A program made the position numbers and the translations under genes. Source: Candidatus Omnitrophota bacterium (lineage in GTDB: Bacteria; Omnitrophota; Gorgyraeia; Gygaellales; Profunditerraquicolaceae). Taken from it: a stretch of DNA of 64,000 nucleotides. The notes beneath the pieces are model-generated. The model had not been told where the DNA came from and did not search any database. It was given only the letters and a program-made list of their open reading frames with translations. The stretch covers positions 14,281 through 78,280 of the forward strand of contig DAONDX010000007.1 in the NCBI GenBank assembly GCA_035402765.1, read 5' to 3'. Shown piece after piece: positions 1-64,000 of the stretch. Position 1 is the first letter of the stretch. Each line of letters begins with the position of its first letter.

Positions 1-1
1 A

Positions 2-1729
2 ACCCGCAGGCTTGTGGATGTTGCTCAGGAAGTTATTGTCTGCGAAGAAGATTGCGGTACGCTCAACGGTATTACGGTCTCGGCGATCATGGAAGGTGAC
101 GAGGAAGTCGTGGCCTTAAAAGACCGGATTATCGGAAGAGTTGCCCTGGATAACGTCGTGGATATTATTACCGACGAAGTAATTATTGAACAAGGTTGTG
201 AAATAACTGAAGAAAAAACCGATCAAATCGAAAAATTAGGAATCGAGAAAATTCGTATTCGCAGCGTATTAACTTGCGAGAGCGGAAGAGGAGTTTGCGC
301 TAAATGTTATGGCCGCAATCTTTCTACCGGCAGATTAATCGAGTTGGGAGAGGCCGTTGGTGTGGTGGCTGCTCAAAGTATCGGAGAACCCGGTACCCAG
401 TTAACCATGAGAACTTTCCATATTGGTGGTACTGCTTCCAGAACGATTGAGCAGTCATTTATTAAATCTAAAAATGAAGGTTTTATTAAGTTCCATAGTT
501 TGAGAGTTACGCTGAAAAATAAAGAATATGTAGTTTTGAACCGTAACGGAGCGATCAGTATCAATGACGCGCAAGGACGTGAATTTGAGCGTTATTCGCT
601 TCCGCAGGGTGCTTTCATTAGTTTTGCTGACGGCTCGGAAGTTAAAAAAGGAGTTTCTTTAGTCCATTGGGATCCGTATACTTTGCCCGTGCTTACTGAA
701 GTAGCCGGCGGAGTGCGTTTTGAAGATCTGCGTGATAATGTCACGATGCGTGAAGAGGTTAATCCGGTTACGAAATTAACCGAGCGCGTAGTGGTTGAGC
801 ACAAGCCGGAGTATCATCCGCAAGTAGTTATTTTGGATGAGAAAAAAGAAGTTTTAGGAATTTATCCTATTCCGATCGGTGCGCACATTATTGTTAAAGA
901 CGGTGATCAGGTAGGCGGAGGAGATCTCCTGGCAAAAATTCCGCGCAGCGTAGTTAAGACCCGGGATATTACCGGAGGTTTACCGCGCGTAGCTGAACTT
1001 TTCGAGGCCCGCCGTCCGAAGGATCCGGCAGTGATCAGTGAAATTGACGGATTTGTGGAATTTGGCGAAACTAAGAAGAATCAACGCGTGATCATCGTCA
1101 AGTCCGCCACCGGTATGGCCAGAGAATATATTATTCCTCACGGCAAACACCCGAATGTTTATAAGGGTGATAAAGTATCGGCCGGACAGCAGCTTACCGA
1201 CGGTCCGGTGGTCTTACAGGATATTTTAAGTGTTTGCGGCGATAAAGTCCTGCAGGAATACTTGGTCAATGAAGTACAGGAAGTTTATCGTTTGCAGGGC
1301 GTGCGGATTAATGATAAACATATCGAAGTAATTATCCGTCAGATGTTGAAAAAAGTAAGAGTAGAAGATCCGGGTGATACGGAGTTCTTGGCTACGCAGC
1401 AGGTGGATAAATGGGTGTTCCAGAAAGAAAACACCCGGGTGATCAAAAAAGGCGGCAAGCCCGCTCAAGCTACGCCCCTGCTTTTAGGTATTACCAAGGC
1501 TTCCCTTACCACTGAAAGTTTTATTTCCGCAGCTAGTTTCCAGGAGACTACCCGGGTTTTAACGGAAGCTGCCACAAGCGGTAAACGTGATGAATTATTT
1601 GGTTTAAAAGAAAATGTTATCGTCGGGCACTTGATTCCGGCAGGTACCGGATTCCGGGCGCACCGCGATATTGAGGTAGTTAAAGTAGCCGCGCAAGAAA
1701 GCGCAGAAAAGAAAGAAGAAAAGGAATAA
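2..1729 (+). CDS. rpoC: DNA-directed RNA polymerase beta' subunit, C-terminal part (5'-truncated by window edge)
   Basis: Frame open to the window start. The translation TRRLVDVAQEV...GEPGTQLTMRTFHIGG matches the conserved beta' region and ends with a Lys/Glu-rich tail. It is followed by rpsL as in the canonical rpoBC-str arrangement. Confidence 0.9.
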   Translation, partial: TRRLVDVAQEVIVCEEDCGTLNGITVSAIMEGDEEVVALKDRIIGRVALDNVVDIITDEVIIEQGCEITEEKTDQIEKLGIEKIRIRSVLTCESGRGVCAKCYGRNLSTGRLIELGEAVGVVAAQSIGEPGTQLTMRTFHIGGTASRTIEQSFIKSKNEGFIKFHSLRVTLKNKEYVVLNRNGAISINDAQGREFERYSLPQGAFISFADGSEVKKGVSLVHWDPYTLPVLTEVAGGVRFEDLRDNVTMREEVNPVTKLTERVVVEHKPEYHPQVVILDEKKEVLGIYPIPIGAHIIVKDGDQVGGGDLLAKIPRSVVKTRDITGGLPRVAELFEARRPKDPAVISEIDGFVEFGETKKNQRVIIVKSATGMAREYIIPHGKHPNVYKGDKVSAGQQLTDGPVVLQDILSVCGDKVLQEYLVNEVQEVYRLQGVRINDKHIEVIIRQMLKKVRVEDPGDTEFLATQQVDKWVFQKENTRVIKKGGKPAQATPLLLGITKASLTTESFISAASFQETTRVLTEAATSGKRDELFGLKENVIVGHLIPAGTGFRAHRDIEVVKVAAQESAEKKEEKE

Positions 1730-1732
1730 CTT

Positions 1733-2113
1733 ATGCCCACAATTGCTCAGTTAATCAGATTCGGTAGGATTTCTAAGAAGAAAAAAAGTAAGTCTCCGGC
1801 TTTAAAGGCTTGCCCTCAGAGAAGAGGAGTATGTATTCAGGTGCGTACCATGACACCTAAAAAACCAAACTCAGCCTTGAGAAAGATTGCCAGGGTCAGG
1901 TTGACTACCGGTTTGGAAGTCACGGCTTATATCCCCGGAGAAGGGCATAATCTTCAGGAACACTCGATCGTTTTAGTCAGAGGCGGTAGAGTCAAGGATT
2001 TACCTGGTGTGCGTTATCATATTGTAAGAGGCTCATTAGATGCTTCCGGAGTTAATGCCCGCAGAAGAGGTCGTTCTAAATACGGAGCTAAGAGACCAAA
2101 GGAAGGGAAATAA
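1733..2113 (+). CDS. rpsL: 30S ribosomal protein S12
   Basis: MPTIAQLIR...[10 protein letters not shown] is the hallmark S12 sequence, 126 aa. Confidence 0.95.
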
Positions 2114-2118
2114 CCAAG

Positions 2119-2589
2119 ATGAGAAGAAGAAAAGCGCAGGAAAAAGTAATTTTAGCGGACCCTAAATATAATAGCAAAATAATCGCTAAATTCATGAATA
2201 TGGTGATGTACGATGGTAAAAAAGCGGTTGCGGAAAAACTGGTTTATAGCGCTTTTGATATTGTGTTAAAGAACCTTAATGAGCAGGACATCTTAAAAGT
2301 ATTTTATAAAGCATTAGATAATGCCCGTCCGCGCCTGGAAGTTAAACCGCGCAGAGTAGGCGGAGCTACTTATCAGGTACCGATTGAAGTCAGGCAGGAA
2401 CGGGGTACTTCTATAGCTCTGCGTTGGATCAGGGATTTTGCCCAGAATAGAAAAGGTAAACCCATGCAGGAAAAACTGGCTGATGAAATTATCGCCGCCT
2501 ACAAGGGTGAAGGATCAGCAATAAAAAAGAGAGATGATACGCATAAAATGGCTGAATCTAATAAGGCCTATGCGCATTTCCGTTGGTAA
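2119..2589 (+). CDS. rpsG: 30S ribosomal protein S7
   Basis: 156 aa with S7 motifs (KFMNMVMYDGKK...). Sits in the str operon between rpsL and fusA. Confidence 0.95.
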   Translation: MRRRKAQEKVILADPKYNSKIIAKFMNMVMYDGKKAVAEKLVYSAFDIVLKNLNEQDILKVFYKALDNARPRLEVKPRRVGGATYQVPIEVRQERGTSIALRWIRDFAQNRKGKPMQEKLADEIIAAYKGEGSAIKKRDDTHKMAESNKAYAHFRW

Positions 2590-2592
2590 ACT

Positions 2593-4689
2593 ATGAGAAA
2601 GATACCTTTAGATAAAATTAGGAATATCGGAATAATTGCTCACATTGACGCTGGTAAAACAACCACCAGCGAGAGGATATTATTCTATACCGGTAAGAAT
2701 TATAAAATTGGCGAGGTGCATGAGGGTGCCGCGACCATGGATTGGATGGTTCAGGAGCAGGAAAGAGGTATTACGATTACTTCCGCGGCTACTACTTGTA
2801 AGTGGAAAGATGTTACCATCAATCTAATTGATACTCCAGGCCACGTTGATTTTACCATTGAGGTCGAACGTTCATTAAAGGTTTTGGATGGAGCAGTGGT
2901 AGTTTTCTGCAGCGTCGGCGGAGTTCAACCGCAGTCAGAAACCGTATGGCGTCAGGCTGACCGTTATAAAGTGCCGCGCGTAGCCTTTGTGAATAAAATG
3001 GACCGTACCGGTGCGGAATTTTTCAGGGTAGTAGCCCAAATGCATGAAAGGCTGGGGGCTAACGTTGCTCCGATCCAGATGCCGGTAGGCAAAGAAGCTA
3101 ATTTTAGCGGCGTAATAGATTTAGTGGAAAAAAAGTTTATTTATTATAAAGATGAATTAGGGAAAGAATTTGAATTGAAGGATGTCCCCGAAGATATGTT
3201 GGCGGATTTCGACAAATATCGCCTGAATTTGGTAGAAAAAGTTGCCGAAGCTGATGATCCGATCATGGAAGATTATCTGGCGGGTAAGCCGGTAACTAAT
3301 GAACAATTAAAGGCCGGTATCCGCCGGGGTTGTATTGCCAATAAATTTGTTCCAGTATTATGCGGGACCTCCTTTAAGAATAAGGGTGTGCAGCCGCTTT
3401 TAGATGCGGTTAAAGATTATTTGCCTTCTCCGCTTGATGTGCCGCCGGTTAAGGGCACTAATCCGGATACCGGTGAGTTTGAAGAGGTAATTGCAGATGA
3501 TAAATCTCCTTTTACCGCTTTATGCTTTAAAGTAGCATCCGATCCTTTTGTCGGTAAAATTTATTTTACCCGTATGTATTCCGGTACCCTTACTTCCGGA
3601 ATATATATATATAATGCTACTAAACGTATTAGAGAGCGGGTAACTAAAATTGTTAAAATGCATGCTAACCATCAAGAAGTAACCGAGAGTATTTCTACAG
3701 GCGATATCGCAGCCCTGGTAGGATTAAAGGATACTAAAACTGGCGATACTTTATGCACAGAAAAAAATCCTATTCTTATTGAAGCCATGCGTTTTCCGGA
3801 ACCGGTTATTCAACAGGCTATTGAACCTAAGTCCAAAGATGCTCAAGAAAAATTGGGCATGGCTATGCATAAATTAGAAGATGAAGATCCGTCATTCCGG
3901 GTCACTTATAATCAGGAAACCGGTCAGACCTTGATTGCCGGAATGGGGCAGTTGCATTTGGAAATTATCGTTGATAGAATTTTACGTGAATTTAATGTTG
4001 AAGCTACGGTGGGTGCTCCGCAGGTTGCCTACCGGGAGACGATTAGAAAAAGCGTTAACAGTGTCGGAAAATTTATTTCGCAATCCGGCGGACGCGGGCA
4101 ATATGGCCATTGCGTGATTGAAATGAGCCCGCAGGAAACCCCGGGTACCGGAATTACTTTTGAAGATAAAATTAAAAGCGGCGCTATTCCGCGTGAATTT
4201 ATTCCCGCGGTAAAACAAGGCGTTATCGGCGCGGCCAAAAACGGCGTGCTTGCCGGTTATCCGGTTACCGACGTAAAAGTGGTTTTGGTCGACGGTTCAT
4301 TTCATGAAGTTGACTCTTCGGAACTTGCTTTTAAAATGGCCGGTTCTATTGCTTTTCAAGACGGAATGAAAAAAGCGCATCCGGTTTTATTAGAACCAAT
4401 TATGGATATTGAAGTAATTGTTCCGGAAGAGTTTATGGGACAAATTATCGGAGACTTAAGTTCTCGTCGAGCAAAAATAGTGGCGTTGGGTCAGGTACAG
4501 AATTTGCGTAGCATCCGGGCGAACGTTCCGCTCTCAGAAGTTTTTAATTATGCAACTGTAATAAGATCCTTGACACAAGGCCGCGCTTCGTATACAATGG
4601 AACCTTCCTTCTACAGCGAAGTTCCTGCGCATGTAGCGGAAAAAGTAGTTTCAGGATCGGTAAATACAAACGCAAGAAAAACTTTTTAA
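2593..4689 (+). CDS. fusA: elongation factor G
   Basis: 698 aa with the [10 protein letters not shown]-domain and full EF-G domain architecture. Located in the str operon. Confidence 0.95.
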
Positions 4690-4710
4690 AAAAACAGGAG
4701 GATAAAAGAA

Positions 4711-5913
4711 ATGGCTAAAGAGAAATTTGTAAGAAGTAAACCGCACGTAAACATCGGAACCATCGGGCATATCGATCATGGTAAAACTACGCTTACGGCT
4801 GCCATTTGTAATGTTTTATCAAAACTCGGAAAAGCTACTGCCAGAGATTATGCGGATATCGCTAAAGGCGGTACGGTTAGAGACGAGACAAAAGTAGTTA
4901 CGATTTCGGTTGCGCACGTTGAATATGAAACAGATACGCGTCATTATGCTCATATAGATTGCCCAGGCCATGCTGATTATATTAAAAACATGATTACCGG
5001 AGCCGCTCAGATGGATGGAGCGATCCTGGTAGTTTCGGCTGCCGACGGCCCCATGCCTCAGACCAGAGAGCACATTCTCTTGGCGCGCCAGGTTAATGTT
5101 CCCAGCATGGTTGTATTTATGAATAAATGTGATTTAGTTGATGATAAAGAACTTCTGGATTTGGTTGAGATGGAAATCAGGGATCTTTTAACTAAATACG
5201 GTTTCCCCGGAGATAAAACACCGATTATCCGCGGTAGCGCTAACAAGGCTTATGCCGCCACTGATCCAAATGGCGCGGATGCCAAGTGTATTATGGATTT
5301 AATGAAAGCGGTCGATGAGTTTATTCCCTTACCGGCCAGAGAGTTAGACAAACCCTTACTGATGGCGGTTGAAGATGTTTTCAGTATTGAAGGTAGAGGA
5401 ACTGTGGCTACCGGAAGAATTGAACGCGGTAAGGTAAAAGTCGGTGAAGAAGTCGAGATTATCGGTTTAAGACCGGAACCCCAGAAATCCGTAGTTACCG
5501 GAATTGAAATGTTCCGCAAACTGCTGGATGAAGGCCAGGCTGGTGATAATGTCGGGCTTCTGTTAAGAGGTATTGAAAAGAACAATATCGAGCGTGGAAT
5601 GGTTGTAGCGGCGCCTAAGTCCATTCATCCGCATACAAAATTTAAGGCTCAAGTATACATCTTGACCAAAGAAGAAGGCGGAAGACATACCCCGTTCTTC
5701 AAAGGTTACCGTCCGCAGTTTTATTTCCGGACTACCGATGTTACCGGAGCGGCTACTTTACCCACCGGCGTAGAAATGGTTATGCCCGGGGATAATGTGA
5801 ATTTGGAAGTTGAGTTGATTACACCGATTGCTATCGAGAAAGAATCTCGTTTTGCTATTCGTGAAGGCGGCCATACCGTAGGTGCGGGAGTTGTTACCGA
5901 GGTGATTGCATAA
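4711..5913 (+). CDS. tuf: elongation factor Tu
   Basis: 400 aa with [21 protein letters not shown] and NKCD motifs. A GGAGG SD lies upstream. Confidence 0.97.
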
Positions 5914-5916
5914 TAC

Positions 5917-6222
5917 ATGAATACGCAAAAGATTCGCATTAAATTAAAAGCCTATGATCACCGTTTATTGGATCAGGCAGTAATTGAAATTGTGGATACG
6001 GTTAAGCGTACCGGGGCCAAGATTTCCGGCCCCGTACCGCTTCCCACAAAAAGGGAAATTTACACAGTATTACGTTCACCGCATGTTGATAAAAAATCGC
6101 GGGAACAGTTTGATTTATCTACCCATAAGCGCCTTATTGACATCTTTGAACCCACAGCTAAGACCATCGATTCATTAAGGAAATTAAACCTGCCTGCAGG
6201 AGTGGACGTAGAGATCAAGTAA
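5917..6222 (+). CDS. rpsJ: 30S ribosomal protein S10
   Basis: 101 aa; [16 protein letters not shown] is the typical S10 N-terminus. Confidence 0.95.
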
Positions 6223-6315
6223 CAAACTAACCCATTCGACGTACTCATCGTAGCCCAGATTGCTTTAGGGTTGATACTGAGCGGAAGTCGAATGTGTCAA
6301 AAACGGATAAATTAA

Positions 6316-6951
6316 ATGATTGGATTGATTGGAAAAAAAATTGGAATGACTCAAATTTTCACGGCGGATAACAGCCTGGTGGGAGTTACGGCTATTGAAG
6401 CCGGACCTTGTCCGGTTTTGATGGTCATGGATAAGAATGTCCAGCTGGGATTTGATCCGATAAAAGAGAAGAATCTGAAAAAAGCGCAGCTTGGTCTTTA
6501 TAAGAAATTAAAGATTGCTCCCCGCAGGGTGATCAAAGATCTTTCCCGCGAAGCTAATGTCGAATATAAGGTCGGGGATGAACTTAAGGTCGATCTTTTT
6601 ACCGAAGGTGAATATGTAGATGTAAGCGGAACTTCTATCGGAAAAGGGTTTGCCGGCGGTATGAAGCGTTGGCATTGGAAAGGCGGGCCTGCTTCGCACG
6701 GTTCAACTTCGCATCGTAGAGTTGGTTCCGTAGGTTCCAGCACTACACCCGGAAGAGTTTTTAAGGGGCATCATATGCCGGGACATATGGGTGCGCAAAA
6801 AGTAACTGTGCAGAATTTGAAAATTATTAAGGTGGATTTAGCTAAGAATCTTTTATTAGTGGAAGGCGCGGTTCCCGGGCATAAAAACGGATATTTAGTA
6901 ATTACTAAGGCTCTTAAGAAGAGAGCTAAGAAAGCAACGGTTAAGAAATAA
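6316..6951 (+). CDS. rplC: 50S ribosomal protein L3
   Basis: MIGLIGKKIGMTQIF is the L3 N-terminus, 211 aa. Confidence 0.95.
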   Translation: MIGLIGKKIGMTQIFTADNSLVGVTAIEAGPCPVLMVMDKNVQLGFDPIKEKNLKKAQLGLYKKLKIAPRRVIKDLSREANVEYKVGDELKVDLFTEGEYVDVSGTSIGKGFAGGMKRWHWKGGPASHGSTSHRRVGSVGSSTTPGRVFKGHHMPGHMGAQKVTVQNLKIIKVDLAKNLLLVEGAVPGHKNGYLVITKALKKRAKKATVKK

Positions 6952-6952
6952 T

Positions 6953-7600
6953 ATGTTTACTTTACCTATATTTAATAACGAAGGCAAAGAAGTTGATACA
7001 ATCAAACTTAACGCTAGCGTTTTTGATGGCAGCCAGAATTTAGACTGTCTTCATCAAGCGATTTCAGGTTATCAGGCCAATCAACGCAAGGGGTTAGCGG
7101 CGACTAAAACCCGGGGAGAGGTCTCCGGAGGCGGTAGAAAACCCTGGAAACAGAAGGGTACCGGACGTGCCCGCGTAGGTTCTACGCGTTCCCCGCTTTG
7201 GAGACACGGCGGCGTAGTTTTTGGCCCCCATCCGCGCGATTTTTCTTATGAGATCCCTCAGAAGATTAAAGCCCAGGCTTTAAAAACCAGTTTAAATATT
7301 AAATTGAATGAAAATAATTTTATGGTTTTGGATGAATTCAAAATCCAGGAACCTAAAACTAAACAGGCGCAGGGAGTATTTGCTAACCTGAAATTATTTT
7401 CAAGCAAAGATAAAAAAGCCAAAAAGATTTTATTCCTGACCCATAAAATAGATACGCAATTAAAAAGAGCCTTAAAGAATATCAGCTTCTTAACCGTGGA
7501 TTTAGCTTCTGACTGCCACGCTTATGAGGTAATGAATAATCAAAAACTATTGATTACTAAAGCCGGATTGGCTGATCTTACAGAGAGGTTAAAATCATGA
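6953..7600 (+). CDS. rplD: 50S ribosomal protein L4
   Basis: 215 aa in the L4 position with the KQKGTGRAR motif. Confidence 0.93.
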   Translation: MFTLPIFNNEGKEVDTIKLNASVFDGSQNLDCLHQAISGYQANQRKGLAATKTRGEVSGGGRKPWKQKGTGRARVGSTRSPLWRHGGVVFGPHPRDFSYEIPQKIKAQALKTSLNIKLNENNFMVLDEFKIQEPKTKQAQGVFANLKLFSSKDKKAKKILFLTHKIDTQLKRALKNISFLTVDLASDCHAYEVMNNQKLLITKAGLADLTERLKS

Positions 7601-7875
7601 GCCAGATTCCTTTAGTGATAAAAGCTTTATTGCAAACAGAAAAATCCAGTACTTATTTACCGACAAGTAAATACCTTTTTTTGGTGAATAATGAAGCTAA
7701 CAAAATCCAAATTAAACGGGCAGTGGAACAAGCCTATAAAGTTAAAGTTAAAACCGTGAATACTTTTATTTCCAGAGGTAAGCTCAAAAGGGTAAGGCAT
7801 CAATTGGGCCGTACCGTTGATACTAAAAAGGCTGTGGTTACTTTAGCCGCCGGCCAGAAGATAGAGGTAGCTTAA
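7597..7875 (+). CDS. rplW: 50S ribosomal protein L23
   Basis: 92 aa in the L23 position with an ATGA overlap onto rplD. Confidence 0.9.
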
Positions 7876-7876
7876 G

Positions 7877-8713
7877 ATGGGCATAATTAAATTTAAACCA
7901 ACAACACCTAGCCGTAGACATATGAGCGGCCCGGATTTTAAGGAACTTACTAAACATAAACCGGAGCGTTCACTGCTGCTTCCTTTAAAGAAAACCGGCG
8001 GGAGAAATGCTTATGGCAGGATCACTACCCGGCATATCGGCGGCGGTCATAAACGCATGCTTCGGATTATCGATTTTAAACGTGATATTTATGATCAGCC
8101 GGCAAAGGTTATCGCTATCGAATATGACCCCAACCGGTCCGCCAGGATCGCTTTGTTGGAGTATCCGACTAAAGAGAAGCGTTATATTATTGCTCCGCTA
8201 GGCCTTAATGTTGGGGATATGATTATTTCCAGCAATCAAAAAGAAATCGAGATTAAACAAGGCAATTGCCTTCCTTTGCGTAATATTCCTTCCGGTACTC
8301 TTATCCATAATATCGAATTATCTGTAGGTAAAGGCGGACAGATCGTCCGTAGCGCAGGAACGAGCGCTCAGATTATGGCTAAAGAAGGTGATTTAGCGCA
8401 TGTGCGATTACCCTCCGGAGAAGTGAGATTAGTCAGTTTAGATTGCCATGCTACTATAGGCCAGATCGGTAATGTTGATCATGATGCGATTGTTTTAGGA
8501 AAAGCTGGGAAAAGCCGTTGGTTAGGCATTAAACCATCTGTGCGCGGGGTAGTAATGAATCCTTTTGACCATCCGCACGGCGGCGGTGAAGGTAAAAGCG
8601 GGCAGGGTAATCCGCATCCGGTTACGCCTTGGGGCAAGCCGACTAAAGGATATCGCACCAGAAACCGTAAAAAGTACTCAAATAAGTTTATCGTTAAAAG
8701 AAGGAAACCATAA
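7877..8713 (+). CDS. rplB: 50S ribosomal protein L2
   Basis: 278 aa with [15 protein letters not shown] and the GGGEGK..GQG C-terminal motifs. Confidence 0.96.
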
Positions 8714-8715
8714 CT

Positions 8716-9003
8716 ATGCCGCGTTCACTGAAAAAAGGTCCATACGTAGAAGAAAGTTTATTGAAGAAGATCCAAAAGCAAACTAAAGCCGGATTACGCC
8801 AGGCCATTAAAACCTGGAGCCGCCGTTCCACGATTATCCCGGATTTTGTGGGTTTAACTTTTGCGGTGCATGACGGTAAAAAACATGTTCCGGTTTTTGT
8901 TACGGAGAATATGGTCGGGCATAAGTTAGGAGAATTCGCTCCTTCCCGGATTTTCAGGAAACACGGCGGTATTAAGGCTAAGAAGGGTTTGGAGAAAACA
9001 TAA
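8716..9003 (+). CDS. rpsS: 30S ribosomal protein S19
   Basis: [11 protein letters not shown]...[11 protein letters not shown], 95 aa. Confidence 0.96.
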
Positions 9004-9004
9004 A

Positions 9005-9337
9005 ATGATAGCTCGCGCTGAAGGAAAATTTTTAAGGATTTCACCAAGCAAGGTGCGTTTAGTATTGGATCTTATCCGCGGTAAAGATGCGCTAGTTGCT
9101 CAAAGCATCTTATTGCATCTAAATAAGAGGCCGAAAGAGTACTTGATTAAAATATTAAAATCCGCGATTGCTAATGCTAAAGTTAAAGGCTTTGCTGCGG
9201 ATAAATTGTATGTTTCCAAGGCACTTTGTAATCCCGGCCCGATGTGGAAAAGATTTAAAGCCGCTGCTTTCGGACGGGCAGCATCGATTGTTAAGCGTAC
9301 GGTACATATTAAGATAGAGTTGGATTTAAAAGCATAA
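9005..9337 (+). CDS. rplV: 50S ribosomal protein L22
   Basis: 110 aa in the L22 position (ARAEGKFLRISPSKVRLV). Confidence 0.93.
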   Translation: MIARAEGKFLRISPSKVRLVLDLIRGKDALVAQSILLHLNKRPKEYLIKILKSAIANAKVKGFAADKLYVSKALCNPGPMWKRFKAAAFGRAASIVKRTVHIKIELDLKA

Positions 9338-9390
9338 AGTAATGTTTCCCCGGGCGCTAAGAGGCTGGGGAAAAATGAGGAGAATAATTC

Positions 9391-10116
9391 ATGGGTCATA
9401 AGGTAAGTCCTTTATTATTAAGGATTGGTTTTATTAGACAGTGGCACTCGCGTTGGTTTGCTAAGCCGAAAGATTTCGCGCTTTTTATACAGCAGGATTT
9501 TAAGATCAGGAAATTTATTAAAAGTAAATTTAAGCAAGCCGCGATTTCTAAGATCGTGATCGAACGTTTAGCGGAAAAAATTAAGGTCCGTATATTTTCG
9601 GCCCGTCCGGGAATTATTATCGGCCGTCACGGTTCAGATATCGAACGCCTGCGTTCGGATTTGAACGGTTTGGTTAAGAACGAGATTTCTATCGATATTC
9701 AGGAGGTGAATAATCCTACCTGGGATGCGCAATTGGTGGCGGAAAATATCGCTTTGCAGCAGGAAAAGAGAATTGCTTTTCGCCGCGCGGTAAAAAGAGC
9801 AATGGAGCAATCAATGCAATCCGGGGTAAAAGGTATCCGGGTCAGCTGTTCCGGCCGTCTTAATGGCGCGGAAATGGGGCGTAAAGAAACATATAAGATG
9901 GGGAGCGTTCCTTTGCAAACTTTACGTGCAGATATTGATTATGGTTTTGCCGAAGCCCTGACTACTTATGGTTTAATCGGAGTTAAGGTTTGGATCTATA
10001 AGGGTGATATCCTAGGAAAACAATTTATTCAGGAAGATATTAAGCCTGTTCAACAGCAGCAGGGTTCCAGAGAAACAGCTCGGCCGGCACGGCCGCATCA
10101 AGACGCTCCGCGCTAA
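9391..10116 (+). CDS. rpsC: 30S ribosomal protein S3
   Basis: MGHKVSPLLLRIGFIRQWHSRWFA is the S3 N-terminus (KH domain), 241 aa with an R/Q-rich tail. Confidence 0.95.
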   Translation: MGHKVSPLLLRIGFIRQWHSRWFAKPKDFALFIQQDFKIRKFIKSKFKQAAISKIVIERLAEKIKVRIFSARPGIIIGRHGSDIERLRSDLNGLVKNEISIDIQEVNNPTWDAQLVAENIALQQEKRIAFRRAVKRAMEQSMQSGVKGIRVSCSGRLNGAEMGRKETYKMGSVPLQTLRADIDYGFAEALTTYGLIGVKVWIYKGDILGKQFIQEDIKPVQQQQGSRETARPARPHQDAPR

Positions 10117-10207
10117 TTGGAATTGCGCGCGTGTTGGTTAGGTAGACAAGACACCCAACGCCAAGCGGAATTGCGTTGGTGTTGTTTAGGTAGACAAGGA
10201 GTATATA
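10117..10207 (+). repeat. repeat family A copy 1: structured 5' leader element upstream of rplP
   Basis: GACAAG-ACACCCAACGC-loop-GCGTTGGTGT-..-GACAAGGAG-ATG. An internal tandem duplication of a ~31-nt unit (ggaattgcg...ttaggtagacaag) is present. Confidence 0.6.
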
Positions 10208-10624
10208 ATGGCTTTAATGCCTAAAAGGGTTAAATATCGTAAGTTACAAAAAGGTCAACGGCGGGGTATAGCGACTACCGGAGCAACCGTTGCTTTCGGT
10301 GAATTTGGTTTAAAATCTTTAGACAACGGTTGGATTAAAAATACGCAAATTGAAGCGGTACGCGTTATTTTAGCCCGCCAGCTGCATAAAGGCGGAAAGC
10401 TATGGATCAGGATTTTTCCGGATAAATCAATAACCAAGAAACCGGCTGAAGTACGTATGGGAAAAGGTAAGGGTGATTTGGATCACTGGGTATGCGTAGT
10501 TAAAAGAGGACGGGTGCTTTTTGAATTAGGAGGAGTTCCCGTGGAATACGCCAAGGCTTGTTTTCGTCTGGCTGCTTACAAAATACCCCTGCGTACTAAA
10601 TTCGTAACCAGGATACATAAATAA
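10208..10624 (+). CDS. rplP: 50S ribosomal protein L16
   Basis: [21 protein letters not shown], 138 aa. Preceded by an unusual 91-nt structured spacer (repeat family A). Confidence 0.95.
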
Positions 10625-10625
10625 T

Positions 10626-10817
10626 ATGAAACCAAAAGAGTTAAGAAGTTTATCGAAAGATGAGTTAACAGAGAAAGAAAAAGGCTTGTATGCTGAATTA
10701 GCTAAATTAAACACGCAGCGTTATACAGGCAGGGTAGAAAAGCCGCATAAGTTTGCACTGGTCAAGAAAGATATTGCGCGTATCAGGACAATCTTAAACG
10801 ATAAGAAAGATAAATAA
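10626..10817 (+). CDS. rpmC: 50S ribosomal protein L29
   Basis: 63 aa; KELRSLSKDELTEKEKGLYAELAKL fits L29. Confidence 0.9.
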   Translation: MKPKELRSLSKDELTEKEKGLYAELAKLNTQRYTGRVEKPHKFALVKKDIARIRTILNDKKDK

Positions 10818-10818
10818 G

Positions 10819-11100
10819 ATGGGAAAACAGAAAGAATTTACCGGAATAGTGATTGGCGATAAAATGCAGAAAACCGTAGTGGTCAGAACGATGCATTTAA
10901 CCCGGCATGTTAAGTATGCCAAGACCGTTAAGCTTTATAATAAATTCAAGGCACATGACGAAAAAGGTATTGCTAAGCTGGGGGATACGGTTAGCATTAT
11001 GGAAACACGTCCTTTATCCAAAGATAAACGTTTTATTGTTAAAAAAGTATTAAAGAAAGCTGAAAACGCGCAGGTAGTTCTACCTGAGGAGATTGTATAA
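10819..11100 (+). CDS. rpsQ: 30S ribosomal protein S17
   Basis: 93 aa; FTGIVIGDKMQKTVVV is S17-like. Confidence 0.93.
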   Translation: MGKQKEFTGIVIGDKMQKTVVVRTMHLTRHVKYAKTVKLYNKFKAHDEKGIAKLGDTVSIMETRPLSKDKRFIVKKVLKKAENAQVVLPEEIV

Positions 11101-11469
11101 ATGCTTCAACTACGCAGTATTTTTGATGTGGCAGATAACACCGGGGCACGCCGTGCTTCCCTGATTTGTGTTTTAAAAAAGATGGGTAGTTTTAATGCCG
11201 ATATCGGTGATATTATTAAAGTGAATATTAAAGAATCTATCCCGGGGGCTACGGTGAAAAAAGGCGAGAAGGCCCGGGCAGTGATTGTGCGTACAAGGCA
11301 TGATATCAGAAGAGCTGATGGATCGATCTTGCGTTTTGACCGCAATGCTATCGTAATTATCGACGATAAAGATAATCCGCGCGGTACCCGGGTATTCGGA
11401 CCGGTAGCCCGCGAATTAAGAGATAAGAATTTTAATAAAATAATTTCATTAGCACCCGAGGTAATTTAA
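11101..11469 (+). CDS. rplN: 50S ribosomal protein L14
   Basis: [17 protein letters not shown] is the L14 N-terminus, 122 aa. Confidence 0.96.
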
Positions 11470-11780
11470 TGCAAAAAATAAAGAAGAATGACATTGTTCA
11501 AATAACCAAAGGGAAAGATAAAGGCAAACAGGGCAAGGTAATCAGTATTATTGAAGACGGTGCGCGTGCCATAGTGGAAGGTTTGAATTTATCCAAAAAG
11601 CACAAACGCCAGAGCCGCCAGGATCAGAAGGGCGGGATAATCTCAATCGAAATGCCGATTTCAATTTCAAATCTTATGATTTTCTGTAAGCATTGTTCTA
11701 AACCGGCCCGGGTTGGTTCAATGGTTTTAAAAGACGGGACCAAAACCAGATTTTGCAAAGCTTGCAAAGAAGCATTATAA
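11469..11780 (+). CDS. rplX: 50S ribosomal protein L24, variant with a Cys4 (CxxC...CxxC) motif in the C-terminal region
   Basis: N-terminal KOW region (IKKNDIVQITKGKDKGKQGKV). The C-terminal part reads FCKHCSKPARVGSMVLKDGTKTRFCKACKE, aligning with [29 protein letters not shown] of E. coli L24. Confidence 0.93.
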   Translation: MQKIKKNDIVQITKGKDKGKQGKVISIIEDGARAIVEGLNLSKKHKRQSRQDQKGGIISIEMPISISNLMIFCKHCSKPARVGSMVLKDGTKTRFCKACKEAL

Positions 11781-11838
11781 ATAAAGTTAAGGCTGAAGTT
11801 GAGTAGTTTAAAATTAACAATATAAAAATAGGATAAAA

Positions 11839-12396
11839 ATGGTACCTAGACTATTAGAAAAATATCGCAATGAAATTGTTCCCAAGCTGATGAGTGATTT
11901 TAAGCTGAAGAATAAAATGGCTGTGCCGGTTATTGATAAAGTTGTAGTGAATATGGGTATCGGCGAAGGAACTCAGGATATCAAAGTGCTGGAAAAGTCG
12001 GTTGAAGAATTAGGCAATATTACCGGGCAGAAACCGCTTATCCGGCGGGCCAAAAAAGCGATTGCTAATTTTAAAGTCAGGCAAGGGCAGGCTGTGGGGG
12101 CTAAGGTTACTTTAAGAAGAGCGATGATGTATGAGTTTGTCGATCGTTTACTGAATATCGCTTTGCCCCGGATCCGTGATTTCCGCGGGGTGCCCAGGGA
12201 TTCTTTCGATAAAGGTAATAATTATACTTTAGGCTTAAGCGAGCAGATCATTTTCCCGGAGATCGAATATGATAAAATTACCCGCACGCAGGGTATGGAT
12301 ATTACTTTTGTTATTAAAAATGCCAAGAATACTGATCAGGCAAGGGCTTTGCTGAAATATTTTGGCATGCCTTTTAAAGAGAAGGAAGATAAATAA
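11839..12396 (+). CDS. rplE: 50S ribosomal protein L5
   Basis: 185 aa in the L5 position of the spc operon; NPMLVPRIEKV-like region. Confidence 0.94.
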   Translation: MVPRLLEKYRNEIVPKLMSDFKLKNKMAVPVIDKVVVNMGIGEGTQDIKVLEKSVEELGNITGQKPLIRRAKKAIANFKVRQGQAVGAKVTLRRAMMYEFVDRLLNIALPRIRDFRGVPRDSFDKGNNYTLGLSEQIIFPEIEYDKITRTQGMDITFVIKNAKNTDQARALLKYFGMPFKEKEDK

Positions 12397-12399
12397 AAA

Positions 12400-12585
12400 A
12401 TGGCAAAGAATTCGCAAATTGCAAGATGGAAAAGGCCGGCAAAGTTTTCTACCCGTAAATATAATCGTTGTTCGATTTGCGGCAGAAGCGGCGGCTATTT
12501 GAGAAGATTTCAACTCTGCCGTATTTGTTTCAGAGAGTTGGTTTGGCAAGGATTAATTCCGGGTATTAAGAAGGCCAGCTGGTAG
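12400..12585 (+). CDS. rpsZ: 30S ribosomal protein S14 type Z (zinc-binding)
   Basis: 61 aa with [10 protein letters not shown]...CRICFREL, the C+ short S14 form. Confidence 0.95.
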
Positions 12586-12658
12586 GAGGTTTGCCTGCCG
12601 CAGGCGGTATTTAGTAAGTCGAAATTAGCGAAGTGAAATATAACCATTTGGGGGTTAA

Positions 12659-13054
12659 ATGTCTAGAACAGATTTAATTGCTGACGTTTTTACGATTATC
12701 CGTAATGCCATTTTGATTAAGAGGGATACCGTGGATCTGCCGGCTTCCGGCAACATAAAATCAATTATGGCTATTCTTAAAAAGAATGAATATATCGATA
12801 ATTTTAAATTAATTGAAGATAAAAAACAAGGAATTGTCAGAGTTTATTTAAAATATATTGCCGGTAAGTCTGCGATCCGTAATATCAAACGGATCTCTAA
12901 GCCGGGTTTAAGGGTTTATGTCAAAGGTAAAAAGGTCCCCAAGGTTTTACGCGGCCGGGGGCTGGCGATTGTTTCTACTTCTAAAGGTGTGATGACTGAT
13001 ACGGAAGCCAGAGAGTTAGGGATAGGCGGCGAAATTATCGGTTATATTTGGTAA
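12659..13054 (+). CDS. rpsH: 30S ribosomal protein S8
   Basis: 131 aa; DLIADVFTIIRNA...GGEIIGYIW C-terminus. Confidence 0.95.
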   Translation: MSRTDLIADVFTIIRNAILIKRDTVDLPASGNIKSIMAILKKNEYIDNFKLIEDKKQGIVRVYLKYIAGKSAIRNIKRISKPGLRVYVKGKKVPKVLRGRGLAIVSTSKGVMTDTEARELGIGGEIIGYIW

Positions 13055-13095
13055 AAATCCGTACCAGTTACTGGTATCGGGGTAAAGGAAAATAA

Positions 13096-13641
13096 ATGTC
13101 TAGGATTGGAAAAAAATTAGTAGTTATACCCAAGGATGTAAAAGTTGAAGTTAAAGACGGGGTTGTTTACGTGGAGGGCCCTAAAGGTAAACTTAGCCGT
13201 AAATTATCCGATCGGATCAGTGTGGAAATCAAAGACGGACAGCTTTCGGTCAAAAGGGTAGCCGATACCAAGATGGACAGATCTTTGCACGGGTTATTCC
13301 GGGCCTTGATCGTGAATATGATTGTGGGAGTAACTCAAGGGTATCTTAAAGAGCTGGAAATCCAGGGTGTAGGTTTTAAAGCCGTGGTAACCGGGGATAA
13401 ATTGAATCTGGCTTTAGGGTTCTCGCATCCGATAAATTATATAATTCCGGCCGGAATTAAAATTGAAACTCCTAAACCGACGCAACTGGTAATTAGAGGT
13501 ATAGATAAAGAATTGATCGGTGAAGTGGCGACTGAGATTCGCGCATTTTATCCTCCTGAGCCTTATAAGGGCAAAGGGATTCGTTTTGTAGGAGAGCACG
13601 TTAAAAAGAAAGTGGGAAAGGCGCAGGCAACCGGTAAATAG
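13096..13641 (+). CDS. rplF: 50S ribosomal protein L6
   Basis: MSRIGKKLVVIPKDVKV, 181 aa. Confidence 0.95.
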   Translation: MSRIGKKLVVIPKDVKVEVKDGVVYVEGPKGKLSRKLSDRISVEIKDGQLSVKRVADTKMDRSLHGLFRALIVNMIVGVTQGYLKELEIQGVGFKAVVTGDKLNLALGFSHPINYIIPAGIKIETPKPTQLVIRGIDKELIGEVATEIRAFYPPEPYKGKGIRFVGEHVKKKVGKAQATGK

Positions 13642-13712
13642 ATCCCCTTGGGGGATTAATTCGCGCATTAACTTACTTACATTTTAAGTTTGTAAGTTAA
13701 GCGCTCATAAAA

Positions 13713-14072
13713 ATGAGAAAAAAAGAAGAGTTAAGACTTAAGAGACATAATCGGATTAAAATGCGGATGACGGGTACTAAAGAGAAGCCGCGTTTGGTTG
13801 TCCACCGTTCCTTAAAGAATATTTCAGCGCAGGTAATGGATGATACCGTGGGCAAGGTTTTATTTTCTCTTTCAACTAATGATAAGGCAACCAGGCAAAA
13901 ATTCAGCAGTGCGGGAAATCTTAAATCCGCTACGCTCTTTGGAGAATTGTTTGCTCAAGTTGCTAAGGAAAAAGGGGTAAATAAGGTAATTTTTGATCGA
14001 GCGGGATACCTTTATCACGGCAGGATTAAATCTTTTGCCGAGGCATTAAGAAAAGGTGGAATGGAGTTTTAA
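13713..14072 (+). CDS. rplR: 50S ribosomal protein L18
   Basis: 119 aa in the L18 position with the [25 protein letters not shown]-terminus. Confidence 0.93.
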
Positions 14073-14075
14073 AAT

Positions 14076-14528
14076 ATGCGTGAATTAAACATAGGACAGC
14101 AATCGGATTTAATCGAAAAAGTTATCAGTATAAACCGCGTTACCAAAGTAACTAAAGGCGGTAAAAAATTGCATTTTAGCGCGCTCGTTGTGGTCGGCGA
14201 TACTAAAGGCAGGGTAGGTTTTGCCCTGGATAAAGCTAATGAAGTTGCCGAAGCTATACGCAAGTCTCTAACTAAAGCTAAGAAAAGCCTGTTTAAGGTT
14301 CCTCTGGAAGGGTCTACTATTCCTCATGAAGTAGTCGGAAAATTCGGAGCCGCATCAGTAATGTTAAAACCGGCATCAGAAGGAACAGGTGTTATTGCGG
14401 CAGGTCCGGTGCGCGCAATCTGTGAAGCTGCCGGGATCAAAGATATTCTCACGAAGTGTTTAAAATCAAATAATCCGATTAATGTTATTAAAGCTACGAT
14501 GCAAGGTTTAAAGGACCTGAAGGCCTAA
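14076..14528 (+). CDS. rpsE: 30S ribosomal protein S5
   Basis: 150 aa; [21 protein letters not shown] is S5-like. Confidence 0.95.
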
Positions 14529-14534
14529 AATAAA

Positions 14535-15089
14535 ATGAAAGAAAAAAAATCTAGCGTAAAGACAACCGTTAAAAAATCAGCAGTTAAGCCTCACCTAAAA
14601 ACGGCAGCTGTGAAAAAAGAACAAGAAGTAAAATCGGTTAAGCTGGTTGATTTATCTAACCTTAAACGTCCGTTTGGTTCGCACAAAAAGAGAAAATATC
14701 TTGGGCGGGGTTCCAGTTCCGGTCACGGAAAGACTTCTACCCGGGGCAGCAAAGGGCAGACCTCCCGGGCTGGCAGGCATTTTTACTTAGGGTTTGAAGG
14801 AGGACAATCTCCCCTTATCCGTAAAATGCCTAAACGCGGTTTTGTGAGTAATTATAAGAAAGTTTATCAAATTGTTAATCTTGAATCTTTAAATTCTATT
14901 AAAGAAACTACAATTACGCCCCTTATTTTAAAAGCAAATGGTTTAATCCGTAATGAGTCGGCCTTAATTAAAATATTAGGAAAAGGCTCTATTAAAAATG
15001 CGGTGACGGTCCAGGCGCATGTTTTTTCTAAGCGAGCGTCTGTTGAGATTGTCAATGCCGGTGGAAAAGCAGAAATAATCAATGTTTAA
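14535..15089 (+). CDS. rplO: 50S ribosomal protein L15 with a ~35-aa Lys-rich N-terminal extension (no L30 gene between rpsE and rplO)
   Basis: 184 aa. The core RGSSSGHGKTSTRGSKGQ..GFEGGQSPLIRKMPKRGF matches L15 but starts ~35 residues in. The rpsE stop lies only 6 nt upstream. Confidence 0.9.
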   Translation: MKEKKSSVKTTVKKSAVKPHLKTAAVKKEQEVKSVKLVDLSNLKRPFGSHKKRKYLGRGSSSGHGKTSTRGSKGQTSRAGRHFYLGFEGGQSPLIRKMPKRGFVSNYKKVYQIVNLESLNSIKETTITPLILKANGLIRNESALIKILGKGSIKNAVTVQAHVFSKRASVEIVNAGGKAEIINV

Positions 15090-16428
15090 TGCACTGGTCA
15101 ATGCTTTTAAGATTCCAGATTTAAAAAGACGATTAATCATTACCGGTGCCCTGATTGCGGTTTACCGTATAGGTTGTTATATTCCTACTCCCGGGATTGA
15201 CGGGTCAGCGCTGGCGGATTTCTTTAATCGGATTGCTAAAACTCAAGGCGGTACGCTCTTTGGTATAATTAATATGTTCTCCGGAGGCGCAATGGAACGT
15301 TTAACCATTTTCGCCCTGGGGATTATGCCGTATATCTCATCTTCGATTATTATGCAGTTACTTACCGCGGTGATCCCGGCTTTTGAAAAAATGGCCAAGG
15401 AAGGTAAGTCTGGATATGAGAAGATCAACCAGTTTACGCGCTATGGAACGGTTCTGCTTTCGGTTATCCAGTCATACTTTATTGCTCTCTGGCTGGAAAA
15501 TCCGGCCCGTTTTGAAGGATTGCAGATTGTTATGCATCCGGGTTGGGGATTCCGGATTTTAACGGTGCTTACGCTGACTACCGGAACGATTTTTATCATG
15601 TGGCTGGGTGAACAGATCCAGGAGCGCGGGATCGGCAACGGTATTTCTTTAATCATTACCGCCGGTATTATTTCGCGTATTCCCACAGCGATCAATCAGC
15701 TTTTTGTTTTGATTTCTCCGCTGGATGCCAGCCGCCGGCAGATCCAGCCGGTTACTTTATTAATTATGGCGGTTTTGCTGGGGGTGGTGGTTTTTTCGGT
15801 AATTTTAATTACTCAGGGTTTGAGAAAGATCCCCGTGCAATATGCCCGGCGGATTGTAGGCCGTAAAATTTATGGCGGCCAAAGTACTTATATCCCGCTT
15901 AAAGTAGATACTTCCGGAGTAATCGCGATTATCTTCGCGCAGTCGATTATTTTATTTCCGGCGACTCTGGCTTCTTTTATCCCTAATCCGGGTTTTCAGC
16001 GTTTTGCGCAGAGTCTGATCCGGGGACAGGTTTTATATTCGGTAGTTTATGCTCTTTTGATAATTTTCTTTTGTTATTTTTATACCGCGATCGTTTTTAA
16101 TCCTAACGATCTGGCCGAAAATATGAAAAAGTACGGCGGGTTTATACCCGGGATCCGGCCGGGGGCACCTACAGCGGAATTTCTAGACTTTGTGATGACC
16201 AGGATTACTCTAGCCGGGTCAAGTTTTATTGCCGTGATTGCGATCTTTCCGGATTTTATTATGGCTTGGCTAAAGGTTCCATATCTAGTGGCTTCCTTTT
16301 TTGGAGGCACCGGGGTTTTGATTATTGTGGGCGTGATGCTGGATACTTTAAAACAGATCGAGTCCCATTTATTGACGCATCACTACGAAGGTTTTATCAA
16401 GAGCGGGCAAATCAGAGGGAGAAGATAA
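15082..16428 (+). CDS. secY: protein translocase subunit SecY
   Basis: 448 aa, 10-TM polytopic protein at the conserved position after rplO. Confidence 0.95.
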   Translation: MFNALVNAFKIPDLKRRLIITGALIAVYRIGCYIPTPGIDGSALADFFNRIAKTQGGTLFGIINMFSGGAMERLTIFALGIMPYISSSIIMQLLTAVIPAFEKMAKEGKSGYEKINQFTRYGTVLLSVIQSYFIALWLENPARFEGLQIVMHPGWGFRILTVLTLTTGTIFIMWLGEQIQERGIGNGISLIITAGIISRIPTAINQLFVLISPLDASRRQIQPVTLLIMAVLLGVVVFSVILITQGLRKIPVQYARRIVGRKIYGGQSTYIPLKVDTSGVIAIIFAQSIILFPATLASFIPNPGFQRFAQSLIRGQVLYSVVYALLIIFFCYFYTAIVFNPNDLAENMKKYGGFIPGIRPGAPTAEFLDFVMTRITLAGSSFIAVIAIFPDFIMAWLKVPYLVASFFGGTGVLIIVGVMLDTLKQIESHLLTHHYEGFIKSGQIRGRR

Positions 16429-17078
16429 TGTATTTAGTGCTATTAGGTCCTCCGGGAGCAGGCAAAGGTACTCAGGCTAAAAGATTGGCTGAAAAGCTGG
16501 GTCTGCCGCATATTTCCACCGGGGATATTTTAAGACAGAACGTTAAAGATGATACCTCGCTAGGTAGGCAGGCCAAAGACATTATGGAAAAAGGATTATT
16601 GGTGCCGGATGATTTGGTCGCCAAAATGCTGGATGAACGTTTTAATAACCCGGATATAAAAAAAGGTTTTATTTTAGACGGTTATCCCAGGACTTTACCT
16701 CAAGCGTTTTCTTTGGATGAGATTTTAACCGTTAAAGGTTTAGCCGTGGATTTGGTAGTTTATTTGGATAGCAGCGACCAAGTAATTATTAAGCGGCTTA
16801 CGGGGAGATTAGTTTGTTCCAAATGCGGAGCCAATTTTCATGTTACAAATATGCCTCCCAAAGTCAAGGGCATCTGTGATAGCTGCCAAGGAACATTGTA
16901 TCAACGTTCTGATGATAATGAAATAACGGTGCGTAAGCGCCTGGAAGTTTATAAACAGCAAGTCGCTTCTTTGATAGAGTATTACAAAAAAGCCGGGAAA
17001 CTTTATAGTCTAAACGCGGATTTAGGTGCGGAAGTGGTTTTGAAACAGATTATTGAGTTAAGCGGCAAAATTAAATGA
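16428..17078 (+). CDS. adk: adenylate kinase (Zn-lid form)
   Basis: MYLVLLGPPGAGKGTQA P-loop and a CSKCGANFH...CDSCQ zinc lid. The start overlaps the secY stop (TAATG). The ORF-track 5' extension into secY is spurious. Confidence 0.95.
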   Translation: MYLVLLGPPGAGKGTQAKRLAEKLGLPHISTGDILRQNVKDDTSLGRQAKDIMEKGLLVPDDLVAKMLDERFNNPDIKKGFILDGYPRTLPQAFSLDEILTVKGLAVDLVVYLDSSDQVIIKRLTGRLVCSKCGANFHVTNMPPKVKGICDSCQGTLYQRSDDNEITVRKRLEVYKQQVASLIEYYKKAGKLYSLNADLGAEVVLKQIIELSGKIK

Positions 17079-17821
17079 TTTTTCTCAAGTCCCCAAAAGA
17101 CTTGATTATGCTTAAGCGTTCGGGAGCGATTCTGGCATCTGTGATGCAGAAACTACAGGTTCTTCTGCATCCGGGGATGACCACTTTGGAGCTGGATCTT
17201 TTGAGCGAAGAATTGATTCGCAAAGAAAAAGTTCTGCCGGCTTTTAAAGGGTATAACGGTTTCCCGGGAACAGCTTGTATTTCCGTAAACGAAGAAATTG
17301 TCCATGGGATTCCGGGATCCAGAGTGATTTCGGATGGAGATATCGTAAGTATAGATTTAGGGGTAAATTACGAAGGTTTTTTCTCGGACATGGCAGTGAC
17401 CTTACCGGTGGGTAAGGTAGGTGACGATAAGTTAAAGTTAATCGCGGCCACGAAAGAGTCTTTAAACCTCGGGATCAAGCAGGCGCAAGCCGGGAATCAT
17501 CTAACTGATATTTCTCATAGTATCCAGAGTTTTGTTGAGGCGCAGGGTTTTTCGGTGGTACGCCAGTTTGTCGGGCATGGGATCGGACGCGCCTTGCATG
17601 AAGAACCGGAGATCCCTAATTATGGACGCCCGGGTTTTGGTCCGCTTTTAAAAAACGGAATGGTTTTAGCGATCGAACCAATGGTCAATCTTGGCGGTTG
17701 GGAATGTTTGGTTACCGGAAATGGCTGGACCGCCGTAACCAAGGATGGGTCAGTTTCAGCGCATTTTGAGCATACGGTAGCGATTACGGATAACGGCCCG
17801 GTAGTCTTGACAAAGTTATAA
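17075..17821 (+). CDS. map: methionine aminopeptidase type I
   Basis: 248 aa with metal-binding D/H/E motifs. ATGA overlap with adk. Confidence 0.92.
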   Translation: MIFLKSPKDLIMLKRSGAILASVMQKLQVLLHPGMTTLELDLLSEELIRKEKVLPAFKGYNGFPGTACISVNEEIVHGIPGSRVISDGDIVSIDLGVNYEGFFSDMAVTLPVGKVGDDKLKLIAATKESLNLGIKQAQAGNHLTDISHSIQSFVEAQGFSVVRQFVGHGIGRALHEEPEIPNYGRPGFGPLLKNGMVLAIEPMVNLGGWECLVTGNGWTAVTKDGSVSAHFEHTVAITDNGPVVLTKL

Positions 17822-17876
17822 GAGAATTGTTCTTTTACTATAGTTTTATAGCAGAGTATTTATTAACGGAGTTTCC

Positions 17877-17995
17877 GCCTCAGTAACACGTAAAAATTCT
17901 CTGGAATTTTTACGATTCGGCGGAATAAATTCGCAGACGGCCTGGCGGCCTACGACTTATGTCGCTGTCGCTTCCGTAAGTTGTCTGCTCATTTA
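17877..17995 (+). repeat. repeat family B copy 1: ~120-nt structured leader directly 5' of infA
   Basis: Near-identical to 42755..42887. Hairpin ACGTAAAAATTC/GAATTTTTACG(T), GGCC-tggc-GGCC, and a long-range GCAGACG/TGTCTGC stem ending ...CTGCTCATTTA immediately before the ATG. Confidence 0.65.
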
Positions 17996-18214
17996 ATGCC
18001 AAAAGAAGATTTAATCGAAACAGAAGGAAAAATTATTGAAGCTTTACCGAACGCGATGTTTAAGGTTGAGCTTGAAAACGGGCATGTGGTGTTGGCGCAT
18101 GTTTCAGGAAAAATGCGCATGAATTTTATTAGAATAATTCCGGGTGACAAAGTTAAACTAGAACTTTCTCCTTATGATCTTTCCCGGGGGAGAATTACTT
18201 TTCGGGTGAGATAA
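17996..18214 (+). CDS. infA: translation initiation factor IF-1
   Basis: [30 protein letters not shown]..., S1-like. The ATG at 17996 is preferred over the TTG at 17981. Confidence 0.93.
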
Positions 18215-18328
18215 ATGAAAGTTAAAGCTTCAATTCGTAAAATTTGCGACAAGTGTAAAATAATCAAGAGAAGAGGAGTGGTGCGGGTAATTTGCGTTAC
18301 CACTAAACATAAACAGAGACAAGGATAA
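18215..18328 (+). CDS. rpmJ: 50S ribosomal protein L36 (zinc-ribbon form)
   Basis: Not in the ORF track (37 aa): [37 protein letters not shown], starting 1 nt after the infA stop. Confidence 0.9.
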
Positions 18329-18434
18329 ATAACGCCCCGCGCTAAATTGTTTGGCGCGAAGGTTATATTGATGACAAGACACCCAGCGTTAAATATAATT
18401 GCGTTGGTGTTGTCCTCGCGGACAAGGAGTAGAC
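18329..18434 (+). repeat. repeat family A copy 2: structured 5' leader element upstream of rpsM
   Basis: GACAAG-ACACCCAGCG-loop-AATTGCGTTGGTGTTGT-..-GACAAGGAG. Same stem as copy 1 with an A->G change read as A-U to G.U, and a different loop. Confidence 0.6.
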
Positions 18435-18848
18435 ATGCCAAGGATTATCGGTATTGATATACCTAAAGAAAAAAGAATTGAAATAGCTTTGACTTATTTG
18501 TATGGGATAGGGAGAGCCCAATCCAATATCGTATTAAAAGAAGCCGGCATCAGTCCGTCTAAACGGGCTAAGGATTTAAGCGAAGAAGAAGTTTCGCGGA
18601 TCACGCAGATCTTGCAAAAAGAAGGATCTTTGAGGATTGAAGGCGATCTGCGGCGTGATATTTCTCAGAATATCAAGCGTCTTATGGATATTGGTTCTTG
18701 GAGAGGAATGCGCCATAAAAAAGGGCTGCCGGTGAGAGGGCAGCGTACGCGGACAAATGCGCGTACCAGAAAAGGAAAGAAAAGATCAACTCAGGCCCCG
18801 GTGATTAAAAAAGCTGAAGCGCCAAAGGCTAAGGCTCCAGCTAAATAA
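18435..18848 (+). CDS. rpsM: 30S ribosomal protein S13
   Basis: [26 protein letters not shown]. The start at the ATG at 18435 has a GGAG SD. The ORF-track upstream extension is spurious. Confidence 0.95.
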
Positions 18849-18870
18849 ATAATGAGGAGTAGAAAATAAA

Positions 18871-19260
18871 ATGGCGACAAAAGAAAAAGCAAAAAAGAAA
18901 AAAATAGCGCGCGGGGTAACCAGCGGCATCGCGCATATTCAGGCAAGTTTTAACAATACGATTATCACTATCACTGATAAGCAGGGTAATGTTTTAGCCT
19001 GGAGTGCACCGGGTTCGGTCGGTTATAGCGGTTCTAAAAAATCCACTCCTTTTGCCGCTCAGGTAGCAGCTACGGATGCTGCGCGTAAGGCTAAAGAGGT
19101 GGGAGTTAAAGAATTAGAAGTTTATGTGAAGGGTCCGGGTTTTGGCAGAGAGTCAGCTATCCGGGCGCTTCAGGCAGCAGGACTGGTGGTAACCTTAATT
19201 AAGGATGTAACGCCTATCCCGCACAACGGCTGCCGTCCTAAGAAGAAAAGGAGAGTTTAA
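18871..19260 (+). CDS. rpsK: 30S ribosomal protein S11
   Basis: 129 aa; [18 protein letters not shown]. Confidence 0.95.
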
Positions 19261-19263
19261 TTT

Positions 19264-19893
19264 ATGGCTCGCTATATTGGTGCAGTTTGCAGGTTATGCC
19301 GTAGACAGGGAGAAAAACTGTTTTTAAAAGGAACTAAATGCCAGACTGAAAAATGTGCCGCGGCTAAAAGAGCTTATCCGCCGGGTCAGCATGGTCAGGG
19401 CCGCAGGCAGAAACTTTCTAACTACGGAACACAGTTGAAAGAAAAACAAAAAGTTAAAAGAATTTACGGAGTATTGGAAAGACAATTCCGTAAATATTTC
19501 GAAGTTGCTTCTAAAACTAAAGGGGTAACCGGTAAGGTGCTTTTACAATTATTGGAGCGCCGCCTGGATAATGTGGTTTTTCGTATGGGGCTGGGTATTT
19601 CAAGAGCACAGGCCCGTCAGATTGTCAGGCATAACTTGATCGCGGTCAATTCCTGCCGAGTCAATATTCCATCGTACTTGGTGGATAAAGATGATGTGGT
19701 TGAGGTAAAAGCTAAAGATAAAGCCAAGATTAAAATCAAGGATAATCTGGAGCTGGCTAAAGAAAGGACCGTTCCTGCTTGGCTTGAATTTAATGCTGCG
19801 GAGATGAAGGGAAAAGTTTTAAGGCTTCCGGAAAAAGGCGATATTCAGCAGCCGATCCAGGAGCAGTTGATCGTCGAGTTGTATTCCAAGTAA
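19264..19893 (+). CDS. rpsD: 30S ribosomal protein S4 (N-terminal Zn-binding Cys cluster)
   Basis: 209 aa; [31 protein letters not shown]. Confidence 0.95.
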
Positions 19894-19940
19894 TCTAGGA
19901 TCAATTAAGGTATTTAGTTAAATATAATCAGGGGGGTAAA

Positions 19941-20933
19941 ATGGGAATAAAGTGGAGAGATTTTCAGTTTCCTAAAAAGCTTGAATGTGACGAATCGACC
20001 TATAATGAAACTTATGGTAAATTTACTGCCGCTCCTTTTGAAAGGGGATACGGAGTAACTTTAGGCAATTCTTTAAGGAGAGTTTTGCTTTCCTCGATCG
20101 AAGGCAGCGCGGTTACGGCGATAAAAATTGCCGGAGTTTCACATGAGTTTTCTACTATCCCCGGAGTTTTAGAGGATGTCCCGGAGATCATCTTGAATAT
20201 CAAAAGCCTGGTTTTGAATTCGCATTCCAAGATTCCTAAAACCATCTATTTGAAAGCGGACAAGAAGGGTGTAATTAAGGCCAAGGATATCGAAGCGGAT
20301 GAGACAATCGAGATCATTAATCCGGAATTGCATATCGCTACGCTTACCAAAGATACTAAATTGAATATTGAAATGGAAGTATCCCGCGGCCGGGGTTATG
20401 TCGCCGGAGAATTAAACAAAAGAGAAGATAAAGCTACCGGTTTTATTGCCATCGATTCAATATTTACCCCAATTAAGAAAATCAATTATTTCGTAGAGAA
20501 TACCCGGGTTGGCCAGCGTACAGATTATGATAAGTTAATTCTTGAAATCTGGACTAATGGCAGTATCAATCCTAAAGATGCCCTGCTTTACGCTTCTAAT
20601 ATTCTGCAAAGGCATTTGGATATCTTTGTAAGCTTCGGCCAACTACCCGAGGATATTGCGGAAGAAGAGCCGGAAATGACCAAGGAAGATGCCGCCCTTT
20701 ATGAAAAATTAAGGTTACCGATCTCAGAGCTTGAACTCTCTGTCAGAAGTTCTAATTGTTTAAGAGAAGCCGGGATTAAGACGATTGCCGACTTAGTCAA
20801 AAGAACCGAAGAGGAGATGCTTAACTTCAAGAATTTCGGCAAGAAGTCTCTTACTGAGATTCAAGAACTCCTGGTAGGAATGGGAGTTACTTTAGGGATG
20901 CAGGTAGATCCTAAGAAAATAAAGAAGGGTTAA
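19941..20933 (+). CDS. rpoA: DNA-directed RNA polymerase alpha subunit
   Basis: 330 aa with an N-terminal dimerisation domain and a C-terminal domain (LELSVRSSNCLREAGIKTIADL). Confidence 0.95.
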   Translation: MGIKWRDFQFPKKLECDESTYNETYGKFTAAPFERGYGVTLGNSLRRVLLSSIEGSAVTAIKIAGVSHEFSTIPGVLEDVPEIILNIKSLVLNSHSKIPKTIYLKADKKGVIKAKDIEADETIEIINPELHIATLTKDTKLNIEMEVSRGRGYVAGELNKREDKATGFIAIDSIFTPIKKINYFVENTRVGQRTDYDKLILEIWTNGSINPKDALLYASNILQRHLDIFVSFGQLPEDIAEEEPEMTKEDAALYEKLRLPISELELSVRSSNCLREAGIKTIADLVKRTEEEMLNFKNFGKKSLTEIQELLVGMGVTLGMQVDPKKIKKG

Positions 20934-20939
20934 AATAAA

Positions 20940-21509
20940 ATGAGACACGCAAAGAAAAGACTGCAATTGGGTCGTTTTACTAGCTGGCATGACGCTACGA
21001 TCAAAAGTTTAGCCAAGAATATGGTTACCCATCAGAGTATGAAAACTACTTTGACCAGGGCTAAAGCTAGTAAACAATTGATCGAAAAACTCGTAACCTT
21101 GGGTAAGAAAAATACGCTTTTTGCCCGCAGGCAGGCGCAAGAAATTTTAGGCGAGCATAAATTAGTCAACTTGCTTTTTAATGATATCGCGCCGCGTTTT
21201 GCCAAACGTAATAGCGGTTTTACCAGGATTATTGGTTTAGGCAAGCGCCGCGGAGATGACGCGCAAATGGTTATCTTTGAATTTTGCGAACTAAAGAAAA
21301 AAGAGCCCAAGAAGGTAAAGGCGGCTAAAGAGATAAAATCGCAAAACGCTCCGGAAGAGATTGAGACGGCCGAGCATAAGCCGGTAGGCGAGGCAAAGAA
21401 AGAACCTAAAATAGTGGTTAAAGAAAATCCGATTGATGAAAAAAAGCCGCAAAAAAAGTTTATGGGCGGTTTAAGGACTATATTTAAAAAGAAAAGTGAT
21501 TCTTTGTAA
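20940..21509 (+). CDS. rplQ: 50S ribosomal protein L17 with a ~60-aa Lys/Glu-rich C-terminal extension
   Basis: MRHAKKRLQLGRFTSWH core followed by a low-complexity K/E/P-rich tail, 189 aa versus ~120-130 typical. Confidence 0.9.
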   Translation: MRHAKKRLQLGRFTSWHDATIKSLAKNMVTHQSMKTTLTRAKASKQLIEKLVTLGKKNTLFARRQAQEILGEHKLVNLLFNDIAPRFAKRNSGFTRIIGLGKRRGDDAQMVIFEFCELKKKEPKKVKAAKEIKSQNAPEEIETAEHKPVGEAKKEPKIVVKENPIDEKKPQKKFMGGLRTIFKKKSDSL

Positions 21510-21599
21510 ATTCATCTTGCACCTTCTGTAATATTTAATTTTAAAACCGCAGGTTTTAGCGATTGGATAATAAGAAGGTGCAAGAAAAGAAAAACTTTT

Positions 21600-22775
21600 A
21601 TGAAAATAGATACCAGGCTTGCAGAGCGCCTAAAAAAAATAAATCCATCCTCGACATTAGCAATTACTTCTAAAGCCAAAAAGCTAAAAAGCTTAGGTAA
21701 AGACATTGTTAATTTTGCCGCCGGGGAGCCGGATTTTGATACCCCTGATTTTGTAAAAGATGCCGCTATCCAGGCCATAAAATCGGGATTTACCAAGTAC
21801 ACTCCTACCACCGGTACCGCAGACTTAAAAAAGCTCATCTGTCAGAAATTCAAAAAAGATAATTCACTGGAATACGCTCCCGATCAAATTATTGTTTCTT
21901 GCGGGGCAAAACATAGTATTTATAATGTCCTGATGGTGCTTCTGAACCGCTCTGATGAGGTGCTCATCCCTATGCCTTATTGGGTGAGTTATCCGGAGAT
22001 GGTCAATCTTTGCGAAGCTACCCCGCGTTTTATCAAGACTACTGCCGCCGCTCATTATAAGATTACCGCCAATGATCTGATCAAACATATTACTCCTAAA
22101 ACCAAAGTTTTAATTCTCAACAGCCCTTCTAATCCGGCGGGTTCAGTTTACAGCAAAGAAGAGTTGACCTGGATTGCCAAGATCTGTGTAGACAAGAATA
22201 TCTTTGTGATTAGCGATGAGATCTATGAAAAAATAAATTTTAGCGGTTTAAAACATGAATCTATCGCCAGTCTTAATAAGAATATCTATGATTTAACGAT
22301 TACGGTTAACGGTTTGTCCAAGAGTCATTCCATGACCGGCTGGCGGATCGGCTATCTCGGGGCTCCTAGTGATGTAGCCGCGGCTATTTCAAACCTGCAG
22401 GATCATTCAACTTCCAACCCGAATTCCATCGCCCAAAAGGCAGCGGAAGCCGCCTTAAATTCCCCGGATGATTTTTCGCATAAATTATGCCAGGAGTTTT
22501 TTAAGCGTAGGGATTATTTAGCGCAAAGACTTCAGGAGATCAAAAAGCTGGATTTCTGTCTGCCGCAAGGGGCATTCTATATGTTTTGCGATATTTCTAA
22601 AACCGGTTTGGATTCAATGACCTTTGCTAAGCGCCTGCTGGATGAAGAATATGTTGCGTTGATCCCGGGCAGCGCTTTTGGAATGGATGATCATATCAGG
22701 ATAAGCTTTGCCACTAGTATTGATGAATTGAAAAAAGGCATAGATAGAATAGCCAAATGGGTCGCTAAACTTTAA
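21600..22775 (+). CDS. PLP-dependent aminotransferase class I (aspartate/aromatic aminotransferase-like)
   Basis: 391 aa; NFAAGEPDF...LNSPSNPAG...SKSHSMTGWRIGY (PLP-lysine motif). Confidence 0.8.
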   Translation: MKIDTRLAERLKKINPSSTLAITSKAKKLKSLGKDIVNFAAGEPDFDTPDFVKDAAIQAIKSGFTKYTPTTGTADLKKLICQKFKKDNSLEYAPDQIIVSCGAKHSIYNVLMVLLNRSDEVLIPMPYWVSYPEMVNLCEATPRFIKTTAAAHYKITANDLIKHITPKTKVLILNSPSNPAGSVYSKEELTWIAKICVDKNIFVISDEIYEKINFSGLKHESIASLNKNIYDLTITVNGLSKSHSMTGWRIGYLGAPSDVAAAISNLQDHSTSNPNSIAQKAAEAALNSPDDFSHKLCQEFFKRRDYLAQRLQEIKKLDFCLPQGAFYMFCDISKTGLDSMTFAKRLLDEEYVALIPGSAFGMDDHIRISFATSIDELKKGIDRIAKWVAKL

Positions 22776-22805
22776 CCAGGATAATTAACAGGCAGGATAA
22801 AATAA

Positions 22806-24059
22806 ATGCCAAAGACAGTTGCGGAAAAAATATTAAGTAAACACGCCGGCCGGGATTTAGTTGCCGGCGATTTTGCGGTTTGTAAAATAGATTTTGCTTT
22901 TGGCCAGGATGGCACCTCCTCAATAATTATCGACCGGATTAAGGAACTGGGGATATCTAAGATTAAGACCGCGTTTTGTATGGTTATCGACCATAGCGCT
23001 CCCAGCCCCAGCGAAGGGGTATCCCGGGTGCATAAGAAGATGCGGGATTTCTCAAAAAATTTTAAAACAGAAATTTTTGATATTGGCTGCGGAGTTTGCC
23101 ACCAGGTTATTCCGGAGTCGGGCAAAGTTTTACCCGGAAATTTGGTTTTAGGGGCGGATTCCCATACTTGTACTTACGGGGCGGTGGGTGCATTTTCAAC
23201 CGGAGTAGGTTCTACGGATTTAGCGATCGCTTTGGCAACCGGAAAAAACTGGTTTAAGGTGCCGGCAACAATAAAAATTGTGGTGCGGGGTAAATTACCT
23301 AAAGGGGTTTTTGCCAAAGATATAATTTTATACATAATCGGTAAATTAAAAAGTGATGGGGCAACCTATAAGGTGCTTGAGTTTTCGGGCCCGGCGATTA
23401 ATGATTTGGGAATGGACGGCCGTTTTACCATGGCGAATATGTCGGTGGAGGTGGGCGCTAAAGCCGGGATTATGCCTGTAGATAAGAAAACGCTTGATTG
23501 GCTAAAACTGAGAATACCTAAAAATACAAAAATTGAAAATATCTCCGCCGATCCGGGCGCAGTTTATGAGAAAGTTTATGAATTTGATATCTCTGGGCTT
23601 AAGCCGATGATTTCTATGCCCCACAGCGTAGATAATGTTGCGGAAGCTTCATCTTTGAATAAAGTGAAGATCAATGAAGCTTTTTTGGGTACTTGCACTA
23701 ACGGCCGGATTGATGATTTTAAGGCGGCGGCCAAAGTTTTAAAAAACCGCAAAGTTAATTCTGAAGTTAAATTAATTATCGCCCCCAGTTCGCGCCAGGT
23801 TTATTTGGACGCTTTACGGCTGGGTTTGGTAGAAGTATTTATTAAAGCCGGTGCTGTGATTGTCGCTCCGGGCTGCGGAGCCTGCGTGGGTACGCATAAC
23901 GGTATTCCTAGCGATGGAGAATCTGTGATTTCTACTGCTAACCGTAATTTTAAGGGTAGGATGGGGAATCCCGCGGCATTTATTTATTTGGCTTCTCCGG
24001 CAACTGTGGCGGCTTCAGCAGTCAAAGGATATATTTGCGATCCCCGAGGTTACTTTTAA
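22806..24059 (+). CDS. leuC: aconitase-family hydro-lyase large subunit, archaeal short type (3-isopropylmalate dehydratase LeuC / homoaconitase-like)
   Basis: 417 aa. Cys ligand motifs (GTCTNGR, CGACVG), as in the aconitase family, and the short ~420-aa architecture. Confidence 0.8.
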   Translation: MPKTVAEKILSKHAGRDLVAGDFAVCKIDFAFGQDGTSSIIIDRIKELGISKIKTAFCMVIDHSAPSPSEGVSRVHKKMRDFSKNFKTEIFDIGCGVCHQVIPESGKVLPGNLVLGADSHTCTYGAVGAFSTGVGSTDLAIALATGKNWFKVPATIKIVVRGKLPKGVFAKDIILYIIGKLKSDGATYKVLEFSGPAINDLGMDGRFTMANMSVEVGAKAGIMPVDKKTLDWLKLRIPKNTKIENISADPGAVYEKVYEFDISGLKPMISMPHSVDNVAEASSLNKVKINEAFLGTCTNGRIDDFKAAAKVLKNRKVNSEVKLIIAPSSRQVYLDALRLGLVEVFIKAGAVIVAPGCGACVGTHNGIPSDGESVISTANRNFKGRMGNPAAFIYLASPATVAASAVKGYICDPRGYF

Positions 24060-24071
24060 TGGAGGTGGTTT

Positions 24072-25118
24072 ATGGAAATTCGTGATCTGCTTCTGATGTG
24101 CATTGAGAAAAATGCTTCAGATTTACATCTTACGGAAAATGAACCGCCGATTTTACGTCTTGATGGTAGATTAATGCGCACTAGCCTGGAGGTATTATAT
24201 AAACAGGAATTAAAGAAGATGCTTTATAGCGTTCTTTCTAATGCGCAAAAAGAGATTTTTGAGCGGGAATTGGAATTGGATTTTTCGCTGGCTCTGCCTG
24301 GCCTGGATCGTTTCCGGGTAAATTTCCACATACAGAAGGGTAGCGTGGAAGGGGCTTTTCGCCGGATTCCCATCGAAATACCTACGGTTGAAAAATTAGG
24401 CTTGCCGCAGATTATCACGGATTTAGCGCGTAAGCCCAATGGTTTGGTTTTAGTTACCGGACCTACTGGCATGGGTAAGACCACTACTCTTGCGGCGATG
24501 ATTGATTTGATCAACCGCGAACGGGAGTGCCTGGTGACTTGTATTGAAGACCCCATCGAGTTTATCTATACGAACAAAAAAAGTATCATTAAACAGCGTG
24601 AAGTTTACGCCGATACTCATTCTTTTGCCCAGGCTTTGCGTCACGCGTTACGCCAGGATCCCAATGTGATTGCGGTAGGAGAGATGCGTGATCTGGAAAC
24701 TATTTCTACGGCTCTTACTGCCGCCGAAACCGGACATTTGGTTTTAGCTACCCTGCATACTCCGGATGCCCCGCAAACTGTTTCCAGGATCATTGATGTT
24801 TTTCCACCGCATCAGCAGCAGCAAGTTAAAATGCAGCTGGCGGATTGTTTGCAAGGGGTTGTTTCGCAGCTTTTACTGCCGCATGCTTTAGGCCGCGGAC
24901 GGGTGTTGGCTACGGAGATTATGGTGGCTACCCCAAGTATTCGAAATCTTATTCGCGAACAGCAGATTGAACAGATCCCTACCGCTATGCAAACAGGCAT
25001 GCAGTACGGCATGAATACTATGGACAGCTGTCTTAAGTCTTTGATGCAAAGAGAATTAATTACTTTGGATGTGGCGATGTCTAAAATAAGGAATAAAGAA
25101 GAATTTAAACAACTATGA
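24072..25118 (+). CDS. pilT: type IV pilus retraction ATPase PilT
   Basis: 348 aa with Walker A GPTGMGKTT and IEDPIEF plus the SIRNLIRE motif. Inserted between leuC and leuD. Confidence 0.85.
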   Translation: MEIRDLLLMCIEKNASDLHLTENEPPILRLDGRLMRTSLEVLYKQELKKMLYSVLSNAQKEIFERELELDFSLALPGLDRFRVNFHIQKGSVEGAFRRIPIEIPTVEKLGLPQIITDLARKPNGLVLVTGPTGMGKTTTLAAMIDLINRERECLVTCIEDPIEFIYTNKKSIIKQREVYADTHSFAQALRHALRQDPNVIAVGEMRDLETISTALTAAETGHLVLATLHTPDAPQTVSRIIDVFPPHQQQQVKMQLADCLQGVVSQLLLPHALGRGRVLATEIMVATPSIRNLIREQQIEQIPTAMQTGMQYGMNTMDSCLKSLMQRELITLDVAMSKIRNKEEFKQL

Positions 25119-25615
25119 GTATCACGGGAAAAAGCTTAAAACTTGGAGATAACATCAATACGGATTTTATTATTTCCGGAAGGTATAAGTTTGCCATCAC
25201 CGACATGAAAGAACTGGCTAAGCATATTATGGAGGATATCGATCCTAATTTTGCGCAAAAGATTATCCCCGGAGAGTCAATTATGGTTGCCGGTAATAAT
25301 TTTGGCATGGGCTCCAGCCGGGAACAGGCTCCTTTAGTAATTAAAGAAGCCGGGATTACCGCGGTTTTATCTCCGCAATTTGCGCGTATATTCTTCCGTA
25401 ACAGTTTTAATATCGGTTTGCTTCTGATCGAAACCGATACCAGCAAAATTGATGAAGGCGACCAGCTGCAGATCGATTTAGATAATGGTTTGGTTAAAAA
25501 CTTAACTAAAGGTATAAATTTAGAGATTAAGCCTCTGCCTAAATTCATGCAAGGCCTTTTAGCTGAAGGCGGAATTATTAATTATTATAAAAAATACGGA
25601 GAATTAAAAGTCTAA
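25115..25615 (+). CDS. leuD: aconitase-family small subunit (LeuD, archaeal short type)
   Basis: 166 aa with swivel-domain motifs (GDNINTDFIISGRY, GSSREQAP). ATGA overlap with pilT. Confidence 0.8.
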   Translation: MSITGKSLKLGDNINTDFIISGRYKFAITDMKELAKHIMEDIDPNFAQKIIPGESIMVAGNNFGMGSSREQAPLVIKEAGITAVLSPQFARIFFRNSFNIGLLLIETDTSKIDEGDQLQIDLDNGLVKNLTKGINLEIKPLPKFMQGLLAEGGIINYYKKYGELKV

Positions 25616-26707
25616 ATGTCGCATAAGATAACTTTGATTCCTGGGGATGGTATCGGTGCTGAGGTTTCGCAGGCAGCCGTCAGGTGTATTGAGGCCTGCG
25701 GAGTTGATATCCAATGGGAAAGTGTTTTGGCCGGTCAGGATGCCCTTGATCAAACCGGTCAGCTTCTGCCCCAAAATGTATTAGATTCCATCAAGAAAAA
25801 TAAAGTCGCTCTTAAGGGCCCGATTACTACGCCTATCGGCAAGGGATTTCGTTCGGTAAATGTGGCAATCAGGCAGGCCCTTGAGCTTTTCGCTTGTGTG
25901 CGCCCGGCTAAAACTTATCCGGGGGTTAAGAGCCGTTTTAAGGATATTGATTTAGTAATTATCAGGGAGAACAGCGAAGATCTTTATTCCGGGATTGAAT
26001 TTCAGGAAGGCAAGCCCGAAACTCAGAAACTGATCGCCCAGATCGAACAAGATACCGGTAAAAATATCCGCCCTGATTCGGGGATCAGCATTAAGCCGAT
26101 ATCTAAATTCGCTTCAGAGAGAATTGTCCGTTTTGCTTTCCAGTATGCCCTGGAGAATAAACGTAAAAAAGTAACTTGCGTGCATAAGGCTAACATTATG
26201 AAATTTACCGACGGTTTATTTTTACAGGTTGCCCGTCAGGTAGCAGCCGAGTTTGCCGGAAAAATAATTTTTGAAGAAGCAATCGTGGATAATATGTCGA
26301 TGCAGCTGGTTCAAAAGCCGCATAATTACGATGTTTTGGTGCTGCCGAATCTGTATGGCGATATTCTTTCTGATCTTTGCGCCGGGTTGATCGGGGGGTT
26401 AGGGATCGCTCCCGGAGCTAATATCGGTACAGAACTGGCGGTTTTTGAGGCAGTGCATGGTTCTGCTCCGAAGTATAAAGGGAAAAATAAAGCTAATCCC
26501 ACGGCGATGATTCTATCCGGGGTTCTAATGCTGCGCCATATTAAAGAGAACCGGCCGGCGGATATTTTAGAGAAAGCTGTAAGCCAGGTAATCGCCGAAG
26601 GCAAATCCGTAACTTATGATTTAAAGCCGGATCCGTTGGATCCCTCTGCGGCGGGAACATCCCAAATGGCGGATGCGGTGATTGAAAAAATAAAAAAGAT
26701 GAAGTAA
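25616..26707 (+). CDS. isocitrate/isopropylmalate dehydrogenase family protein (NAD-IDH-like)
   Basis: 363 aa; SVNVAIRQALELFACVRPAK and GSAPKYKGKNKANPTAMILSGVLMLRHI resemble decarboxylating beta-hydroxyacid dehydrogenases. Confidence 0.8.
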   Translation: MSHKITLIPGDGIGAEVSQAAVRCIEACGVDIQWESVLAGQDALDQTGQLLPQNVLDSIKKNKVALKGPITTPIGKGFRSVNVAIRQALELFACVRPAKTYPGVKSRFKDIDLVIIRENSEDLYSGIEFQEGKPETQKLIAQIEQDTGKNIRPDSGISIKPISKFASERIVRFAFQYALENKRKKVTCVHKANIMKFTDGLFLQVARQVAAEFAGKIIFEEAIVDNMSMQLVQKPHNYDVLVLPNLYGDILSDLCAGLIGGLGIAPGANIGTELAVFEAVHGSAPKYKGKNKANPTAMILSGVLMLRHIKENRPADILEKAVSQVIAEGKSVTYDLKPDPLDPSAAGTSQMADAVIEKIKKMK

Positions 26708-26726
26708 GCCATAAGCTGTAAGTTAT

Positions 26727-26770
26727 AAGTTTTAAGTTTAATACTTAAAACTTAAGTCTATTGTTTTGCT
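26727..26770 (+). terminator. AT-rich hairpin plus T-rich tract after the IDH-like gene (candidate intrinsic terminator)
   Basis: Perfect 11-bp inverted repeat AAGTTTTAAGT-ttaat-ACTTAAAACTT followed by ...ttgttttgctttg. Confidence 0.45.
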
Positions 26771-26795
26771 TTGTGTGCTAATTTAAGGGAATAAT

Positions 26796-27716
26796 ATGAA
26801 AATAAGCATTATCGGTGCCGGAAACGTAGGAAGCCTGGCGGCTATGCGTATTGCCGCAGAGGGCCTGGGCGATGTTCTGCTAATTGATATAGTAAAGGGG
26901 CTGGCTTACGGTAAGGCCCTGGATTTGGAGGATGCCCGGGCGCTATTAAAAAATAATTATAGCATTAATGGCACTGATGATATTAGCCGCCTGGCGGGTT
27001 CGGATATTGTCGTGGTTACCGCCGGCCTGGCGCGTAAACCCGGAATGACCCGCGAAGAATTATTGGCTAAAAATGCCCAGATTTTAAAAGAGATATGTTT
27101 AAAGATCAAAGAATTAGCCAAGGGGGCGATCGTTATAATTGTAACTAATCCGTTGGATATCATGACTTATTATGCTTTAAAGATTACCGGTTTTAAGCCG
27201 GGTAAACTTTTTGGCATGGGGATTAGTCTGGATACTGCCAGGTTTACTAATTTGATCGCGCAGGAATTAAATTTGCCGGTTACGGATATTGAAGCGCAAG
27301 TTATGGGCGCTCATGGCGAAGGCATGCTTCCTTTACCTAGATTTGCTAAAGTTAAAGGAGTGAGTCTAGATGAATTTATCAGCGATGATAAAATTAAATC
27401 GTTGATCGCCGGTACGATTAACCGAGGCGCTCAAATTGTGGCTAACCTTGGCACAGGCAGCGCTTTTTTTGCGCCTTCGGCGGCCATTGCTGCCATTGTT
27501 AAAACCATTGTTAAAGATGAAAAGCGTACGCTGGGTTTATGCAGTTATCTCAGCGGCCAGTATGGCATTAAAGATACCTGTATCGGTGTTCCTTGCCGTT
27601 TAGGTAAAGGCGGTATCGAGCAAATTGTGGAATTAGACCTTTCCCAAGAAGAGCTAGCTCAGTTGTCGAAATCCGCCGCAGCTGTGACTCAAGCGGCCGC
27701 AAAATTATTTGTTTAA
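26796..27716 (+). CDS. mdh: malate dehydrogenase (LDH-like family)
   Basis: MKISIIGAGNVGS Rossmann N-terminus, 306 aa, ITNPLD. Confidence 0.85.
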   Translation: MKISIIGAGNVGSLAAMRIAAEGLGDVLLIDIVKGLAYGKALDLEDARALLKNNYSINGTDDISRLAGSDIVVVTAGLARKPGMTREELLAKNAQILKEICLKIKELAKGAIVIIVTNPLDIMTYYALKITGFKPGKLFGMGISLDTARFTNLIAQELNLPVTDIEAQVMGAHGEGMLPLPRFAKVKGVSLDEFISDDKIKSLIAGTINRGAQIVANLGTGSAFFAPSAAIAAIVKTIVKDEKRTLGLCSYLSGQYGIKDTCIGVPCRLGKGGIEQIVELDLSQEELAQLSKSAAAVTQAAAKLFV

Positions 27717-29019
27717 TTCATCCCATCATCCTATGTATGATTTGGTGGTCATCGGAGCAGGTTGGGCAGGTTTTAACGCTTGCCTACGGGCAAAAGCGCT
27801 GGGTTTAGCTGTTTGTCTTATTGATGCTAATCAGATCGGCGGCACCTGCCTGAATTACGGTTGTATCCCTACCAAAACATTAATTGCTTGCGCCAAAGTA
27901 TTTTCACTTGCTAAAAAATCCTCTAATTTCGGTATTCAACTAGATCACCTCTCGATAAATTGGGCAGCCATTCAAGAAAAAAAAGAGAAGGTAGTGCGTT
28001 TGCTTGCGCAAGGTATGCGCAGCAGGATTTCCGGGATCGATTTTATTAATTCTCCGGCTCAAATTATCTCTGCGCGGGAAATCAAGGTTGATGGCCGGTT
28101 GGTTAAAACTAAGTCTATACTTGTTGCTACCGGCAGCCGTCCTGTCCAGCTGCCCGGGCTGATCTTTGATCAAAACAAGGTAATTTCAAGCAACGAAGCT
28201 TTGTCGCTTTCTGAAATTCCGCAATCCTTATTAGTTATCGGCGGCGGCGTGATCGGTTGTGAATTTGCCAGTTTGTTTTCCAGCTTAGGGTCTTTAGTTA
28301 CGATTGCCGAAAAAATGCCGCTGCTTCTGGCGGCTGAAGACAGGGATATCTCCAGAAAAATCGAAGTTATTTTTAAGAAAAAAGGGATAAAGGTAGTTAC
28401 CGGCGCGGATATTTCCTCATTGAACTTGAAGGATTATTCTAAGGTCTTAGTTTGCGTTGGGCGTACCCCGAATATTGAAGGGTTGGGCCTGGAAGCTTTA
28501 GGAGTCGAGTTGAAAAATAATAAAATATTAGTGGATGAATATCTTAAAACCAATATCGATAATATTTACGCGGCGGGAGATTGTACGGGCGGATCGATGC
28601 TGGCTCATTATGCCGCTTATCAGGGGGTAACGGCAGTCGAAAATATAATTTCGCCTAACCGGCAAAAAGCTGACAATCGCCTTATCCCGGCTTGTATCTT
28701 TACTGATCCGCAGATTGCCAGTGTGGGCGTAAAAGAAAATGATTATCTTGCCGATGGTTTACGGATCAAGATAAATAAATTCGATTTTCGGGCCAGCGCG
28801 ATGGCAAATATTATTGAGGAAACTGACGGATTCGTTAAGATCATCACGGATGGCGATGCCGGCCGGATTATCGGCGCTTCAATAATCGGCCCGCAGGCTA
28901 CGGAATTAATTTCCGTTTTGGTTATGGGGATTTCCTGCCAGCTCACCGCCAATCAAGTCAAAGCCATGATCTTTGCGCATCCTACTTTTTCTGAGTCAAT
29001 ACGCGAGTCTTTAAATTAA
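27709..29019 (+). CDS. lpd: dihydrolipoyl dehydrogenase-like pyridine nucleotide-disulfide oxidoreductase
   Basis: YDLVVIGAGWAG FAD motif, GGTCLNYGCIPTK redox disulfide, C-terminal FAHPTFSE. The start may be the ATG at 27733. Confidence 0.8.
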   Translation: MFNSSHHPMYDLVVIGAGWAGFNACLRAKALGLAVCLIDANQIGGTCLNYGCIPTKTLIACAKVFSLAKKSSNFGIQLDHLSINWAAIQEKKEKVVRLLAQGMRSRISGIDFINSPAQIISAREIKVDGRLVKTKSILVATGSRPVQLPGLIFDQNKVISSNEALSLSEIPQSLLVIGGGVIGCEFASLFSSLGSLVTIAEKMPLLLAAEDRDISRKIEVIFKKKGIKVVTGADISSLNLKDYSKVLVCVGRTPNIEGLGLEALGVELKNNKILVDEYLKTNIDNIYAAGDCTGGSMLAHYAAYQGVTAVENIISPNRQKADNRLIPACIFTDPQIASVGVKENDYLADGLRIKINKFDFRASAMANIIEETDGFVKIITDGDAGRIIGASIIGPQATELISVLVMGISCQLTANQVKAMIFAHPTFSESIRESLN

Positions 29020-29078
29020 ACTTGTCAGGAATATAATTTTTTCCAGGCGGCCTCTGGCCGGTAAAAAATGAGGAGGGT

Positions 29079-29318
29079 TTGATGATCAAAGTCGTTTTGC
29101 CGGAATTAGGGGAAGGTATTACTAAAGCCACCGTTTCATATTGGTATTTTAAAGACGGTGACATGGTAAATGAGAAAGATGATCTGGTAGAGTTAACCAC
29201 TGATAAATCTACTTTTAATTTACCCAGTCCCTGCAAAGGCATAATTTCCGAGATTATGTATCGCGAAGGGGACAGCGTGGATGTCGGGCAGATTTTAGCT
29301 GTAATTAACGAAAGCTAG
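29079..29318 (+). CDS. stand-alone lipoyl/biotinyl attachment domain protein
   Basis: 79 aa; VELTTDKSTFNLPSP resembles the lipoyl-lysine ETDKA motif. Confidence 0.65.
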   Translation: MMIKVVLPELGEGITKATVSYWYFKDGDMVNEKDDLVELTTDKSTFNLPSPCKGIISEIMYREGDSVDVGQILAVINES

Positions 29319-29327
29319 CCATTTTTA

Positions 29328-29356
29328 TTGACAACCTTTGACTTCTCTAGTATATA
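29328..29356 (+). promoter_or_regulatory. strong sigma70-like promoter upstream of the HTH/HD-GYP pair
   Basis: TTGACA-17 nt-TATATA at consensus spacing, ~60 nt before the ATG at 29416. Confidence 0.55.
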
Positions 29357-29415
29357 TAAGATTAGTCTAAATATGTTAAGCATTGAGCCAAGCAAGGGCT
29401 TGTTGAAAGAAAATT

Positions 29416-29631
29416 ATGGTGACCAGCAAAGAGATCATGACGGCTAAAGAAGTTGCGCAGTACTTAAGCATTCATCCGCTTACGGTGCATAAATACGCCC
29501 GGGCGGGGAAAATCCCGGCATTTAAGATTGGCACGGATTGGCGTTTTCATAAAAAATATCTTGAAAAATGGATCCATCAGAAACTAACATCCAATCTGGG
29601 ACGGAACAACCGGCTTATGGGGAAGTTGTAA
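29416..29631 (+). CDS. excisionase/MerR-family helix-turn-helix DNA-binding protein
   Basis: 71 aa; MTAKEVAQYLSIHPLTVHKYARAGKIPAFKIGTDWRF is the Xis-family HTH signature. A strong sigma70-like promoter lies upstream. Confidence 0.7.
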   Translation: MVTSKEIMTAKEVAQYLSIHPLTVHKYARAGKIPAFKIGTDWRFHKKYLEKWIHQKLTSNLGRNNRLMGKL

Positions 29632-29636
29632 AATAA

Positions 29637-30803
29637 ATGTCGATTGATTATAAAAAAGAGCTAGAGGGAGCAGCCAGGAATATGATTTTTATGCACGATC
29701 CGGATCATTTGATCAAGATGATCGTGCGGATGATAGTAGACAAAGCCAGGATTTCTCACGCCAGTTTCTTTTTATACAATCAAGAAAAACAAGGTTATTT
29801 ACTTACCGCTTCTCAGGGATCACTGCATAAAAAAATACCCCTGGATTTAGTATGTATTGATAAAGATGATGTGCTAATCCGTTTCTTCAGGGAACATAAG
29901 AGCAGCTTTATCTTCGGTAGAGAGGCGTTATTGCTCAGTGAGGCAAAGTCGTCATTAAAAGGCAATAAATTAAAGTCAGCCGCCAAGCGGCAATTGGAAC
30001 ATGTTCTTTATCAGATGGAGCTCTTGGAAGCGGTAGTTTGCGTCCCCAGTTATTTTCGGGATGGGCTCTCGGGGCTTTTGCTGTTAGGCCAAAAGAAAAC
30101 CGGCAAAAAATATATCGATGAGGAATTGGATTTTTTTGTTGCGCTTAATTCTAATGTGGCTATGGCGATCAGCAACGCTCAATTGTTCAGGGAGTTGGAA
30201 TACGAATTAGACCGCAAGCATCAATTATTCATCCGCACGACGATCGCTTTAGCTGCGGCCATCGAAGCCAAGGACCACTATACTCATGGCCATACCAGCC
30301 GGGTGACTAATTTAAGCATGGAGATCGCCCGGCGGATGGAAGCAAAGTTTAAGAAAAAATTTGACAGTAAATTTCTTGAGAACCTGCATATTTCCAGCCT
30401 CTTGCATGATATCGGCAAGATCGGCGTGCCGGAATACATTTTGAATAAGCGGGATAGCCTTACTGTAGGGGAACGTAACCGGATTAAAGAGCATCCTATG
30501 ATCGGAGTAAATATTTTGAAGCCGATCAAGGAATTGGAAGACGCGGTTTCCGGGGTCCGCTATCACCATGAGCGGTTTGACGGAGAAGGGTACCCCGAAG
30601 GCCTAAAAGGAGAACAGATACCGTTGATTGCTTCGATAATTACGGTGGCGGATTCTTTTGATGCGATGAGTACTGACCGGCCGTACCGGGCAGCTTTGAA
30701 TAAGACCGCTGCGATTAACCAGATCCGGCATTTAAGCGGCCGGCAGTTTTCTCCTGAAGTGAGCGAGACTTTTTTAGAGCTTTGCCGGGAAGGTAAAATT
30801 TAA
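29637..30803 (+). CDS. HD-GYP domain c-di-GMP phosphodiesterase-like protein with an N-terminal GAF-like domain
   Basis: 388 aa; HYTHGHTSRV, HDIGKIGVP, HHERFDGEGYP. Confidence 0.85.
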   Translation: MSIDYKKELEGAARNMIFMHDPDHLIKMIVRMIVDKARISHASFFLYNQEKQGYLLTASQGSLHKKIPLDLVCIDKDDVLIRFFREHKSSFIFGREALLLSEAKSSLKGNKLKSAAKRQLEHVLYQMELLEAVVCVPSYFRDGLSGLLLLGQKKTGKKYIDEELDFFVALNSNVAMAISNAQLFRELEYELDRKHQLFIRTTIALAAAIEAKDHYTHGHTSRVTNLSMEIARRMEAKFKKKFDSKFLENLHISSLLHDIGKIGVPEYILNKRDSLTVGERNRIKEHPMIGVNILKPIKELEDAVSGVRYHHERFDGEGYPEGLKGEQIPLIASIITVADSFDAMSTDRPYRAALNKTAAINQIRHLSGRQFSPEVSETFLELCREGKI

Positions 30804-30811
30804 TTCATACT

Positions 30812-31927
30812 ATGCGCCCTAAACGTATAATTTTAATGTATATCTCTGAAGTTTCCGGGCATCGTTGCGCGACAATGGCTATTGAAAAGGCGATTAAAGA
30901 GCTCCATCCGGAAACCGAGATTTTAAACATTAACGCTTTTAATTACACTAATCCCATATCGGAAAAAGTGATTAACCGGATTTATATGGAGGTAATTAAA
31001 CGTACCCCCAAGATCTGGGATTATCTTTATGACAATCCCAACGTAGTTAAAAGCCTGGAAACTATTAAACGCTATGTCCACAAATCAAACTCACCGAAGC
31101 TTAAAAAGCTTTTTGACCGTTTCCACCCGGATCTGGTGGTTTGTACCCAGGCTTTTCCCTGCGGCATGGTTGCTGATTATAAGAAGGCCTACGGAGTAAA
31201 CTTACCCCTGGTGGCCGTGCTTACGGATTATATTCCGCATTCTTATTGGATTTATGATGCGGTAGACTATTATATTACCCCCACAGAGGATGTGTCGGTA
31301 CGTTTGGAGAAAAAAGGAGTTAACCCGGCTAAGATCAGATCCTACGGTATTCCGTTTGATACTAAATTTAACCAGAAGCTTAACCACGCTGATATTTTTT
31401 CGAAATTAAAACTCAATCCAGCTAAACCGGTGGTTTTGATTATGGGCGGCGGCCAGGGATTGGGGCCGATAAAAACGATCATTAAGTCGTTGGAAAAAAG
31501 CCAGCACCAGATTCAGGAACTGATTATCACCGGAACAAACAAAAAATTATACCGTTCGTTGAAGCGTAAAATAAAACATTACAAGAAAAATATCCATCTT
31601 TTCGGCTTTGTCCAGAATATTCACGAATTAATGTCTATCTCTTCGCTGATTATCTCTAAACCGGGCGGGGTTACTACAGCCGAGGTCTTAAGTATGGGGC
31701 TGCCGATGGTCATCGTTAAGCCTATTCCCGGGCAGGAAATAAATAATACAAACTTTTTGACTTTGAAACAAGCAGCCGTTAAAATGGATGAGCCGAAAAA
31801 AGTATATCAGGTGATCGATGATTTATTAAATAATAAATCAAAATTAGAGCGACTCAAGAGTTCCGGATTAAAGATCGCTAAACCCGGGGCAAGTATGGAT
31901 ATTGCCAAACTTCTGTTAAGCCTATAA
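30812..31927 (+). CDS. MGDG-synthase-like glycosyltransferase (GT28 family, diacylglycerol glycosyltransferase-like)
   Basis: 371 aa; N-terminal MGDG_synth-like region (SGHRCATMAIEKAI) and a C-terminal GT-B domain (GGGQGLGPI, KPGGVTTAE). Confidence 0.65.
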   Translation: MRPKRIILMYISEVSGHRCATMAIEKAIKELHPETEILNINAFNYTNPISEKVINRIYMEVIKRTPKIWDYLYDNPNVVKSLETIKRYVHKSNSPKLKKLFDRFHPDLVVCTQAFPCGMVADYKKAYGVNLPLVAVLTDYIPHSYWIYDAVDYYITPTEDVSVRLEKKGVNPAKIRSYGIPFDTKFNQKLNHADIFSKLKLNPAKPVVLIMGGGQGLGPIKTIIKSLEKSQHQIQELIITGTNKKLYRSLKRKIKHYKKNIHLFGFVQNIHELMSISSLIISKPGGVTTAEVLSMGLPMVIVKPIPGQEINNTNFLTLKQAAVKMDEPKKVYQVIDDLLNNKSKLERLKSSGLKIAKPGASMDIAKLLLSL

Positions 31928-31930
31928 ATC

Positions 31931-32788
31931 GTGTTTAATTACCGCATCTATCGTTTTGGCCAAATTCTAGCTTTATCTTTACCGTTAAGATTTGTTTATT
32001 TTCTAGCGGCTTTCTTAGCCCAGGCGTATTATCTGGTTGCTTTTCATGATCGGCGCAACGTTAAAGCTAATCTCCGGGTCATCTTTCCTGAGGCCTCAAA
32101 TCATAAACTACGCCAGATCAGCAGGATGATGTTTAGGAATTTTGCTAAATACCTGGTTGATTTTTTCCGTTTTGAGAAATTAGACCGCCGGTTTATCGAT
32201 AAAAACGTAAAATTAGAAAATTTGCATTATTTCGATGAGGCTTTAGCTAAAGGCAAGGGGGTAGTTGTCCTGACTGCGCATTTGGGCAATTGGGAGTTAG
32301 GCGGAGTAGTGATGGCGCAATTAGGTTATCCTCTCTGGGCGGTAGCTTTGCCGCATAAAAATAAAAAAGTTAATGATTTTTTTGACGCGCAGAGAAATAG
32401 GAAAGGGGTTAAGGTTGTGGCTATGGGTAAAGCGATAAGAAGCTGTATCGCTGAAATCCGGAAAAACCACATGGTGGCTTTAGTGGGTGATAGGGATTTT
32501 ACCGAAAAAGGCGCGATTTTAGATTTTTTTGGCAAGCCTACTCATTTTCCCGAAGGCCCGGCAGCTTTGAGCCTGATGACCGGGGCTTGTATCGTGCCGG
32601 GATTTATGCTTAGGAATCCGGATAACAGCTTTACCTTAAGAATTGAAAAACCCATTGAATTTCTGCCTACCGGTGATAAAGCAAAAGATTTGACGGATTT
32701 AATCGGTATGTATAGGAATATTTTCCAGGATTATATCCGTAAATATCCGCAGCAGTGGTATGTTTTTCGCAAATTTTGGGTAGCATAA
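31931..32788 (+). CDS. lysophospholipid/lipid A biosynthesis acyltransferase (LpxL/HtrB-like LPLAT family)
   Basis: 285 aa; HLGNWE motif, TM N-terminus, VGDRDFTEKG. Confidence 0.7.
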   Translation: MFNYRIYRFGQILALSLPLRFVYFLAAFLAQAYYLVAFHDRRNVKANLRVIFPEASNHKLRQISRMMFRNFAKYLVDFFRFEKLDRRFIDKNVKLENLHYFDEALAKGKGVVVLTAHLGNWELGGVVMAQLGYPLWAVALPHKNKKVNDFFDAQRNRKGVKVVAMGKAIRSCIAEIRKNHMVALVGDRDFTEKGAILDFFGKPTHFPEGPAALSLMTGACIVPGFMLRNPDNSFTLRIEKPIEFLPTGDKAKDLTDLIGMYRNIFQDYIRKYPQQWYVFRKFWVA

Positions 32789-32790
32789 AT

Positions 32791-33486
32791 ATGCGTATTT
32801 GTGTAATTATCCCCACTTATAATGAATCCCGGGCAATTGCCGGATTAATCAATCAAATCCGTAAATTAGGCCTGGAAGTGATCGTGGTCGATGACGGCTC
32901 GGTTGATGACACGGTAAAGATTGCCAATGCCTGCGGGGCTTTAGTTTTGGTTTCTTTAAGGAATATGGGTAAGGGAGCTTCTTTAATTAAAGGTTATAAT
33001 TTCGCGCTTCAACAGGGATTTGATGCCGTGGTCAGTATGGACGGAGACGGCCAGCATTCGCCTGAAGATCTGGCGGTTTTTATCCAGCGGGCCCAAATTT
33101 CTCAGAGTGTTTTGATTGTCGGCAACCGTATGGGCAAAATTAAGGGGATGCCTGCTTTAAGGGTAATCACAAATTTCCTGATGTCAAAATTTATTTCTCT
33201 GGTTGTTAAACAGCAGATCCCGGATACGCAATGCGGATTTCGTTTGGCAAAAAAAGAGTTATTGAACAAAATAAATCTCTCCACTTCCAAATACGAGACG
33301 GAATCCGAAATTTTAATTAAGGCAGCGCATTTGGGTTTTAAGATCGAATCTGTTCCGATCAAAACTATCTATACCGGGCAAAAAAGCCAAATTCATCCTC
33401 TAATTGATACTTTCAGGTTTTTGCGTTTTATGATCCTGGAATTTACCAGTTCTCCTAAACCGGTTAATGGTAAGGCGGTTTCTTAG
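32791..33486 (+). CDS. family 2 glycosyltransferase (dolichyl/polyprenyl-phosphate glycosyltransferase-like)
   Basis: MRICVIIPTYNESRAI...VVDDGSVDDT...DGDGQH are GT2 motifs. The ATG at 32791 is preferred over the ORF-track start. Confidence 0.8.
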   Translation: MRICVIIPTYNESRAIAGLINQIRKLGLEVIVVDDGSVDDTVKIANACGALVLVSLRNMGKGASLIKGYNFALQQGFDAVVSMDGDGQHSPEDLAVFIQRAQISQSVLIVGNRMGKIKGMPALRVITNFLMSKFISLVVKQQIPDTQCGFRLAKKELLNKINLSTSKYETESEILIKAAHLGFKIESVPIKTIYTGQKSQIHPLIDTFRFLRFMILEFTSSPKPVNGKAVS

Positions 33487-33990
33487 ATGATACAAGTTTA
33501 TACGGGAAACGGAAAAGGTAAAACTACCGCGGCTTTAGGGATGGCATTAAGGGCAGCCGGAGCCGGATGGAATGTTTATATCGGGCAATTTGCCAAAGGC
33601 CGGGCTTATCATGAGCTTGAAGCGCTCAAAAAAATCGGCAGGATTAAAATTGAACAGTTCGGCCGCCGCTGTTTTATTAGAAAAACCCCTGAAAAAATCG
33701 ATATCCGTCTGGCTCAGGCAGGACTGAAGCGTTCCTATGAAATTATTGTCTCTGGTAAGTATCAGCTGGTTATCCTGGATGAAGTAAACATCGCGTTAAA
33801 ATTAAAACTCATACCTTTAGCCGGTTTGCTGGAGTTGATCAAAAACACTCCCCGGAAGATTGAATTGGTGCTCACCGGACGTGGCGCGCATCCGAAGGTC
33901 ATAAAATCAGCTGATTTAGTCAGCCAGGTAAAAGAAATAAAACATTATTATACTAAAGGGGTAAAGGCTCGACGAGGAATTGAATTCTAG
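33487..33990 (+). CDS. cobO: cob(I)yrinic acid a,c-diamide / cob(I)alamin adenosyltransferase (CobO/BtuR family)
   Basis: 167 aa; MIQVYTGNGKGKTTAALGMALRAAGAG...ILDE. Confidence 0.85.
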   Translation: MIQVYTGNGKGKTTAALGMALRAAGAGWNVYIGQFAKGRAYHELEALKKIGRIKIEQFGRRCFIRKTPEKIDIRLAQAGLKRSYEIIVSGKYQLVILDEVNIALKLKLIPLAGLLELIKNTPRKIELVLTGRGAHPKVIKSADLVSQVKEIKHYYTKGVKARRGIEF

Positions 33991-33999
33991 TTTTTTAAC

Positions 34000-34028
34000 T
34001 TGACATAAAAGCTAATTTGCATTAACAT
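34000..34028 (+). promoter_or_regulatory. candidate promoter upstream of the small membrane protein
   Basis: TTGACA-17 nt-TAACAT, then a GGGAGGG SD and ATG at 34054. Confidence 0.35.
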
Positions 34029-34053
34029 TACTAATAATAAAAGGGAGGGTTAT

Positions 34054-34554
34054 ATGTTAGCAATCAGTTTAATCATTATCGGAATTTTATTCAGATTTAT
34101 CCCGCATACCGCTAATTTTACCCCGGTAGCTGCGATCGCTATCTTTGCCGGAGTCTATCTAAATAAAAAACAGGCTTTGATTGTGCCGCTTTTACTTATG
34201 GTATTAAGTGACCTGCTTTTAGGTATGCATAACGTGGCTATCTTTACTTGGGGAAGTTTCGTCTTAGTTACGCTTTTAGGCGTTTGGGCTAAAAATCATA
34301 AGACCCTAAGCGGCATTATTTCCACTTCCTTGGTTTCATCGGTTGTTTTCTATGGGATTACTAATTTCGGTGTTTGGGCGATGGGCTGGTATCCGCAGAC
34401 CGCAAAAGGCCTGTTGGATTGCTATATTTTGGGATTACCTTTTCTGCGTAATTTCACAGCCGCTACCCTGGTATATACCTTAGTGTTTTTCGGTGCTTAT
34501 GAAATTATTGCAAAGCAGGTACGTGATACAAAGTTAGCAAAAGTTCTTTTATAA
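34054..34554 (+). CDS. small polytopic membrane protein (ECF-transporter S-component-like; possible vitamin/cobalamin uptake)
   Basis: 166 aa, ~5-6 hydrophobic helices. Flanked by cobO and a cobalamin riboswitch/btuB. Confidence 0.5.
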   Translation: MLAISLIIIGILFRFIPHTANFTPVAAIAIFAGVYLNKKQALIVPLLLMVLSDLLLGMHNVAIFTWGSFVLVTLLGVWAKNHKTLSGIISTSLVSSVVFYGITNFGVWAMGWYPQTAKGLLDCYILGLPFLRNFTAATLVYTLVFFGAYEIIAKQVRDTKLAKVLL

Positions 34555-34564
34555 GGTTATTAGG

Positions 34565-34725
34565 TTAACGTTGCTGGTTTAGGGAAGGCCGTGTAAATCG
34601 GTCGCAGTTCCCGCTGCTGTAAAAGAGGTCGAAATTCTCTCGTGAGTTTGCCACTGGTTTAACAAAACCGGGAAGGCTAAAGAGAAGAGTAGGTTAGACT
34701 CTTAAGTCAGAAGACCTGATCGGCA
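34565..34725 (+). promoter_or_regulatory. cobalamin (AdoCbl) riboswitch aptamer
   Basis: tAGGGAAggccGTGtAAATCgGtCGCaGttCCCGCtGCTGTAA core, GCCACTG..GGGAAGGC element and B12-box-like AGTCAGAAGACCTGATC. Located immediately 5' of the BtuB-like receptor. Confidence 0.85.
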
Positions 34726-34789
34726 ACACTTGTCCAACTATTACTTTTAAATCCGCGGACAGATTTAAAAGGGTTAGAAACAGGGATAA

Positions 34790-34831
34790 CCCTTAATGCT
34801 TTTAATTAAAGCGTTAAGGGTTTTTTGTTTT
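34790..34831 (+). terminator. intrinsic terminator (riboswitch expression platform)
   Basis: 13-bp stem CCCTTAATGCTTT / AAAGCGTTAAGGG with a 5-nt loop, followed by TTTTTTGTTTT, ~28 nt upstream of the btuB-like ATG. Confidence 0.7.
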
Positions 34832-34858
34832 ATGCGGGTCCGAGAAAATGGAGAAAAG

Positions 34859-36904
34859 ATGTTTGGCCAGAAGCCGGTAAAGAAGTGTTTAGTTCTGTGG
34901 TTGTTGATTTTATGTCCTGCTGCTTATGTTTATGCCGGGGATGTGGAATTAGATAAAATTGTTGTAACTCCTTACCGTTACGGTGAAAGTTTGACTAAAA
35001 CTGCCGCTGAAATTAGCGTGGTAACGCAAGAAGACATAGAAGTATCGAGCGCACAAAATGTAGTGGATGTATTAAGAACGCTTCCCGGGATTACTGTAAA
35101 GGATTATTATGGCAATGGAACTAAGGTCGCTGTTGATATGGGCGGTTTTGGTGAACAGGCGCCTCTTAATGTATTAGTGCTTGTGGATGGAAGGCGTATA
35201 AATAATATTGATTTAAGCGGTGTTGATTGGAGCCAGGTTCCTTTGGACCGGGTGGAGCGTATTGAGGTTGTACACGGGGGCGCAGGAGCAGTATTATACG
35301 GAGATAACGCTTCCAGCGGTGTAGTCAATATCATTACAAAAAAAGGATCAGGTAAGCTTGCGGTAAATTTAGAAGCTGAATACGGTAGTTATGCGTTGAA
35401 CAAACAAAAGCTTTCTTTGGGCGGAAGTATCGATAATAAATTTTCGTATTGGTTAAGTGGCAGCCGGGAATCGACTAATGGATATCGCAGCAATAGTTTT
35501 AATGAAGCCAAAGATTTTTCTTCAAAATTCACCTATGATTTTACGGACATCTTATCCGTTCATTTTGATTCCGGGTTTCATGCTGCGACCTACGGCATGC
35601 CCGGAGCGCTTTATCAGAGTAATATAGATCAGTATAATAGAAGGTATGCCAGATTTAGCGATGACCATGCTAAAGGCAAAGATTATTATTTTCTTATTGG
35701 TTCGAAAAGTAATTTTACAGAAGCAGGTGAATTTGATATTGATTTCAACTACCGGATTAAAGATATGGAATCATATTTTTTGAGTTCCGGCTTAGATACT
35801 CAGAAAACCACGATTAAGACCTTCGGAGTTAATCCTAAATATACTTTAGATAATACTATTTTTGATCATCAGAACAAATTAATTGCCGGGGTTGATTTTT
35901 ATCGGTCTTTATATAGTTCTAAAACGTATCTTATTACTAACGAACAGCTGAATCAGCATACCAATACTAATAAGAATTCGTTTGGCAGCTATTTACAAGA
36001 TGAATTTTCGATCTCTAAGAAATTAGTCTTAATTGCCGGGTACCGTTATGAACTGGCGCGGTATGCTTTTGGTTATCATGATAATGATCTTCATGGATAT
36101 GGACAAAACCCGGATCTTGACAATAAAGTAAAGCCGAGTATGAACGCTTTTAACAGCGGGTTAGCCTATAATTATCAAGATAATTCTAATATTTTTATAA
36201 GTGTCGGTAAAAGTTTCCGTTTCCCTGAGGTAGACGAATTTACTTATGTGGATAATAATTATCAACAGCAGCTTAATACGGATCTAGAGCCTCAGTCTTC
36301 TATAGATTATCAGGCAGGCCTGCGGCACAAGTTTTCTGATCAGGTCAAAGGGACTTTGACGGTATTCAGAAAAAACGTAAAAAATGAACTTTATTATAAT
36401 GCTCAGGATGCTTTGGTCTGGGGCTATTGGAACGGGAAGAATTCTAACTATGATAAGACAGTCCATGAAGGTTTGGAGTGCTCGCTTGAGACAAAGCTTT
36501 GCAGCTGGGTAAATTGGTTCGGTAACTATACTTATACTAATGCATATTTTGACGGAGGCCAATATAACAAAAACGAAATACCTTTAGCCGCCAGGCATAA
36601 AGGAAGTATGGGTTTAAAATTTACATTGCCGATGAATATAGCTTTTAACATTATCGGAACTTATGTCGGCCCGAGGTATTACTTAAATGACCAGGCTAAT
36701 GCTTATTCTAAAATAAATGGATATATGGTTGCTGATACTAATCTATCTTGGTGTCACAAAGATTTTAAGGTAACTTTTAGTATCAATAATTTATTTGGTA
36801 AGCAATATTCTGAATACGCCGGAGTCAGCGTAGACAGCGGGTTAAAATTTTATTATCCTAACCCGGAAAGAAATTTTAGTTTAAAAGCTAGCTATTCTTT
36901 TTAG
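34859..36904 (+). CDS. btuB: TonB-dependent outer-membrane receptor (BtuB-like)
   Basis: Signal peptide (MFGQKPVKKCLVLWLLILCPAAYVYA), TonB box DKIVVTP, plug and 22-strand barrel, C-terminal aromatic (SYSF). The ATG at 34859 is preferred; the ORF-track 5' extension covers the terminator. Confidence 0.85.
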   Translation: MFGQKPVKKCLVLWLLILCPAAYVYAGDVELDKIVVTPYRYGESLTKTAAEISVVTQEDIEVSSAQNVVDVLRTLPGITVKDYYGNGTKVAVDMGGFGEQAPLNVLVLVDGRRINNIDLSGVDWSQVPLDRVERIEVVHGGAGAVLYGDNASSGVVNIITKKGSGKLAVNLEAEYGSYALNKQKLSLGGSIDNKFSYWLSGSRESTNGYRSNSFNEAKDFSSKFTYDFTDILSVHFDSGFHAATYGMPGALYQSNIDQYNRRYARFSDDHAKGKDYYFLIGSKSNFTEAGEFDIDFNYRIKDMESYFLSSGLDTQKTTIKTFGVNPKYTLDNTIFDHQNKLIAGVDFYRSLYSSKTYLITNEQLNQHTNTNKNSFGSYLQDEFSISKKLVLIAGYRYELARYAFGYHDNDLHGYGQNPDLDNKVKPSMNAFNSGLAYNYQDNSNIFISVGKSFRFPEVDEFTYVDNNYQQQLNTDLEPQSSIDYQAGLRHKFSDQVKGTLTVFRKNVKNELYYNAQDALVWGYWNGKNSNYDKTVHEGLECSLETKLCSWVNWFGNYTYTNAYFDGGQYNKNEIPLAARHKGSMGLKFTLPMNIAFNIIGTYVGPRYYLNDQANAYSKINGYMVADTNLSWCHKDFKVTFSINNLFGKQYSEYAGVSVDSGLKFYYPNPERNFSLKASYSF

Positions 36905-36980
36905 TTCTAAGTAGGATCGCATAGCTAACGTTTTCTAAAAGCGAAAATAAAAGTCAGTAATAAAGAAGGAGTATTAAAAC

Positions 36981-37175
36981 ATGCCCGAATATATCTGCCC
37001 GTACTGTAAAAAGCCGATTAACGATGACGAGGCTTTACTTTGCCTTTACTGCGGGGAAAGTCTTAACCGGCCAGTAGGGCTTATGGGGAAGTTAAAATAC
37101 CTCAAGCCTAAAATCATCATGGTAATTATCGTGGTTTTGGTATTATTCAGTTTTATGGTTTTAATGTTAAGGTAG
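36981..37175 (+). CDS. small membrane-anchored zinc-ribbon protein
   Basis: 64 aa; CPYCKKPIN...CLYCGE followed by one TM helix. Confidence 0.5.
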   Translation: MPEYICPYCKKPINDDEALLCLYCGESLNRPVGLMGKLKYLKPKIIMVIIVVLVLFSFMVLMLR

Positions 37176-37230
37176 GCAAGTGCCTGTTTCAATTTCTTGC
37201 CAGATCATTTTCCTCATGATAAAATAAATC

Positions 37231-37965
37231 ATGATTACCGATCACCTATTAGGTTTGACTTTAGCTATCTCCATTTTTATCCACGCAGGGGTGCTTTTAC
37301 AGAGTACCGGGTTTAATCCGTTTGTCCCCACGCCTAAGCTCCAAAAAATAGCCGTGCGTTATATTAAAAAAAATCCCCAAGTTCAATCTTTGCCTAGAAG
37401 GGTGATTGATCCGGGCAGAGAGAGGTTAATGCCTAAAACTGAACCGTTTCTAAAGCTTGATGCTGAAATGGGCGCCGGCCTGCGGCGCGCTCCTTTGCCT
37501 TATATTGAACCTGCCGATACTGCTTCAGCTTCTGCGGTTTCCACTAAAGCACTGCTGAATGAAGCGTTGCCGAATAAGTCTGTGGAATTTTCTAAGCCTG
37601 TTTTTGCCAGTTCTGAAATAATGGCAATTAAGAAAAAGATCACCTTACCGGCAATCGAGATGGCCAAGATCAATAACCCCAGCTATATAAGCTACTACCA
37701 GATTGTCAGGGAGAAGATCCGCCGCAGCGCTTATCAAAACTATACGCATAATGTAACCGGCGAAGTTTACGTTTCTTTTATCATTTCTAACGAGGGTTAT
37801 ATAAAAGATGTGCGTTTAGTTGAGGAGAAGACCACGGTCAATGATTATTTAAAAAATATTGCTTTAAGGAGCGTCAGAGACGCCTCGCCTTTTCCAAATT
37901 TTCCCAAAGAGCTTGATTATCCGCAGTTATCTTTTAACATCATAATTTCTTTTGAAATAGAGTAA
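37231..37965 (+). CDS. TonB-family energy transducer (C-terminal TonB domain)
   Basis: N-terminal TM anchor and a C-terminal domain (GEVYVSFIISNEGYIKDVRLVEEK...) consistent with the TonB C-terminal domain. Confidence 0.65.
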   Translation: MITDHLLGLTLAISIFIHAGVLLQSTGFNPFVPTPKLQKIAVRYIKKNPQVQSLPRRVIDPGRERLMPKTEPFLKLDAEMGAGLRRAPLPYIEPADTASASAVSTKALLNEALPNKSVEFSKPVFASSEIMAIKKKITLPAIEMAKINNPSYISYYQIVREKIRRSAYQNYTHNVTGEVYVSFIISNEGYIKDVRLVEEKTTVNDYLKNIALRSVRDASPFPNFPKELDYPQLSFNIIISFEIE

Positions 37966-37983
37966 TCTTCGCTTTTAAACCAA

Positions 37984-38011
37984 GTAGAGAGGCAAAATCT
38001 TGCCTCTCTAC
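37984..38011 (+). terminator. GC-rich hairpin after the TonB-like gene (possible terminator)
   Basis: 12-bp perfect stem GTAGAGAGGCAA/TTGCCTCTCTAC with a 4-nt loop. No strong T-tract. Confidence 0.4.
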
Positions 38012-38031
38012 TAATGTTGAACGCGTTATTA

Positions 38032-38060
38032 TTGACACTTTTTTAAAAGGATGGTATATT
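38032..38060 (+). promoter_or_regulatory. sigma70-like promoter for rpsU
   Basis: TTGACA-17 nt-TATATT. Confidence 0.55.
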
Positions 38061-38097
38061 AAAAGCTTAAAATTCTACCTGAAAGGAGATGATTATA

Positions 38098-38262
38098 TTG
38101 ACACAAGTCGAAGTTAAAAAAGACGAATCTTTTGAATCTGCTTTGCGCCGTTTTAAGAAAAAGATTGAGCAGGAAGGGATTTTGCGTGAAGTGCGCGATC
38201 GTAAACATTACGAAAAGCCCAGTGAACGTAAGAGAAAGAAAGCTAAAACCATTAGAAAATAA
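38098..38262 (+). CDS. rpsU: 30S ribosomal protein S21
   Basis: Not in the ORF track (54 aa, TTG start with an AGGAG SD 9 nt upstream): [50 protein letters not shown]. Confidence 0.85.
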
Positions 38263-38264
38263 AC

Positions 38265-39188
38265 ATGAATTTAGCGCTTTCTACTTCCTGGAATGCCTAC
38301 CGGTTTAATAATGGGGCAGAACTGCTCTTTGAAATAGACCAACTTAAATTTAAGGCCGTAGAATTAAGTTTTAATCTTACTTCAGAGGTTGTGGATGGGA
38401 TTGTCAAAGAATCCCGCCGGTTGGGCATCAAAATTCAGAGCCTGCATAATTATTGCCCTATTCCTGCCGGGTTGACTCCTAAACAGGCTTTACCCGATTG
38501 TTATTCTTTAGCTTCCTTGGATAATCAGGAGCGTTTACTGGCGGTCAAATATACGAAATCTACCATTGATACTGCCAGTAACTTAGGCGCCAAGGTTGTG
38601 GTTTTACATTGCGGTAGAGTGCAGATTCCGGATTCCACCCGTCAACTGATCAATCTTTATAATCAGGCCCCCAGAGAGCAAGCCGCTTTTATTAAGCTTA
38701 AAGATGAGATGATCCGCCTAAGGAGCGGTCAAGCGCCGGCTTTTTTTGAGCAGGTATTAAGTAGTTTGGATGAATTAAATGCTTACGCAAAAATAAAACA
38801 TGTTTTTTTGGGTGTTGAGACGCGTTTTTATTACTGTGAAATTCCGGCTATTTTTGAGATCGGTGCTATTCTTGATAAATTTAGAAATTCCCAAATTTTT
38901 TATTGGCATGATACCGGGCATGCCCAAGTTATGGAGAACCTGGGTTTTGCCAAACATAAAGATTTTCTGGAACTTTACGGGCGTAATTTGATCGGCGTGC
39001 ATCTGCATGATGTTGCGGGTTGCCAGGATCATCTGGCGCCTGCAAAAGGCGGTTTAGATTTTTCATTGCTTAAGCCGTATTTGACGCCGGATACTTTGAA
39101 AGTTATTGAAGCCCATGCTCCGGCGACGGCGCAAGACTTGATAAAAAGCCGGGATTATATATCCAGAATTTATGATGAGTCGGATTAA
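38265..39188 (+). CDS. xylose-isomerase-like TIM-barrel protein (sugar phosphate isomerase/epimerase family)
   Basis: 307 aa; metal-ligand His/Asp/Glu pattern spread across the sequence. Assigned by fold family only. Confidence 0.55.
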   Translation: MNLALSTSWNAYRFNNGAELLFEIDQLKFKAVELSFNLTSEVVDGIVKESRRLGIKIQSLHNYCPIPAGLTPKQALPDCYSLASLDNQERLLAVKYTKSTIDTASNLGAKVVVLHCGRVQIPDSTRQLINLYNQAPREQAAFIKLKDEMIRLRSGQAPAFFEQVLSSLDELNAYAKIKHVFLGVETRFYYCEIPAIFEIGAILDKFRNSQIFYWHDTGHAQVMENLGFAKHKDFLELYGRNLIGVHLHDVAGCQDHLAPAKGGLDFSLLKPYLTPDTLKVIEAHAPATAQDLIKSRDYISRIYDESD

Positions 39189-39996
39189 TTTACGCAAACC
39201 GGTTGTCGCTGGGCAGTTTTATCCGGAGGCACCCGGTGAACTTAAGGCTTTGATTGCTTCTTTTGCGGATAAAACAACGCTTAAGACTGATTGTCTTGGG
39301 TGCATTTTGCCGCATGCCGGGTATATTTATTCGGGTAAAGTTGCGGTCTGCGCTGTTTCCAGGGTAAATATTAAAGATACAGTAATACTTTTAGGCCCGA
39401 ACCACACCGGGCAAGGGGCGGTTTTCAGTATCATGCCCAAAGGCACCTGGCAGACGCCTTTAGGCAAACTGGAAATCAACAGCTCTCTGGCAGAGTTGTT
39501 CTTAAAAAAATCCAGGTATTTAACTGCGGATAACTTGGCGCATGCGGATGAACACTCCTTGGAAGTAGAACTGCCGATTTTACAGTATTTTAGGAATGAT
39601 TTTACGATCGTTCCCATTGCGCTTATGTCCGATGACCCGGATGAGCTTAATGCTGTTGCCGCAGAGCTGGCTTCGGTCATTTTGGAAAATGATTTGAAAA
39701 ATTCGGTGTTGTTTTTGGCCAGTTCCGATATGACGCATTATGAACCGCAATCCAGCGCTGAAAAGAAGGATGCCGCGGCGATTGAGGCAATTTTAGATTT
39801 AGACGAAAAAAAACTAAAAGAGGTAATTGAGAAATTTAAAGTTTCGATGTGCGGTTTTGCGCCGGTTGCGGTTTTGCTTAAAACCGCTAAACTGCTTGGG
39901 GCAAAAGGTGCAAAATTAATTAAATATCAAACCAGCGGACAGGTCAGCGGCGATCAAAGCAGCGTTGTGGGCTATGCCGGAATCACTATCAATTAA
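39172..39996 (+). CDS. AmmeMemoRadiSam system protein B (MEMO1 family)
   Basis: VVAGQFYPE hallmark N-terminus, ILPHAGYIYSG, LGPNHTG, 274 aa. Confidence 0.85.
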   Translation: MMSRINLRKPVVAGQFYPEAPGELKALIASFADKTTLKTDCLGCILPHAGYIYSGKVAVCAVSRVNIKDTVILLGPNHTGQGAVFSIMPKGTWQTPLGKLEINSSLAELFLKKSRYLTADNLAHADEHSLEVELPILQYFRNDFTIVPIALMSDDPDELNAVAAELASVILENDLKNSVLFLASSDMTHYEPQSSAEKKDAAAIEAILDLDEKKLKEVIEKFKVSMCGFAPVAVLLKTAKLLGAKGAKLIKYQTSGQVSGDQSSVVGYAGITIN

Positions 39997-39999
39997 ACC

Positions 40000-40347
40000 A
40001 TGGATGAGATAAAAAAGAAGGTTGATGAAAATTGGAAGCAGAGTGTTGAAAAAGAAAAATTGCAGCCCAAAGTTCCGGGTGAGATGGTCCCCCCGGAGCC
40101 GGATTTTAAATTTTTTATAACTACTCTTACTTTGCAGGCATCAATTGCCCTGGGGCATATGGCAAATCCGGCTACCGGTAAGACCGAGGAAGACCCCGCT
40201 CAGGCAAAATTCCTGATTGATACTTTAGGCATGCTTCAGGAAAAAACCAAGGGTAATCTTACTCAGGAAGAAATGGATCTTTTTGAAAATTTATTATACG
40301 AATTAAGGGTGGCTTATTTGGCCAAGAAGGATCAACAGGCGAAATGA
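40000..40347 (+). CDS. DUF1844-like small conserved protein
   Basis: 115 aa; the FFITTLTLQASIALGHMANPATGK...LIDTLGMLQEKTKGNLTQEE pattern. Confidence 0.55.
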   Translation: MDEIKKKVDENWKQSVEKEKLQPKVPGEMVPPEPDFKFFITTLTLQASIALGHMANPATGKTEEDPAQAKFLIDTLGMLQEKTKGNLTQEEMDLFENLLYELRVAYLAKKDQQAK

Positions 40348-40499
40348 TTGATAAAGAACTATTAGCTATCCTGGCTTGTCCGGCTTGCCAGGGGGATGTG
40401 GAATTAATCAAGGATAAAATTGTTTGTAAAAAATGCGGTAAAAAATACCCGGTACGCCGGGGAATTCCGGTAATGTTAGTGGATGAAGCGGAAGATTAG
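40344..40499 (+). CDS. Trm112-family zinc-ribbon protein
   Basis: Not in the ORF track (51 aa): [21 protein letters not shown]...[26 protein letters not shown] overlap with the upstream gene. Confidence 0.8.
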
Positions 40500-40570
40500 G
40501 CCGGAGTAATATCAAGAAGATGCGGTCTAAAATCATAAGCTTCAACGATTATATAAAAGGAAGGTGCGGG

Positions 40571-41020
40571 GTGAAAAAAATTTTAGTTATTCACGGGCCT
40601 AATTTAAATCTTCTGGGAACCCGCGAGCCGGGAGTTTACGGCCGGCTGACTTTAGATAAGATCAACCAAATGCTTAAAAGTGCCGCTAAAAAAAGCGCCG
40701 CCCGCTTGGTAATTAAGCAGTCTAACCATGAGGGCCAGATTGTGGATTTGCTTGGCCAGGCTAAAAAGCATAAATTTCAGGGGATCTTGATAAATCCGGC
40801 TGCTTATACCCATACCAGTGTAGCGGTGCGGGATGCGGTAGCGGCCTGCGGATTAAACGTCGTGGAAGTGCATCTTTCCAATATTTATTCCCGTGAGAAG
40901 TTTAGGCATAAATCATTGATCAGCCCGGTGGCCAGCGGTACTATCTTAGGATTCGGGCCTCAAAGTTATATTTTGGGCTTGGCTGCTCTCCTTGACCTGC
41001 TTGATCCAGCGCGTTGCTGA
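40571..41020 (+). CDS. aroQ: type II 3-dehydroquinate dehydratase
   Basis: [22 protein letters not shown]...[15 protein letters not shown] start at 40571 with an AAGGAAGG SD is preferred. Confidence 0.88.
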
Positions 41021-41132
41021 TAAGCATGGCCAAGGATGGGTTTAATCCCTGCCAAATGAATCCCGCAGCTGCTGAATATTTAAATATTAAGATCGTAGAG
41101 CTTAAAGAATTAAATAAGAAAGCAGGTGCGGA

Positions 41133-42194
41133 ATGAACTCTCGCCTAAAGAGCATATATTCCCAATTAAAACAGAGAGGCTTAGACGGCCTCTTGGTTAG
41201 CTTACCGGCTAACGTTTCTTATTTGACTGAATCTTTAAGCCGCGATGCCTATCTTTTAGTTTCCGCAAAAGAAAATATCTATTTTACCGATTCCCGTTAC
41301 ACCGAAGAAGCCAAAGCTTTTTTAAAAGATAATGCTTTGCTTAAAGAATGTAACGGCGGGGTGTTTAAGCATATCGCTGAAACCGCTCTTGATTTGGGGC
41401 TTAAAACAATAGGTTTTGAAGAAAGATACCTGCCGTTTGCGGAATTTACTAAAGTTAAGGAATATTCAAGGGGAAAGTTCGGTTTGGTGCCGACGCACAG
41501 TATAATCGAAGATAAAAGGCAGGTAAAAGATGCTCAGGAAATCGCTAAACTTAAGCAAGCTGCCCGGATTACTGTGATGGCTTTAGATCATATTAAGAAG
41601 TTTCTTGCCCCCGGCGTTAAAGAAATCGAAATAGTGGCTGAACTTGAGCGTTTTATGAGGTATCACGGCAGCCAAGGGCCGGCTTTTGATATAATTGTGG
41701 CTGCGGGGGCTAATTCCAGCCAGCCGCATCATCTTTCCGGGACACGGAAACTGAAAGATAATGAACCGGTCCTTATTGATTTAGGGGTTAACTACCAAGG
41801 ATATAAATCTGACTTGACAAGGGTTTTGTTTTTGGGTAAAATAAATATTCTTGTCCGTAAGGTTTACGACATTGTTCTTCGTGCCCAGGAATTGGCGATC
41901 AAAATGATCCGGCCTGGCGCTGAAATGGCTGAAATTGATAGGGTTGCGCGGGAATACATTGCCAGCCAAGGTTATGGCGCATGTTTTACGCATAATCTGG
42001 GCCATGGTTTCGGCTTAGAGATACATGAAGCTCCGCATATCAGCGGCCGGGAAGCCAGCGCGCTTAAGCCGGGTATGACTTTTACGGTGGAACCGGGGAT
42101 ATACCTTCCGGGCAAATTTGGTATCAGAATCGAGGATATGGTTTTAATAACAACTAAAAGCTGTGAGGTGATCAGTGGCGCTAGGCATAAATGA
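41133..42194 (+). CDS. pepP: Xaa-Pro aminopeptidase (M24B family)
   Basis: 353 aa with the creatinase-like N-domain and M24 metal ligands (DLG..D, HNLGHGFGLEIHE, E..E). Confidence 0.85.
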   Translation: MNSRLKSIYSQLKQRGLDGLLVSLPANVSYLTESLSRDAYLLVSAKENIYFTDSRYTEEAKAFLKDNALLKECNGGVFKHIAETALDLGLKTIGFEERYLPFAEFTKVKEYSRGKFGLVPTHSIIEDKRQVKDAQEIAKLKQAARITVMALDHIKKFLAPGVKEIEIVAELERFMRYHGSQGPAFDIIVAAGANSSQPHHLSGTRKLKDNEPVLIDLGVNYQGYKSDLTRVLFLGKINILVRKVYDIVLRAQELAIKMIRPGAEMAEIDRVAREYIASQGYGACFTHNLGHGFGLEIHEAPHISGREASALKPGMTFTVEPGIYLPGKFGIRIEDMVLITTKSCEVISGARHK

Positions 42195-42741
42195 AATCAA
42201 ATCAGGAGTAACAATTTTAGTTGAAGGTGAAGTTTATATGTGTATTGATGCTCAGCATGTAAAGCCGGGCAAGGGAGCGGCTTTTGTGCGGGCCAGGCTG
42301 CGTAATTTAAGGAATGATAATATTCAGGAAAAGACTTTTCGCGGCGAAGAGAAGATCGATGAGGCTTATATCGAGGAACGCAAGCTGCAATATCAGTATG
42401 CCAGCGCTGGAATGTTTCATTTTATGGATACGGAAAATTTCGAGGAAATCGCTATATCGGAAAAAATTATCGCCGATAAAGCTAAACTCTTAAAAGATAA
42501 TCTGGAAATTACGGGTTATTTTTATAAAGGCGAAACGCTATTTGTTAATCTGCCAAATTTTATCGAATTCACCATTGTGGAAACCGAACCCGGGTTTAAA
42601 GGTGATTCATCAAAAAGCGGGAATAAGCCGGCTACTGTGGATACCGGAGCAGTGATTCCGGTTCCCCTGTTTATTAATGTGGGGGACAAGATCAAAGTAG
42701 ATACGCGTACCGGCGGCACTTATGTTGAGAGGATCAACTAA
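42175..42741 (+). CDS. efp: elongation factor P
   Basis: 188 aa; KPGKGAAFVRARLRNL loop. The aroQ-pepP-efp-accBC order is conserved. Confidence 0.9.
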   Translation: MALGINEIKSGVTILVEGEVYMCIDAQHVKPGKGAAFVRARLRNLRNDNIQEKTFRGEEKIDEAYIEERKLQYQYASAGMFHFMDTENFEEIAISEKIIADKAKLLKDNLEITGYFYKGETLFVNLPNFIEFTIVETEPGFKGDSSKSGNKPATVDTGAVIPVPLFINVGDKIKVDTRTGGTYVERIN

Positions 42742-42754
42742 GCAGGTAAACTTT

Positions 42755-42887
42755 GCCTCAGAAGCACGCAAAAATTCTTTAGAATTTTTGCGATTCGGCG
42801 AAGTAAATTCGCAGACGGCCTGGCGGCCTATGACTCACCTGGGCTATCGGCACTGTAAGTCGTCTGCTCATTTAAAGGAGTTTTTAA
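42755..42887 (+). repeat. repeat family B copy 2: ~130-nt structured leader directly 5' of accB
   Basis: Same architecture as copy 1. Hairpin CGCAAAAATTC/GAATTTTTGCG (U-A to C-G covariation), GCAGACG/CGTCTGC stem (G.U to G-C), then AAGGAG SD and ATG. Confidence 0.65.
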
Positions 42888-43346
42888 ATGAACATTAAAG
42901 AAATTAAAGAAATGATTAATTTGATGAACGAAAATGGTTTGGCTGAGCTGGAGGTAGAGAAGGATGATATGCGTATCCGCCTCAAGAAAACCGCTACCGG
43001 TTTTGAAGGGACGCAGGCTCCGATAATTTACTCAGCCCAAGCTCCCGCCGCCGGGGCAGCTAATCTGCAGAGCGCGGGCCAGCCTGAAGAGAAGATTGTA
43101 ATTAAAACGGTGGAGATTAAATCTCCCATGGTGGGAACTTTTTACCGCGCGCCAAATCCCGAAGCCCCGCCGTATGTTGAGATCGGCCAGGTAATTGAGC
43201 CAGGCCAGGTAATTTGTATTATTGAAGCGATGAAGTTGATGAATGAAATAAAATCCGAGATCAAAGGAAAAATTCTGGAAATTTTAGTTGATAATGCTGA
43301 ACCGGTAGAGTTCGGTCAATCGCTTTTTCTTATTGACCCGCTTTAA
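42888..43346 (+). CDS. accB: biotin carboxyl carrier protein of acetyl-CoA carboxylase
   Basis: 152 aa with the EAMKLMNEI biotinyl-lysine motif. Confidence 0.92.
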   Translation: MNIKEIKEMINLMNENGLAELEVEKDDMRIRLKKTATGFEGTQAPIIYSAQAPAAGAANLQSAGQPEEKIVIKTVEIKSPMVGTFYRAPNPEAPPYVEIGQVIEPGQVICIIEAMKLMNEIKSEIKGKILEILVDNAEPVEFGQSLFLIDPL

Positions 43347-43356
43347 TTCATAAAAG

Positions 43357-44718
43357 ATGTTTTCTAAAATTCTCATTGCTAATCGAGGCGAAATCGCCTT
43401 AAGAATAATCCGTGCCTGTCATGAGATGGGCATTCGTACCGTGGCTGTCTATTCTCAGGCTGACCGCAATAGTCTGCATGTGCGTTTTGCGGATGAAGCA
43501 ATCTGCATTGGCCAGGCATCTTCTACCAATAGTTATTTAAATATCCCCGCAATTATCAGTGCCGCTGAAATTACCGATGTTGAAGCTATTCATCCGGGTT
43601 ATGGTTTTTTGGCGGAAAACGCGCATTTTGCCGAAATATGCCAATCTTGTAAAATAAATTTTATCGGGCCGACCCCCGAAAATATGCGTTTGATGGGCGA
43701 TAAAATGGCCGCCCGTACTTCGATGCAAAAAGCCGGCCTGCCGATTGTCCCCGGAAGCCGGGCGATTATTAAAAGCAAAGATGAAGCGTTAAAGACCGCT
43801 AAATCTATTGGTTACCCGGTAATTATTAAGGCGGCTGCCGGCGGCGGCGGCAAAGGGATGCGTATTTGCCACAATGATCTGACTTTGGTTTCAAGCTTGC
43901 TGACCGCTCAAACTGAAGCTGAAGCGAACTTTGGCAATTCCAGCGTTTATATCGAAAAATATATTGAAAGGCCGCGTCATATTGAAGTACAGATTATCGC
44001 CGATCGCTCCGGGCATGTCGTGCAATTGGGTGAAAGAGATTGCAGCATCCAGCGGCGGCATCAAAAACTATTGGAGGAGTCGCCTTCCCCGGCTGTTGAT
44101 AGCAAGATGCGGCGTAAACTGGGCGAAATGGTCTTAAAAGGGATGAAGTCGATTAATTACATCAGCTGCGGAACGATCGAATTTTTGCTGGATGAAAAAA
44201 CCGGGAATTTTTATTTTATGGAGATGAATACGCGTATTCAGGTCGAGCATCCGGTCACCGAAATGGTTACTGGTATTGATCTGATCAAAGAGCAGATCCG
44301 GGTGGCATCTGGAGAAAAGCTTAAGTTTGGCCAGGATGATGTGCAGCTGCGCGGTGCGGCCATTGAATGCCGGATTAATGCGGAGGATGCGGATAATAAT
44401 TTTATGCCTTCTCCCGGTAAGATAGAAACTTTGATCCTCCCCGGAGGGCCGAATGTGCGTGTGGACACGCATATTTATGCCGGTTATGAAGTGCCGGCTT
44501 ATTATGATTCGCTGGTGGCTAAATTGATTGTCCACGGGAATAACCGTCAGGAGGCGATCAGGACTATGCGCCGGGCTTTAAGTGAATTTTATATTGCGCC
44601 GATTAAGACGACCATACCTTTTCATCTTAAATTAATGGATAATCCGTTATTTAAAAAAGGGGATATCTCGACGCATTTTGTACAGGATCTTTTAGCTAAT
44701 GAAAGCAAGGGGGAATAG
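43357..44718 (+). CDS. accC: biotin carboxylase
   Basis: 453 aa; ATP-grasp, [15 protein letters not shown]. Confidence 0.95.
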
Positions 44719-45072
44719 ATGAACCGCGATGAATCCCGGAATGAATTAGGCGTTTTAAGGATACATAAAAATGTGATCTCATCAATATCTTCGATTGCGG
44801 CTATTGAGATCGAAGGGGTCAAAAGGGTAGGCAAAGATTTTAAAAGCGGGCTAGCGGAATTGCTAGGTAAAAAGTTTTCTTCAGCGATTAAGGTTGAGAT
44901 ATCCAAGAATGAAGAGGTTAAAGTGGAGATACCGCTGGTGATTAAATACGGATACAATATACCGGAAATCGCCAATCGCGTGCAGGAGAATGTGCGGCTG
45001 GCCTTGGAGAAAATGAGCAATCTTTCCATTAAAGAAGTTAATGTAAGTGTGCAGGGCATAGAAAGGGGCTAA
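44719..45072 (+). CDS. Asp23/Gls24 family alkaline shock protein
   Basis: 117 aa; ISSISSIAAIEIEGVKRV is the family signature. Confidence 0.75.
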   Translation: MNRDESRNELGVLRIHKNVISSISSIAAIEIEGVKRVGKDFKSGLAELLGKKFSSAIKVEISKNEEVKVEIPLVIKYGYNIPEIANRVQENVRLALEKMSNLSIKEVNVSVQGIERG

Positions 45073-45074
45073 AC

Positions 45075-45683
45075 ATGAAATTTTTTACCGTTTTAGGGAT
45101 CGTGTTTTATGCTGTGGTGATCATGGTGATTGGTTTAGCGTTGATTGTATTTGCTCTAAATTTGCTCTTGCCTGCTGATATCAATAGCCTGCTTATTTTA
45201 GCCCAGAGCAGCCAGAATTCCCGGGTGGTCATCGGGCTTTCCGGATTGCTGCTGATTTTAATCAGTTTTTCTTTTGCTCAGGTTATCCTGGGAAAATTCC
45301 AAAGAGAAAAAACCATCGCTTTTACTACTTCCAGCGGACAGGTCACGATTTCACTTTCGGCGGTTGAGGATTTGATCCGCCGCTTAGCGGTGATCATCCC
45401 GGAAGTGAAAGAACTCCGGCCCAATGTTATAGCTAATAAAAAAGGTATTATTGTCGAAATGCGCGTGGTTTTACGTTCCGAAGCTAACATCCCGGATTTA
45501 ACCGGGCGTCTTCAGGATATAACTAAGTCTAAAATTCAGGAAGTCTTGGGGGTCGATGAGCAGATTATTATCAGAATTCATGTGGCTAAGATCGCTCATG
45601 ATGAAAAAGATAATCGCCGCAAGAAAGATTTTGAGAAGGAAGACCGTTCAACTATCCCGTTTAGCGGGTACGGACGGATATAA
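45075..45683 (+). CDS. alkaline shock response membrane anchor protein (AmaP-like)
   Basis: 202 aa with N-terminal TM helices, downstream of the Asp23 gene as in the amaP-asp23 pairing. Confidence 0.6.
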   Translation: MKFFTVLGIVFYAVVIMVIGLALIVFALNLLLPADINSLLILAQSSQNSRVVIGLSGLLLILISFSFAQVILGKFQREKTIAFTTSSGQVTISLSAVEDLIRRLAVIIPEVKELRPNVIANKKGIIVEMRVVLRSEANIPDLTGRLQDITKSKIQEVLGVDEQIIIRIHVAKIAHDEKDNRRKKDFEKEDRSTIPFSGYGRI

Positions 45684-45715
45684 TTTATTAAAGAATTAAG
45701 AAAGGGGAAACAGAA

Positions 45716-46744
45716 ATGGCAAGGATCGGTATTCTTACAGGCGGTGGTGATTGTCCGGGATTAAATCCGGTTATCCGGGCGGTAGTGCGTAGAGCTTTAT
45801 TGGCAAATTATGAAATTGTGGGCATAAAAAATGGCTGGAAAGGATTAGTTGAGAATGACACCATGCCTTTGAATATTAATACTGTTTCAGGTATCCTGCC
45901 TAAGGGCGGAACAATCCTGGGGACCAGCCGTACGAACCCGTATAAAAAGGAAGATGACTTAAAAAAGGTTAAAGATAATTTTAAAAAGATGGGTTTAGAT
46001 GCCCTGGTGGCGGTAGGCGGAGAAGATACTTTGGGAGTAGCCTCCAAGCTTTTTCAGGACGGGTTAGCCGTAGTGGGGGTTCCCAAGACGATTGATAATG
46101 ATCTATCAGCTACAGATTATACTTTTGGTTTTGATACCGCTTTGAATGTGGCGATGGAATGTATCGACCGGCTGCATACTACTGCGGAAAGTCATCATCG
46201 GGTTATTGTTGCCGAGGTGATGGGCAGGCATGCCGGCTGGATCGCTATTGAAGCAGGTATCGCCGGCGGAGCAGATGTGATTCTGATCCCGGAGAAACCT
46301 ATCGATCTGGATGAAGTTTGTAAGATCATTAAACATAGGCATGAACGGGGCAAGACTTTTAGCATTGTGGTTGTGGCAGAAGGCGCTCAGTTCAAAGATG
46401 GTACGATGGTCACTCAAGAACAAAAGCTAGATGCTTTCGGCCATGTCAGGCTGGGCGGTATCGGAGAGAATTTAGGCGAGTTGATCGAAAAAAGAACCGG
46501 TTTTGAAACCCGGGTTAGTGTCCTTGGCCATATTCAAAGAGGCGGATCACCTACTGCTTTTGACCGGGTGTTAGGCACGCGTTTTGGCGTTAAAGCGGTG
46601 GAATTGGTGATCAATAAGAAATTTGGTCAAATGGTGGCCTTAGCGGGAAATAAAATTATTGATGTGCCTTTAACGGAAGCGGTAAAAGATTTAAAAACCG
46701 TAGATAGTGAGCTTTACGATATTGCCAAAGTATTTTTTGGATAA
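45716..46744 (+). CDS. pfk: 6-phosphofructokinase (signature suggests PPi-dependent type)
   Basis: GGGDCPGLN, GGEDT, PKTIDND, MGR. The Lys in PKTIDND and acidic residue in GGED are typical of PPi-PFKs. Confidence 0.85.
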   Translation: MARIGILTGGGDCPGLNPVIRAVVRRALLANYEIVGIKNGWKGLVENDTMPLNINTVSGILPKGGTILGTSRTNPYKKEDDLKKVKDNFKKMGLDALVAVGGEDTLGVASKLFQDGLAVVGVPKTIDNDLSATDYTFGFDTALNVAMECIDRLHTTAESHHRVIVAEVMGRHAGWIAIEAGIAGGADVILIPEKPIDLDEVCKIIKHRHERGKTFSIVVVAEGAQFKDGTMVTQEQKLDAFGHVRLGGIGENLGELIEKRTGFETRVSVLGHIQRGGSPTAFDRVLGTRFGVKAVELVINKKFGQMVALAGNKIIDVPLTEAVKDLKTVDSELYDIAKVFFG

Positions 46745-46830
46745 TCAGGCTAACGTTAAATAACTTTACCTTGTCAAAGGGCAGGCGGCGCTAATTGGAA
46801 CCGCGTCGATGTCCTCCAGGCGGAGGAAAA

Positions 46831-47409
46831 ATGCGCGAAAGAATAAAAGATATACTTTTAGAGAGTATTCAGGTAAAAGAAGAGATTTTGCGTAATCAGA
46901 TTGTTCAGATCGCCGAGATTGCCCAGCTCATGATTGATTGTCTCAAAAAAGACGGTAAAGTAATCGTTTTTGGCAACGGCGGTTCAGCCAGCGATAGCCA
47001 GCATATTGCCGCAGAGTTAGTCGGCCGTTTTAAAAAAGACCGTTCAGCATTAGCCGGGATCGCTCTGACTACCAATACTTCGGTGCTTACTTCTTTGGCC
47101 AATGATTATGGCTATGATGTTGTTTTTTCGCGGCAGGTGGAAGCACTGGGCAAGAAGAACGATGTAGTAATCGGAATATCTACCAGCGGAAAAGCTAAGA
47201 ATGTTGCTTTAGGAATTAAACAGGCTAAAAAAATGGGAATTAAGACTATCGCTTTAAGCGGCGGCGACGGCGGGGATATTGTTAAGCTTGCCGATGTAGC
47301 TTTGGTTGTTCCATCTAAAATAACCGCTAGGATCCAGGAAGCCCACATTACGATTGCCCATATAATATGCGAAATGATCGAACAGGCGCTTTGCCAGGAA
47401 CAAAAATAA
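46831..47409 (+). CDS. gmhA: D-sedoheptulose 7-phosphate isomerase (SIS domain)
   Basis: GNGGSASDSQHIAAEL...ISTSGKAKNV. The ATG at 46831 has a GGAGG SD. Confidence 0.85.
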   Translation: MRERIKDILLESIQVKEEILRNQIVQIAEIAQLMIDCLKKDGKVIVFGNGGSASDSQHIAAELVGRFKKDRSALAGIALTTNTSVLTSLANDYGYDVVFSRQVEALGKKNDVVIGISTSGKAKNVALGIKQAKKMGIKTIALSGGDGGDIVKLADVALVVPSKITARIQEAHITIAHIICEMIEQALCQEQK

Positions 47410-47438
47410 TTTCAAACTCCAGCCTTAAACGTAAAATT

Positions 47439-47879
47439 ATGCGGCTTAAGCAGGCCGGCAAGCGCGTAGTTTTTACTAACGGCTGTTTTGATATTTTGCA
47501 TTATGGCCACATTAAATACTTACAGGATGCCCGCAGGAAAGGGGATCTTTTGGTGGTAGCCGTAAATAGCGATTCTTCCATTAAAAAGATTAAAGCAAAA
47601 AATCGTCCGGTGATCGGACAAAGCGATCGTTTAAAAACCTTGGCCGCTTTGGCCTGCGTGGATTTTGTGGTTTTATTTAATGAGAATAACCCTCTGCGTT
47701 TAATCAAGGCGCTTAAGCCGGACGTTTTGATTAAAGGCGCGGATTGGAAAAAGAATAAGATCATCGGGGCGGATTTTGTCACCGGCTACGGCGGAAAGGT
47801 CCTTACCGTTAATTTAGTTAAGGGCCGCTCAACAAGTGCGATCATTGAAAAAATCGTCAGGGATTTCTCAAAAAAATAA
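47439..47879 (+). CDS. rfaE: D-glycero-beta-D-manno-heptose 1-phosphate adenylyltransferase (RfaE domain II-like cytidylyltransferase)
   Basis: VVFTNGCFDILHYGHIKYL...KGADW. The start is uncertain (ATG 47439 versus an upstream in-frame start overlapping gmhA). Confidence 0.8.
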   Translation: MRLKQAGKRVVFTNGCFDILHYGHIKYLQDARRKGDLLVVAVNSDSSIKKIKAKNRPVIGQSDRLKTLAALACVDFVVLFNENNPLRLIKALKPDVLIKGADWKKNKIIGADFVTGYGGKVLTVNLVKGRSTSAIIEKIVRDFSKK

Positions 47880-48297
47880 TATCAGCCGGATAATCGATGC
47901 TAATTTAAACCGGGTAAAAGAAGGATTGCGTGTTTGCGAAGAAATTACCCGGTTTATTCTTGATAATCATAAACTCACCTCTCAATTTAAAGAGGCCAGG
48001 CATCAGATTAACCGCCTGGGCAGCCGGATCTATCCGTCATCTAAACTGCTAAGCCAGCGTCAGGTACGCGCTGATGTAGGAAGATTGAATAGCCGGGGTG
48101 AGCTAAAACGCTTAAACTGCAAAGATGTTTTTTGGGCCAATATCCAGAGAGCCAAAGAAGCCTTACGCGTACTGGAAGAATTTAGTAAGTTAAAAAATAC
48201 CAAGATCGCTTTAAGTTTTAAGCAGCTGCGGTATAAAGTTTATGAAATTGAGAAAGAGTCTTTTAAGAAAATCGCTAGTATACCTGATTCTCGATAG
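47836..48297 (+). CDS. conserved hypothetical protein overlapping thiE (possible N-terminal ThiE-associated domain; frameshift/fusion candidate)
   Basis: 153 aa, basic, IIDANLNRVKEGLRVCEEITRFILDN. Overlaps the thiE start by 56 nt in a different frame. Confidence 0.4.
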   Translation: MRSLKKSSGISQKNNISRIIDANLNRVKEGLRVCEEITRFILDNHKLTSQFKEARHQINRLGSRIYPSSKLLSQRQVRADVGRLNSRGELKRLNCKDVFWANIQRAKEALRVLEEFSKLKNTKIALSFKQLRYKVYEIEKESFKKIASIPDSR

Positions 48298-48883
48298 GCC
48301 CAAATTTTCCAGGTTTTCTTTAAAAAAAATAAAAAGTTTGACCGCGGGTTGTGAAATTGGCCTGATCCAGCTAAGAGATAAGTTTAGTTCTAAGGCGCAG
48401 GTCTTAAAGTTCGCTCTTAAGCTGGCCAAACTTTTAAATTCAACTAAAACGCTCTTTATTGTTAATGATTATCCCGAGATAGCAGCCGCTGCGCAGGCTG
48501 ATGGTGTGCATTTAGGGCAGGATGATCTTTCTTTGAAGCAGGCCAGAGAGATATTAGGTAAAGATAAAATTATCGGTATTTCTTGCCACAATCTTGTCCA
48601 GGCTCAAAAAGCGCAGCGGGATGGCGCCGATTATATTGGCATTGGCCCGGTTTATTCTACTGCTACTAAGCCAGGCTGCCGGCCGATCGGTCTAAAAACA
48701 ATTAAAGAATTAAAAGGTAAGATCAAGATACCTTATTTTGCGATCGGTAATATTAATGAAAGCAATCTGGCGCAGGTTAGATCAACCGGCGTCAGCCGCC
48801 TAGCAGTTTGCCGGGCGATTTTAGAAGCCCAAGATCCCCGGCAGGTAGCCAAGCAATTATATAGGAAATTGAAAAAACCATGA
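48242..48883 (+). CDS. thiE: thiamine-phosphate synthase
   Basis: LVYLILDR...GADYIGIGPVYSTATKP...IGNINESNL. Confidence 0.88.
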   Translation: MKLRKSLLRKSLVYLILDRPKFSRFSLKKIKSLTAGCEIGLIQLRDKFSSKAQVLKFALKLAKLLNSTKTLFIVNDYPEIAAAAQADGVHLGQDDLSLKQAREILGKDKIIGISCHNLVQAQKAQRDGADYIGIGPVYSTATKPGCRPIGLKTIKELKGKIKIPYFAIGNINESNLAQVRSTGVSRLAVCRAILEAQDPRQVAKQLYRKLKKP

Positions 48884-50163
48884 CCCAGCTCGAATATGCT
48901 AAAAAAAATATTATTACTCCTTTGATGCGCAAGGTAGCGCATTTGGAAAAGATTAAACCTGCCGAATTAATGCGCCTTATACGTTTAGGCCAAGCAGTCA
49001 TACCGCTGAATAAAAATCATAAAATAAAAAAGCCTTGTGCTGTCGGTTGCGGCCTATCTACTAAAGTTAATGCTAATCTGGGCACCTCTACGGATGAATC
49101 CCGGATCGCTGATGAAATCCATAAATTGAAAATAGCAATTAAACATGGCGCCGATGCGGTTATGGATCTGAGCGTGGGAGGGGATCTTCCCAAAGTAAGA
49201 TGCGAGGTTTTAAAATATTCAACTGTGCCGGTAGGTACGGTTCCGGTTTATGAAGTAGCCGTCAGAGCCCAGAAAAAAAATAAAAATTTCCTTAAATTCA
49301 GCGCCCAAGATGTTTTAAGCGTTTTAAATGACCAGGCTAAACAGGGGGTGGATTTCTTTACCGTGCATAGCGGTGTAACTCAAAGCAGCTTAAAAATACT
49401 TGATAAGCATCAGCGGCTGATGGGGGTAGTTTCGCGCGGCGGAGCGATGATCGCCAGCTGGATGAAATATCATAAGCAGGAGAATCCTTTCTATTCGCAT
49501 TTTGAGCAAATTTTAGATATTGCCTATAAATATGATATAACTTTAAGTTTGGGCGACGGGTTAAGGCCGGGTTCGATTTTAGATGCTACTGACCAAGCTC
49601 AAATCGCGGAATTAAAAATCCTGGGGCGTTTAGCTAAGCAGGCCCGAGCCCGGGGGGTACAGGTGATGATCGAAGGCCCGGGGCATGTCCCTCTGGACCA
49701 GATCGAGAAAAATATTGCTTTGGAGAAAAAATATTGTTCGAATGCTCCCTTTTATGTTTTGGGGCCGTTAGTTACCGATGTCGGCGCCGGTTACGATCAT
49801 ATTACTTCGGCTATCGGAGGGGCGATCGCCGCCAGTTGCGGCGCGGATTTCCTTTGTTATGTAACTCCCGCTGAGCACCTGCGTCATCCCACGGTAAGCG
49901 ATGTCCGTGAGGGGGTGGTGGCTTGCCGGATCGCCGCGCACGCCGGAGATTTAGTTAAACGCAGGAAGCAGGCAATTGTCTGGGATAAGGATATGTCTTG
50001 CGCCCGCCAGGATCGCAACTGGAAAAAGCAGATTAAACTGTCGATTGATCCTGAAAAAGCCAGAGTTTATCGTTTAAGCAGCAAGCCGGAACTTTCTAGT
50101 GTTTGTACAATGTGCGGTAAGTATTGCTCGATTAAATTGATGCAGGATTGTAAGTCAAAATAG
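48880..50163 (+). CDS. thiC: phosphomethylpyrimidine synthase
   Basis: 427 aa; C-terminal CTMCGKYCS (CX2CX4C) cluster typical of ThiC. ATGA overlap with thiE. Confidence 0.92.
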   Translation: MTQLEYAKKNIITPLMRKVAHLEKIKPAELMRLIRLGQAVIPLNKNHKIKKPCAVGCGLSTKVNANLGTSTDESRIADEIHKLKIAIKHGADAVMDLSVGGDLPKVRCEVLKYSTVPVGTVPVYEVAVRAQKKNKNFLKFSAQDVLSVLNDQAKQGVDFFTVHSGVTQSSLKILDKHQRLMGVVSRGGAMIASWMKYHKQENPFYSHFEQILDIAYKYDITLSLGDGLRPGSILDATDQAQIAELKILGRLAKQARARGVQVMIEGPGHVPLDQIEKNIALEKKYCSNAPFYVLGPLVTDVGAGYDHITSAIGGAIAASCGADFLCYVTPAEHLRHPTVSDVREGVVACRIAAHAGDLVKRRKQAIVWDKDMSCARQDRNWKKQIKLSIDPEKARVYRLSSKPELSSVCTMCGKYCSIKLMQDCKSK

Positions 50164-50181
50164 ATAGGCGATAGGTATTGC

Positions 50182-50252
50182 GCGGGTGTAATTCAGTGGT
50201 AGAATGGCAGCTTCCCAAGCTGCACATGGCGGTTCGATTCCGCTCACCCGCT
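50182..50252 (+). tRNA. tRNA-Gly (anticodon CCC)
   Basis: GCGGGTG acceptor stem, D-arm TAATTCAGTGGTAGAATG, anticodon stem-loop GCAGC-TTCCCAA-GCTGC, T-arm GGTTCGATTCC. No encoded CCA. Confidence 0.9.
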
Positions 50253-50279
50253 TATAAAATTATCAGCTAACAGGGCGCA

Positions 50280-50942
50280 ATGAGAAAAATTATTTTAATT
50301 CTTATTTTTCTGGGATTAGCCGGTTGTGAAACTGTTCCGCCGTATACCGGTCCGATTTTACCTGCTTTAGTCCAAGGTTCAAGCGGCATCCGCCACCGTG
50401 TGGAAGCCGGAGAGACACTTTGGAGGATATCCAAGCAGTATGATGTTGATATTGATGATATTATCCGCCTTAACCGCATCTCTGAAGATTCGACTATCGA
50501 AATAGGCCAAGTACTTTTAATTCCTAACCGTTCTTCGCGGATCCAGAATATTCCCGTAAAATCCAGCGGAGATGATTTTATCTGGCCGTTAAAAGGCAGG
50601 GTGATTTCAGGCTTTGGTTCCAACTACCACAATATAATTAATAAGGGTATTAATATTCAGGCTCCGGCAGGTTCAGATATCCTGGCTACCCGTTCCGGGA
50701 GAGTAGTTTTCTATTCCGCCAGTTTTGGCAATTATGGCAAGACAGTAATTATCGACCATGGAGACGGCTTGCGTAGTGTTTATTCCAGGATTTCCGATAT
50801 TCTTGTGCAACCAGGACAGAATCTGCAAAGGGGTACTTTGATCGGCCGGGTGGGTACAGGTATCAGAGATAAAAACAGTTATTTACATTTTGAGATCCGC
50901 AAAGGCGCTATGCCGCAGAATCCGTTATTTTATTTATCATGA
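50280..50942 (+). CDS. LysM-domain M23 family metallopeptidase lipoprotein
   Basis: Lipoprotein signal MRKIILILIFLGLAGC, LysM (HRVEAGETLWRISKQYDVDIDDIIRLN) and the M23 catalytic region (IIDHGDGLRSVYS...YLHFEIR). Confidence 0.85.
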   Translation: MRKIILILIFLGLAGCETVPPYTGPILPALVQGSSGIRHRVEAGETLWRISKQYDVDIDDIIRLNRISEDSTIEIGQVLLIPNRSSRIQNIPVKSSGDDFIWPLKGRVISGFGSNYHNIINKGINIQAPAGSDILATRSGRVVFYSASFGNYGKTVIIDHGDGLRSVYSRISDILVQPGQNLQRGTLIGRVGTGIRDKNSYLHFEIRKGAMPQNPLFYLS

Positions 50943-52534
50943 TTAAAGACAAATTTTTTGACCGTAGGAATTATATCCAGATATTAGAGAAACGGGTTTC
51001 CAGCCTTAAAGAAGGCTACCGGCAGAACATTGCCATTATCGGCGATGAGAATGTCGGCAAGACCAGTATTATTTCTAAATTTTTGGCTAATTACTACGAT
51101 CCCCGAATGATTACGGTTTATTTGGAGATCCGTCCTGAATCTCTTGAAGGTTTCGCTAAAAGGTTTATCGGCGCGTTATTGTATAATTTTCTTTTAAACA
51201 GCGGGCTGCCTTTAAAGGAAGACTTGGATTATCTGGTGGTCAAGTCTTCCCGGTATATCCCTAAAACTACGGAGAGGATTAATTTTATACTTGGCGAGCT
51301 TGCCCGGAGAAAAAAGTTAAATATTATAACTGAACTTTTTAACCTTCCGGAGCTGATTAACCAGGAGACCGGCAAGTTTACGGTTTTGTTCTTTGATGAA
51401 TTTCATAATTTAGAGGATATCGGAGTAAAAAATTTATACCGGGAGTGGAGCAAGCTGCTGATGGTTGCTAAAAACACGCTTTATTGTTTAGCCAGCTCCA
51501 AAATGTTTAAAACCCGGGTTATACTTTCTAAGCAGCTCTCTTTATTATTCGGTAATTTCGAAATTATCACGGTTGAGCCGTTTGATATCCATGCCAGCAG
51601 CCGCTACCTGGACCAGCATCTTCCCGGATTAAATGCTAAACCGGAACTAAAAGATTTTATCATCAATTTTACCGGCGGTTACCCTTTATACCTGGAATTG
51701 ATCGCCGATGCTTTAGCTAAAGCCGATGCGACGGTGAATTTGGCGGATATCCTGGAAGATCTTTTATTTAATACCTCGGGTATTCTTAACCAGAGATTTT
51801 CCAACTATATCAAACGTTTTTTGGACGCAGATGCCAGCAATGATTATGTCTCGATTTTTTATTTGATCGCCTCCGGGCGCAACCGCATCAAAGATATCGC
51901 CCATATTTTGCATAAGCAAAAAAAAGAATTGGATATCCGCATTAATTATCTATTAGAATTGGATGCGATTACCCGCAGCGGTGATTTTCTTAAGGTCAGC
52001 GACCGGCTGTTTGCTTATTGGATGCGGTTTGTCTACCAGGAGAAAATTCGTTCCTTATCCTTCGATGCTAAGAATCAAAAAGAAAAGTTCCGGGAGAATA
52101 TTCAGGAGCTTATCCAGGAATTCGCCAAACAATCAATTAAACCGCTGGCTAACCGGGTGGGGGAATTATTGCAGCTATTTGAAGATGACTTAGTGCAGAT
52201 CGAGCGCAAAAAGATCAGGCTGCATCATTTCCGCGAAGTAAAACCGCTGACTTTTGACCAGCGTTTCCTGAAAGACGGTTTGCTGGGCAGATCCAGCGAG
52301 GCGTTGTGGATCATGGCGATCAAATCCGACGCGCTGACCGAGCAGGATATCGCGGAATTTTCCAAGGAATGTAAAAGATACCATCATAAATCTCAACGCA
52401 AGATTATGGTTACTCTGAAGGAAGTTGATCCTAATGCTAGGTTAAGGGCTCTGGAAGAGAAGATCTGGACCTGGGATTTAAACAGCTTGAATCAGATTTT
52501 AGATCTATTTTCTAAACCGCGGATAATTGCATGA
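50939..52534 (+). CDS. Arch_ATPase/DUF234-like AAA ATPase of unknown function
   Basis: 531 aa; FFDRRNYIQILEKRV..IAIIGDENVGKTSI Walker A, a Walker B-like FFDEFH, and a C-terminal DUF234-like region. ATGA overlaps on both sides. Confidence 0.6.
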   Translation: MIKDKFFDRRNYIQILEKRVSSLKEGYRQNIAIIGDENVGKTSIISKFLANYYDPRMITVYLEIRPESLEGFAKRFIGALLYNFLLNSGLPLKEDLDYLVVKSSRYIPKTTERINFILGELARRKKLNIITELFNLPELINQETGKFTVLFFDEFHNLEDIGVKNLYREWSKLLMVAKNTLYCLASSKMFKTRVILSKQLSLLFGNFEIITVEPFDIHASSRYLDQHLPGLNAKPELKDFIINFTGGYPLYLELIADALAKADATVNLADILEDLLFNTSGILNQRFSNYIKRFLDADASNDYVSIFYLIASGRNRIKDIAHILHKQKKELDIRINYLLELDAITRSGDFLKVSDRLFAYWMRFVYQEKIRSLSFDAKNQKEKFRENIQELIQEFAKQSIKPLANRVGELLQLFEDDLVQIERKKIRLHHFREVKPLTFDQRFLKDGLLGRSSEALWIMAIKSDALTEQDIAEFSKECKRYHHKSQRKIMVTLKEVDPNARLRALEEKIWTWDLNSLNQILDLFSKPRIIA

Positions 52535-53100
52535 GTCAGGCAGTCTTTAACAGTAATTCTTTTAAACAGTTAAATAGCGCCAAACTGGGGGTGATCTCGG
52601 ATACCCACATTCCGGGTAAGGGCCAGCATATCCCCGGGATGATCCTAGATGCTTTTAAGCATGTGGATTTAGTCATTCATGCCGGCGATGTTGTCAGCTT
52701 AGCGGCAATCGATGAATTAGAGTCGGTTTGCCCGTCGCTAGCCGTAGTAGCCGGAAATATGGACCAAGAAGAAGTGCGCGATAAATATCCGGTAAAACAG
52801 ATATTGGAAATTGCCGGTTACCGCGTAGGACTGATGCACGGCTCCGGGGCGCCGTTAAATCTTATCGGTTTACTGAAAGATGCTTTTAAGGAAGATAGAT
52901 GTGACTTGATTATTTTCGGCCATTCACATAAACCGATGAATGAAAAAAATGAAGGGGTCCTATTTTTTAATCCCGGAAGCGCTACCGATCTTAGCGCGGC
53001 ATATAATTCTTACGGAATAATTGAATTGCAGAAACGCCCGGAGGCTTCAGGCAGGGCGGATAAGAGTTTAGGGATTGAAGCCAGGATAATAAAAATTTAA
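52531..53100 (+). CDS. YfcE/MJ0936-family metallophosphoesterase
   Basis: GVISDTHIP...HAGDV...GNMD...GHSHKP calcineurin-like motifs, 189 aa. Confidence 0.8.
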   Translation: MSQAVFNSNSFKQLNSAKLGVISDTHIPGKGQHIPGMILDAFKHVDLVIHAGDVVSLAAIDELESVCPSLAVVAGNMDQEEVRDKYPVKQILEIAGYRVGLMHGSGAPLNLIGLLKDAFKEDRCDLIIFGHSHKPMNEKNEGVLFFNPGSATDLSAAYNSYGIIELQKRPEASGRADKSLGIEARIIKI

Positions 53101-53165
53101 TCCCGCGCCTTCTTGGTATTATTAAGAAGGCCGGGGCAAATAGCGGACAAAGAAGAAGGTGAAGG

Positions 53166-53639
53166 ATGAATAAACTGTGGGCTCCCTGGAGAATTAATTA
53201 CGTAAACAGTAAAATTAAAACTAAAGGTTGTATTTTTTGCCAGGCAAAAAAAAGCAGGTTCCATGATTATGTAGTTTTTAAAACCCAAAGATCAATTTGC
53301 TTGTTAAACATCTATCCGTATAATAACGGGCATCTTCTGATTTCACCGCTGCGTCATGTCGCCGATATTGAGCGCTTAAGTCAGGCAGAGATCCTGGATA
53401 TGTTTGAATGCTTGAAGAGGGCTAAGCGCTGTTTGCGGAAAGTTTTAAAACCTCAAGGTTATAACTTGGGTTTTAACCTTGGCCGTCCGGCTGGAGCCGG
53501 AATTACGGGACATCTGCATTTGCATATTGTGCCGCGTTGGGTGGGGGATACTAATTTTATGCCGGTTATCGGGAATACAAAAGTAATTTCGCAGTCTCTG
53601 GAAGAATTAGTCAAGCGTTTAAAGAAAGCCGATGAATAA
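53166..53639 (+). CDS. HIT-family nucleotide hydrolase/transferase
   Basis: 157 aa; histidine triad HLHLHIVPR. Confidence 0.8.
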   Translation: MNKLWAPWRINYVNSKIKTKGCIFCQAKKSRFHDYVVFKTQRSICLLNIYPYNNGHLLISPLRHVADIERLSQAEILDMFECLKRAKRCLRKVLKPQGYNLGFNLGRPAGAGITGHLHLHIVPRWVGDTNFMPVIGNTKVISQSLEELVKRLKKADE

Positions 53640-54777
53640 AATTCATGAGTTTGAAGATAAATTTTTGGCTCCTTATGCTATGAAAAGCTGCGCTTCCCGC
53701 GGCCGGGTGCATAAGGAAGAAGAGCATGCCTACCGTTCATGTTATCAACGGGACCGGGACCGGGTTATTCATTCGGCAGCTTTCAGGAGGCTTGAGTATA
53801 AAACTCAAGTATTCGTAAATCATGAAGGCGATTATTACCGCACCCGCCTGACGCATAGTATTGAGGTCTCCCAAATTGCCCGGACGATTGCTTATGCTTT
53901 AAATTTGAATATGGATCTAACCGAAGCCATCGCCTTGGCGCATGATTTAGGCCATACGCCTTTCGGCCACTCCGGTGAAGATGTGCTTAATGAATTAATG
54001 GCCGGCGCCGGAGGATTTAACCATAATCTCCAGGGTTTGAGGGTAGTGGATTTTCTGGAGGAGCGGTATCCGGAATTCCCGGGTTTAAATTTAAGCTGGG
54101 AGGTTAGGGAAGGGATCGTAAAGCATTCCTCAGTTTTTGATATCGCGGTTAAGATCAAAGAGTTTTTACCTAAACAGATGCCTTCCCTGGAGACTCAGAT
54201 AGTAGACGTGGCAGATGAGATCGCTTATGATAATCATGATTTAGATGATGGCCTTACTTCGGGGTTGATTAAAGAGAGCGACTTGGAAGATCTGGAGATT
54301 TGGCAGAAAATAAATCGCACGATCGATCAAAAATATGCTAAAATTAATCCCAATTGCCGGAAGTATCTGATTATCCGGGGTTTGATTGATTTGCAGGTTA
54401 CTGATCTTATTGCGCATACGCAAGCCCAGATCCTCCGGCTCAAGATTAAAAAATATACCGATGTCCACAAGGTGGATTGTAAGATCGTGGATTTTAGCAG
54501 CAAAGTTAAACAATTAAGAAAACCGTTGCGGCAGTTTCTTATGCAGAAACTTTACCACCATTACCGGGTGGTGCGTATGAGCACGAAAGCCAAACGGTTT
54601 ATCCGGGAATTATTTTCTGAATACCTCAAACGTCCCGAGCAGATGCCTTCGGAGATACAGTTGCGCATTCCTCGGGAAGGAGTAAAGCAGGTAGTTTGTG
54701 ATTATATCGCCGGCATGACTGACCGGTACGCTTTAGATGAGTATAAAAAATTATTCAACCCCTACGAAAAAGTATAG
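53632..54777 (+). CDS. dGTP triphosphohydrolase-like HD-domain protein
   Basis: 381 aa; the dgt-family N-terminus (RSCYQRDRDRVIHSAAFRRLEYKTQVF) and the HD motif (AHDLGHTPFGH). Confidence 0.8.
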   Translation: MNKIHEFEDKFLAPYAMKSCASRGRVHKEEEHAYRSCYQRDRDRVIHSAAFRRLEYKTQVFVNHEGDYYRTRLTHSIEVSQIARTIAYALNLNMDLTEAIALAHDLGHTPFGHSGEDVLNELMAGAGGFNHNLQGLRVVDFLEERYPEFPGLNLSWEVREGIVKHSSVFDIAVKIKEFLPKQMPSLETQIVDVADEIAYDNHDLDDGLTSGLIKESDLEDLEIWQKINRTIDQKYAKINPNCRKYLIIRGLIDLQVTDLIAHTQAQILRLKIKKYTDVHKVDCKIVDFSSKVKQLRKPLRQFLMQKLYHHYRVVRMSTKAKRFIRELFSEYLKRPEQMPSEIQLRIPREGVKQVVCDYIAGMTDRYALDEYKKLFNPYEKV

Positions 54778-55807
54778 ATTTTTAATTTCCGCGGTACACA
54801 GCATATACCGCCTGCTTAACTCTACCTATGAGGTTAATGAGTTAATTAGCCGCCTGGGCCGGTTATTCTGCCAATTTTTTAATGCCCAATACTGTTTGAT
54901 CGTTTTACTGGATGCGACCAAAAAGTATTCGATTGTCAAATGTACGATTGATAATAATAAGAAATCGGTAATTTACAAAAAGACTAAAATCAGCAGCAGA
55001 ATAGAATCAAAGATCATCAAGGGTTCTTTGATTGTCAGGAGGAGCAATCTTTTAGGTGTGCCGATTATTTCTGAAGACTTGATGGGCTATATCATTATAA
55101 AGCGCAAGCCCGCCATCCCGTTTGATATCTTTGATCAGGAAATGTTGATGACCATGGCTGAACAGGCAGTCGTGGGGATCAAGAATATGCAGCTTTATGA
55201 GGAGCAGCAGCGCATTGTTATCGGAAGCATTAAATCCTTGGTCACTTTTTTAAATACCCATGTTTCCCGGGATTATACCCATTCTCCGTATTTCAGCAAA
55301 CTGGTTTGTGCTTTGGGCGCCGAGATTCATCTGAATGATAAAGAGCTGGAAAGCCTTAAATATGCCAGCCTGTTGCATGATGCCGGCAAAGCAGATATTC
55401 CGGAGGAGATCCTGACTAAGACCACCAAGCTGACTGATGCCGAGTATGATATTATTAAGAAACATCCGGTTAAAGGAGCTCAGATTCTGCGGCCTTTGCA
55501 GGTTTTACGCCCGGTCATTCCGATCATCATGTATCATCATGAGAAATATAACGGAACCGGATATCCTTCGCAGCTCAAAGGCGGACAGATTCCCCTGGGC
55601 GCGCGGATCATGTCGGTAGCTGACGCTTTTGAAGCTATGGTTTATGGCCGGCCCTATCGCCAGAGAATGGATATTGCTTCGGCCATTAAAGAAGTGAAAA
55701 GAAAAAGCGGAATTCAGTTTGATCCTAAAGTAGTCGAGGTTTTTTTAAGGGTGATTAAAAAATTCAATAAGCGGGTTTACCTGGAACAGGGCAGTATTAA
55801 GAAATAA
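54737..55807 (+). CDS. GAF-like + HD-GYP domain protein
   Basis: HDAGKADIPEEIL, YHHEKYNGTGYP; 356 aa. The start is uncertain (overlaps the dGTPase end by 40 nt). Confidence 0.75.
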   Translation: MSIKNYSTPTKKYRFLISAVHSIYRLLNSTYEVNELISRLGRLFCQFFNAQYCLIVLLDATKKYSIVKCTIDNNKKSVIYKKTKISSRIESKIIKGSLIVRRSNLLGVPIISEDLMGYIIIKRKPAIPFDIFDQEMLMTMAEQAVVGIKNMQLYEEQQRIVIGSIKSLVTFLNTHVSRDYTHSPYFSKLVCALGAEIHLNDKELESLKYASLLHDAGKADIPEEILTKTTKLTDAEYDIIKKHPVKGAQILRPLQVLRPVIPIIMYHHEKYNGTGYPSQLKGGQIPLGARIMSVADAFEAMVYGRPYRQRMDIASAIKEVKRKSGIQFDPKVVEVFLRVIKKFNKRVYLEQGSIKK

Positions 55808-55815
55808 CTTTTATC

Positions 55816-56259
55816 ATGGTCGAAAAGCAGGATTATTCACAGTCAGAACTTTTTTCCCCGGTTGATAGCAGCGGGCAATATAAGGTGCGGGTTTCCAAAA
55901 ATCCGTTTTTTTTAAGAATCCGCGGATATGAGAAGATCATGCTTTTAATTATGGGGTTGGTCTTAACCAGCGTCATTTCTTTTTCTCTGGGTGTAGAGAA
56001 AGGCAAGCGTTCTGAATTGATCAGAAACAGTATCCCTGATCAATTCGGTTATACTATTCAGGTAGCTACTTTTAAAAATAAGCCGCTGGCTTTACGGGAA
56101 GCTCAGTTATTGCAAAAAGAAGGATTAACTCCGATGGTATTTGCTAAAGGAGATTATATTGTTTTGTGCGTAGGCAAATTTTCTAATCAAGAGAGCGCGC
56201 AACCTTTGCTGATCCAATTGCAGAGAACCTACGCAAGTTGCCGCATAAGGAGGTTATAA
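55816..56259 (+). CDS. SPOR-domain membrane protein (peptidoglycan-binding; possible divisome-associated)
   Basis: TM helix and a C-terminal YTIQVATFKNKPLALREAQLLQKEGLTPMVF...YIVLCVGKFSNQESAQ SPOR-like repeat. Confidence 0.6.
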   Translation: MVEKQDYSQSELFSPVDSSGQYKVRVSKNPFFLRIRGYEKIMLLIMGLVLTSVISFSLGVEKGKRSELIRNSIPDQFGYTIQVATFKNKPLALREAQLLQKEGLTPMVFAKGDYIVLCVGKFSNQESAQPLLIQLQRTYASCRIRRL

Positions 56260-56261
56260 AC

Positions 56262-56549
56262 ATGTCAATACATCCGTCATTAACTATTTCGGAAAAGGAC
56301 AAGAAGACTCGTTCAGTACTAAAACGTATTGAGCGCATCCGCCAGATGAATGAAAAAGGCGATTGGAAAGAAGGAGATTCGGTTTATGGTTTGCCCAAGA
56401 TTAAAACCGTAAGAATTAAAATTAAGAAAGAAAAGGTTGAGAAGGCTGCGACAACTACGGAAGAGGGTGCTGCTGCGCCGGCTGCCGGAGCAAAAGATGC
56501 TAAGGCTGCTGCTCCTAAGGCTGCTGCTAAAGCCGCTCCTAAAGCTTAA
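56262..56549 (+). CDS. small basic protein with Ala/Lys-rich histone-H1-like tail
   Basis: MSIHPSLTISEKDKKTRSVLKRIERIRQMNEKGDWKEGDSVYGLPK core and an AAAPKAAAKAAPKA tail. The ATG at 56262 is preferred. Confidence 0.6.
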   Translation: MSIHPSLTISEKDKKTRSVLKRIERIRQMNEKGDWKEGDSVYGLPKIKTVRIKIKKEKVEKAATTTEEGAAAPAAGAKDAKAAAPKAAAKAAPKA

Positions 56550-56571
56550 CTTTAACCGGGTAAAAAAATAA

Positions 56572-57366
56572 ATGCCGTTAAATCTTAAGATTAAAAGTCT
56601 GATTATTTGTTTGATGGTCAGTTTTGGTTTTGCCGGTGTTGTTTTTGGAGAGGGAGCCGGTACTTTTACAGGCCAGATTAACGCTGACGGTATAAATGTC
56701 CGTGTAGATTCCACGGTAGGCGCCCAGGTGATTTGCACCTTAGCTAAAGGCGAATTAGTCGAGGTGTCCGGGGGAGTTTATGATTGGTACAAGATCCGCC
56801 TGCCTAAAGAAGCGCCTGCCTATATAAGAAAAGATCTCCTGGAGTGTAATAATGTTAATGCTGATTTCGCTGCTTCGCCGGAGAAGTGTTCAAGCGCCAA
56901 AGTAATCAAAGACAGGGTAAACATCCGTTTAGGCCCTACGGAATCAGCCTGGATCCTGGGTAAAATCGATAAGGGCACGGTGGTTAATGTTATCGCCGAA
57001 CAGGAGGGTTGGTATAAGATCCACCCGGTTTACCAGAGTTTCGGCTGGGTAAATAAAAAATTTGTGAATAAAGAAATCGTGACGTTTGAAAAACGGCCCG
57101 CGGCGCCCGTTAAGCTTGCCGGTGAAGTTAAAATAGACGATGGGCTTATAATTGAGGGTAAGGTCAGCCCCTACGGAGTCGTGCTTTGGCGAAAAGCGAC
57201 TCATAAATTGATTACTCCTGAAAATAAAATATACTTTCTCAAAGGGAACCGCAAAGGTTTAGACAGCCTTAATTATCATAAGGTTAAAGTTACGGGAAAA
57301 GTAATCGGTCTGGCAGCAAATCAGTCCCCGATTATCCAAATTGATATTATTGAGGCGTTAGATTGA
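56572..57366 (+). CDS. secreted protein with two bacterial SH3 (SH3b) domains
   Basis: Signal peptide and two copies of the G.NVR.......W..G.V..I...GW.KI pattern. Confidence 0.6.
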   Translation: MPLNLKIKSLIICLMVSFGFAGVVFGEGAGTFTGQINADGINVRVDSTVGAQVICTLAKGELVEVSGGVYDWYKIRLPKEAPAYIRKDLLECNNVNADFAASPEKCSSAKVIKDRVNIRLGPTESAWILGKIDKGTVVNVIAEQEGWYKIHPVYQSFGWVNKKFVNKEIVTFEKRPAAPVKLAGEVKIDDGLIIEGKVSPYGVVLWRKATHKLITPENKIYFLKGNRKGLDSLNYHKVKVTGKVIGLAANQSPIIQIDIIEALD

Positions 57367-57439
57367 GCCCCGCATTTTCTTTTCTATTCAAGTTATTAAA
57401 CCTGATGACTTTAACAATTAAGTATTTAGCGGGTGCAGA

Positions 57440-58069
57440 ATGAACCTTCTAAATTTAATAATTGCTTTTGCCGCATCTTTTGCGCTTTTAATGATTGCCA
57501 TGACGGTGCATGAATTTGCGCATGGCCTGGTCGCTTATAAACTAGGGGATGCTACGGCCAAATTAAGCGGACGGTTGACCTTGAATCCATTGGCGCACAT
57601 CGATCCCTTTTGGACGATTATTCTTCCGCTTTTACTTTTTCTATCTACCGCCGGGCGTTTTGTTTTCGGCGCGGCCAAACCGGTTCCGGTAAATTATTGG
57701 AGCTTAAAGAATCCTAAAAGGGATATGATCTGGATCGGCTTGGCGGGTCCTTTGGCCAATTTTATCCTGGCTTTGATTATCTCCGGAATATTAAAAATTA
57801 CTCCATTCCACGCTTTGATCACCCCGTTGTTTTTTCAATTATTAGTCATCAACGTAGTTTTAGCCGTATTTAATCTCATCCCTGTTCCTCCGCTAGACGG
57901 TTCGAAAATTTTAATGGGCTTACTGCCATCACAATTGTCCAGTCAATATTCTGAATTTGAGCGGTATGGTTTTATTATCCTGGTTGTATTTATTTGGCTG
58001 GGATTGTTTGACCGCTTACTTTGGCCATTAGTGGGTCTGGTAATTAGAGCGATGGGGGTGAATTTTTAA
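57440..58069 (+). CDS. site-2 protease family (M50) zinc metalloprotease
   Basis: 209 aa polytopic protein; HEFAHGLVAYKLGD HExxH in TM1, NLIPVPPLDGSKIL. Confidence 0.8.
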   Translation: MNLLNLIIAFAASFALLMIAMTVHEFAHGLVAYKLGDATAKLSGRLTLNPLAHIDPFWTIILPLLLFLSTAGRFVFGAAKPVPVNYWSLKNPKRDMIWIGLAGPLANFILALIISGILKITPFHALITPLFFQLLVINVVLAVFNLIPVPPLDGSKILMGLLPSQLSSQYSEFERYGFIILVVFIWLGLFDRLLWPLVGLVIRAMGVNF

Positions 58070-58070
58070 T

Positions 58071-59156
58071 ATGTATAAAGAAAAAGTTAATCTAGGAAAA
58101 CGTTCTTACCAAATTGTAATCGGCTCCGGCATATTTTATCAGTTAGGCGCCTATCTAAAAAATTTGGATATCGGCACAGACGCTTTTATAATTACTAACG
58201 CATTTTTAAAAAATAAGTACGGCGCCCAATTGTCGCAAGTTCTATCCGCCGGAGGATTTAACTGCTATTTTAAATTAGTTGCCGATAGTGAAAAGAGCAA
58301 ATCGATCCAGACAGCCGGATGCGTGATTAAAGAATTAGCTAAATTCGACCGGAAGAGAAAAGTTTTTATTGTTGCTTTTGGCGGAGGGGTGATCGGAGAC
58401 CTGGCCGGATTTGTGGCTTCTGTTTATAAGCGCGGTATCAGCTATGTGCAAATCCCGACAACCTTGTTGGCCCAAGTGGATTCGGCGATCGGCGGTAAGA
58501 CGGCTGTTGATCTGGATTTGGGCAAGAATTTAGTGGGGGCATTTTATCAACCCCGTTTAGTATTCAGCGAAATAAATTTTCTAAAAAGTTTGGATCTTAC
58601 GCAGCTGCGCTGCGGGATGGCGGAGGTGATTAAATACGCTGTAATCAGAGATCCCAAGCTATTCAAGTTTCTGGAAAATAAATATAAAAAAGTCATGCAG
58701 CATGATCCGGTTGTTTTGGGGGTCATTGTTCATCTCTGTAGCCGGATTAAAGCCGGGATAGTAGGTTTGGATGAAAAAGAAACCCGCGGATTAAGGAGCA
58801 TCCTTAATTTCGGGCATACCATCGGCCATGCCATCGAGGCTGCCGGCGGATACAAAGGTTATAGCCACGGTCAGGCGGTCGGCTTAGGAATGGTTGCGGC
58901 GGTTGATCTAAGCAATATTTTGGGATTGATCGATGCCGGATCAGCCGGGCGAATGAAGCAGTTGATCAAGCTTTATGGTTTACCCGTCAAGGTAAAAGGC
59001 GTTTCGAAAGCCAAGATCATCCAGGCGCATTATCACGATAAAAAATTCTCAGGTAAGGAAAATAAATTTGTGTTGATCAGCGCTATCGGTAAACCCAGGA
59101 TCGTGCGCAATATTAAACTGGAATTAATTAAAGAAGCGATTGAAGGTATTTTTTAG
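58071..59156 (+). CDS. aroB: 3-dehydroquinate synthase
   Basis: 361 aa; GGGVIGDLAGFVA, NFGHTIGHAIE. Confidence 0.9.
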   Translation: MYKEKVNLGKRSYQIVIGSGIFYQLGAYLKNLDIGTDAFIITNAFLKNKYGAQLSQVLSAGGFNCYFKLVADSEKSKSIQTAGCVIKELAKFDRKRKVFIVAFGGGVIGDLAGFVASVYKRGISYVQIPTTLLAQVDSAIGGKTAVDLDLGKNLVGAFYQPRLVFSEINFLKSLDLTQLRCGMAEVIKYAVIRDPKLFKFLENKYKKVMQHDPVVLGVIVHLCSRIKAGIVGLDEKETRGLRSILNFGHTIGHAIEAAGGYKGYSHGQAVGLGMVAAVDLSNILGLIDAGSAGRMKQLIKLYGLPVKVKGVSKAKIIQAHYHDKKFSGKENKFVLISAIGKPRIVRNIKLELIKEAIEGIF

Positions 59157-59158
59157 CG

Positions 59159-59671
59159 TTATTGATTAGTGGATAGAGTAACTATTTTTCCTGCGCAGTC
59201 AAGTTCTACGGTATTAGCAGTAATTAAACCTACCTTAGCGTTTTCAATATAGTCATCTTTTTTTACGATTTTGTTATTGATCAATGCGTAATTTCCGTCA
59301 TCCGAGAGGAATATCCCGTTTAAAACAAAATTAACCTCCCGGCCTTGATTATCTTGCGGCAGCGGATTAGCTGCTACGGCCGGCAAAATCGGCTGGGTCA
59401 CGGCGCCAGGCGGTAATAAAATTTCTTTAGTTTCCGCCTCAGTTTGGGATTTAGAGGTCTGGTTTAAGGAGGTTAAGCTATCGGTTTGTGTTTTATTGCT
59501 TAATAAGCTAAAAATAAATTTACCGATGAGAAGCCCGGCCGCTAAGATTAAGATATAGAGCAGTAATACCGCGGGGTTGATCCGTTTCGGCGATATGCTA
59601 CCGGTATCTTGGTTTGAATTTTTTTGAAGGTTATCTTCGGTTTTTTTTAATGCTTCATTAATAATACTCAT
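59159..59671 (-). CDS. GspB-like type II secretion accessory protein
   Basis: 170 aa minus-strand; TM anchor and a C-terminal GspB-like region. Directly downstream of, and overlapping, the GspA/ExeA-like gene. Confidence 0.55.
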   Translation of the reverse strand: MSIINEALKKTEDNLQKNSNQDTGSISPKRINPAVLLLYILILAAGLLIGKFIFSLLSNKTQTDSLTSLNQTSKSQTEAETKEILLPPGAVTQPILPAVAANPLPQDNQGREVNFVLNGIFLSDDGNYALINNKIVKKDDYIENAKVGLITANTVELDCAGKIVTLSTNQ

Positions 59672-60561
59672 GCGTTTTTACACTCCGCGTAATTATCCAG
59701 CTCTTCCAGGCATTTTTTAATAATCGTTGCGTCGATGTGATTGGTTTCGCTGACAAACCCGGCTAAAAGCGCCCGGTCACAGACCATATTGATTAACCTG
59801 GGAGTACCCATGGAAAAGCGGCTGATTAAATCAATAGCTTCATCGCTAAATTCGATCGGCTCAGCCGGTCGAATATGTTTTTGGCCGGGGTTTTGTTTAA
59901 ATAAATGCAGGCTGGTGTTTTCCGGCCTATTTTCGGCTTTAGCAATTTTTAAGCGGTAGTTGATATAATCTTTGATCTGGTCATTATCCAGCGGGGTGAT
60001 GTGATACCTGACCATAATTCTTTGCCGCAGCTGCCTTAGGTCGTACAGATTAAGCCGGGTATTTAATTCCGGCTGGCCGACTAAAATTACCTGTAAAAGC
60101 TTATCTTTCTCCGTTTCTAAATTGGAAAGCAGCCGGATCTGCTCCAGCAGCTCAGGGCTTAAATTCTGCGCTTCATCAATGATCAATACCAGGTTATTGC
60201 CGGCCGTGGATTCACGCAGGAGAAATTTATTCAATTCTAAAACCATCCCTAATTTTGTTTTGTTGCCGGGATTGATCCCGAAATCTTTAAGAATTGATTC
60301 AAACAGCTGGATTTCAGAAAAGGCGGGATTTAAAATAAAAGCGGTTTTTACATTTTTACCGGCTTGATTCAGGAAGCAGCGGCAAATTGTGGTCTTGCCG
60401 GTGCCGATTTCTCCGGTTAAAACAATGATTCCTTTTCTCTGAGAGACTCCGTAAAGTAGATGGGCGAGGGCTTCCTTGTGTTTTTTACTGGAAAAAAAGA
60501 AGGCCGGGTCACTGGTAACATTAAAAGGCTGTTCTTTTAACCCGTAGTATCTGCAGTACAA
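59668..60561 (-). CDS. GspA/ExeA-like AAA ATPase (general secretion pathway protein A family)
   Basis: MYCRYYGLKEQPFNVTSDPAFFF is the ExeA-type N-terminus; Walker A GEIGTGKTT, Walker B LIIDEAQNL. Confidence 0.75.
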   Translation of the reverse strand: MYCRYYGLKEQPFNVTSDPAFFFSSKKHKEALAHLLYGVSQRKGIIVLTGEIGTGKTTICRCFLNQAGKNVKTAFILNPAFSEIQLFESILKDFGINPGNKTKLGMVLELNKFLLRESTAGNNLVLIIDEAQNLSPELLEQIRLLSNLETEKDKLLQVILVGQPELNTRLNLYDLRQLRQRIMVRYHITPLDNDQIKDYINYRLKIAKAENRPENTSLHLFKQNPGQKHIRPAEPIEFSDEAIDLISRFSMGTPRLINMVCDRALLAGFVSETNHIDATIIKKCLEELDNYAECKNA

Positions 60562-60664
60562 CTTGTTTACCTCCTGGAAGTAACTAAAGCTGACTTTTTC
60601 TTAAGGGGAGCTGATTACCCCGGGGATAGGTAATTATATCAAAATCGCCGGTTTTGTAAAGTAT

Positions 60665-60692
60665 TGACATATTTAAAAATGTGTGTTATATT
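60665..60692 (+). promoter_or_regulatory. sigma70-like promoter in the divergent gspA/PilZ intergenic region
   Basis: TTGACA-16/17 nt-TATATT. The -10 ends ~7 nt before the PilZ ATG at 60699, so the transcript may be leaderless. Confidence 0.45.
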
Positions 60693-60698
60693 TTTGCA

Positions 60699-61040
60699 AT
60701 GGTGCCTTTGGAAAAACAAAAAGAAAATCGTTGTTTTCCCCGACTTTCATTTCATTCCAAAGTTCGTTATCAATTTAGAGGCAAGCCAAATTTTGACAGC
60801 GGTATCAGCAGAGATATAAGTTGCGGGGGTTTGAGGCTTACCAATGAGCAGTTCATTCCGACCTCAACGTTGGTGATGCTTGAAATAAATGTCCTCAACC
60901 GGATACTCAGGCCGGTAGGCAGGGTGGCCTGGTCAATGCCGGTAGCGCATTCTAACCGCAATCAGACCGGGATTGAGTTTGTGGAATTTAACAATACGGA
61001 AAAGAATTACCTCAAAGATTTTATAGCTATGCAAGCGTAG
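60699..61040 (+). CDS. PilZ-domain protein (c-di-GMP receptor-like)
   Basis: RCFPR (RxxxR) and DISCGG (DxSxxG) motifs, ~113 aa. Confidence 0.7.
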   Translation: MVPLEKQKENRCFPRLSFHSKVRYQFRGKPNFDSGISRDISCGGLRLTNEQFIPTSTLVMLEINVLNRILRPVGRVAWSMPVAHSNRNQTGIEFVEFNNTEKNYLKDFIAMQA

Positions 61041-61065
61041 TTTTAACCTAAGAAAGGAAAATATC

Positions 61066-61254
61066 ATGGCAGCAGAAGCGGTAAAAGAAGCCCAAGCAGA
61101 AGCTAAACCTAAAGTCGAAAAACAGACCAATTGCCTGGCTTGTAATAAATTGATCAAGAAGCTGAAACGCTACTATCGCGACGGAAAATTTTATTGCAGC
61201 AAAAAGTGCTGGCGAGCGTTTATCGATAAATCCAAGGCTGAAGAGAAGAAATGA
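61066..61254 (+). CDS. small TRASH/MYM-like zinc-finger protein
   Basis: 62 aa; CLAC-x17-CSKKC. Sandwiched between two PilZ genes, overlapping the next. Confidence 0.5.
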   Translation: MAAEAVKEAQAEAKPKVEKQTNCLACNKLIKKLKRYYRDGKFYCSKKCWRAFIDKSKAEEKK

Positions 61255-61601
61255 TGAAAAATATTAAAGAGCGCAGAGTACATCCGCGCCTGGCGCATAA
61301 GCTGCCGCTTAATCTGGCGGTTAACGGTTATGATTTTTCTACCGTGTCGCATAATATCAGCAGCGTGGGAGCTTATTGCCATTTAGATAAATATATGCCG
61401 CCTTTTACCAAGATTTCCGTGAAATTAAGCCTGCCGAATAAAGGCCAGGTAGGTAAAAGCACGATCGTTGAATGTAAAGGAGTAGTCGTAAGAACTGAGG
61501 ACGAAGCCAGCGGAGGGTTTAACCTGGCCATATTTTTTAATGAAATGCGTGAAGACCAACGTAAGAAGATTGCTCAGTATATCAGTCAGTTCTTGCCTTA
61601 A
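61251..61601 (+). CDS. PilZ-domain protein
   Basis: ERRVHPRL (RxxxR) and NISSVG (D/NxSxxG), 116 aa. Confidence 0.7.
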   Translation: MMKNIKERRVHPRLAHKLPLNLAVNGYDFSTVSHNISSVGAYCHLDKYMPPFTKISVKLSLPNKGQVGKSTIVECKGVVVRTEDEASGGFNLAIFFNEMREDQRKKIAQYISQFLP

Positions 61602-61611
61602 AATCCCCAAA

Positions 61612-62127
61612 TTGAAGAAAATTTTAAAAACTAAATATAGGGCTAAATTGATTATCGGCTTTATCTATCAAGATGAAGCCGTTTTCTTTAAAGCCAAAGA
61701 AAAATTAAGCAGAAAATTCGGCAGGATCGATTTTGAATCAGCCGCCATGGATTTTAATTACACCGATTACTACGAACCGGAAATGGGCAAGGGTTTAAAA
61801 AGAAGATTCATTAGTTTCGCCAAACTTGTTCCAACCCAGGATCTATACCGGATCAAGCTTTATACTAACCGCCTGGAAAAAAGATTTTTAAAGGTAAAGA
61901 GCCGTCAGGTAAATATCGATCCGGGCTATGTCGACCTGGCTAAATTGGTGCTGGCGACAACCAAAGATTACGCGCACCGGATATTTTTGCGTAAAGGTAT
62001 TTTCGCGGAGATCACCCTTACTTTTAGAGGCAATTCATTCTCGCCTAATGAGTGGACCTATCCGGATTACCGTACCCAAGACTACCTCGATATTTTTAAC
62101 CAAATCAGAAAACTCTATACGCCCTAA
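61612..62127 (+). CDS. DUF4416-like conserved hypothetical protein
   Basis: The ORF is open from 61540. A TTG at 61612 just after the PilZ stop is the likely start. The start and family assignment are uncertain. Confidence 0.45.
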   Translation: MKKILKTKYRAKLIIGFIYQDEAVFFKAKEKLSRKFGRIDFESAAMDFNYTDYYEPEMGKGLKRRFISFAKLVPTQDLYRIKLYTNRLEKRFLKVKSRQVNIDPGYVDLAKLVLATTKDYAHRIFLRKGIFAEITLTFRGNSFSPNEWTYPDYRTQDYLDIFNQIRKLYTP

Positions 62128-63086
62128 TGTCTGACTATCCGGGGTATCTTGATGCTTATCAGAGTGGAAAGCTGAAAAAAATAGCCGATGAGCTTTTTTT
62201 GTCACTTAAATCCTGCCAGATCTGCCCGCGGCGCTGCCGGGTAAACCGTCTTGAGGAAAAGCTGGGTTTTTGTAAAACCGGTTCACTGCCTAAAATTTTT
62301 AGTTTTATGGATCATCATGGCGAAGAACCGCCTATTTCAGGCAGCCGCGGCAGCGGGACGATATTCTTCAGCCATTGTAATATGGGTTGTGTTTATTGCC
62401 AAAACTATGAGTTTAGCCAACTAGGAAAAGGCAGGATTTATACCCTGGAAGAGCTGGCGCAAATTATGTTAAAATTACAAAATCAGGGCTGTCATAATAT
62501 CAATCTGGTTACCCCTACGCATGTTTTACCCCAAATACTTAAAAGTTTAGAGTTGGCGATTGCCGGGGGCTTAAAAATACCGCTGGTTTATAACACCAGC
62601 GGTTATGAGCTGGCCGGGGTGATTAAGTCTTTAGAGGGGATTGTCGACATATATCTGGCGGACAGCCGTTACGCGGATAAATCAAATTCTGAAAGATTAT
62701 CCAAAGCCAAAGATTACGTTAAAAATAACCGGGAAGCGCTCAAGGAGATGCACCGGCAGGTGGGGGTAGCGGAATTCAGCGCTGACGGATTGATCAGGCG
62801 GGGTTTAATTATCAGGCATTTGGTACTGCCTAACCAGTCCTCTCAAACAGAAAAAGTTATGCAATTTATCGCTAAGGAGCTATCCGAAGATGTCTATATC
62901 AGCCTGATGAGCCAGTATCTGCCATATTATTTAGCCTCCGGATACCCGGAAATTAACCGCCGCCTAAAGAAAGAAGAATATCAGCAAGCCGAAGAAATTT
63001 TAGAGCGCTTCCATTTGCTCAATGGCTGGATCCAGGAGTCGTATGGGGCTGAAAGATTTGCCGGAGTTAATATTAAACCTAAATAA
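62127..63086 (+). CDS. AmmeMemoRadiSam system radical SAM enzyme
   Basis: N-terminal CQICPRRC cluster, radical SAM CNMGCVYCQN (Cx3Cx2C), 319 aa. Confidence 0.8.
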   Translation: MSDYPGYLDAYQSGKLKKIADELFLSLKSCQICPRRCRVNRLEEKLGFCKTGSLPKIFSFMDHHGEEPPISGSRGSGTIFFSHCNMGCVYCQNYEFSQLGKGRIYTLEELAQIMLKLQNQGCHNINLVTPTHVLPQILKSLELAIAGGLKIPLVYNTSGYELAGVIKSLEGIVDIYLADSRYADKSNSERLSKAKDYVKNNREALKEMHRQVGVAEFSADGLIRRGLIIRHLVLPNQSSQTEKVMQFIAKELSEDVYISLMSQYLPYYLASGYPEINRRLKKEEYQQAEEILERFHLLNGWIQESYGAERFAGVNIKPK

Positions 63087-63088
63087 AT

Positions 63089-63571
63089 ATGTCTAAAGAA
63101 TCGGTCCTGGCCAAGATCATTCATTTTCTATTTTCTAAGCTTTTTAAAATCAACGATTCCCCCGAAAAAATCGCTTTAGGCGTAGGGCTGGGGGTGTTTG
63201 CCGGGTTGATACCCGGAACAGGCCCGGCGGCAGCGTTGTTTTTGGCTTTTATTTTCCGGGCTAACCGCGCGGCGGCTTTATTCGGCGGGCTGCTTACGAA
63301 TACCTGGCTATCGATAGTAACTTTTATCTTGGCAATAAAAGTGGGTTCTGTTATACTCAAGATGAATTGGAAAATAGTGCAGGAGCAGGCGCAAGAGCTT
63401 TTGAGAAATTTCGGCTGGGCGGCTTTATTTAAGCTTTCATTCCTCCAGGTGCTTTTGCCGGTAATCTTAGGTTATCTGATTATCGGTTTAATTTTGGGGG
63501 CGTTTAGTTATTCCTTAACTTGGTTAATTATCAGGAGGAATTTTTATGGAAATAAAACAACTCACTTATGA
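63089..63571 (+). CDS. DUF2062-family membrane protein
   Basis: IALGVGLGVFAGLIPGTGPAAALFLAFIFRANRAAALFGG is the DUF2062-like signature; 4 TM. Confidence 0.6.
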   Translation: MSKESVLAKIIHFLFSKLFKINDSPEKIALGVGLGVFAGLIPGTGPAAALFLAFIFRANRAAALFGGLLTNTWLSIVTFILAIKVGSVILKMNWKIVQEQAQELLRNFGWAALFKLSFLQVLLPVILGYLIIGLILGAFSYSLTWLIIRRNFYGNKTTHL

Positions 63572-64000
63572 TGTCAGAAAAGATTTTAACCGGCTGATAA
63601 GTTTAGTTGGGATTATTCCTCTGTTGGTTTTTATCTATTTATTGGTCGTTAAAATTGCCAATATTAAAATTTTAGCCGGCCAGGTAGGTTATATTGTGCT
63701 GGCTACGATCGCAGTTTTTGCCATGGGGATCATCGTCGGCAAAAAAATGCTGATGTCGGTAACTTTTAAGCTGATTGACGATAATCAGAAAATTCTAAGC
63801 ATGCAGCAGGAATTAATCGAAAAAAACCGCCTGGCCGCGATCACGGAGACGGTTTTGACTTTAGGTGATCAGATCAATAACCCGCTTTTGGTAATCAGCG
63901 GGAATCTTGAGTTGTTGGATACAGAAATCAAGCATTTGAATGTCGGGCAGAAAGTCCGTGACCGGATTGCGACTATGCGCGATAATTTTCAAAAGATCCG
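63546..64000 (+). CDS. membrane sensor kinase-like protein (HisKA-like; 3'-truncated by window)
   Basis: Two TM helices, then a dimerisation box LGDQINNPL (compare AHEINNPL) with Asp at the phospho-His position. Continues past the window end. Confidence 0.5.
   Translation, partial: MEIKQLTYDVRKDFNRLISLVGIIPLLVFIYLLVVKIANIKILAGQVGYIVLATIAVFAMGIIVGKKMLMSVTFKLIDDNQKILSMQQELIEKNRLAAITETVLTLGDQINNPLLVISGNLELLDTEIKHLNVGQKVRDRIATMRDNFQKI

Follow-up and report, generated by a model that had tools for sequence, protein, structure and literature searches.

A previously undescribed family of structured, Shine–Dalgarno-supplying repeats between stop and start codons in Omnitrophota operons

Introduction

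MIRUs are intercistronic repeats that often lie in direct tandem, are co-oriented and co-transcribed, and overlap stop and start codons; they have been proposed to insert at start codons while preserving expression of the downstream gene (PMC3184786; PMC12548453). The repeat family that we describe here in Omnitrophota resembles them in several respects: co-oriented units of 40–100 bp lie in tandem in operon gaps, overlap with stop or start codons occurs, and sites are empty in one relative and filled in another. The two differ in how the downstream gene is served. MIRUs rely on a small ORF within the unit, coupled at −4 nt; the Omnitrophota family has no coupled internal ORF and instead supplies a Shine–Dalgarno (SD) sequence, so that its downstream start follows an SD and is not overlapped by a stop codon. 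Tetranucleotide direct repeats mark filled MIRU sites but none are seen at the Omnitrophota sites. The families come from different phyla and share no sequence similarity, and the Omnitrophota one has a covariation-supported hairpin with a conserved loop.

The Neisseria REP2 and Borrelia IR elements offer a second comparison. Like the Omnitrophota family, they are dispersed, lack terminal inverted repeats (TIRs), stand immediately upstream of ORFs and provide two stem-loops, predicted at the RNA level, and a ribosome-binding site (PMC3184786). REP2 elements, however, measure 120–150 bp, carry a promoter and an ATG, number about 25 copies and define a contact-regulated gene set, whereas the Omnitrophota units are 48 nt long, mostly intercistronic, tandem or nested, and contain a promoter-like sequence in one copy only. 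REP/BIME elements are likewise short imperfect palindromes that form high-copy mosaics, mostly in co-directional or convergent gaps, are transcribed and have ends that sometimes supply stop codons (PMC3733652). In contrast to the Omnitrophota family, they bear an unpaired GTAG or CGTC tag, form inverted dimers and lie near the 3′ end of the upstream ORF at a variable downstream distance; the Omnitrophota units lack the tag, form direct tandems with a 48-nt period and are locked to the downstream start codon. MITEs such as Correia are also small, non-autonomous dispersed repeats and can provide adjacent genes with promoters or processing sites (PMC3184786), but they have TIRs and target-site duplications and occur in either orientation. 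The Omnitrophota family has no target-site duplication, replaces the spacer into which it is placed and is 100% sense-oriented.

The S4 leader of the alpha operon and the L4 leader of the S10 operon share position with the elements reported here, which lie before rpsM or inside the S10 cluster and are structured RNAs adjoining the SD. Unlike those leaders, the Omnitrophota element is not conserved at these positions, precedes unrelated genes and has no covariance-model match. Judged by these analogies, the family is functionally closest to MIRU and to the Neisseria REP2 and Borrelia IR elements, and to a lesser degree to REP/BIME, while being a member of none of them and resembling none of them in sequence.

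Two ribosomal protein spacers carry a tandem element

The window, by which we mean the whole 64-kb stretch of Omnitrophota DNA that was analysed, contains a canonical S10–spc–alpha cluster running from tuf (4711) to rplQ (21509). Between the end of rpsC (10116) and the start of rplP (10208) lies a spacer of 91 nt, and between the end of rpmJ (18328; stop codon 18326–18328) and the ATG of rpsM (18435) one of 106 nt. The two spacers share a direct repeat of 59 nt (10145–10203 and 18373–18431) that is 78% identical, which bears out the original prediction of a common structured element. A degenerate third copy of this repeat is found 48 nt upstream, at 10097–10155. The motif GACAAGACACCCARCG occurs in the window only at 10145 and 18373 (chance expectation 0.22), and the 3′ arm AATTGCGTTGGTGTTG only at 10169 and 18397, with a degenerate copy at 10121; for both arm motifs, 0.2–0.5 matches would be expected by chance in 64 kb. 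The rplP and rpsM arrays are collinear over ~105 nt, with an overall identity of 67%. Their sequence was recovered in four independent public assemblies at 99.9% identity and is therefore not an assembly artefact.

The rplP array consists of two units on the forward strand. Unit a (10103–10150) is a degenerate 48-nt unit with a covariance-model (CM) score of 39.3 bits (E = 3.9e-10), built from a 5′ arm ACGCUCCGCGC, a loop UAAUUGGAAUU and a 3′ arm GCGCGCGUGU, followed by UUAGGUAGACAAG. It covers the final codons of rpsC, and the UAA of its loop (10114–10116) is the rpsC stop codon. The element thus begins inside rpsC, at ~10099–10103, and not at 10117, where its start had been placed. Unit b (10151–10209) is assigned from a CM score of 72.8 bits (E = 2.4e-20) and from pair counts. 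Its hairpin 1 pairs 10151–10161 with 10173–10182, leaving C10156 bulged, and its hairpin 2 pairs 10183–10187 with 10192–10196; the SD AAGGAG (10196–10201) and the rplP ATG (10208) follow. Every frame of unit a is closed by a stop codon, through the loop UAA and a pair of UAG within CUAGGUAGAC. In unit b both UAG are present and the loop UAA is missing, the rpsM units have fewer stops, and units other than unit a contain a stop in one or two frames.

The rpsM array has the same arrangement on the forward strand. Unit a′ (18332–18378) begins 3 nt past the rpmJ stop codon and is strongly degenerate (ACGCCCCGCGC-UAAAUUGUUUG-GCGCG...GAUGACAAG); its assignment is based on the collinear alignment with the rplP array and on a partial CM match of 10 bits at 18337–18358. 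Unit b′ (18379–18437; CM 63 bits, E = 2.3e-17; pair probabilities 0.6–0.9) forms hairpin 1 from 18379–18389 and 18401–18410 and hairpin 2 from 18411–18415 and 18420–18424, ahead of the SD GGAG (18426–18429) and the rpsM ATG (18435). A duplication had been proposed for the rplP copy alone; the duplicate does exist, but as the first unit of a dimer with a 48-nt unit, and the rpsM copy too is a two-unit array, whose first unit is the more degenerate. The 10-bp stem with its bulged C, the loop ending in AATT and the GACAAG box fused to GGAG were all found as described. The A-to-G change between the copies (18386) indeed gives a G·U pair, and a C-to-U change at 18389 gives a U·G pair.

The repeat unit folds on the sense strand

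A unit spans 48 nt and consists of hairpin 1, the small hairpin 2 and then (A)AGGAG. In hairpin 1, a loop of 11 nt separates the 5′ arm (11 nt, including the bulged C) from the 3′ arm (10 nt), with the consensus ACACCC-NN-CGC / GCG-NN-GGUGU around the loop UAAUYGGAAUU. Hairpin 2 is variable, with 5–7 bp (UUGUYU/RGACAA). The parts conserved in sequence across the family are the loop, the bulged C and the outer stem. The tail AAG of a unit leads either into the next unit or into GAG, completing an AAGGAG placed 5–6 nt before the start codon. A unit may stand alone, in direct tandem or nested, and the long forms contain a complete unit within the loop of another (L008, L108, L117, L154 and L163).

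Support for the structure comes from an alignment of 15 family members (A1), on which the covariance model R1 is based. All cells of hairpin 1 are paired in A1 (100%), its two inner pairs running through GC, AU, CG and UG; for hairpin 2 the figure is 89%, and three of its pairs covary. None of 500 shuffles reached the observed covariation score, and sliding the pairing partners lowered pairing to 23–58%. RNAalifold predicted hairpin 1 independently. In a CM-derived alignment of 27 distinct sequences, which leans towards the model, hairpin 1 is 98% paired. In hairpin 2, each of the five pairs has changed on both sides. The cells of hairpin 1 include 16 G·U or U·G pairs against a single A·C, an excess that a duplex binding site would not predict and that indicates a fold of the sense strand. 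By these comparisons the sense strand of the element folds, with hairpin 1 supported by covariation. Single-sequence folds also give the proposed hairpins, but since their z-scores, −1.5 to −1.9 relative to shuffles, are not exceptional, we do not count single-sequence energy as evidence and take the support for the structure from the covariation of the family.

The rplP array is predicted to adopt an equilibrium fold that crosses the units (−34.4 kcal/mol, against −24.3 kcal/mol for the modular fold), in which the pair probability of hairpin 1b is 0.2–0.6. A switchable conformation, as suggested for this copy, thus exists in silico; such alternatives are generic for tandem palindromic units, and comparative evidence of their use was not found. 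The predicted fold is closed by GCUCC (10105–10109, in the last rpsC codons) pairing with GGAGU (10198–10202, at the rplP SD), a helix that a terminating ribosome would open. This pairing may be an adaptation or may be due to chance. The rpsM array has CCCC at the matching place and lacks this pairing.

Empty and filled sites in related species

Homologues of L16 place the window in Candidatus Omnitrophota. The nearest other species (L086, L087 and L088) have an L16 that is 96% identical and ~83% DNA identity across the cluster. In all three, rpsC ends in CAU UAA, followed by 12–15 nt to the rplP ATG (15 in L086, 12 in L088), and the rpmJ–rpsM spacer measures 27 nt. The spacers had been expected to be conserved if the element were a regulatory motif of these operons; they are not. 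The element is likewise absent from both junctions in L002–L013. In the window, the native rpsC UAA and most of the native spacer have been replaced by the element, and the C-terminus of RpsC, which reads ...RPARPH* in the sister species, reads ...RPARPHQDAPR*, a gain of five residues (QDAPR). The empty sister sites, together with the replaced stop codon and spacer, identify both ribosomal protein copies as recent, lineage-specific insertions. Across filled sites, the native stop and spacer are replaced at AAGG or SD-like sequences, and target duplications are absent. The native 3′ end of rpmJ is AGACAAGG in all three species compared (18317–18324 in the window, L086 and L088); this octamer also marks the boundary of the repeat unit (GACAAGG), and may be either microhomology for insertion or the source from which the box arose.

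Other junctions of the cluster are occupied in the relatives. The element precedes rplF in L086, L087 and L088 (rpsH–rplF junction), a two-unit array precedes rpsK in L086 (rpsM–rpsK junction), arrays precede rpsH and rplF in L008, and one precedes rpsG in L001. Ribosomal protein loci of more distant Omnitrophota (L16 identity ≤87%) contain no element.

As an unbiased sample we used the region syntenic to 36–57 kb of the window in four sister species, 82 kb in total. It contains seven arrays, all in sense orientation and in gaps between co-directional genes, and their occupancy is species-specific. The pfkA–gmhA junction is filled in three of the four sister species as well as in the window, the fourth (L247) having another hairpin family there. 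The efp–accB, x–pfkA (x being a gene without a Pfam match), accC–asp23 and thiC–tRNA junctions are each filled in one species only. Where it is unfilled, accC–asp23 reads TAA|ATG with a spacer of 0 nt, so the inserted element must have brought its own AAGGAG. An array of three tandem units upstream of a tRNA gene (L250, 13400–13705) is the sole one that is not followed by an SD and a start codon.

In a 2-kb contig (L085, 1–2035; JGI 3300025867), rplP is joined not to rpsC but to a DUF5679 zinc-ribbon gene with an array of hairpins of this family. The junction to rplP falls exactly within the repeat, and unit a accounts for seven of the eight mismatches with the window, a clustering that points to a chimera or recombinant at the repeat. 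Two loci were probably fused across the repeat during assembly. The contig is evidence for a further locus in the population and a warning for metagenome-assembled genomes (MAGs) of this clade.

Size and distribution of the family

Run without filters, R1 detects four units in the window: two at rplP, one at rpsM and one at a third locus, between pfkA (end 46744) and gmhA (ATG 46831). The last of these (46781–46839, forward strand; CM 28.6 bits, E = 7.6e-7) has a degenerate hairpin 1 and a hairpin 2 of CCUCC/GGAGG, so that its SD is paired. Orthologous, better preserved copies are present in L248, L250 and L251. In related loci R1 gave 28 matches, and we count ~27 arrays in related contigs. 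A metagenome scan with a 16-mer of the 3′ arm returned 119 loci, most of them chance matches in coding DNA, of which ~14 were true after hairpin filtering. Nothing significant was found in 1.2 Mb of ribosomal protein loci from other phyla, where no match exceeded 16 bits. Candidates from viral contigs (39 pattern matches of 19–23 bits) were discarded as unrelated sequences, with no true member among them.

The genes downstream of the arrays are unrelated to one another. They encode S7, an IDH/IPMDH-type dehydrogenase, an aldolase, a SemiSWEET, CarB, a NuoD/hydrogenase subunit, a nuclease, aspartate kinase (twice) and PGI, and further include gmhA, pfkA, accB and asp23. All ~27 arrays are sense-oriented between co-directional genes, and an SD and a start codon follow all but one. 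The SD ends 4–10 nt ahead of the start codon in 20 of 20 arrays. On the upstream side, the stop codon of the ORF is exactly the loop TAA in 5 of 20 arrays and lies within 1 nt of the 5′ arm in 5 more. The density of three loci in the 64-kb window and seven arrays in the 82 kb of sister genomes, extrapolated from ~150 kb, suggests a copy number on the order of 100 per genome. Searches of Rfam gave no match to the elements at gathering score and chance-level matches at E ≤ 10 (DUF2815 RNA, 18.9 against 41.2 bits), and a literature search on Omnitrophota repeats returned nothing relevant. The element therefore matches no described Rfam family.

Other hairpin elements in the window and relatives

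Several further structured elements occupy spacers in these genomes. A second hairpin-plus-SD family (family B; UUUCCCC...GGGGAAAAAUGAGGAG) is found in the rplV–rpsC spacer of the window (9338–9390) and in L001 (9181–9209 and 9973–9994), L086 (9245–9271), L088 (18402–18424) and L247 (~9990–10048). It lies before rpsC in the window, before rpsC and rplP in L001, before rpsK in L088 and between pfkA and gmhA in L247, where other species have the main family (family A), which indicates that cassettes swap at one junction. A dispersed hairpin (family C; UUCGCGCAUUAACUUACUUAC...GUAAGUUAAGCGC) is present in the rplF–rplR spacer (13642–13712) and, at non-orthologous positions, in L001 (2178–2234), L004 (2409–2434) and L008 (7910–7935 and 8447–8472). 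A structured element of ~120 nt occurs twice in the window with 82–89% identity, between map and infA (17877–17996) and between efp and accB (42755–42875), and ends just ahead of the SD of infA and accB; the sister species have 12–15 nt at efp–accB. Its long stem shows a compensatory change from CACGUAAAAAUUC/GAAUUUUUACG to CACGCAAAAAUUC/GAAUUUUUGCG, and no Rfam match was obtained for it at gathering score. The window also contains a cobalamin riboswitch (34558–34738, 79.9 bits), which is unrelated to the repeat family.

Alternative explanations for the element

In E. coli, an S4-binding site precedes rpsM (Rfam RF00140), and both copies in the cluster stand directly before ribosomal protein cistrons and adjoin the SD. 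The original prediction offered an autoregulatory or processing motif; on this reading a protein encoded in the S10–spc–alpha cluster, such as S4, S13 or L16, would bind hairpin 1 and repress translation of rplP and rpsM. We regard this as extremely improbable: the nearest species have empty sites of 12–27 nt at both junctions, the copies are not confined to a regulator's operon but precede unrelated genes, and the best match to Alpha_RBS (RF00140) scores 9.7 bits on the rplP copy against a gathering score of 38, with none on the rpsM copy. The non-conserved spacers and the copies at unrelated genes leave the ribosomal protein reading unsupported and, with the Rfam result, largely refute it. 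Another alternative is a broader regulatory role as the cis-acting RNA of a post-transcriptional regulon, in which a dedicated protein, CsrA-like or other, reads the loop and bulged stem and jointly controls the translation of many housekeeping operons, the copies being retained for this purpose. A conserved loop, bulged C and outer stem with two covarying inner pairs are what protein recognition would leave behind; the position relative to the SD is fixed, and the strict placement at start codons together with the conserved loop and bulge could equally mean retention for a trans-acting factor. Orthologous copies persist across species at pfkA–gmhA and at the aspartate kinase gene. In roughly half of the members a loop GGA is combined with ACAAGGA at the SD, an arrangement that we take to resemble a dual CsrA site. 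The loop GGA, however, is present in only 7 of 15 members, with GGU, UGA, UGU and UAA among the variants and none in the rpsM copy, so that the reading as a CsrA-type dual GGA site fails. Junction occupancy also turns over between species at ~83% identity, and a tblastn search, a weak test on 410 kb from partial genomes, found no CsrA-like gene. We therefore consider a regulon quite unlikely.

The same hairpin could be read as DNA. It is a bulged, imperfect palindrome whose stem ends are conserved while its inner pairs vary, and it is arranged in mosaic, tandem and nested forms at high copy number, as in REP/BIME. Such a hairpin might be kept, like REP sequences, for recognition by a transposase specific for single strands (RAYT or IS200/IS605-like), the RNA fold being idle. 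That the element is purely selfish at the DNA level nevertheless appears doubtful to us. The ends of first units carry no unpaired GTAG or CGTC tag: their 5′ flanks are not conserved and the 3′ flank varies (UGUC, UGUG, UGUU or CCCC). GTAG was considered as a REP tag and rejected; as GUAG it sits inside hairpin 2, and only in one subfamily, and it is absent from the first-unit flanks and from the GUAC subfamily. Units are repeated directly and not as inverted dimers. Unlike REPs, they are anchored to the start codon downstream and not to the 3′ end upstream, and the strand bias always follows the genes. A tblastn search with an IS200 TnpA sequence found no Y1 transposase in 410 kb of partial genomes, again a weak test. 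An alternative at the level of transcription is an internal promoter with the inverted repeat as operator for a DNA-binding repressor. A promoter of the alpha operon before rpsM is known in E. coli, and inside unit b′ a sigma-70-like sequence (ATGACA-17-TATAAT; 18371–18399, forward strand) matches at 11 of 12 positions, its −10 hexamer being derived loop sequence. The match is confined to the rpsM copy: other members lack it, and the −10 of the rplP copy and the consensus is poor (CGGAAT or GGAATT). It is one of only two such sites on the forward strand in 18 kb, but overall the region holds as many promoter-like sites as chance predicts. The compensatory changes and the prevalence of G·U over A·C point to a single strand that folds and not to an operator in duplex form. 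As an account of the family this is unlikely; the rpsM site itself may be an exapted internal promoter for rpsM-rpsK-rpsD-rpoA-rplQ or a chance match. An intrinsic terminator was also considered and rejected: hairpin 1 is not followed by a U-tract, and neither the rplP nor the rpsM site gave a terminator call.

Discussion

The element belongs to a repeat family that is of a generally known kind but previously undescribed; unusually, its members are held between a stop and a start codon, supply the SD and colonize the ribosomal protein cluster. In our view it is probably a lineage-specific, high-copy intercistronic structured repeat of one Omnitrophota clade, present at the two ribosomal protein junctions through recent insertions and not as an ancestral leader. 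What was observed directly is that insertion sites are polymorphic, that copies are dispersed to unrelated genes, that their orientation is strictly sense, and that the element carries the SD and sometimes the stop codon. The original prediction had offered a small mobile structured repeat as its other possibility, and the presence or absence of the element at individual junctions and its dispersal to unrelated genes support this. The pattern of presence and absence suggests that the element is mobile; our search found no transposase, no TIR with target duplication and no other signature of mobilization. Speculatively, the replacement at AAGG or SD-like sequences and the octamer shared with the 3′ end of rpmJ suggest a spread by recombination at microhomology rather than by cut-and-paste with target duplication.

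A model for the tolerance of such insertions follows from the anatomy of the unit. With its own SD, and sometimes its own stop, the element could land in tight, coupled operons without silencing the downstream cistron, an argument also made for MIRUs, where a coupled mini-ORF takes the place of the SD (PMC12548453). In the polycistronic mRNA, hairpins 1 and 2 would form, lengthening and structuring the spacer, which should weaken stop–start coupling; the SD would stay exposed for de novo initiation, and the hairpins may act as local RNase barriers. Tight stop–start spacing is known to favour translational coupling, and structure just past the stop lowers it (PMC12548453). By these coupling rules, an insertion of 90–100 nt with hairpins should break the coupling of rplP to rpsC and of rpsM to rpmJ. 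The SD of the cassette would compensate by permitting independent initiation, which would explain how insertions survive in essential operons. At rplP the SD and start codon are predicted to be somewhat more accessible with the element (0.54 against 0.27–0.37 for the SD), and the result at rpsM is mixed; the differences are small and inconsistent between the two sites, a hint at most, and we draw no conclusion from them.

A more far-reaching reading would make the element a self-propagating initiation cassette, comprising a stop, two hairpins and an SD, that inserts at intercistronic junctions by means of SD/AAGG microhomology and whose conserved loop and bulged stem are recognized by an RNA-binding protein dedicated to it, so that ribosomal protein and central-metabolic operons form one regulon. 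The rplP copy would then restore coupling through pairing of CUCC in the rpsC tail with GGAG of the rplP SD. We hold this to be very unlikely. If it were true, spread of the cassette would bring ribosomal and central-metabolic operons in these small-genome Omnitrophota under common post-transcriptional control.

Returning to the lineage-specific repeat that we favour, a tempting false lead, a new ribosomal protein leader, gives way to a documented case of a repeat family that colonizes the most conserved operons of a bacterium. Its insertions in the S10–spc–alpha cluster have rewritten the C-terminus of S3 and exchanged native intercistronic signals for the SD of the element. For annotators, the family explains odd spacers, extended ORFs and chimeric contigs such as L085 in Omnitrophota MAGs, and for RNA biology it adds a covariation-supported motif absent from Rfam. 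For the study of genome evolution, its natural pairs of filled and empty sites offer material for testing how operons tolerate the loss of tight coupling.

Follow-up and report, generated by a model that had tools for sequence, protein, structure and literature searches.

A four-cysteine ribosomal protein uL24 in Omnitrophota corresponds to the described C+ isoform and most likely binds zinc

The window analysed here, a stretch of 64,000 nucleotides (64 kb) from a Candidatus Omnitrophota genome, contains a short open reading frame whose product ends in two CxxC pairs and lies between two ribosomal protein genes. Is this product a genuine ribosomal protein L24 (uL24), and do its four cysteines make a metal site that is new to the protein? 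uL24 is a single-copy, early-assembly protein that binds 23S rRNA, in domain I, at the rim of the exit tunnel and nucleates assembly of the 50S subunit. The list of ribosomal proteins with C+ and C- versions drawn up by Makarova, Ponomarev and Koonin in 2001 reportedly comprises uS14, bS18, bL28, bL31, bL32, bL33 and bL36, with uL24 absent.

The uL24 gene and its surroundings

The reading frame occupies the slot expected for rplX in the spc operon (Table 1). Its ATG start codon overlaps the stop codon of rplN (TAATG), and the host cluster is a complete str-S10-spc-alpha array (rpoC', rpsL, rpsG, fusA, tuf and rpsJ through to rplQ). The product scores 112.5 bits against the NCBIfam profile TIGR01079 (rplX_bact, cutoff 53.7), a full-length match that places residues 1–102 on profile positions 1–103 of 104. 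Pfam recognizes both ribosomal_L24 (PF17136, 80.7 bits) and KOW (PF00467, 33.7 bits), and dozens of solved uL24 chains match the protein in a comparison with PDB sequences (E 1e-20 to 1e-9). These family matches bear out the L24 identity that had been proposed in an earlier, sequence-only reading of the window.

Table 1. Positions of the features discussed, numbered from the first nucleotide of the window
Feature	Position	Strand	Evidence or remark
uS3	9391..10116		ORF translation only
rpsC–rplP spacer with repeated element	10107..10207
rplN (uL14)	11101..11469	+	ORF list; directly 5' of rplX
rplX, uL24 C+ (Cys4) isoform, 103 aa	11469..11780	+	TIGR01079, Pfam, predicted fold
First knuckle, C73-K-H-C76	11685..11696	+	End of strand 69–73 and next turn; equivalent to T. 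thermophilus C76-P-A-C79; codons C73 11685–11687, C76 11694–11696
Second knuckle, C96-K-A-C99	11754..11765	+	End of strand 92–96 and next turn; equivalent to T. thermophilus C99-A-K-C102; codons C96 11754–11756, C99 11763–11765
rplE (uL5)	11839..12396		ORF list; 3' neighbour of rplX
rpsN, type Z (short, Cys4) uS14, CSIC...CRIC	12400..12585	+	NF005974, 102.3 bits, cutoff 77
rpsE–rplO region	14076..15089		rpsE ends at 14528, rplO starts at 14535
adk, Cys4 lid CSKC-x16-CDSC	16428..17078	+	NF001380, 282.9 bits, profile positions 1–211
rpmJ, bL36, CxxC...CxxxxH (CDKC...C....H)	18215..18328	+	TIGR01022, 68.9 bits
rpmJ–rpsM spacer with repeated element	18335..18437
rpsD, uS4, N-terminal C9xxC12...C26xxxxC31	19264..19893	+	NF003717, 275 bits
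bL17, 189 aa	20940..21509		ORF translation only
Cobalamin riboswitch and TonB-dependent receptor	34558..36904		RF00174, 79.9 bits; Plug and beta-barrel, 702 aa
Membrane-anchored zinc-ribbon ORF	36981..37175
TonB_C protein (weak match)	37231..37965
Trm112-like protein, 51 aa, CPAC...CKKC	40344..40499		PF03966, 40.1 bits

Two spacers of the ribosomal protein cluster carry an element of ~95 nt, present in two copies only in the window. Common to both are the blocks CGCGCTAA(A)TTG..GCGCG, GACAAGACACCCA[A/G]CG, AATTGCGTTGGTGTTGT and GACAAGGAGTA, the last followed by ATG, and ACACCCAACG pairs with CGTTGGTGT immediately 5' of the Shine-Dalgarno sequence. Upstream of rplP, a related hairpin region is also found in the closest relatives, L001 (JAZDLL010000070.1) and L002, where base changes look compensatory (ACACCCGGCGC/GCGCCGGTGT); more distant Omnitrophota are without the spacer. 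Folding z-scores of the intergenic hairpins are weak (-1.3 to -2.6), and an Rfam search with the repeated hairpins found neither a ribosomal protein leader nor any other family. The element could be a lineage-specific hairpin for processing or translational control, or a small palindromic insertion.

The cluster has further peculiarities. The rpmD gene (L30) is absent between rpsE and rplO, and uL15 of the window has a Lys-rich N-terminal extension of ~39 residues, with TIGR01071 matching residues 40–179 only. The arrangement recurs in 10 of the 13 Omnitrophota loci in which rpsE was located (region downstream of rpsE in L001–L014): the gene for uL15, Lys-rich at its extended N-terminus, comes immediately after rpsE. 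Protein uS3 has a Gln/Pro/Arg-rich terminal tail (…QQQQGSRETARPARPHQDAPR), and bL17 a long Lys/Glu-rich C-terminal extension. Far from the ribosomal genes, a cobalamin riboswitch immediately precedes the gene for a TonB-dependent receptor, in what is probably a B12 uptake locus; 3' of the receptor are the membrane-anchored zinc-ribbon ORF and then the TonB_C protein. The Trm112-like protein is unrelated to the ribosome cluster.

The four cysteines and their relatives

The translated rplX ends in NLMIFCKHCSKPARVGSMVLKDGTKTRFCKACKEAL and contains four cysteines in total (C73, C76, C96 and C99) in the pattern CxxC-x19-CxxC. In an alignment with the E. coli and T. thermophilus proteins (A2, in which the E. 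coli C-terminus was confirmed against PDB 10qm_c), they stand opposite N, T, F and N of E. coli IFNAATGK...RFFKSN; the two CxxC pairs do replace the E. coli segment FNAATG...RFFKSN, as had been noted from the sequence. All four columns are invariant in a 36-sequence alignment (A1). Among the 120 closest protein clusters (79–94% identity), 119 keep all four cysteines at a spacing of exactly 19, the exception (P0028) carrying C76Y, and the two residues inside the knuckles occur in 19 combinations. The motif is not a matter of chance because the cysteines and their spacing are kept while the residues between them vary, a pattern of purifying selection on the thiols themselves.

An AlphaFold2 model of the window uL24, built from the 36-sequence alignment, is of moderate confidence (mean pLDDT 73, pTM 0.60) and contains strands at residues 69–73, 78–80, 82–86 and 92–96. 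In this model, the first cysteine of each CxxC is the final residue of its strand and the second lies in the turn that follows, a predicted placement that matches the geometry of zinc knuckles. A Foldseek comparison with the PDB returned uL24 chains only, from many ribosomes (probability 1.00, TM 0.61–0.71), including 7azo and chain 4v8a_AY of Thermus thermophilus (TM 0.69).

The T. thermophilus protein (10px_1Y, 4v8a_AY and the 4Y4Y series), from the ribosome that serves as the crystallographic standard, belongs to TIGR01079 as well, has the same fold, occupies the same operon slot between rplN and rplE, and carries the same CxxC-x19-CxxC motif. Its sequence is 100% identical to PDB chain 10px_1Y and is the same in 267 PDB entries. 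The phmmer alignment with the window protein has no gaps and a constant offset of +3, and C76, C79, C99 and C102 of T. thermophilus fall in the alignment columns of C73, C76, C96 and C99 (A2). The two proteins differ in that they are only 39% identical, the window protein is without the C-terminal DTEE tail of its counterpart, and its host is an uncultured Omnitrophota lineage and apparently no thermophile. Van den Elzen et al. 2023 (NAR 51:8048, PMC10450194), the one paper whose text is the source for zinc in Thermus uL24, place the protein among the Zn2+-coordinating ribosomal proteins of Thermus, define its C+ isoform as (CXXC)-(CXXC), a pattern that C73xxC76-x19-C96xxC99 of the window fits, and score it in 2021 bacterial species. 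Since T. thermophilus structures carry the motif and the 2023 survey scored C+ uL24, the novelty that the sequence-only reading had implied does not hold; the four cysteines mark the window protein as a member of the already known C+ form of uL24, for which zinc binding is reported.

With each species represented by one genome, a scan found C+ uL24 at 15 of 15 Omnitrophota loci, whose products are 61–96% identical to that of the window, L001 being the best. Outside the phylum, the scan found C+ loci in Saccharibacteria/Patescibacteria, Oscillospiraceae, Lachnospiraceae, Spirochaetaceae/Treponema, Selenomonadaceae/Veillonellaceae, Coriobacteriales and one Bacillota MAG, with Selenomonas artemidis and Pseudoflavonifractor capillosus as cultured examples, and C- loci in Streptomyces, Solirubrobacterales, Conexibacter and one Bdellovibrionales MAG; this list of taxa is biased to C+ because some of the scan patterns contained the Cys knuckles. 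Among representatives of distinct 50%-identity clusters there were 5720 matches, and of the best 150 of these, 127 have a CxxC-(11..26)-CxxC pattern, many with the canonical zinc-knuckle signature CPxCG/CKKCG; the sample of 150 is enriched in C+ forms because the query itself is C+. Despite the C+ bias of both samples, they show a motif that is spread very widely among bacteria and is frequent in mesophiles. A motif both widespread and previously described is what the sequence-only reading itself had named as a refutation of its proposal.

Depending on the lineage, uL24 either has or lacks a Cys4 knuckle pair. In this it resembles the small ribosomal proteins of the classic C+/C- pairs, and, as in those pairs, the loss of the cysteines is repeated across lineages (e.g. 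Streptomyces, Bdellovibrionales and E. coli). Unlike in the classic pairs, a paralogous C- copy or a Zur-controlled switch was not found for uL24, either in the window or in the literature searched. The eukaryotic homologue of the bacterial protein is uL24/L26, not eL24. Archaeal/eukaryotic eL24 (L24e) shares the 'L24' name and a Cys4 zinc site (PMC4999995), but its TRASH/treble-clef zinc finger is unrelated to bacterial uL24 in family and fold. Most of the literature retrieved on 'L24 + zinc' deals with this finger, a naming trap, or with herpesvirus UL24, and both are irrelevant here; searches for uL24 with cysteines, for L24 with the 2001 C+/C- list and for Omnitrophota with zinc returned nothing useful.

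The probable metal site

Of the nine known metal-type ribosomal proteins, four lie in the window and all are C+, while bL28, bL31, bL32, bL33 and bS18 are absent from its 64 kb. The bL36 is of the ordinary CxxC...CxxxxH form, and the Cys pattern of uS4 agrees with the C+ definition of this protein in PMC10450194. The adk reading frame, as listed from position 16266, is over-extended and has its true start at 16428. The sequence-only reading took uS14, bL36, uS4 and the Adk lid for zinc forms and spoke of a zinc-rich translation apparatus. That type Z uS14, bL36, uS4 and the Adk lid are Cys-rich is confirmed, and 'Cys-rich' is a fair description of the apparatus; 'zinc' is unsafe for uS4, because the Cys cluster of T. 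thermophilus uS4 is reported to hold Fe4S4 and not zinc (PMC10450194).

We read the gene as an ordinary Omnitrophota rplX for a C+ uL24, in which, by homology with T. thermophilus, the two CxxC pairs most likely bind one structural Zn2+. The knuckles would be located at the tips of the C-terminal β-hairpins, and their four thiolates would coordinate the ion tetrahedrally, as Zn(Cys)4, in the manner reported for the Thermus protein. The zinc would thereby cross-brace the two hairpins of the small C-terminal domain. In C- lineages, side-chain packing has taken the place of the metal, and in species such as E. coli the domain folds metal-free. For Omnitrophota, we infer from the Thermus site which metal is bound, that the site is occupied and that the metal stabilizes the protein, and positional homology to the Thermus ligands makes the zinc-ribbon-like site suggested in the sequence-only reading plausible.

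Pairs of CxxC...CxxC knuckles also define rubredoxin-type iron sites, and the source organism is uncultured and probably anaerobic. The four cysteines of uL24 might then hold iron, as a rubredoxin-like Fe(Cys)4 centre or an Fe-S cluster, and uS4 of the window has the same Cys cluster as the Fe4S4-bearing uS4 of Thermus. We nevertheless consider iron unlikely, given that the homologous site in T. thermophilus uL24 is reported as Zn2+ (PMC10450194) and that CPxCG/CKKCG knuckles, frequent in the homologues, are typical of zinc ribbons. A different role for zinc itself is conceivable, in which C+ uL24, and with it the ribosome, serves as a zinc reservoir and a Zur-regulated C- paralogue takes over when the cell is starved of zinc, as happens with bL31, bL36, bS18 and uS14. 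Such a swap is established for other ribosomal proteins (PMC10931766, PMC10450194), and the uniformly C+ state of the four metal-type proteins in the window would suit it; however, no C- paralogue of uL24 was found in the literature searched, and the 64-kb window contains no second rplX, C- or otherwise, and no other small Cys-less ribosomal protein paralogue, its other small Cys4 ORFs being only the Trm112-like and the membrane zinc-ribbon proteins. The single-copy, early-assembly nature of uL24 also counts against such an exchange, which makes it very unlikely here.

The C- uL24 of E. coli folds and works without the cysteines, and the close relative P0028 has lost one of them, as would be expected if they played no part in metal binding and were either a disulfide pair or a relic free of metal. 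This reading is contradicted by the conservation of the four cysteines, both in 119 of 120 relatives in which adjoining residues drift and at the same four columns across many phyla. Disulfides in the cytoplasm are unlikely as well, and the probability of a metal-free function is, in our view, minimal. A structural zinc ion held by the two knuckles is thus the reading we prefer.

Host lineage and growth temperature

All named matches to the window uL24 are MAGs titled 'Candidatus Omnitrophica/Omnitrophota bacterium', and one of the 15 Omnitrophota loci carries the label 'Planctomycetales'. The uL24 of this last MAG (L006, CAZQGT010000029.1, under the title 'uncultured Planctomycetales bacterium') is 86% identical to that of the window and is found among the Omnitrophota matches; the record is probably taxonomically mis-assigned. 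Isolate names of the relatives, such as CG11_big_fil and nzgw297, point to groundwater-type sources. The IVYWREL fraction over the 79 ORFs of the window is 0.40, which by Zeldovich's formula corresponds to roughly 39–41 °C, a weak and crude proteome proxy taken here from 64 kb only. The source organism is apparently mesophile-like and not thermophile-like.

The survey of cultured species, in which Omnitrophota are absent (PMC10450194, Table S2), describes the uL24 metal site as becoming 'immutable' only at optimal growth temperatures of at least 80 °C and notes low-temperature 'outliers'. Its lineage table also contains mesophilic groups rich in C+ proteins (Acidobacteria 7.3, Elusimicrobia 6 and Kiritimatiellaeota 6). 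An invariant site in an apparently mesophilic phylum argues against reading C+ uL24 as a marker of thermophily. If the all-C+ pattern holds genome-wide, retention of the four cysteines might be explained by ancestry instead of temperature, with life in anaerobic or metal-rich niches as a possible further factor, a suggestion that we put forward tentatively.

On its own, the C+ uL24 of Omnitrophota is of small importance. It adds this phylum to the lineages with the isoform and corrects the impression that uL24 stands outside the metal-binding set of bacterial ribosomal proteins. Together with the C+ uL24 of other mesophiles (Selenomonas, Centipeda, Pseudoflavonifractor, Treponema and Patescibacteria), it tempers the use of the protein as a thermophily marker. 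Should retention of the cysteines indeed follow ancestry or niche, a 'molecular thermometer' based on counting C+ ribosomal proteins would wrongly place uncultured phyla, Omnitrophota and Patescibacteria among them.

Follow-up and report, generated by a model that had tools for sequence, protein, structure and literature searches.

Two structured elements located directly upstream of infA and accB in a 64,000-nt stretch of Omnitrophota DNA (the whole of which is called the window here) are most probably dispersed, modular, hairpin-forming intergenic repeats of a REP/BIME- or MITE-like kind that occur across many Omnitrophota-labelled genomes, and not a gene-specific regulator; we put the probability of this reading at roughly 0.75. 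A preceding sequence-only reading had offered two options, a new cis-regulatory RNA linking translation initiation with fatty-acid synthesis or a dispersed structured repeat family, and the second is what the data show. The family combines many copies, unrelated neighbours, turnover at gene junctions, homogenisation within genomes and modules of alternating orientation. Its units are gained, lost and swapped at short spacers and homogenised within genomes, and therefore behave as a dispersed repeat. The regulatory option is contradicted by the functionally unrelated downstream genes, by the presence or absence of the element at orthologous junctions of close relatives, and by the map-infA junction, which carries different family members or none despite an identical InfA protein. 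We thus see no regulatory link between infA and accB.

Anatomy of the window copies and of the family

The two copies are found on the + strand as described before, one in the gene order adk-map-(copy 1)-infA-rpmJ-rpsM and the other in the order pepP-efp-(copy 2)-accB-accC. The window itself matches a section of CAZRBT010000007.1 (assembly GCA_964598445.1). Their first 81 nt are 89% identical, in agreement with the near-identity reported for this part, and their last 33 nt are 82% identical. The 24-mer ATTCGCAGACGGCCTGGCGGCCTA common to both occurs exactly twice in the window (0 expected from 100 shuffles), and the folding of each copy beats 200 of 200 shuffles (z = -4.3 and -4.5). A third, reduced copy was found with a covariance model (CM) at 13652-13713, between rplF and rplR. 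The features assigned in the window are the following:

17873-17925 (+): copy 1, P1-B two-tier hairpin; from the fold, with the RNAalifold consensus of 12 copies compensatory in both tiers
17926-17995 (+): copy 1, full core, three-way junction; CM R1 85.3 bits, E 3.7e-24
42750-42803 (+): copy 2, P1-B two-tier hairpin; from the fold and RNAalifold
42804-42876 (+): copy 2, full core; CM R1 69.7 bits, E 3.4e-19
13642-13712 (+): copy 3, reduced unit; CM R1 27.5 bits, E 8.5e-6 with filters off
12586-12658 (+): possible decayed remnant in the rpsZ-rpsH spacer; from alignment with the full copies that L022, L067 and L083 carry at the orthologous junction

The boundaries drawn earlier needed slight adjustment, as copy 1 begins a few bases upstream of 17877, at 17873, and the core of copy 2 stops at 42876. 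Both copies had been described as ending at a start codon. This holds for infA, whose ATG (17996) directly adjoins the last base pair, with no SD there; the accB copy is instead followed by an SD (GGAG, 42877-42880) that lies outside the fold, with the ATG at 42888. The proposed 11-bp hairpin is real, including its U-A to C-G swap (CGTAAAAATTC/GAATTTTTACG in copy 1 versus CGCAAAAATTC/GAATTTTTGCG in copy 2). In copy 1 it forms the inner stem of P1-B (17889-17899/17904-17914, loop TCTG), separated by an internal loop from the outer stem TTCCGCC/GGCGGAA; in copy 2 the outer stem is ACTTTGCC/GGCGAAGT. The small GGCC-tggc-GGCC hairpin is likewise present in both copies. As for the long-range stem, the enclosing helix GCAGA...TCTGC stands, whereas the enclosed region, previously considered a variable stretch of about 30 nt, is a covarying 9-bp hairpin (P3), and the core is therefore a three-way junction. 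Additionally, the linker pairs with the bases just 5' of the start codon in a further 5-bp outer helix, TAAAT/ATTTA. In copy 1, this outer helix (17926-17930/17991-17995) is followed by a TC/TC internal loop, P2 GCAGA/TCTGC (17933-17937/17984-17988), P2a GGCC-TGGC-GGCC (17939-17950) and P3 (17953-17961/17975-17983, tip 17962-17974). The corresponding positions in copy 2 are 42804-42808/42870-42874 for the outer helix, 42811-42815/42863-42867 for P2, 42817-42828 for P2a and 42831-42839/42854-42862 for P3.

Copy 3 occupies the entire spacer between the rplF stop codon (13639-13641) and the rplR ATG (13713). It consists of P1 ATCCCCttGGGGGAT (13642-13656), the linker TAATTC, P2 GCGC/GCGC (13663-13666/13701-13704), P3 TTAACTTAC/GTAAGTTAA (13668-13676/13692-13700) and the tail TCATAAAA, without a GGCC branch. 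The rpsZ-rpsH spacer contains a P1-like hairpin, a TAAGTCG fragment and a conserved SD flank, TTGGGGGTTAAATG; the similarity is weak, and the spacer is possibly a decayed relic of the full element that is intact in L022, L067 and L083. One more CM match in the window, 2274-2349 (-), was rejected as a chance match because it lies inside rpsG on the opposite strand. We also observed 74% identity between window positions 17350-17395, in map, and 41774-41819, in the Xaa-Pro peptidase gene upstream of efp; since both genes encode Peptidase_M24 proteins, this is coding similarity of paralogues outside the repeat.

The anatomy of the family was derived from an alignment of 89 cores out of about 100 relatives. 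A unit consists of a variable palindromic hairpin, P1, and a long irregular hairpin composed of a 5-bp outer helix, a TC/TC internal loop, a 5-bp P2 and a 9-bp P3, which contains another TC/TC loop as well as a tip that varies. In the full form, an invariant GGCC-NNNN-GGCC branch is added, which makes it a three-way junction. Its consensus starts with the outer helix WWAAU/AUUWW, the TC/TC loop and P2 GCAGA/UCUGC; inside P2 follow a single C, P2a (GGCC-NNNN-GGCC), UA and the 9 bp of P3 (NNNNUUAYG/CRUAANNNN), and the tail UCAUUWAA runs straight into AGGAGG or AUG. P1 is a palindromic hairpin of a handful of recurring sequence types, of which the two-tier P1-B is the type of the infA and accB copies.

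The covarying stems on which the sequence-only reading had based its interest were upheld. In the 89-copy alignment, 97.1% of cells are paired, compared to 27-46% when the partners are slid. Twelve pairs carry changes on both sides, among them all 9 pairs of P3, and the covariation score is 0.26 versus 0.10 for shuffled alignments, with the observed values reached in 0 of 500 shuffles. The outer-helix pair 6:84, for example, occurs as UA (47 copies), AU (30 copies) and CG (3 copies). RNAalifold, run independently, identified 16 of 43 pairs as compensatory and recovered every helix from 12 copies of the P1-B type. The family thus displays the helix-preserving compensatory changes by which structured RNAs are generally recognised; the same pattern would also arise from single-stranded DNA hairpins. 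P2 and P2a show zero variation among the 89 aligned cores, which for their 5' halves is due to the search pattern, as it forced those bases. The 3' strand of P2, TCTGC, which was not forced, is nearly invariant, and the unanchored CM matches include few variants of the GGCC branch. In the reduced units, P2 covaries freely (GCGC/GCGC, GGACA/UGUCC, AGCCA/UGGCU and others). The conserved bases of the core are located in helices and not in junctions. For a pairing between the P2a loop and the GUAA of P3, the core alignment gave no support, as loop positions 2-3 vary without correlated change.

Distribution and turnover at gene junctions

The pattern TTCGCAGACGGCCNNNNGGCCTA was scanned against one genome per species and returned 105 stretches; the junction core pattern comprises 19 specified bases. 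About 100 of the 105 stretches are true elements, originating from 61 species-level genomes. Four matches in unrelated phyla lack the 3' half, compared to about four expected by chance. Nearly all genomes with the core are labelled Omnitrophota, and six are labelled Planctomycet*. At least one of these six labels, that of L022, looks wrong because its ribosomal proteins are ~86% identical to those of the window and 93% identical to those of the Omnitrophota-labelled L067. The 64-kb window has 3 copies, and one MAG has at least 12 exact-core copies; any copy number per genome is an extrapolation from these two. A search of viral contigs with the core pattern gave zero matches.

In 709 kb of related loci, we found 163 CM matches, of which about 60 are reduced units. 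Only 4 of the 163 fall inside called ORFs, and all 3 window copies are intergenic. Many reduced units precede a full copy by 40-120 nt; they are on the opposite strand and use the same P1, so that the order is inverted reduced unit, P1, forward full unit and SD. The complete arrangement of inverted reduced unit, shared P1 and forward full unit was found in ~17-20 loci. The stop codon of the upstream gene is contained in the end of the inverted units, as UAAGUGAGG or AAAUGAAG, and in L019 the element takes the place of the last rpsL codons. Tandem arrays of two or three units occur as well (L028 98-258 and 977-1098, L014 4406-4583, L053 2218-2379). In the full core at L028 977-1098, a 45-nt hairpin is inserted in the tip of P3.

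A number of junctions, among them rpsL|rpsG, rpsS|rplV, rplF|rplR, map|infA and rpsD|rpoA, are filled in one genome and reduced to spacers of 0-17 nt in another. The difference is clearest at rplF|rplR, which is empty in L022 and L067. In the window, this junction reads ...aaaTAG, 67 nt, CTCATAAAA and ATG (a 67-nt insert followed by CTCATAAAAATG), and in relatives with ~86% identical ribosomal proteins it is TAAAATG or TAAAAATG, i.e. TAA-A(A)-ATG. At map-infA, four states of the spacer were found alongside an identical InfA protein:

17 nt, L107: empty
91 nt, L111-L113: small P1 and reduced unit, ending in TCATTT-ATG
113 nt, L110: another hairpin module and a decayed core
174 nt, window, L106, L108 and L109: P1-B and full core

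For accB, a search for the exact AccB protein matched the source genome only. Copies within a genome are more similar to each other at variable columns (identity 0.75) than copies from different genomes (0.61), a difference reached in 0 of 2000 permutations. In spite of this homogenisation, a core of 19-23 nt is identical across genomes whose ribosomal proteins are only 64-68% identical, which is unusually deep conservation for a selfish repeat and hints at a partner or function that is itself conserved.

The filled and empty states of rplF|rplR are compatible with duplication of a TA target site, and the composite in L013 has differing ends (left flank AAAT, right flank TTGAA). The terminal bases of units covary with the unit's own linker. 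Terminal inverted repeats are absent from the single insertion of P1 and unit at rplF|rplR; in the composite form, which consists of two inverted units, the ends are for this reason imperfectly inverted (RTGAGSASA...). Among the recurrent ORF families of the 709 kb of sampled loci, neither a transposase nor a parent element was found. Separately, small GIY-YIG-like ORFs, recognised by eye in translations, immediately precede full elements in two unrelated genomes (L029 ~80-330, - strand; L042 ~2900-3150, + strand), which may be chance or a hint of mobility.

Neighbouring genes, orientation and strand

The 72 downstream proteins that we scanned represent 80 Pfam families with a maximum of 3 members per family. 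A start codon (ORF of at least 50 aa) lies within 60 nt on the same strand in 78 of 99 full copies, mostly 10-18 nt past CTCATT with an SD in between. In about 10 full copies, to which infA belongs, the AUG follows CTCATT after 1-4 nt without an SD, and in three orthologous loci a tRNA gene takes the place of the protein start. Independent ORF calls placed 58 near downstream neighbours on the strand of the full copy and 2 on the other one; for 88 of 98 copies, the gene on the upstream side is co-directional. Of the reduced units, 24 are inverted and adjoin a stop codon, and 13 belong to the leader type. The sequence-only reading had named dozens of copies at random orientations as the mark of a plain MITE: many copies were found indeed, but the full form is anything but randomly oriented.

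The conserved fold stops exactly at the SD or AUG and leaves it outside. In partition-function folds, the SD is predicted to be unpaired with a probability of 0.50 next to the native element compared to 0.35 next to a shuffled one, and the native element exposes the SD more in 47 of 58 cases (p = 2e-6). We therefore favour a self-contained element whose structure is tolerated, and may even be of use, since it leaves the ribosome-binding site free and could give protected or processed ends. Scans for terminator-like sites called none at any of the three window copies. Promoter scans at these copies revealed nothing convincing, with site counts near the shuffle expectation; the only promoter-like site nearby is a weak 9/12 match ending 2 nt before copy 2. 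Two arrangements at related loci deserve mention here. In L010, a classical TTGACT-17-TATAAT pair (7893-7940, +) lies immediately downstream of a full element, which would thus be upstream of the next gene's promoter and not within its leader. In L051, an FMN riboswitch with a terminator-like hairpin (2655-2779, +) is positioned head-on to the 3' end of a full element (2817-2899, -), with a gene-free gap between the two.

With regard to the strand that folds, the complement of the downstream mRNA has a folding energy better by 4.5 kcal/mol in 85 of 89 full copies, because the TC/TC loops become GA/GA and the UNNC loops become GNNA. On this strand, the P2a loop reads GNNA, often GUAA, GCAA or GAAA (columns 22-25 of alignment A2), and both internal loops are tandem GA/GA (columns 10-11 and 79-80). 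An alignment-based count on the mRNA strand gave 14 G-U versus 30 A-C, and an MFE-based count showed no bias in full copies and the opposite bias in reduced ones. RNA-typical features (tandem GA loops, GNNA tetraloops, better folding energy) are on the strand complementary to the downstream mRNA in full units and on the mRNA strand in the inverted stop-codon units.

Possible functions, alternative explanations and related systems

In the repeat reading, units are gained, lost and swapped in the short spacers of co-directional genes, and only certain orientations persist: full units just 5' of the next SD or start codon and in the same direction, and reduced units also inverted, with the stop codon of the upstream gene within the outer helix. 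The unit would be co-transcribed with its neighbours; since full copies occur almost only between co-directional genes, often in ribosomal protein operons, they are most likely part of the mRNA. As RNA, the unit would fold on itself, so that the base of a rigid helix would present the ribosome-binding site in exposed form, and it may also provide defined, protected or processed mRNA ends. Candidate routes of spread are a transposase acting in trans, or recombination and gene conversion. A role at the RNA level is plausible and would consist, for example, in an accessible binding site, transcript processing or transcript stability. The near-absolute orientation of the full copies argues for more than passive tolerance, and together with the deep conservation of the core it suggests a conserved partner, which could be a transposase-like enzyme, an RNA-binding protein or an RNase. 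If such a partner exists, the element would provide a way into mRNA processing or translation initiation for organisms that still resist cultivation.

A rival explanation is a dedicated RNA element kept for its function and not as a selfish repeat. It would punctuate polycistronic transcripts, and a conserved trans factor (a protein, an RNase or the ribosome) that recognises the invariant three-way junction would cut or protect these transcripts at gene boundaries and set up translation of the next gene. Parallels are the phage T7 RNase III sites and the intercistronic sites bound by PPR proteins in chloroplasts, i.e. long, irregular hairpins with internal loops that are located between cistrons and next to the downstream ribosome-binding site. 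The analogy is functional only, in that the elements could likewise leave protective structures on both products, and the T7 and PPR sites, unlike the family, are not dispersed, homogenised repeats. The near-invariance of P2 and P2a where the search did not force it, as in the 3' TCTGC and in the rarity of GGCC-branch variants, speaks for this explanation, as do the core shared at 64-68% ribosomal protein identity, the strict orientation and flush spacing to SD or AUG, the 88 of 98 copies between co-directional genes, the copies preceding tRNA genes, the stop codons within inverted units and the predicted SD exposure. However, the orthologous junctions of close relatives do without the element in spacers of 0-17 nt, rpsZ|rpsH may contain a decayed remnant, homogenisation within genomes is typical of spreading repeats, and the tandem GA, the GNNA loops and the fold that is better by 4.5 kcal/mol are on the complementary strand and not on the mRNA. 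Overall, we consider dedicated punctuation unlikely. A more elaborate form of it, in which a conserved factor recognises the invariant junction at the ribosome-binding site while the inverted partner encloses the stop codon, so that a portable, spreading cassette would have transcripts processed and starts organised at hundreds of gene boundaries, including SD-less AUGs, is in our estimate somewhat less likely still.

The remaining explanations are far less probable than punctuation. A portable promoter and/or terminator cassette acting at the DNA level, with P1 as terminator and the core as a promoter with a very short leader or none, would agree with the GC-rich P1 hairpin and its partly T-rich linker, with copies that precede tRNA genes or SD-less ATGs 1-4 nt away, and with the weak promoter-like site that ends 2 nt before copy 2. 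Apart from this 9/12 match, nothing passed the scans of the window copies, where counts were near the shuffle expectation, and inspection of the alignment by eye showed no -10-like hexamer at a fixed position of the core. Moreover, compensatory changes in P3 and the outer helix are unexpected for a double-stranded promoter, copies reside inside ribosomal protein operons, where termination would be harmful, and several loci have classical TTGACA/TATAAT pairs upstream of P1. We therefore regard such a cassette as highly improbable. A gene-specific cis-regulatory leader, either a riboswitch or a protein-binding structure co-regulating infA and accB, has in its favour the placement in two 5' leaders, the strong structure and the infA start codon adjoining the fold. 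It fails on every test: the downstream genes are unrelated across the family, despite identical InfA, the map-infA junction is without the element or has a different module, the conserved fold does not sequester the SD, and the conserved bases are in helices and not in junctions as in ligand pockets. We give it next to no credence, and the same applies to a new self-cleaving ribozyme that trims the leader as a natural insulator. In its favour are the compactness of the three-way junction and its invariant bases, located just 5' of ribosome-binding sites; as no known family matches, a novel ribozyme is conceivable. Against this, Rfam gave no match to a ribozyme model although E values up to 10 were admitted, only 3 bases of the junction are unpaired, the same positions are occupied by a reduced form without the branch, and units are found in both orientations.

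Among known systems, the dispersed repeats described here resemble the REP/BIME elements of Enterobacteria and Pseudomonas in several respects: these are extragenic, multi-copy, imperfect palindromes between co-transcribed genes, and the units of our family likewise alternate in orientation around a linker motif, form a mosaic of modules, in some cases directly follow stop codons, and are homogenised within genomes. According to PMC3733652, REPs measure 20-40 bp and fall into two superfamilies marked by a GTAG or CGTC end tag. Compared to these, the units found here are longer (60-75 nt) and lack a GTAG/CGTC tag, their ends being TTAATTC and TCATTAA or TAAGTTC and TCACTTA. Further differences are that no RAYT-type transposase was found among the recurrent ORF families of the sampled loci, that the full form is branched as a three-way junction and placed in fixed orientation flush with the next SD, and that the core is conserved across genomes with only 64-68% identical ribosomal proteins. 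The Correia/NEMIS elements of Neisseria and the ERIC elements of Enterobacteriaceae, which are MITEs transcribed with adjacent genes that may affect mRNA stability (PMC3184786), are likewise non-coding, ~100-230 bp in size and form long stem-loops as RNA, and co-transcription is most likely for the family described here too. As with MITEs, there is insertion polymorphism among relatives, and the composite form has inverted, though imperfect, ends. In contrast to MITEs, the family shows no consistent target-site duplication (one case is TA-compatible, another is not), its single units lack terminal inverted repeats, its orientation bias is nearly absolute, and no parent insertion sequence was seen among the recurrent ORF families of the sampled loci. 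REP2 of Neisseria, which has been reported to carry a promoter along with a ribosome-binding site and ATG, is similar in that it is located directly upstream of many unrelated genes and carries or adjoins the ribosome-binding site (PMC3184786). It differs in that no promoter was found at the window copies, the sequences are unrelated, and an inverted stop-codon form exists here. The family is thus neither a clean member of REP/BIME nor a clean MITE.

In line with the earlier statement that the element is not a known ribosomal protein leader or riboswitch, no Rfam family matched it at the gathering threshold. Over the whole window, Rfam identified only a cobalamin riboswitch (RF00174, 34558-34738, +, 79.9 bits) and a tRNA, both located elsewhere than the copies; at 17800-18020, a search with E up to 10 gave three chance-level matches of ~14-15 bits against thresholds of 50-60, and over 18 related loci only tRNAs and one FMN riboswitch were found. 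Full-text literature searches with RNA-motif and repeat terms, and the Omnitrophota papers that were term-searched, contained no description of such an element. As far as checked, the family is therefore undescribed, and it is absent from Rfam 15. Structured intergenic repeats as such are already well known (PMC3184786, PMC3733652). What is new is that one form is branched, that it is placed flush and oriented at ribosome-binding sites, that an inverted partner encloses the stop codon, and that core conservation reaches so deep; this depth and the strict orientation of the full form at ribosome-binding sites are unusual for REP/MITE-like repeats. Because many spacers of this uncultured, small-genome phylum are filled by the element, gene calling, operon prediction and searches for regulatory RNAs are affected there.

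A second repeat family was observed in the window just upstream of rplP and rpsM (GACAAGACACC-CAACGC...GCGTTG-GGTGTTGTC...GACAAGGAG; 10097-10203 and 18373-18431, both +). GACAAG occurs in its 5' arm and again overlapping the SD, so that an alternative pairing with the SD is possible. The copy upstream of rpsM contains a strong sigma-70-like match (18371-18399, +, ATGACA-17-TATAAT, 11/12), which is not conserved in the other copy at 10145. The hairpin module of this second family also serves as P1 of full cores in L028 and L098 and is found in spacers of L062 and L110.

Follow-up and report, generated by a model that had tools for sequence, protein, structure and literature searches.

The spacer between efp and accB in the 64,000-nt stretch of Candidatus Omnitrophota DNA analysed here (hereafter the window) contains one copy of what is apparently an undescribed, phylum-wide structured repeat with unusual positional rules. 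The explanation favoured here, which we consider to have about an even chance of being right, is that the element is a dispersed intercistronic hairpin resembling the REP/BIME repeats, which is gained and lost spacer by spacer and would be co-transcribed with its neighbours and act in cis as a generic punctuation of the mRNA.

Three copies of a structured element in the window

The efp-accB spacer (42742–42887) is 146 nt long. In a BLAST search of this spacer against the window one other match was found, running from 17877 to the infA ATG at 17996 (83.5% identity over 121 nt, E=1.3e-31), and folding against shuffled sequences gave z values of −5.8 and −4.2 for the accB and infA copies, respectively, with none of 200 shuffles folding as well. 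This confirmed the conserved structured element of 133 nt before accB, and its companion at infA, that had been noticed in the preliminary description; the AAGGAG and accB ATG reported to follow the element were also found in place (Table 1). A degenerate pattern derived from the core of the family (see below) matched the accB and infA sites only, with 0.00 matches expected, and the covariance model of the family, R1, identified exactly three copies in the 64-kb window. The third copy, in the rplF-rplR spacer, had been missed in the preliminary description and is shorter and more divergent than the accB and infA copies. It comprises a simple hairpin, ATCCCC-TT-GGGGGAT, right after the rplF stop codon and then a short-form L hairpin (13656–13709), ends 4 nt short of the rplR ATG at 13713 and fills the spacer.

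In the accB and infA copies, a two-tier hairpin (the U module) precedes a long form of the L hairpin. The inner stem of the U module of the accB copy differs from that of the infA copy by a compensatory change from C-G to U-A. The inserted hairpin of the accB L takes the place of the 1–3 nt bulge of the short form, giving a three-way junction. At infA, pairing in L extends as far as the A of the ATG (17996–17998) and there is no Shine-Dalgarno (SD) sequence. An ORF of 58 aa that crosses the accB element (42722–42898, + strand) is called as a gene in public assemblies; it has no Pfam match and is almost certainly spurious, a product of the repeat.

Other RNA features of the window are a cobalamin riboswitch aptamer (RF00174, 34558–34738, + strand, 79.9 bits, E=4.6e-18), a tRNA gene (RF00005, 50182–50252, + strand, 66.3 bits) and the rpmJ-rpsM spacer (18329–18435, about 105 nt), in which inverted repeats are visible and which precedes rpsM-rpsK-rpsD-rpoA. 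The latter gave no Rfam match at gathering thresholds and could be a candidate S4-type autoregulatory leader.

Table 1. Coordinates in the window of the efp-accB region and of the three copies of the element.
Feature	Position	Strand	Sequence or boundary	Basis
efp CDS (upstream neighbour)	42175–42741	+	stop TAA 42739–42741	ORF list; Pfam EFP_N/EFP/Elong-fact-P_C on identical protein
U module, accB copy (two-tier hairpin)	42751–42803	+		folds; many other genomes have this module type ahead of L
U outer stem, accB copy	42751–42757 / 42797–42803	+	CTTTGCC / GGCGAAG	
U inner hairpin, accB copy	42767–42792	+	CGCAAAAATTC-TTTA-GAATTTTTGCG	
L hairpin (long form), accB copy	42804–42874	+		R1 match 42802–42876, 26.2 bits, E=8.5e-5
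L stems, accB copy		+	TAAAT/ATTTA basal helix; GCAGA/TCTGC; inserted hairpin; TGACTCAC/GTAAGTCG	
L internal loop, accB copy	42809–10 / 42868–69	+	TC/TC	
L variable apex, accB copy	42839–42854	+		
Inserted hairpin, accB L	42817–42828	+	GGCC-TGGC-GGCC	alignment of family
accB Shine-Dalgarno sequence	42875–42880	+	AAGGAG, directly 3' of last paired L base	sequence
Alternative local hairpin, accB copy (predicted)	42868–42891	+	TCATTTAAAG with TTTTAAATGA	MFE folds
accB CDS (biotin carboxyl carrier protein)	42888–43346	+		ORF list; Pfam Biotin_lipoyl
accC start (downstream of accB)	43357			
U module, infA copy	17873–17925	+	outer stem TTCCGCC/GGCGGAA; inner hairpin 17889–17914	alignment, folds
L hairpin (long form), infA copy	17926–17996	+		R1 match 17924–17997, 30 bits, E=5.7e-6
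Third copy, rplF-rplR spacer	13642–13712	+		nhmmer; R1 match 13654–13713, 64.8 bits, E about 1e-16

A phylum-wide family with covarying stems

The starting core was obtained by comparing the window copies with L007, a locus of a relative that has an identical InfA and a shorter version of the element upstream of infA, and with the rplR copy. A degenerate pattern built on this core was scanned over one genome per species (L-numbers designate the matched loci of other genomes) and matched at least 119 stretches, nearly all from Candidatus Omnitrophota metagenome-assembled genomes (MAGs; more than 100). A few matches in MAGs labelled Planctomycetales, Nitrospirota or “bacterium” were true copies, and about four matches were due to chance. 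In about 0.79 Mb of fetched loci, which constitute an element-enriched sample, model R1 found at least 199 distinct copies. All copies inspected were intergenic. No pattern match was found in viral contigs. Rfam (Rfam 15) showed nothing on the element at gathering thresholds, and when 300-nt stretches surrounding the accB and infA copies were searched with E values up to 10 there was again no match to it. No description of the hairpin family was found in the literature searched.

The L core is a hairpin of 55–80 nt. It starts with an AU basal helix of 4–6 bp followed by a 2x2 UC/UC internal loop; further in are a GCNCA/UGNGC helix, a 5' bulge of 1–3 nt or an inserted hairpin, a NNACUUAC/GUAAGUNN helix and a variable apex, in which the theme of a UC/UC loop plus a short helix is often repeated. 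The pattern-derived set was ascertained for AATTCGC, GTAAGT and GCTCAT, so that the invariance of these blocks is partly circular. The basal closing pair, which is outside the search pattern, covaries (UA 57, AU 33, CG 14), as do the variable pair of the GCNCA/UGNGC helix (GC 40, AU 20, CG 13) and those of the NNACUUAC/GUAAGUNN helix (UA 52 and CG 20; AU 60 and GC 16). Overall, 95.9% of L cells were paired as compared with 88.7% in shuffles and 19–40% when the partners were slid, and cells with changes on both sides numbered 105 as against 25 in shuffles. The inserted hairpins of long forms elsewhere (GGC/GCC, GC/GC, GCCCCGC/GCGGGGC, GTCCCGC/GCGGGAC) vary in length and sequence with pairing kept. 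Features that are unpaired, namely the UC/UC loops, the 5' bulge and a GGG before the hairpin, are also kept across more than 100 species.

Almost always, a further hairpin of 15–55 nt with a 3' strand ending in GGG(A/G)U(U/A) directly abuts L on its upstream side, being either a simple GC hairpin, as in the rplR copy, or a two-tier U module, as in the accB and infA copies, with a conserved inner hairpin AAAUUCU...GAAUUU. Many of the additional R1 copies run opposite to a nearby L and are found beside the stop codon of the gene upstream. This second subtype, T, has the consensus UAAGU-GA-GGNC...GNCC-GA-ACUUA in mRNA sense, its basal helix including that gene's stop codon, TAA or TGA. In the same sense, the feet of the two subtypes read N-A-A-U-UC...UC-A-U-U-N' for L and AAGU-GA...GA-ACUU for T.

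In the model-fitted alignments, G.U and A.C mismatches were equally frequent in L-class stems (20 versus 20 in 2009 cells, each about 1%). Other mismatches were as frequent as G.U. That G.U is no commoner than A.C is atypical for RNA under structural selection and fits the maintenance of a DNA palindrome. An excess of G.U over A.C seen on a MAFFT alignment was rejected as evidence for the transcribed strand, as it had arisen from long forms being misaligned and from the 3' part of the pattern being fixed.

Position and polarity relative to genes

The orientation of the element follows that of the neighbouring genes. Among the 122 pattern matches listed, 91 had an ORF on the same strand starting no more than 40 nt downstream, versus 12 in the opposite direction. 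L ends 0–7 nt before the ATG or directly before an SD, and the L-to-ATG distances were bimodal, with about half of the starts 2–7 nt after GCUCAU, leaving no room for an SD, and the others having an SD and the ATG at 10–24 nt. Where starts without an SD could be judged they appear real, since the N-termini of infA, rplR and accC are canonical. Of 101 start-side copies, 90 lay behind a gene of the same direction, whose stop codon was a median of 88 nt away. The subtypes were distributed accordingly: the end was TCATT (L-type) and the stem of the GC type in 107 of 113 start-side copies; of 28 stop-side copies, 19 had a TCACTT (T-type) end, a GG/AG-type stem and a helix enclosing the stop codon. 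Entire spacers are filled by composites in which T and L flank a central hairpin, for example between accB and accC in L102 (1107–1261); further composites around a central GC hairpin were seen in L062 (556–755), L104 (2334–2467) and L116 (3073–6434), the last of which has four in 8 kb. Tandem arrays of two or three units occur at about ten loci, such as L044 (6135–6450), L018 (4532–4775), L029 (6604–6821) and L124 (3743–3950), where the upstream hairpin plus L is repeated with periods of 92–157 nt.

The genes downstream of L are diverse, with 146 Pfam families represented among 90 sampled proteins. Those recurring across species included rplS (three times), rplR, accC, asd, lptF/G, ACP and dihydroorotase. 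One copy directly followed a tRNA and another directly preceded one. At about eight loci (L011, L057, L075, L059, L085, L103, L125 and L099) a good sigma-70-like promoter, such as TTGACA-17-TAAAAT in L057, starts 3–10 nt downstream of L, which places these copies outside the downstream mRNA, so that they are not its leader. In L067 (4259–4340), the region downstream of L contains a 4-codon mini-ORF (ATG GAA GAA GGT TAA), a canonical terminator CCCGAAG...CTTCGGG TTTTTT and the SD and ATG belonging to the next gene, in this order, a layout that is attenuator-like.

By a crude count over the fetched loci and the window, an SD-like tetramer at −18 to −4 was present at about 33% of 201 unambiguous ATG starts versus 13% in a control inside ORFs, which suggests mostly SD-independent initiation in Omnitrophota. 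Genes preceded by L had an SD in 42 of 91 cases, at least as often as genome starts generally. The idea that L substitutes for the SD, its fold bringing the GGG near the AUG, was rejected, as the GGG is equally conserved in the SD and SD-less classes and SD use is low genome-wide.

Turnover of sites between relatives

Comparison of orthologous spacers showed that individual sites come and go. Between map and infA, the element is present in the species of the window and in L007 (short form), and absent from L002 (identical InfA, 17-nt spacer), L030 (InfA 96% identical), L018 and L084. Among the efp-accB loci compared, only the species of the window has it; it is absent from L023, L055, L066 and L102. 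The efp-accB spacer is indeed short in relatives, as the preliminary description had supposed for many genomes, measuring 6 nt in L055 and about 20 in L023. Conversely, the accB-accC spacer contains the element in L055 and L102 and lacks it in the window. The rplF-rplR copy is shared by the window, L030 and L018, whose L18 protein is only 62% identical, is absent from L084, and shows a compensatory change from U-A to C-G between orthologous copies.

Copies within a genome are not near-identical. The three copies of the window have diverged from each other, and L116 has eight diverged copies of several types in 8 kb, with pairing kept. Similarity can be higher between genomes at non-orthologous positions: the infA copy shares 93.6% identity with a copy upstream of rplS in another genome (L015), versus 83.5% with its own accB copy. 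L015, L024 and L071 had also been considered as accB orthologues and were rejected, their downstream genes being rplS.

A different repeated hairpin, CCCGTTAGAA...TTCTAACGGG, is found in the efp-accB spacer of L102 (1716–1900, − strand) and L066 (4694–4757). In both, a further TTCTAACGGG lies between the SD and the accB ATG, making an alternative pairing possible, and this hairpin could be a true accB-specific leader.

A predicted alternative pairing at the accB start codon

One feature sets the accB copy of the window apart. The 3' strand of the L basal helix, UCAUUUAAAG (42868–42877), can pair instead with UUUUAAAUGA (42882–42891), giving a predicted local hairpin in which the AUG is hidden and the SD lies in the loop, and which competes with the basal helix. 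The predicted MFE fold of −31.2 kcal/mol, versus −27.1 kcal/mol with the basal helix forced, makes this alternative about 4 kcal/mol more stable. Start-codon pairing of this kind occurred in one of 46 SD-class family members, namely the accB copy itself, so that pairing of CAU in the L tail with the AUG of the start codon was rejected as a general feature. No orthologous copy exists for comparison, and the same-species contigs are identical. On the folding predictions, the copy may additionally dampen initiation at accB; the alternative hairpin may be a local adaptation or may have arisen by chance.

Comparison with known systems

The closest likeness is to the REP, BIME and REPIN repeats. The Omnitrophota family similarly consists of short imperfect palindromes present in many extragenic, mostly intercistronic copies (three in 64 kb; at least 199 in 0.79 Mb of enriched loci), with two subtypes inverted around a linker like the Y and Z units of BIMEs, with gain and loss between relatives and with tandem clusters. 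REPs are reported to have effects on mRNA stability and on the translation of the upstream gene, which are brought to mind by the Omnitrophota copies lying within a few nt of stop codons. The differences are also clear. The element is longer (55–80 nt plus an upstream hairpin of 15–55 nt), its core is common to the whole phylum, its copies within a genome have diverged with compensatory changes instead of being near-identical, and its orientation is strict, with L flush against the SD or AUG and T containing the stop codon. The arms of a doublet, which would be near-identical in a REPIN, belong here to different subtypes, T and L, and differ at the variable positions. A weak test for RAYT/Y1 genes, by tblastn with E. 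coli RayT and IS200 TnpA sequences, gave nothing better than E=0.27 in 0.86 Mb, a small part of each genome. The element also has no GTAG or CGTC foot, the conserved tetranucleotide that is given as the defining feature of REPs (PMC3733652).

Several other systems resemble the L hairpin in part. The RNase III processing hairpins of phage T7 early mRNA (R0.3, R1.1 and others) are likewise long, irregular, intercistronic and interrupted by internal loops, and lie immediately upstream of the next ribosome-binding site; with about 19 bp, internal loops and a position between cistrons, L would be compatible with the geometry of an RNase III substrate. Unlike the T7 hairpins, the Omnitrophota family is chromosomal and phylum-wide, has hundreds of copies and an inverted partner on the stop side, and includes copies outside the downstream transcript. 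Stabilizing 5' stem-loops, known from the E. coli ompA 5' UTR and the B. subtilis aprE and ermC leaders, share with L a stable hairpin 5' of the coding region that leaves the ribosome-binding site single-stranded; these stabilizers are single-gene elements at the 5' end of a transcript, whereas L is mostly internal to co-directional gene pairs (90 of 101). In integron attC sites a basal helix leads through an unpaired central spacer to a helix that contains extrahelical bases and is topped by a terminal structure of variable form, structure being conserved more than sequence. This architecture is similar to that of L, and attC sites also separate the stop codon of one ORF from the start codon of the following one. 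However, the Omnitrophota element is flanked by core syntenic housekeeping genes (the ribosomal protein operon, efp-accBC) and not by cassettes, and an attC reading was rejected, the consensus having no RYYYAAC/GTTRRRY boxes and the neighbourhood no integrase. A MITE reading was likewise rejected, the flanks of L being inverted (with a covarying closing pair) and not repeated directly, and no target-site duplication being found at the T-L composites or the window copies.

Evaluation of possible functions

In the preliminary description the accB element had been taken, if regulatory, to place accBC under common control with infA. A riboswitch or protein-binding leader specific to these genes would account for two similar structured copies immediately upstream of infA and accB, and could make use of the predicted AUG-hiding hairpin. 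This proposal is contradicted by the distribution of the family and retains almost no credence: a third window copy lies upstream of rplR, the downstream genes do not form a coherent set and include neighbours such as tRNAs and promoters, the element is absent at infA in four of the loci compared and at efp-accB in four others instead of being kept at orthologous positions, no Rfam family matches it, and the AUG-hiding hairpin is unique to the accB copy. As the family stands next to many unrelated genes, any trans-acting reader would touch a large and functionally unrelated gene set. It is also very unlikely that a transcription signal, whether an intrinsic terminator or an internal promoter, occupies the efp-accB spacer. 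Just before the element there is indeed a weak promoter-like sequence (TTGAGA-16-TAAACT, 42725–42752), and some upstream hairpins in other genomes contain TTGACA, but promoter-like and terminator-like counts equalled the shuffle expectation, no hairpin is followed by a U-tract (L being succeeded by UAAA or an SD), the canonical terminators with a GC hairpin and U-run that these genomes have at other places look different, and transcription has to pass through any copy within the ribosomal protein operon, as at rplF-rplR. No intrinsic terminator-like sites were found in 42500–43000 or in 17700–18100. An ECF-sigma-like −35/−10 reading of AAC...CGTAA in the hairpin was rejected, the spacing of 18–19 nt varying with apex insertions.

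The remaining alternatives differ as to whether the element acts as DNA or as RNA. It would be a purely DNA-level palindromic repeat, selfish or chromosome-structural, if it resembled REP/REPIN sequences with their tyrosine transposase or protein-binding palindromes, its position at gene borders then reflecting streamlined genomes in which the element fills the whole spacer. Symmetric Watson-Crick pairing with G.U (G.T in DNA) equal to A.C, BIME/REPIN-like T/L doublets inverted around a central hairpin, tandem arrays, occurrence of the same subfamily at non-orthologous loci of different genomes, presence/absence polymorphism, spacers filled from stop to start and copies outside the downstream transcription unit all agree with this. 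Nevertheless we hold it to be unlikely, since whether a copy is L or T depends on its lying at a start or at a stop, and so on the direction of transcription, a dependence that is needless for a strand-neutral DNA element, the T and L of one doublet are not copies of each other, no near-identical population exists within a genome, and neither a GTAG/CGTC foot nor a target-site duplication was seen; the lack of a Y1-transposase-like gene in the 0.86 Mb of element-rich loci counts for less, the test being a weak one. The opposite possibility is a dedicated host RNA signal that does not spread. Here L, with its two UC/UC loops and its bulge, would be recognized by a factor peculiar to the phylum, be it a nuclease of the RNase III type, some other RNA-binding protein or the ribosome. 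This factor would either process operon transcripts where one cistron meets the next or let ribosomes dock for initiation independent of an SD, and T would act likewise at stop codons. In its favour are the unpaired features conserved in more than 100 species, the strict correspondence of polarity and subtype with start and stop sides, the abutment of about half of the start-side copies on an SD-less AUG (including infA, rplR and accC with canonical N-termini), the pairing kept in diverged copies of one genome (L116) and the retention of the rplF-rplR site between distant L18 proteins. Set against these are the low use of SD sequences generally, with L genes no poorer in them, so that L is not visibly an SD replacement, and also the copies before promoters and beside tRNAs, the rapid turnover of sites between close relatives, the intolerance of wobble pairs and the failure to identify a candidate protein; we therefore rate a dedicated signal as a real but minor possibility. 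In its most developed form, which we put forward tentatively and do not expect to hold, this would be a punctuation of RNA specific to Omnitrophota, with L defining the 5' ends of cistrons and permitting SD-independent initiation at its base and T embedding the stop, for which no counterpart has been described in other bacteria.

In the preferred reading the element is a dispersed hairpin that punctuates mRNA, peculiar to Omnitrophota and comparable there to REP/BIME repeats in its abundance, modularity, gain and loss. Its unit is a GC-rich hairpin ending in GGG(A/G)UU, simple or of the two-tier U type, followed by L, whose UCAU end always faces the gene downstream and stops right at the SD or AUG; T is the sister type, inverted on the stop-codon side and supplying the stop codon. 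We infer that the unit is co-transcribed with efp-accBC, folds as RNA in vivo and works in cis, a very stable stem-loop thus marking the 5' edge of the accB cistron. Such a hairpin could insulate the accB ribosome-binding site from upstream folding and upstream ribosomes, and could also protect segments of RNA from exonucleases or serve as a processing site, with possible effects on mRNA stability and translation. Over evolutionary time copies arise and vanish at different spacers, presumably by the spread of a repeat. Judged from sequence, a role in RNA is suggested by the strict polarity, the specialization of L and T for their sides, the flush placement against SD or AUG, the conserved unpaired features and the long retention of a site in place with a compensatory change, while the parity of G.U and A.C, the doublets and arrays, the subfamily at non-orthologous loci and the copies before promoters speak rather for the DNA level. 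Further points run counter to the preferred reading: a stable hairpin 0–7 nt before an SD-less AUG would normally be expected to hinder binding of the 30S subunit, and the REP-defining GTAG foot, a RAYT gene and near-identical copies within a genome were not found in the loci searched.

Implications

At the level of the locus, a tempting but wrong inference is removed, there being no dedicated regulatory link between fatty-acid synthesis (accBC) and translation initiation (infA). More widely, a conserved structured repeat is shared by a phylum of ultra-small bacteria that is uncultured; its two subtypes, each with its own orientation, lie flush against start and stop codons, and SD-less essential genes are among those abutted. 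As a marker of the phylum and an aid to annotation, a covariance model of the family would be of use, gene callers at present placing the 58-aa ORF over the element. If the element acts on DNA, it would represent a REP-like system outside Proteobacteria whose positional rules are unusual; if on RNA, it would offer a handle on operon organization and on translation starting beside a stable hairpin, and should punctuation by L and T prove true, it would amount to a structured “grammar” for operon expression in ultra-small cells.
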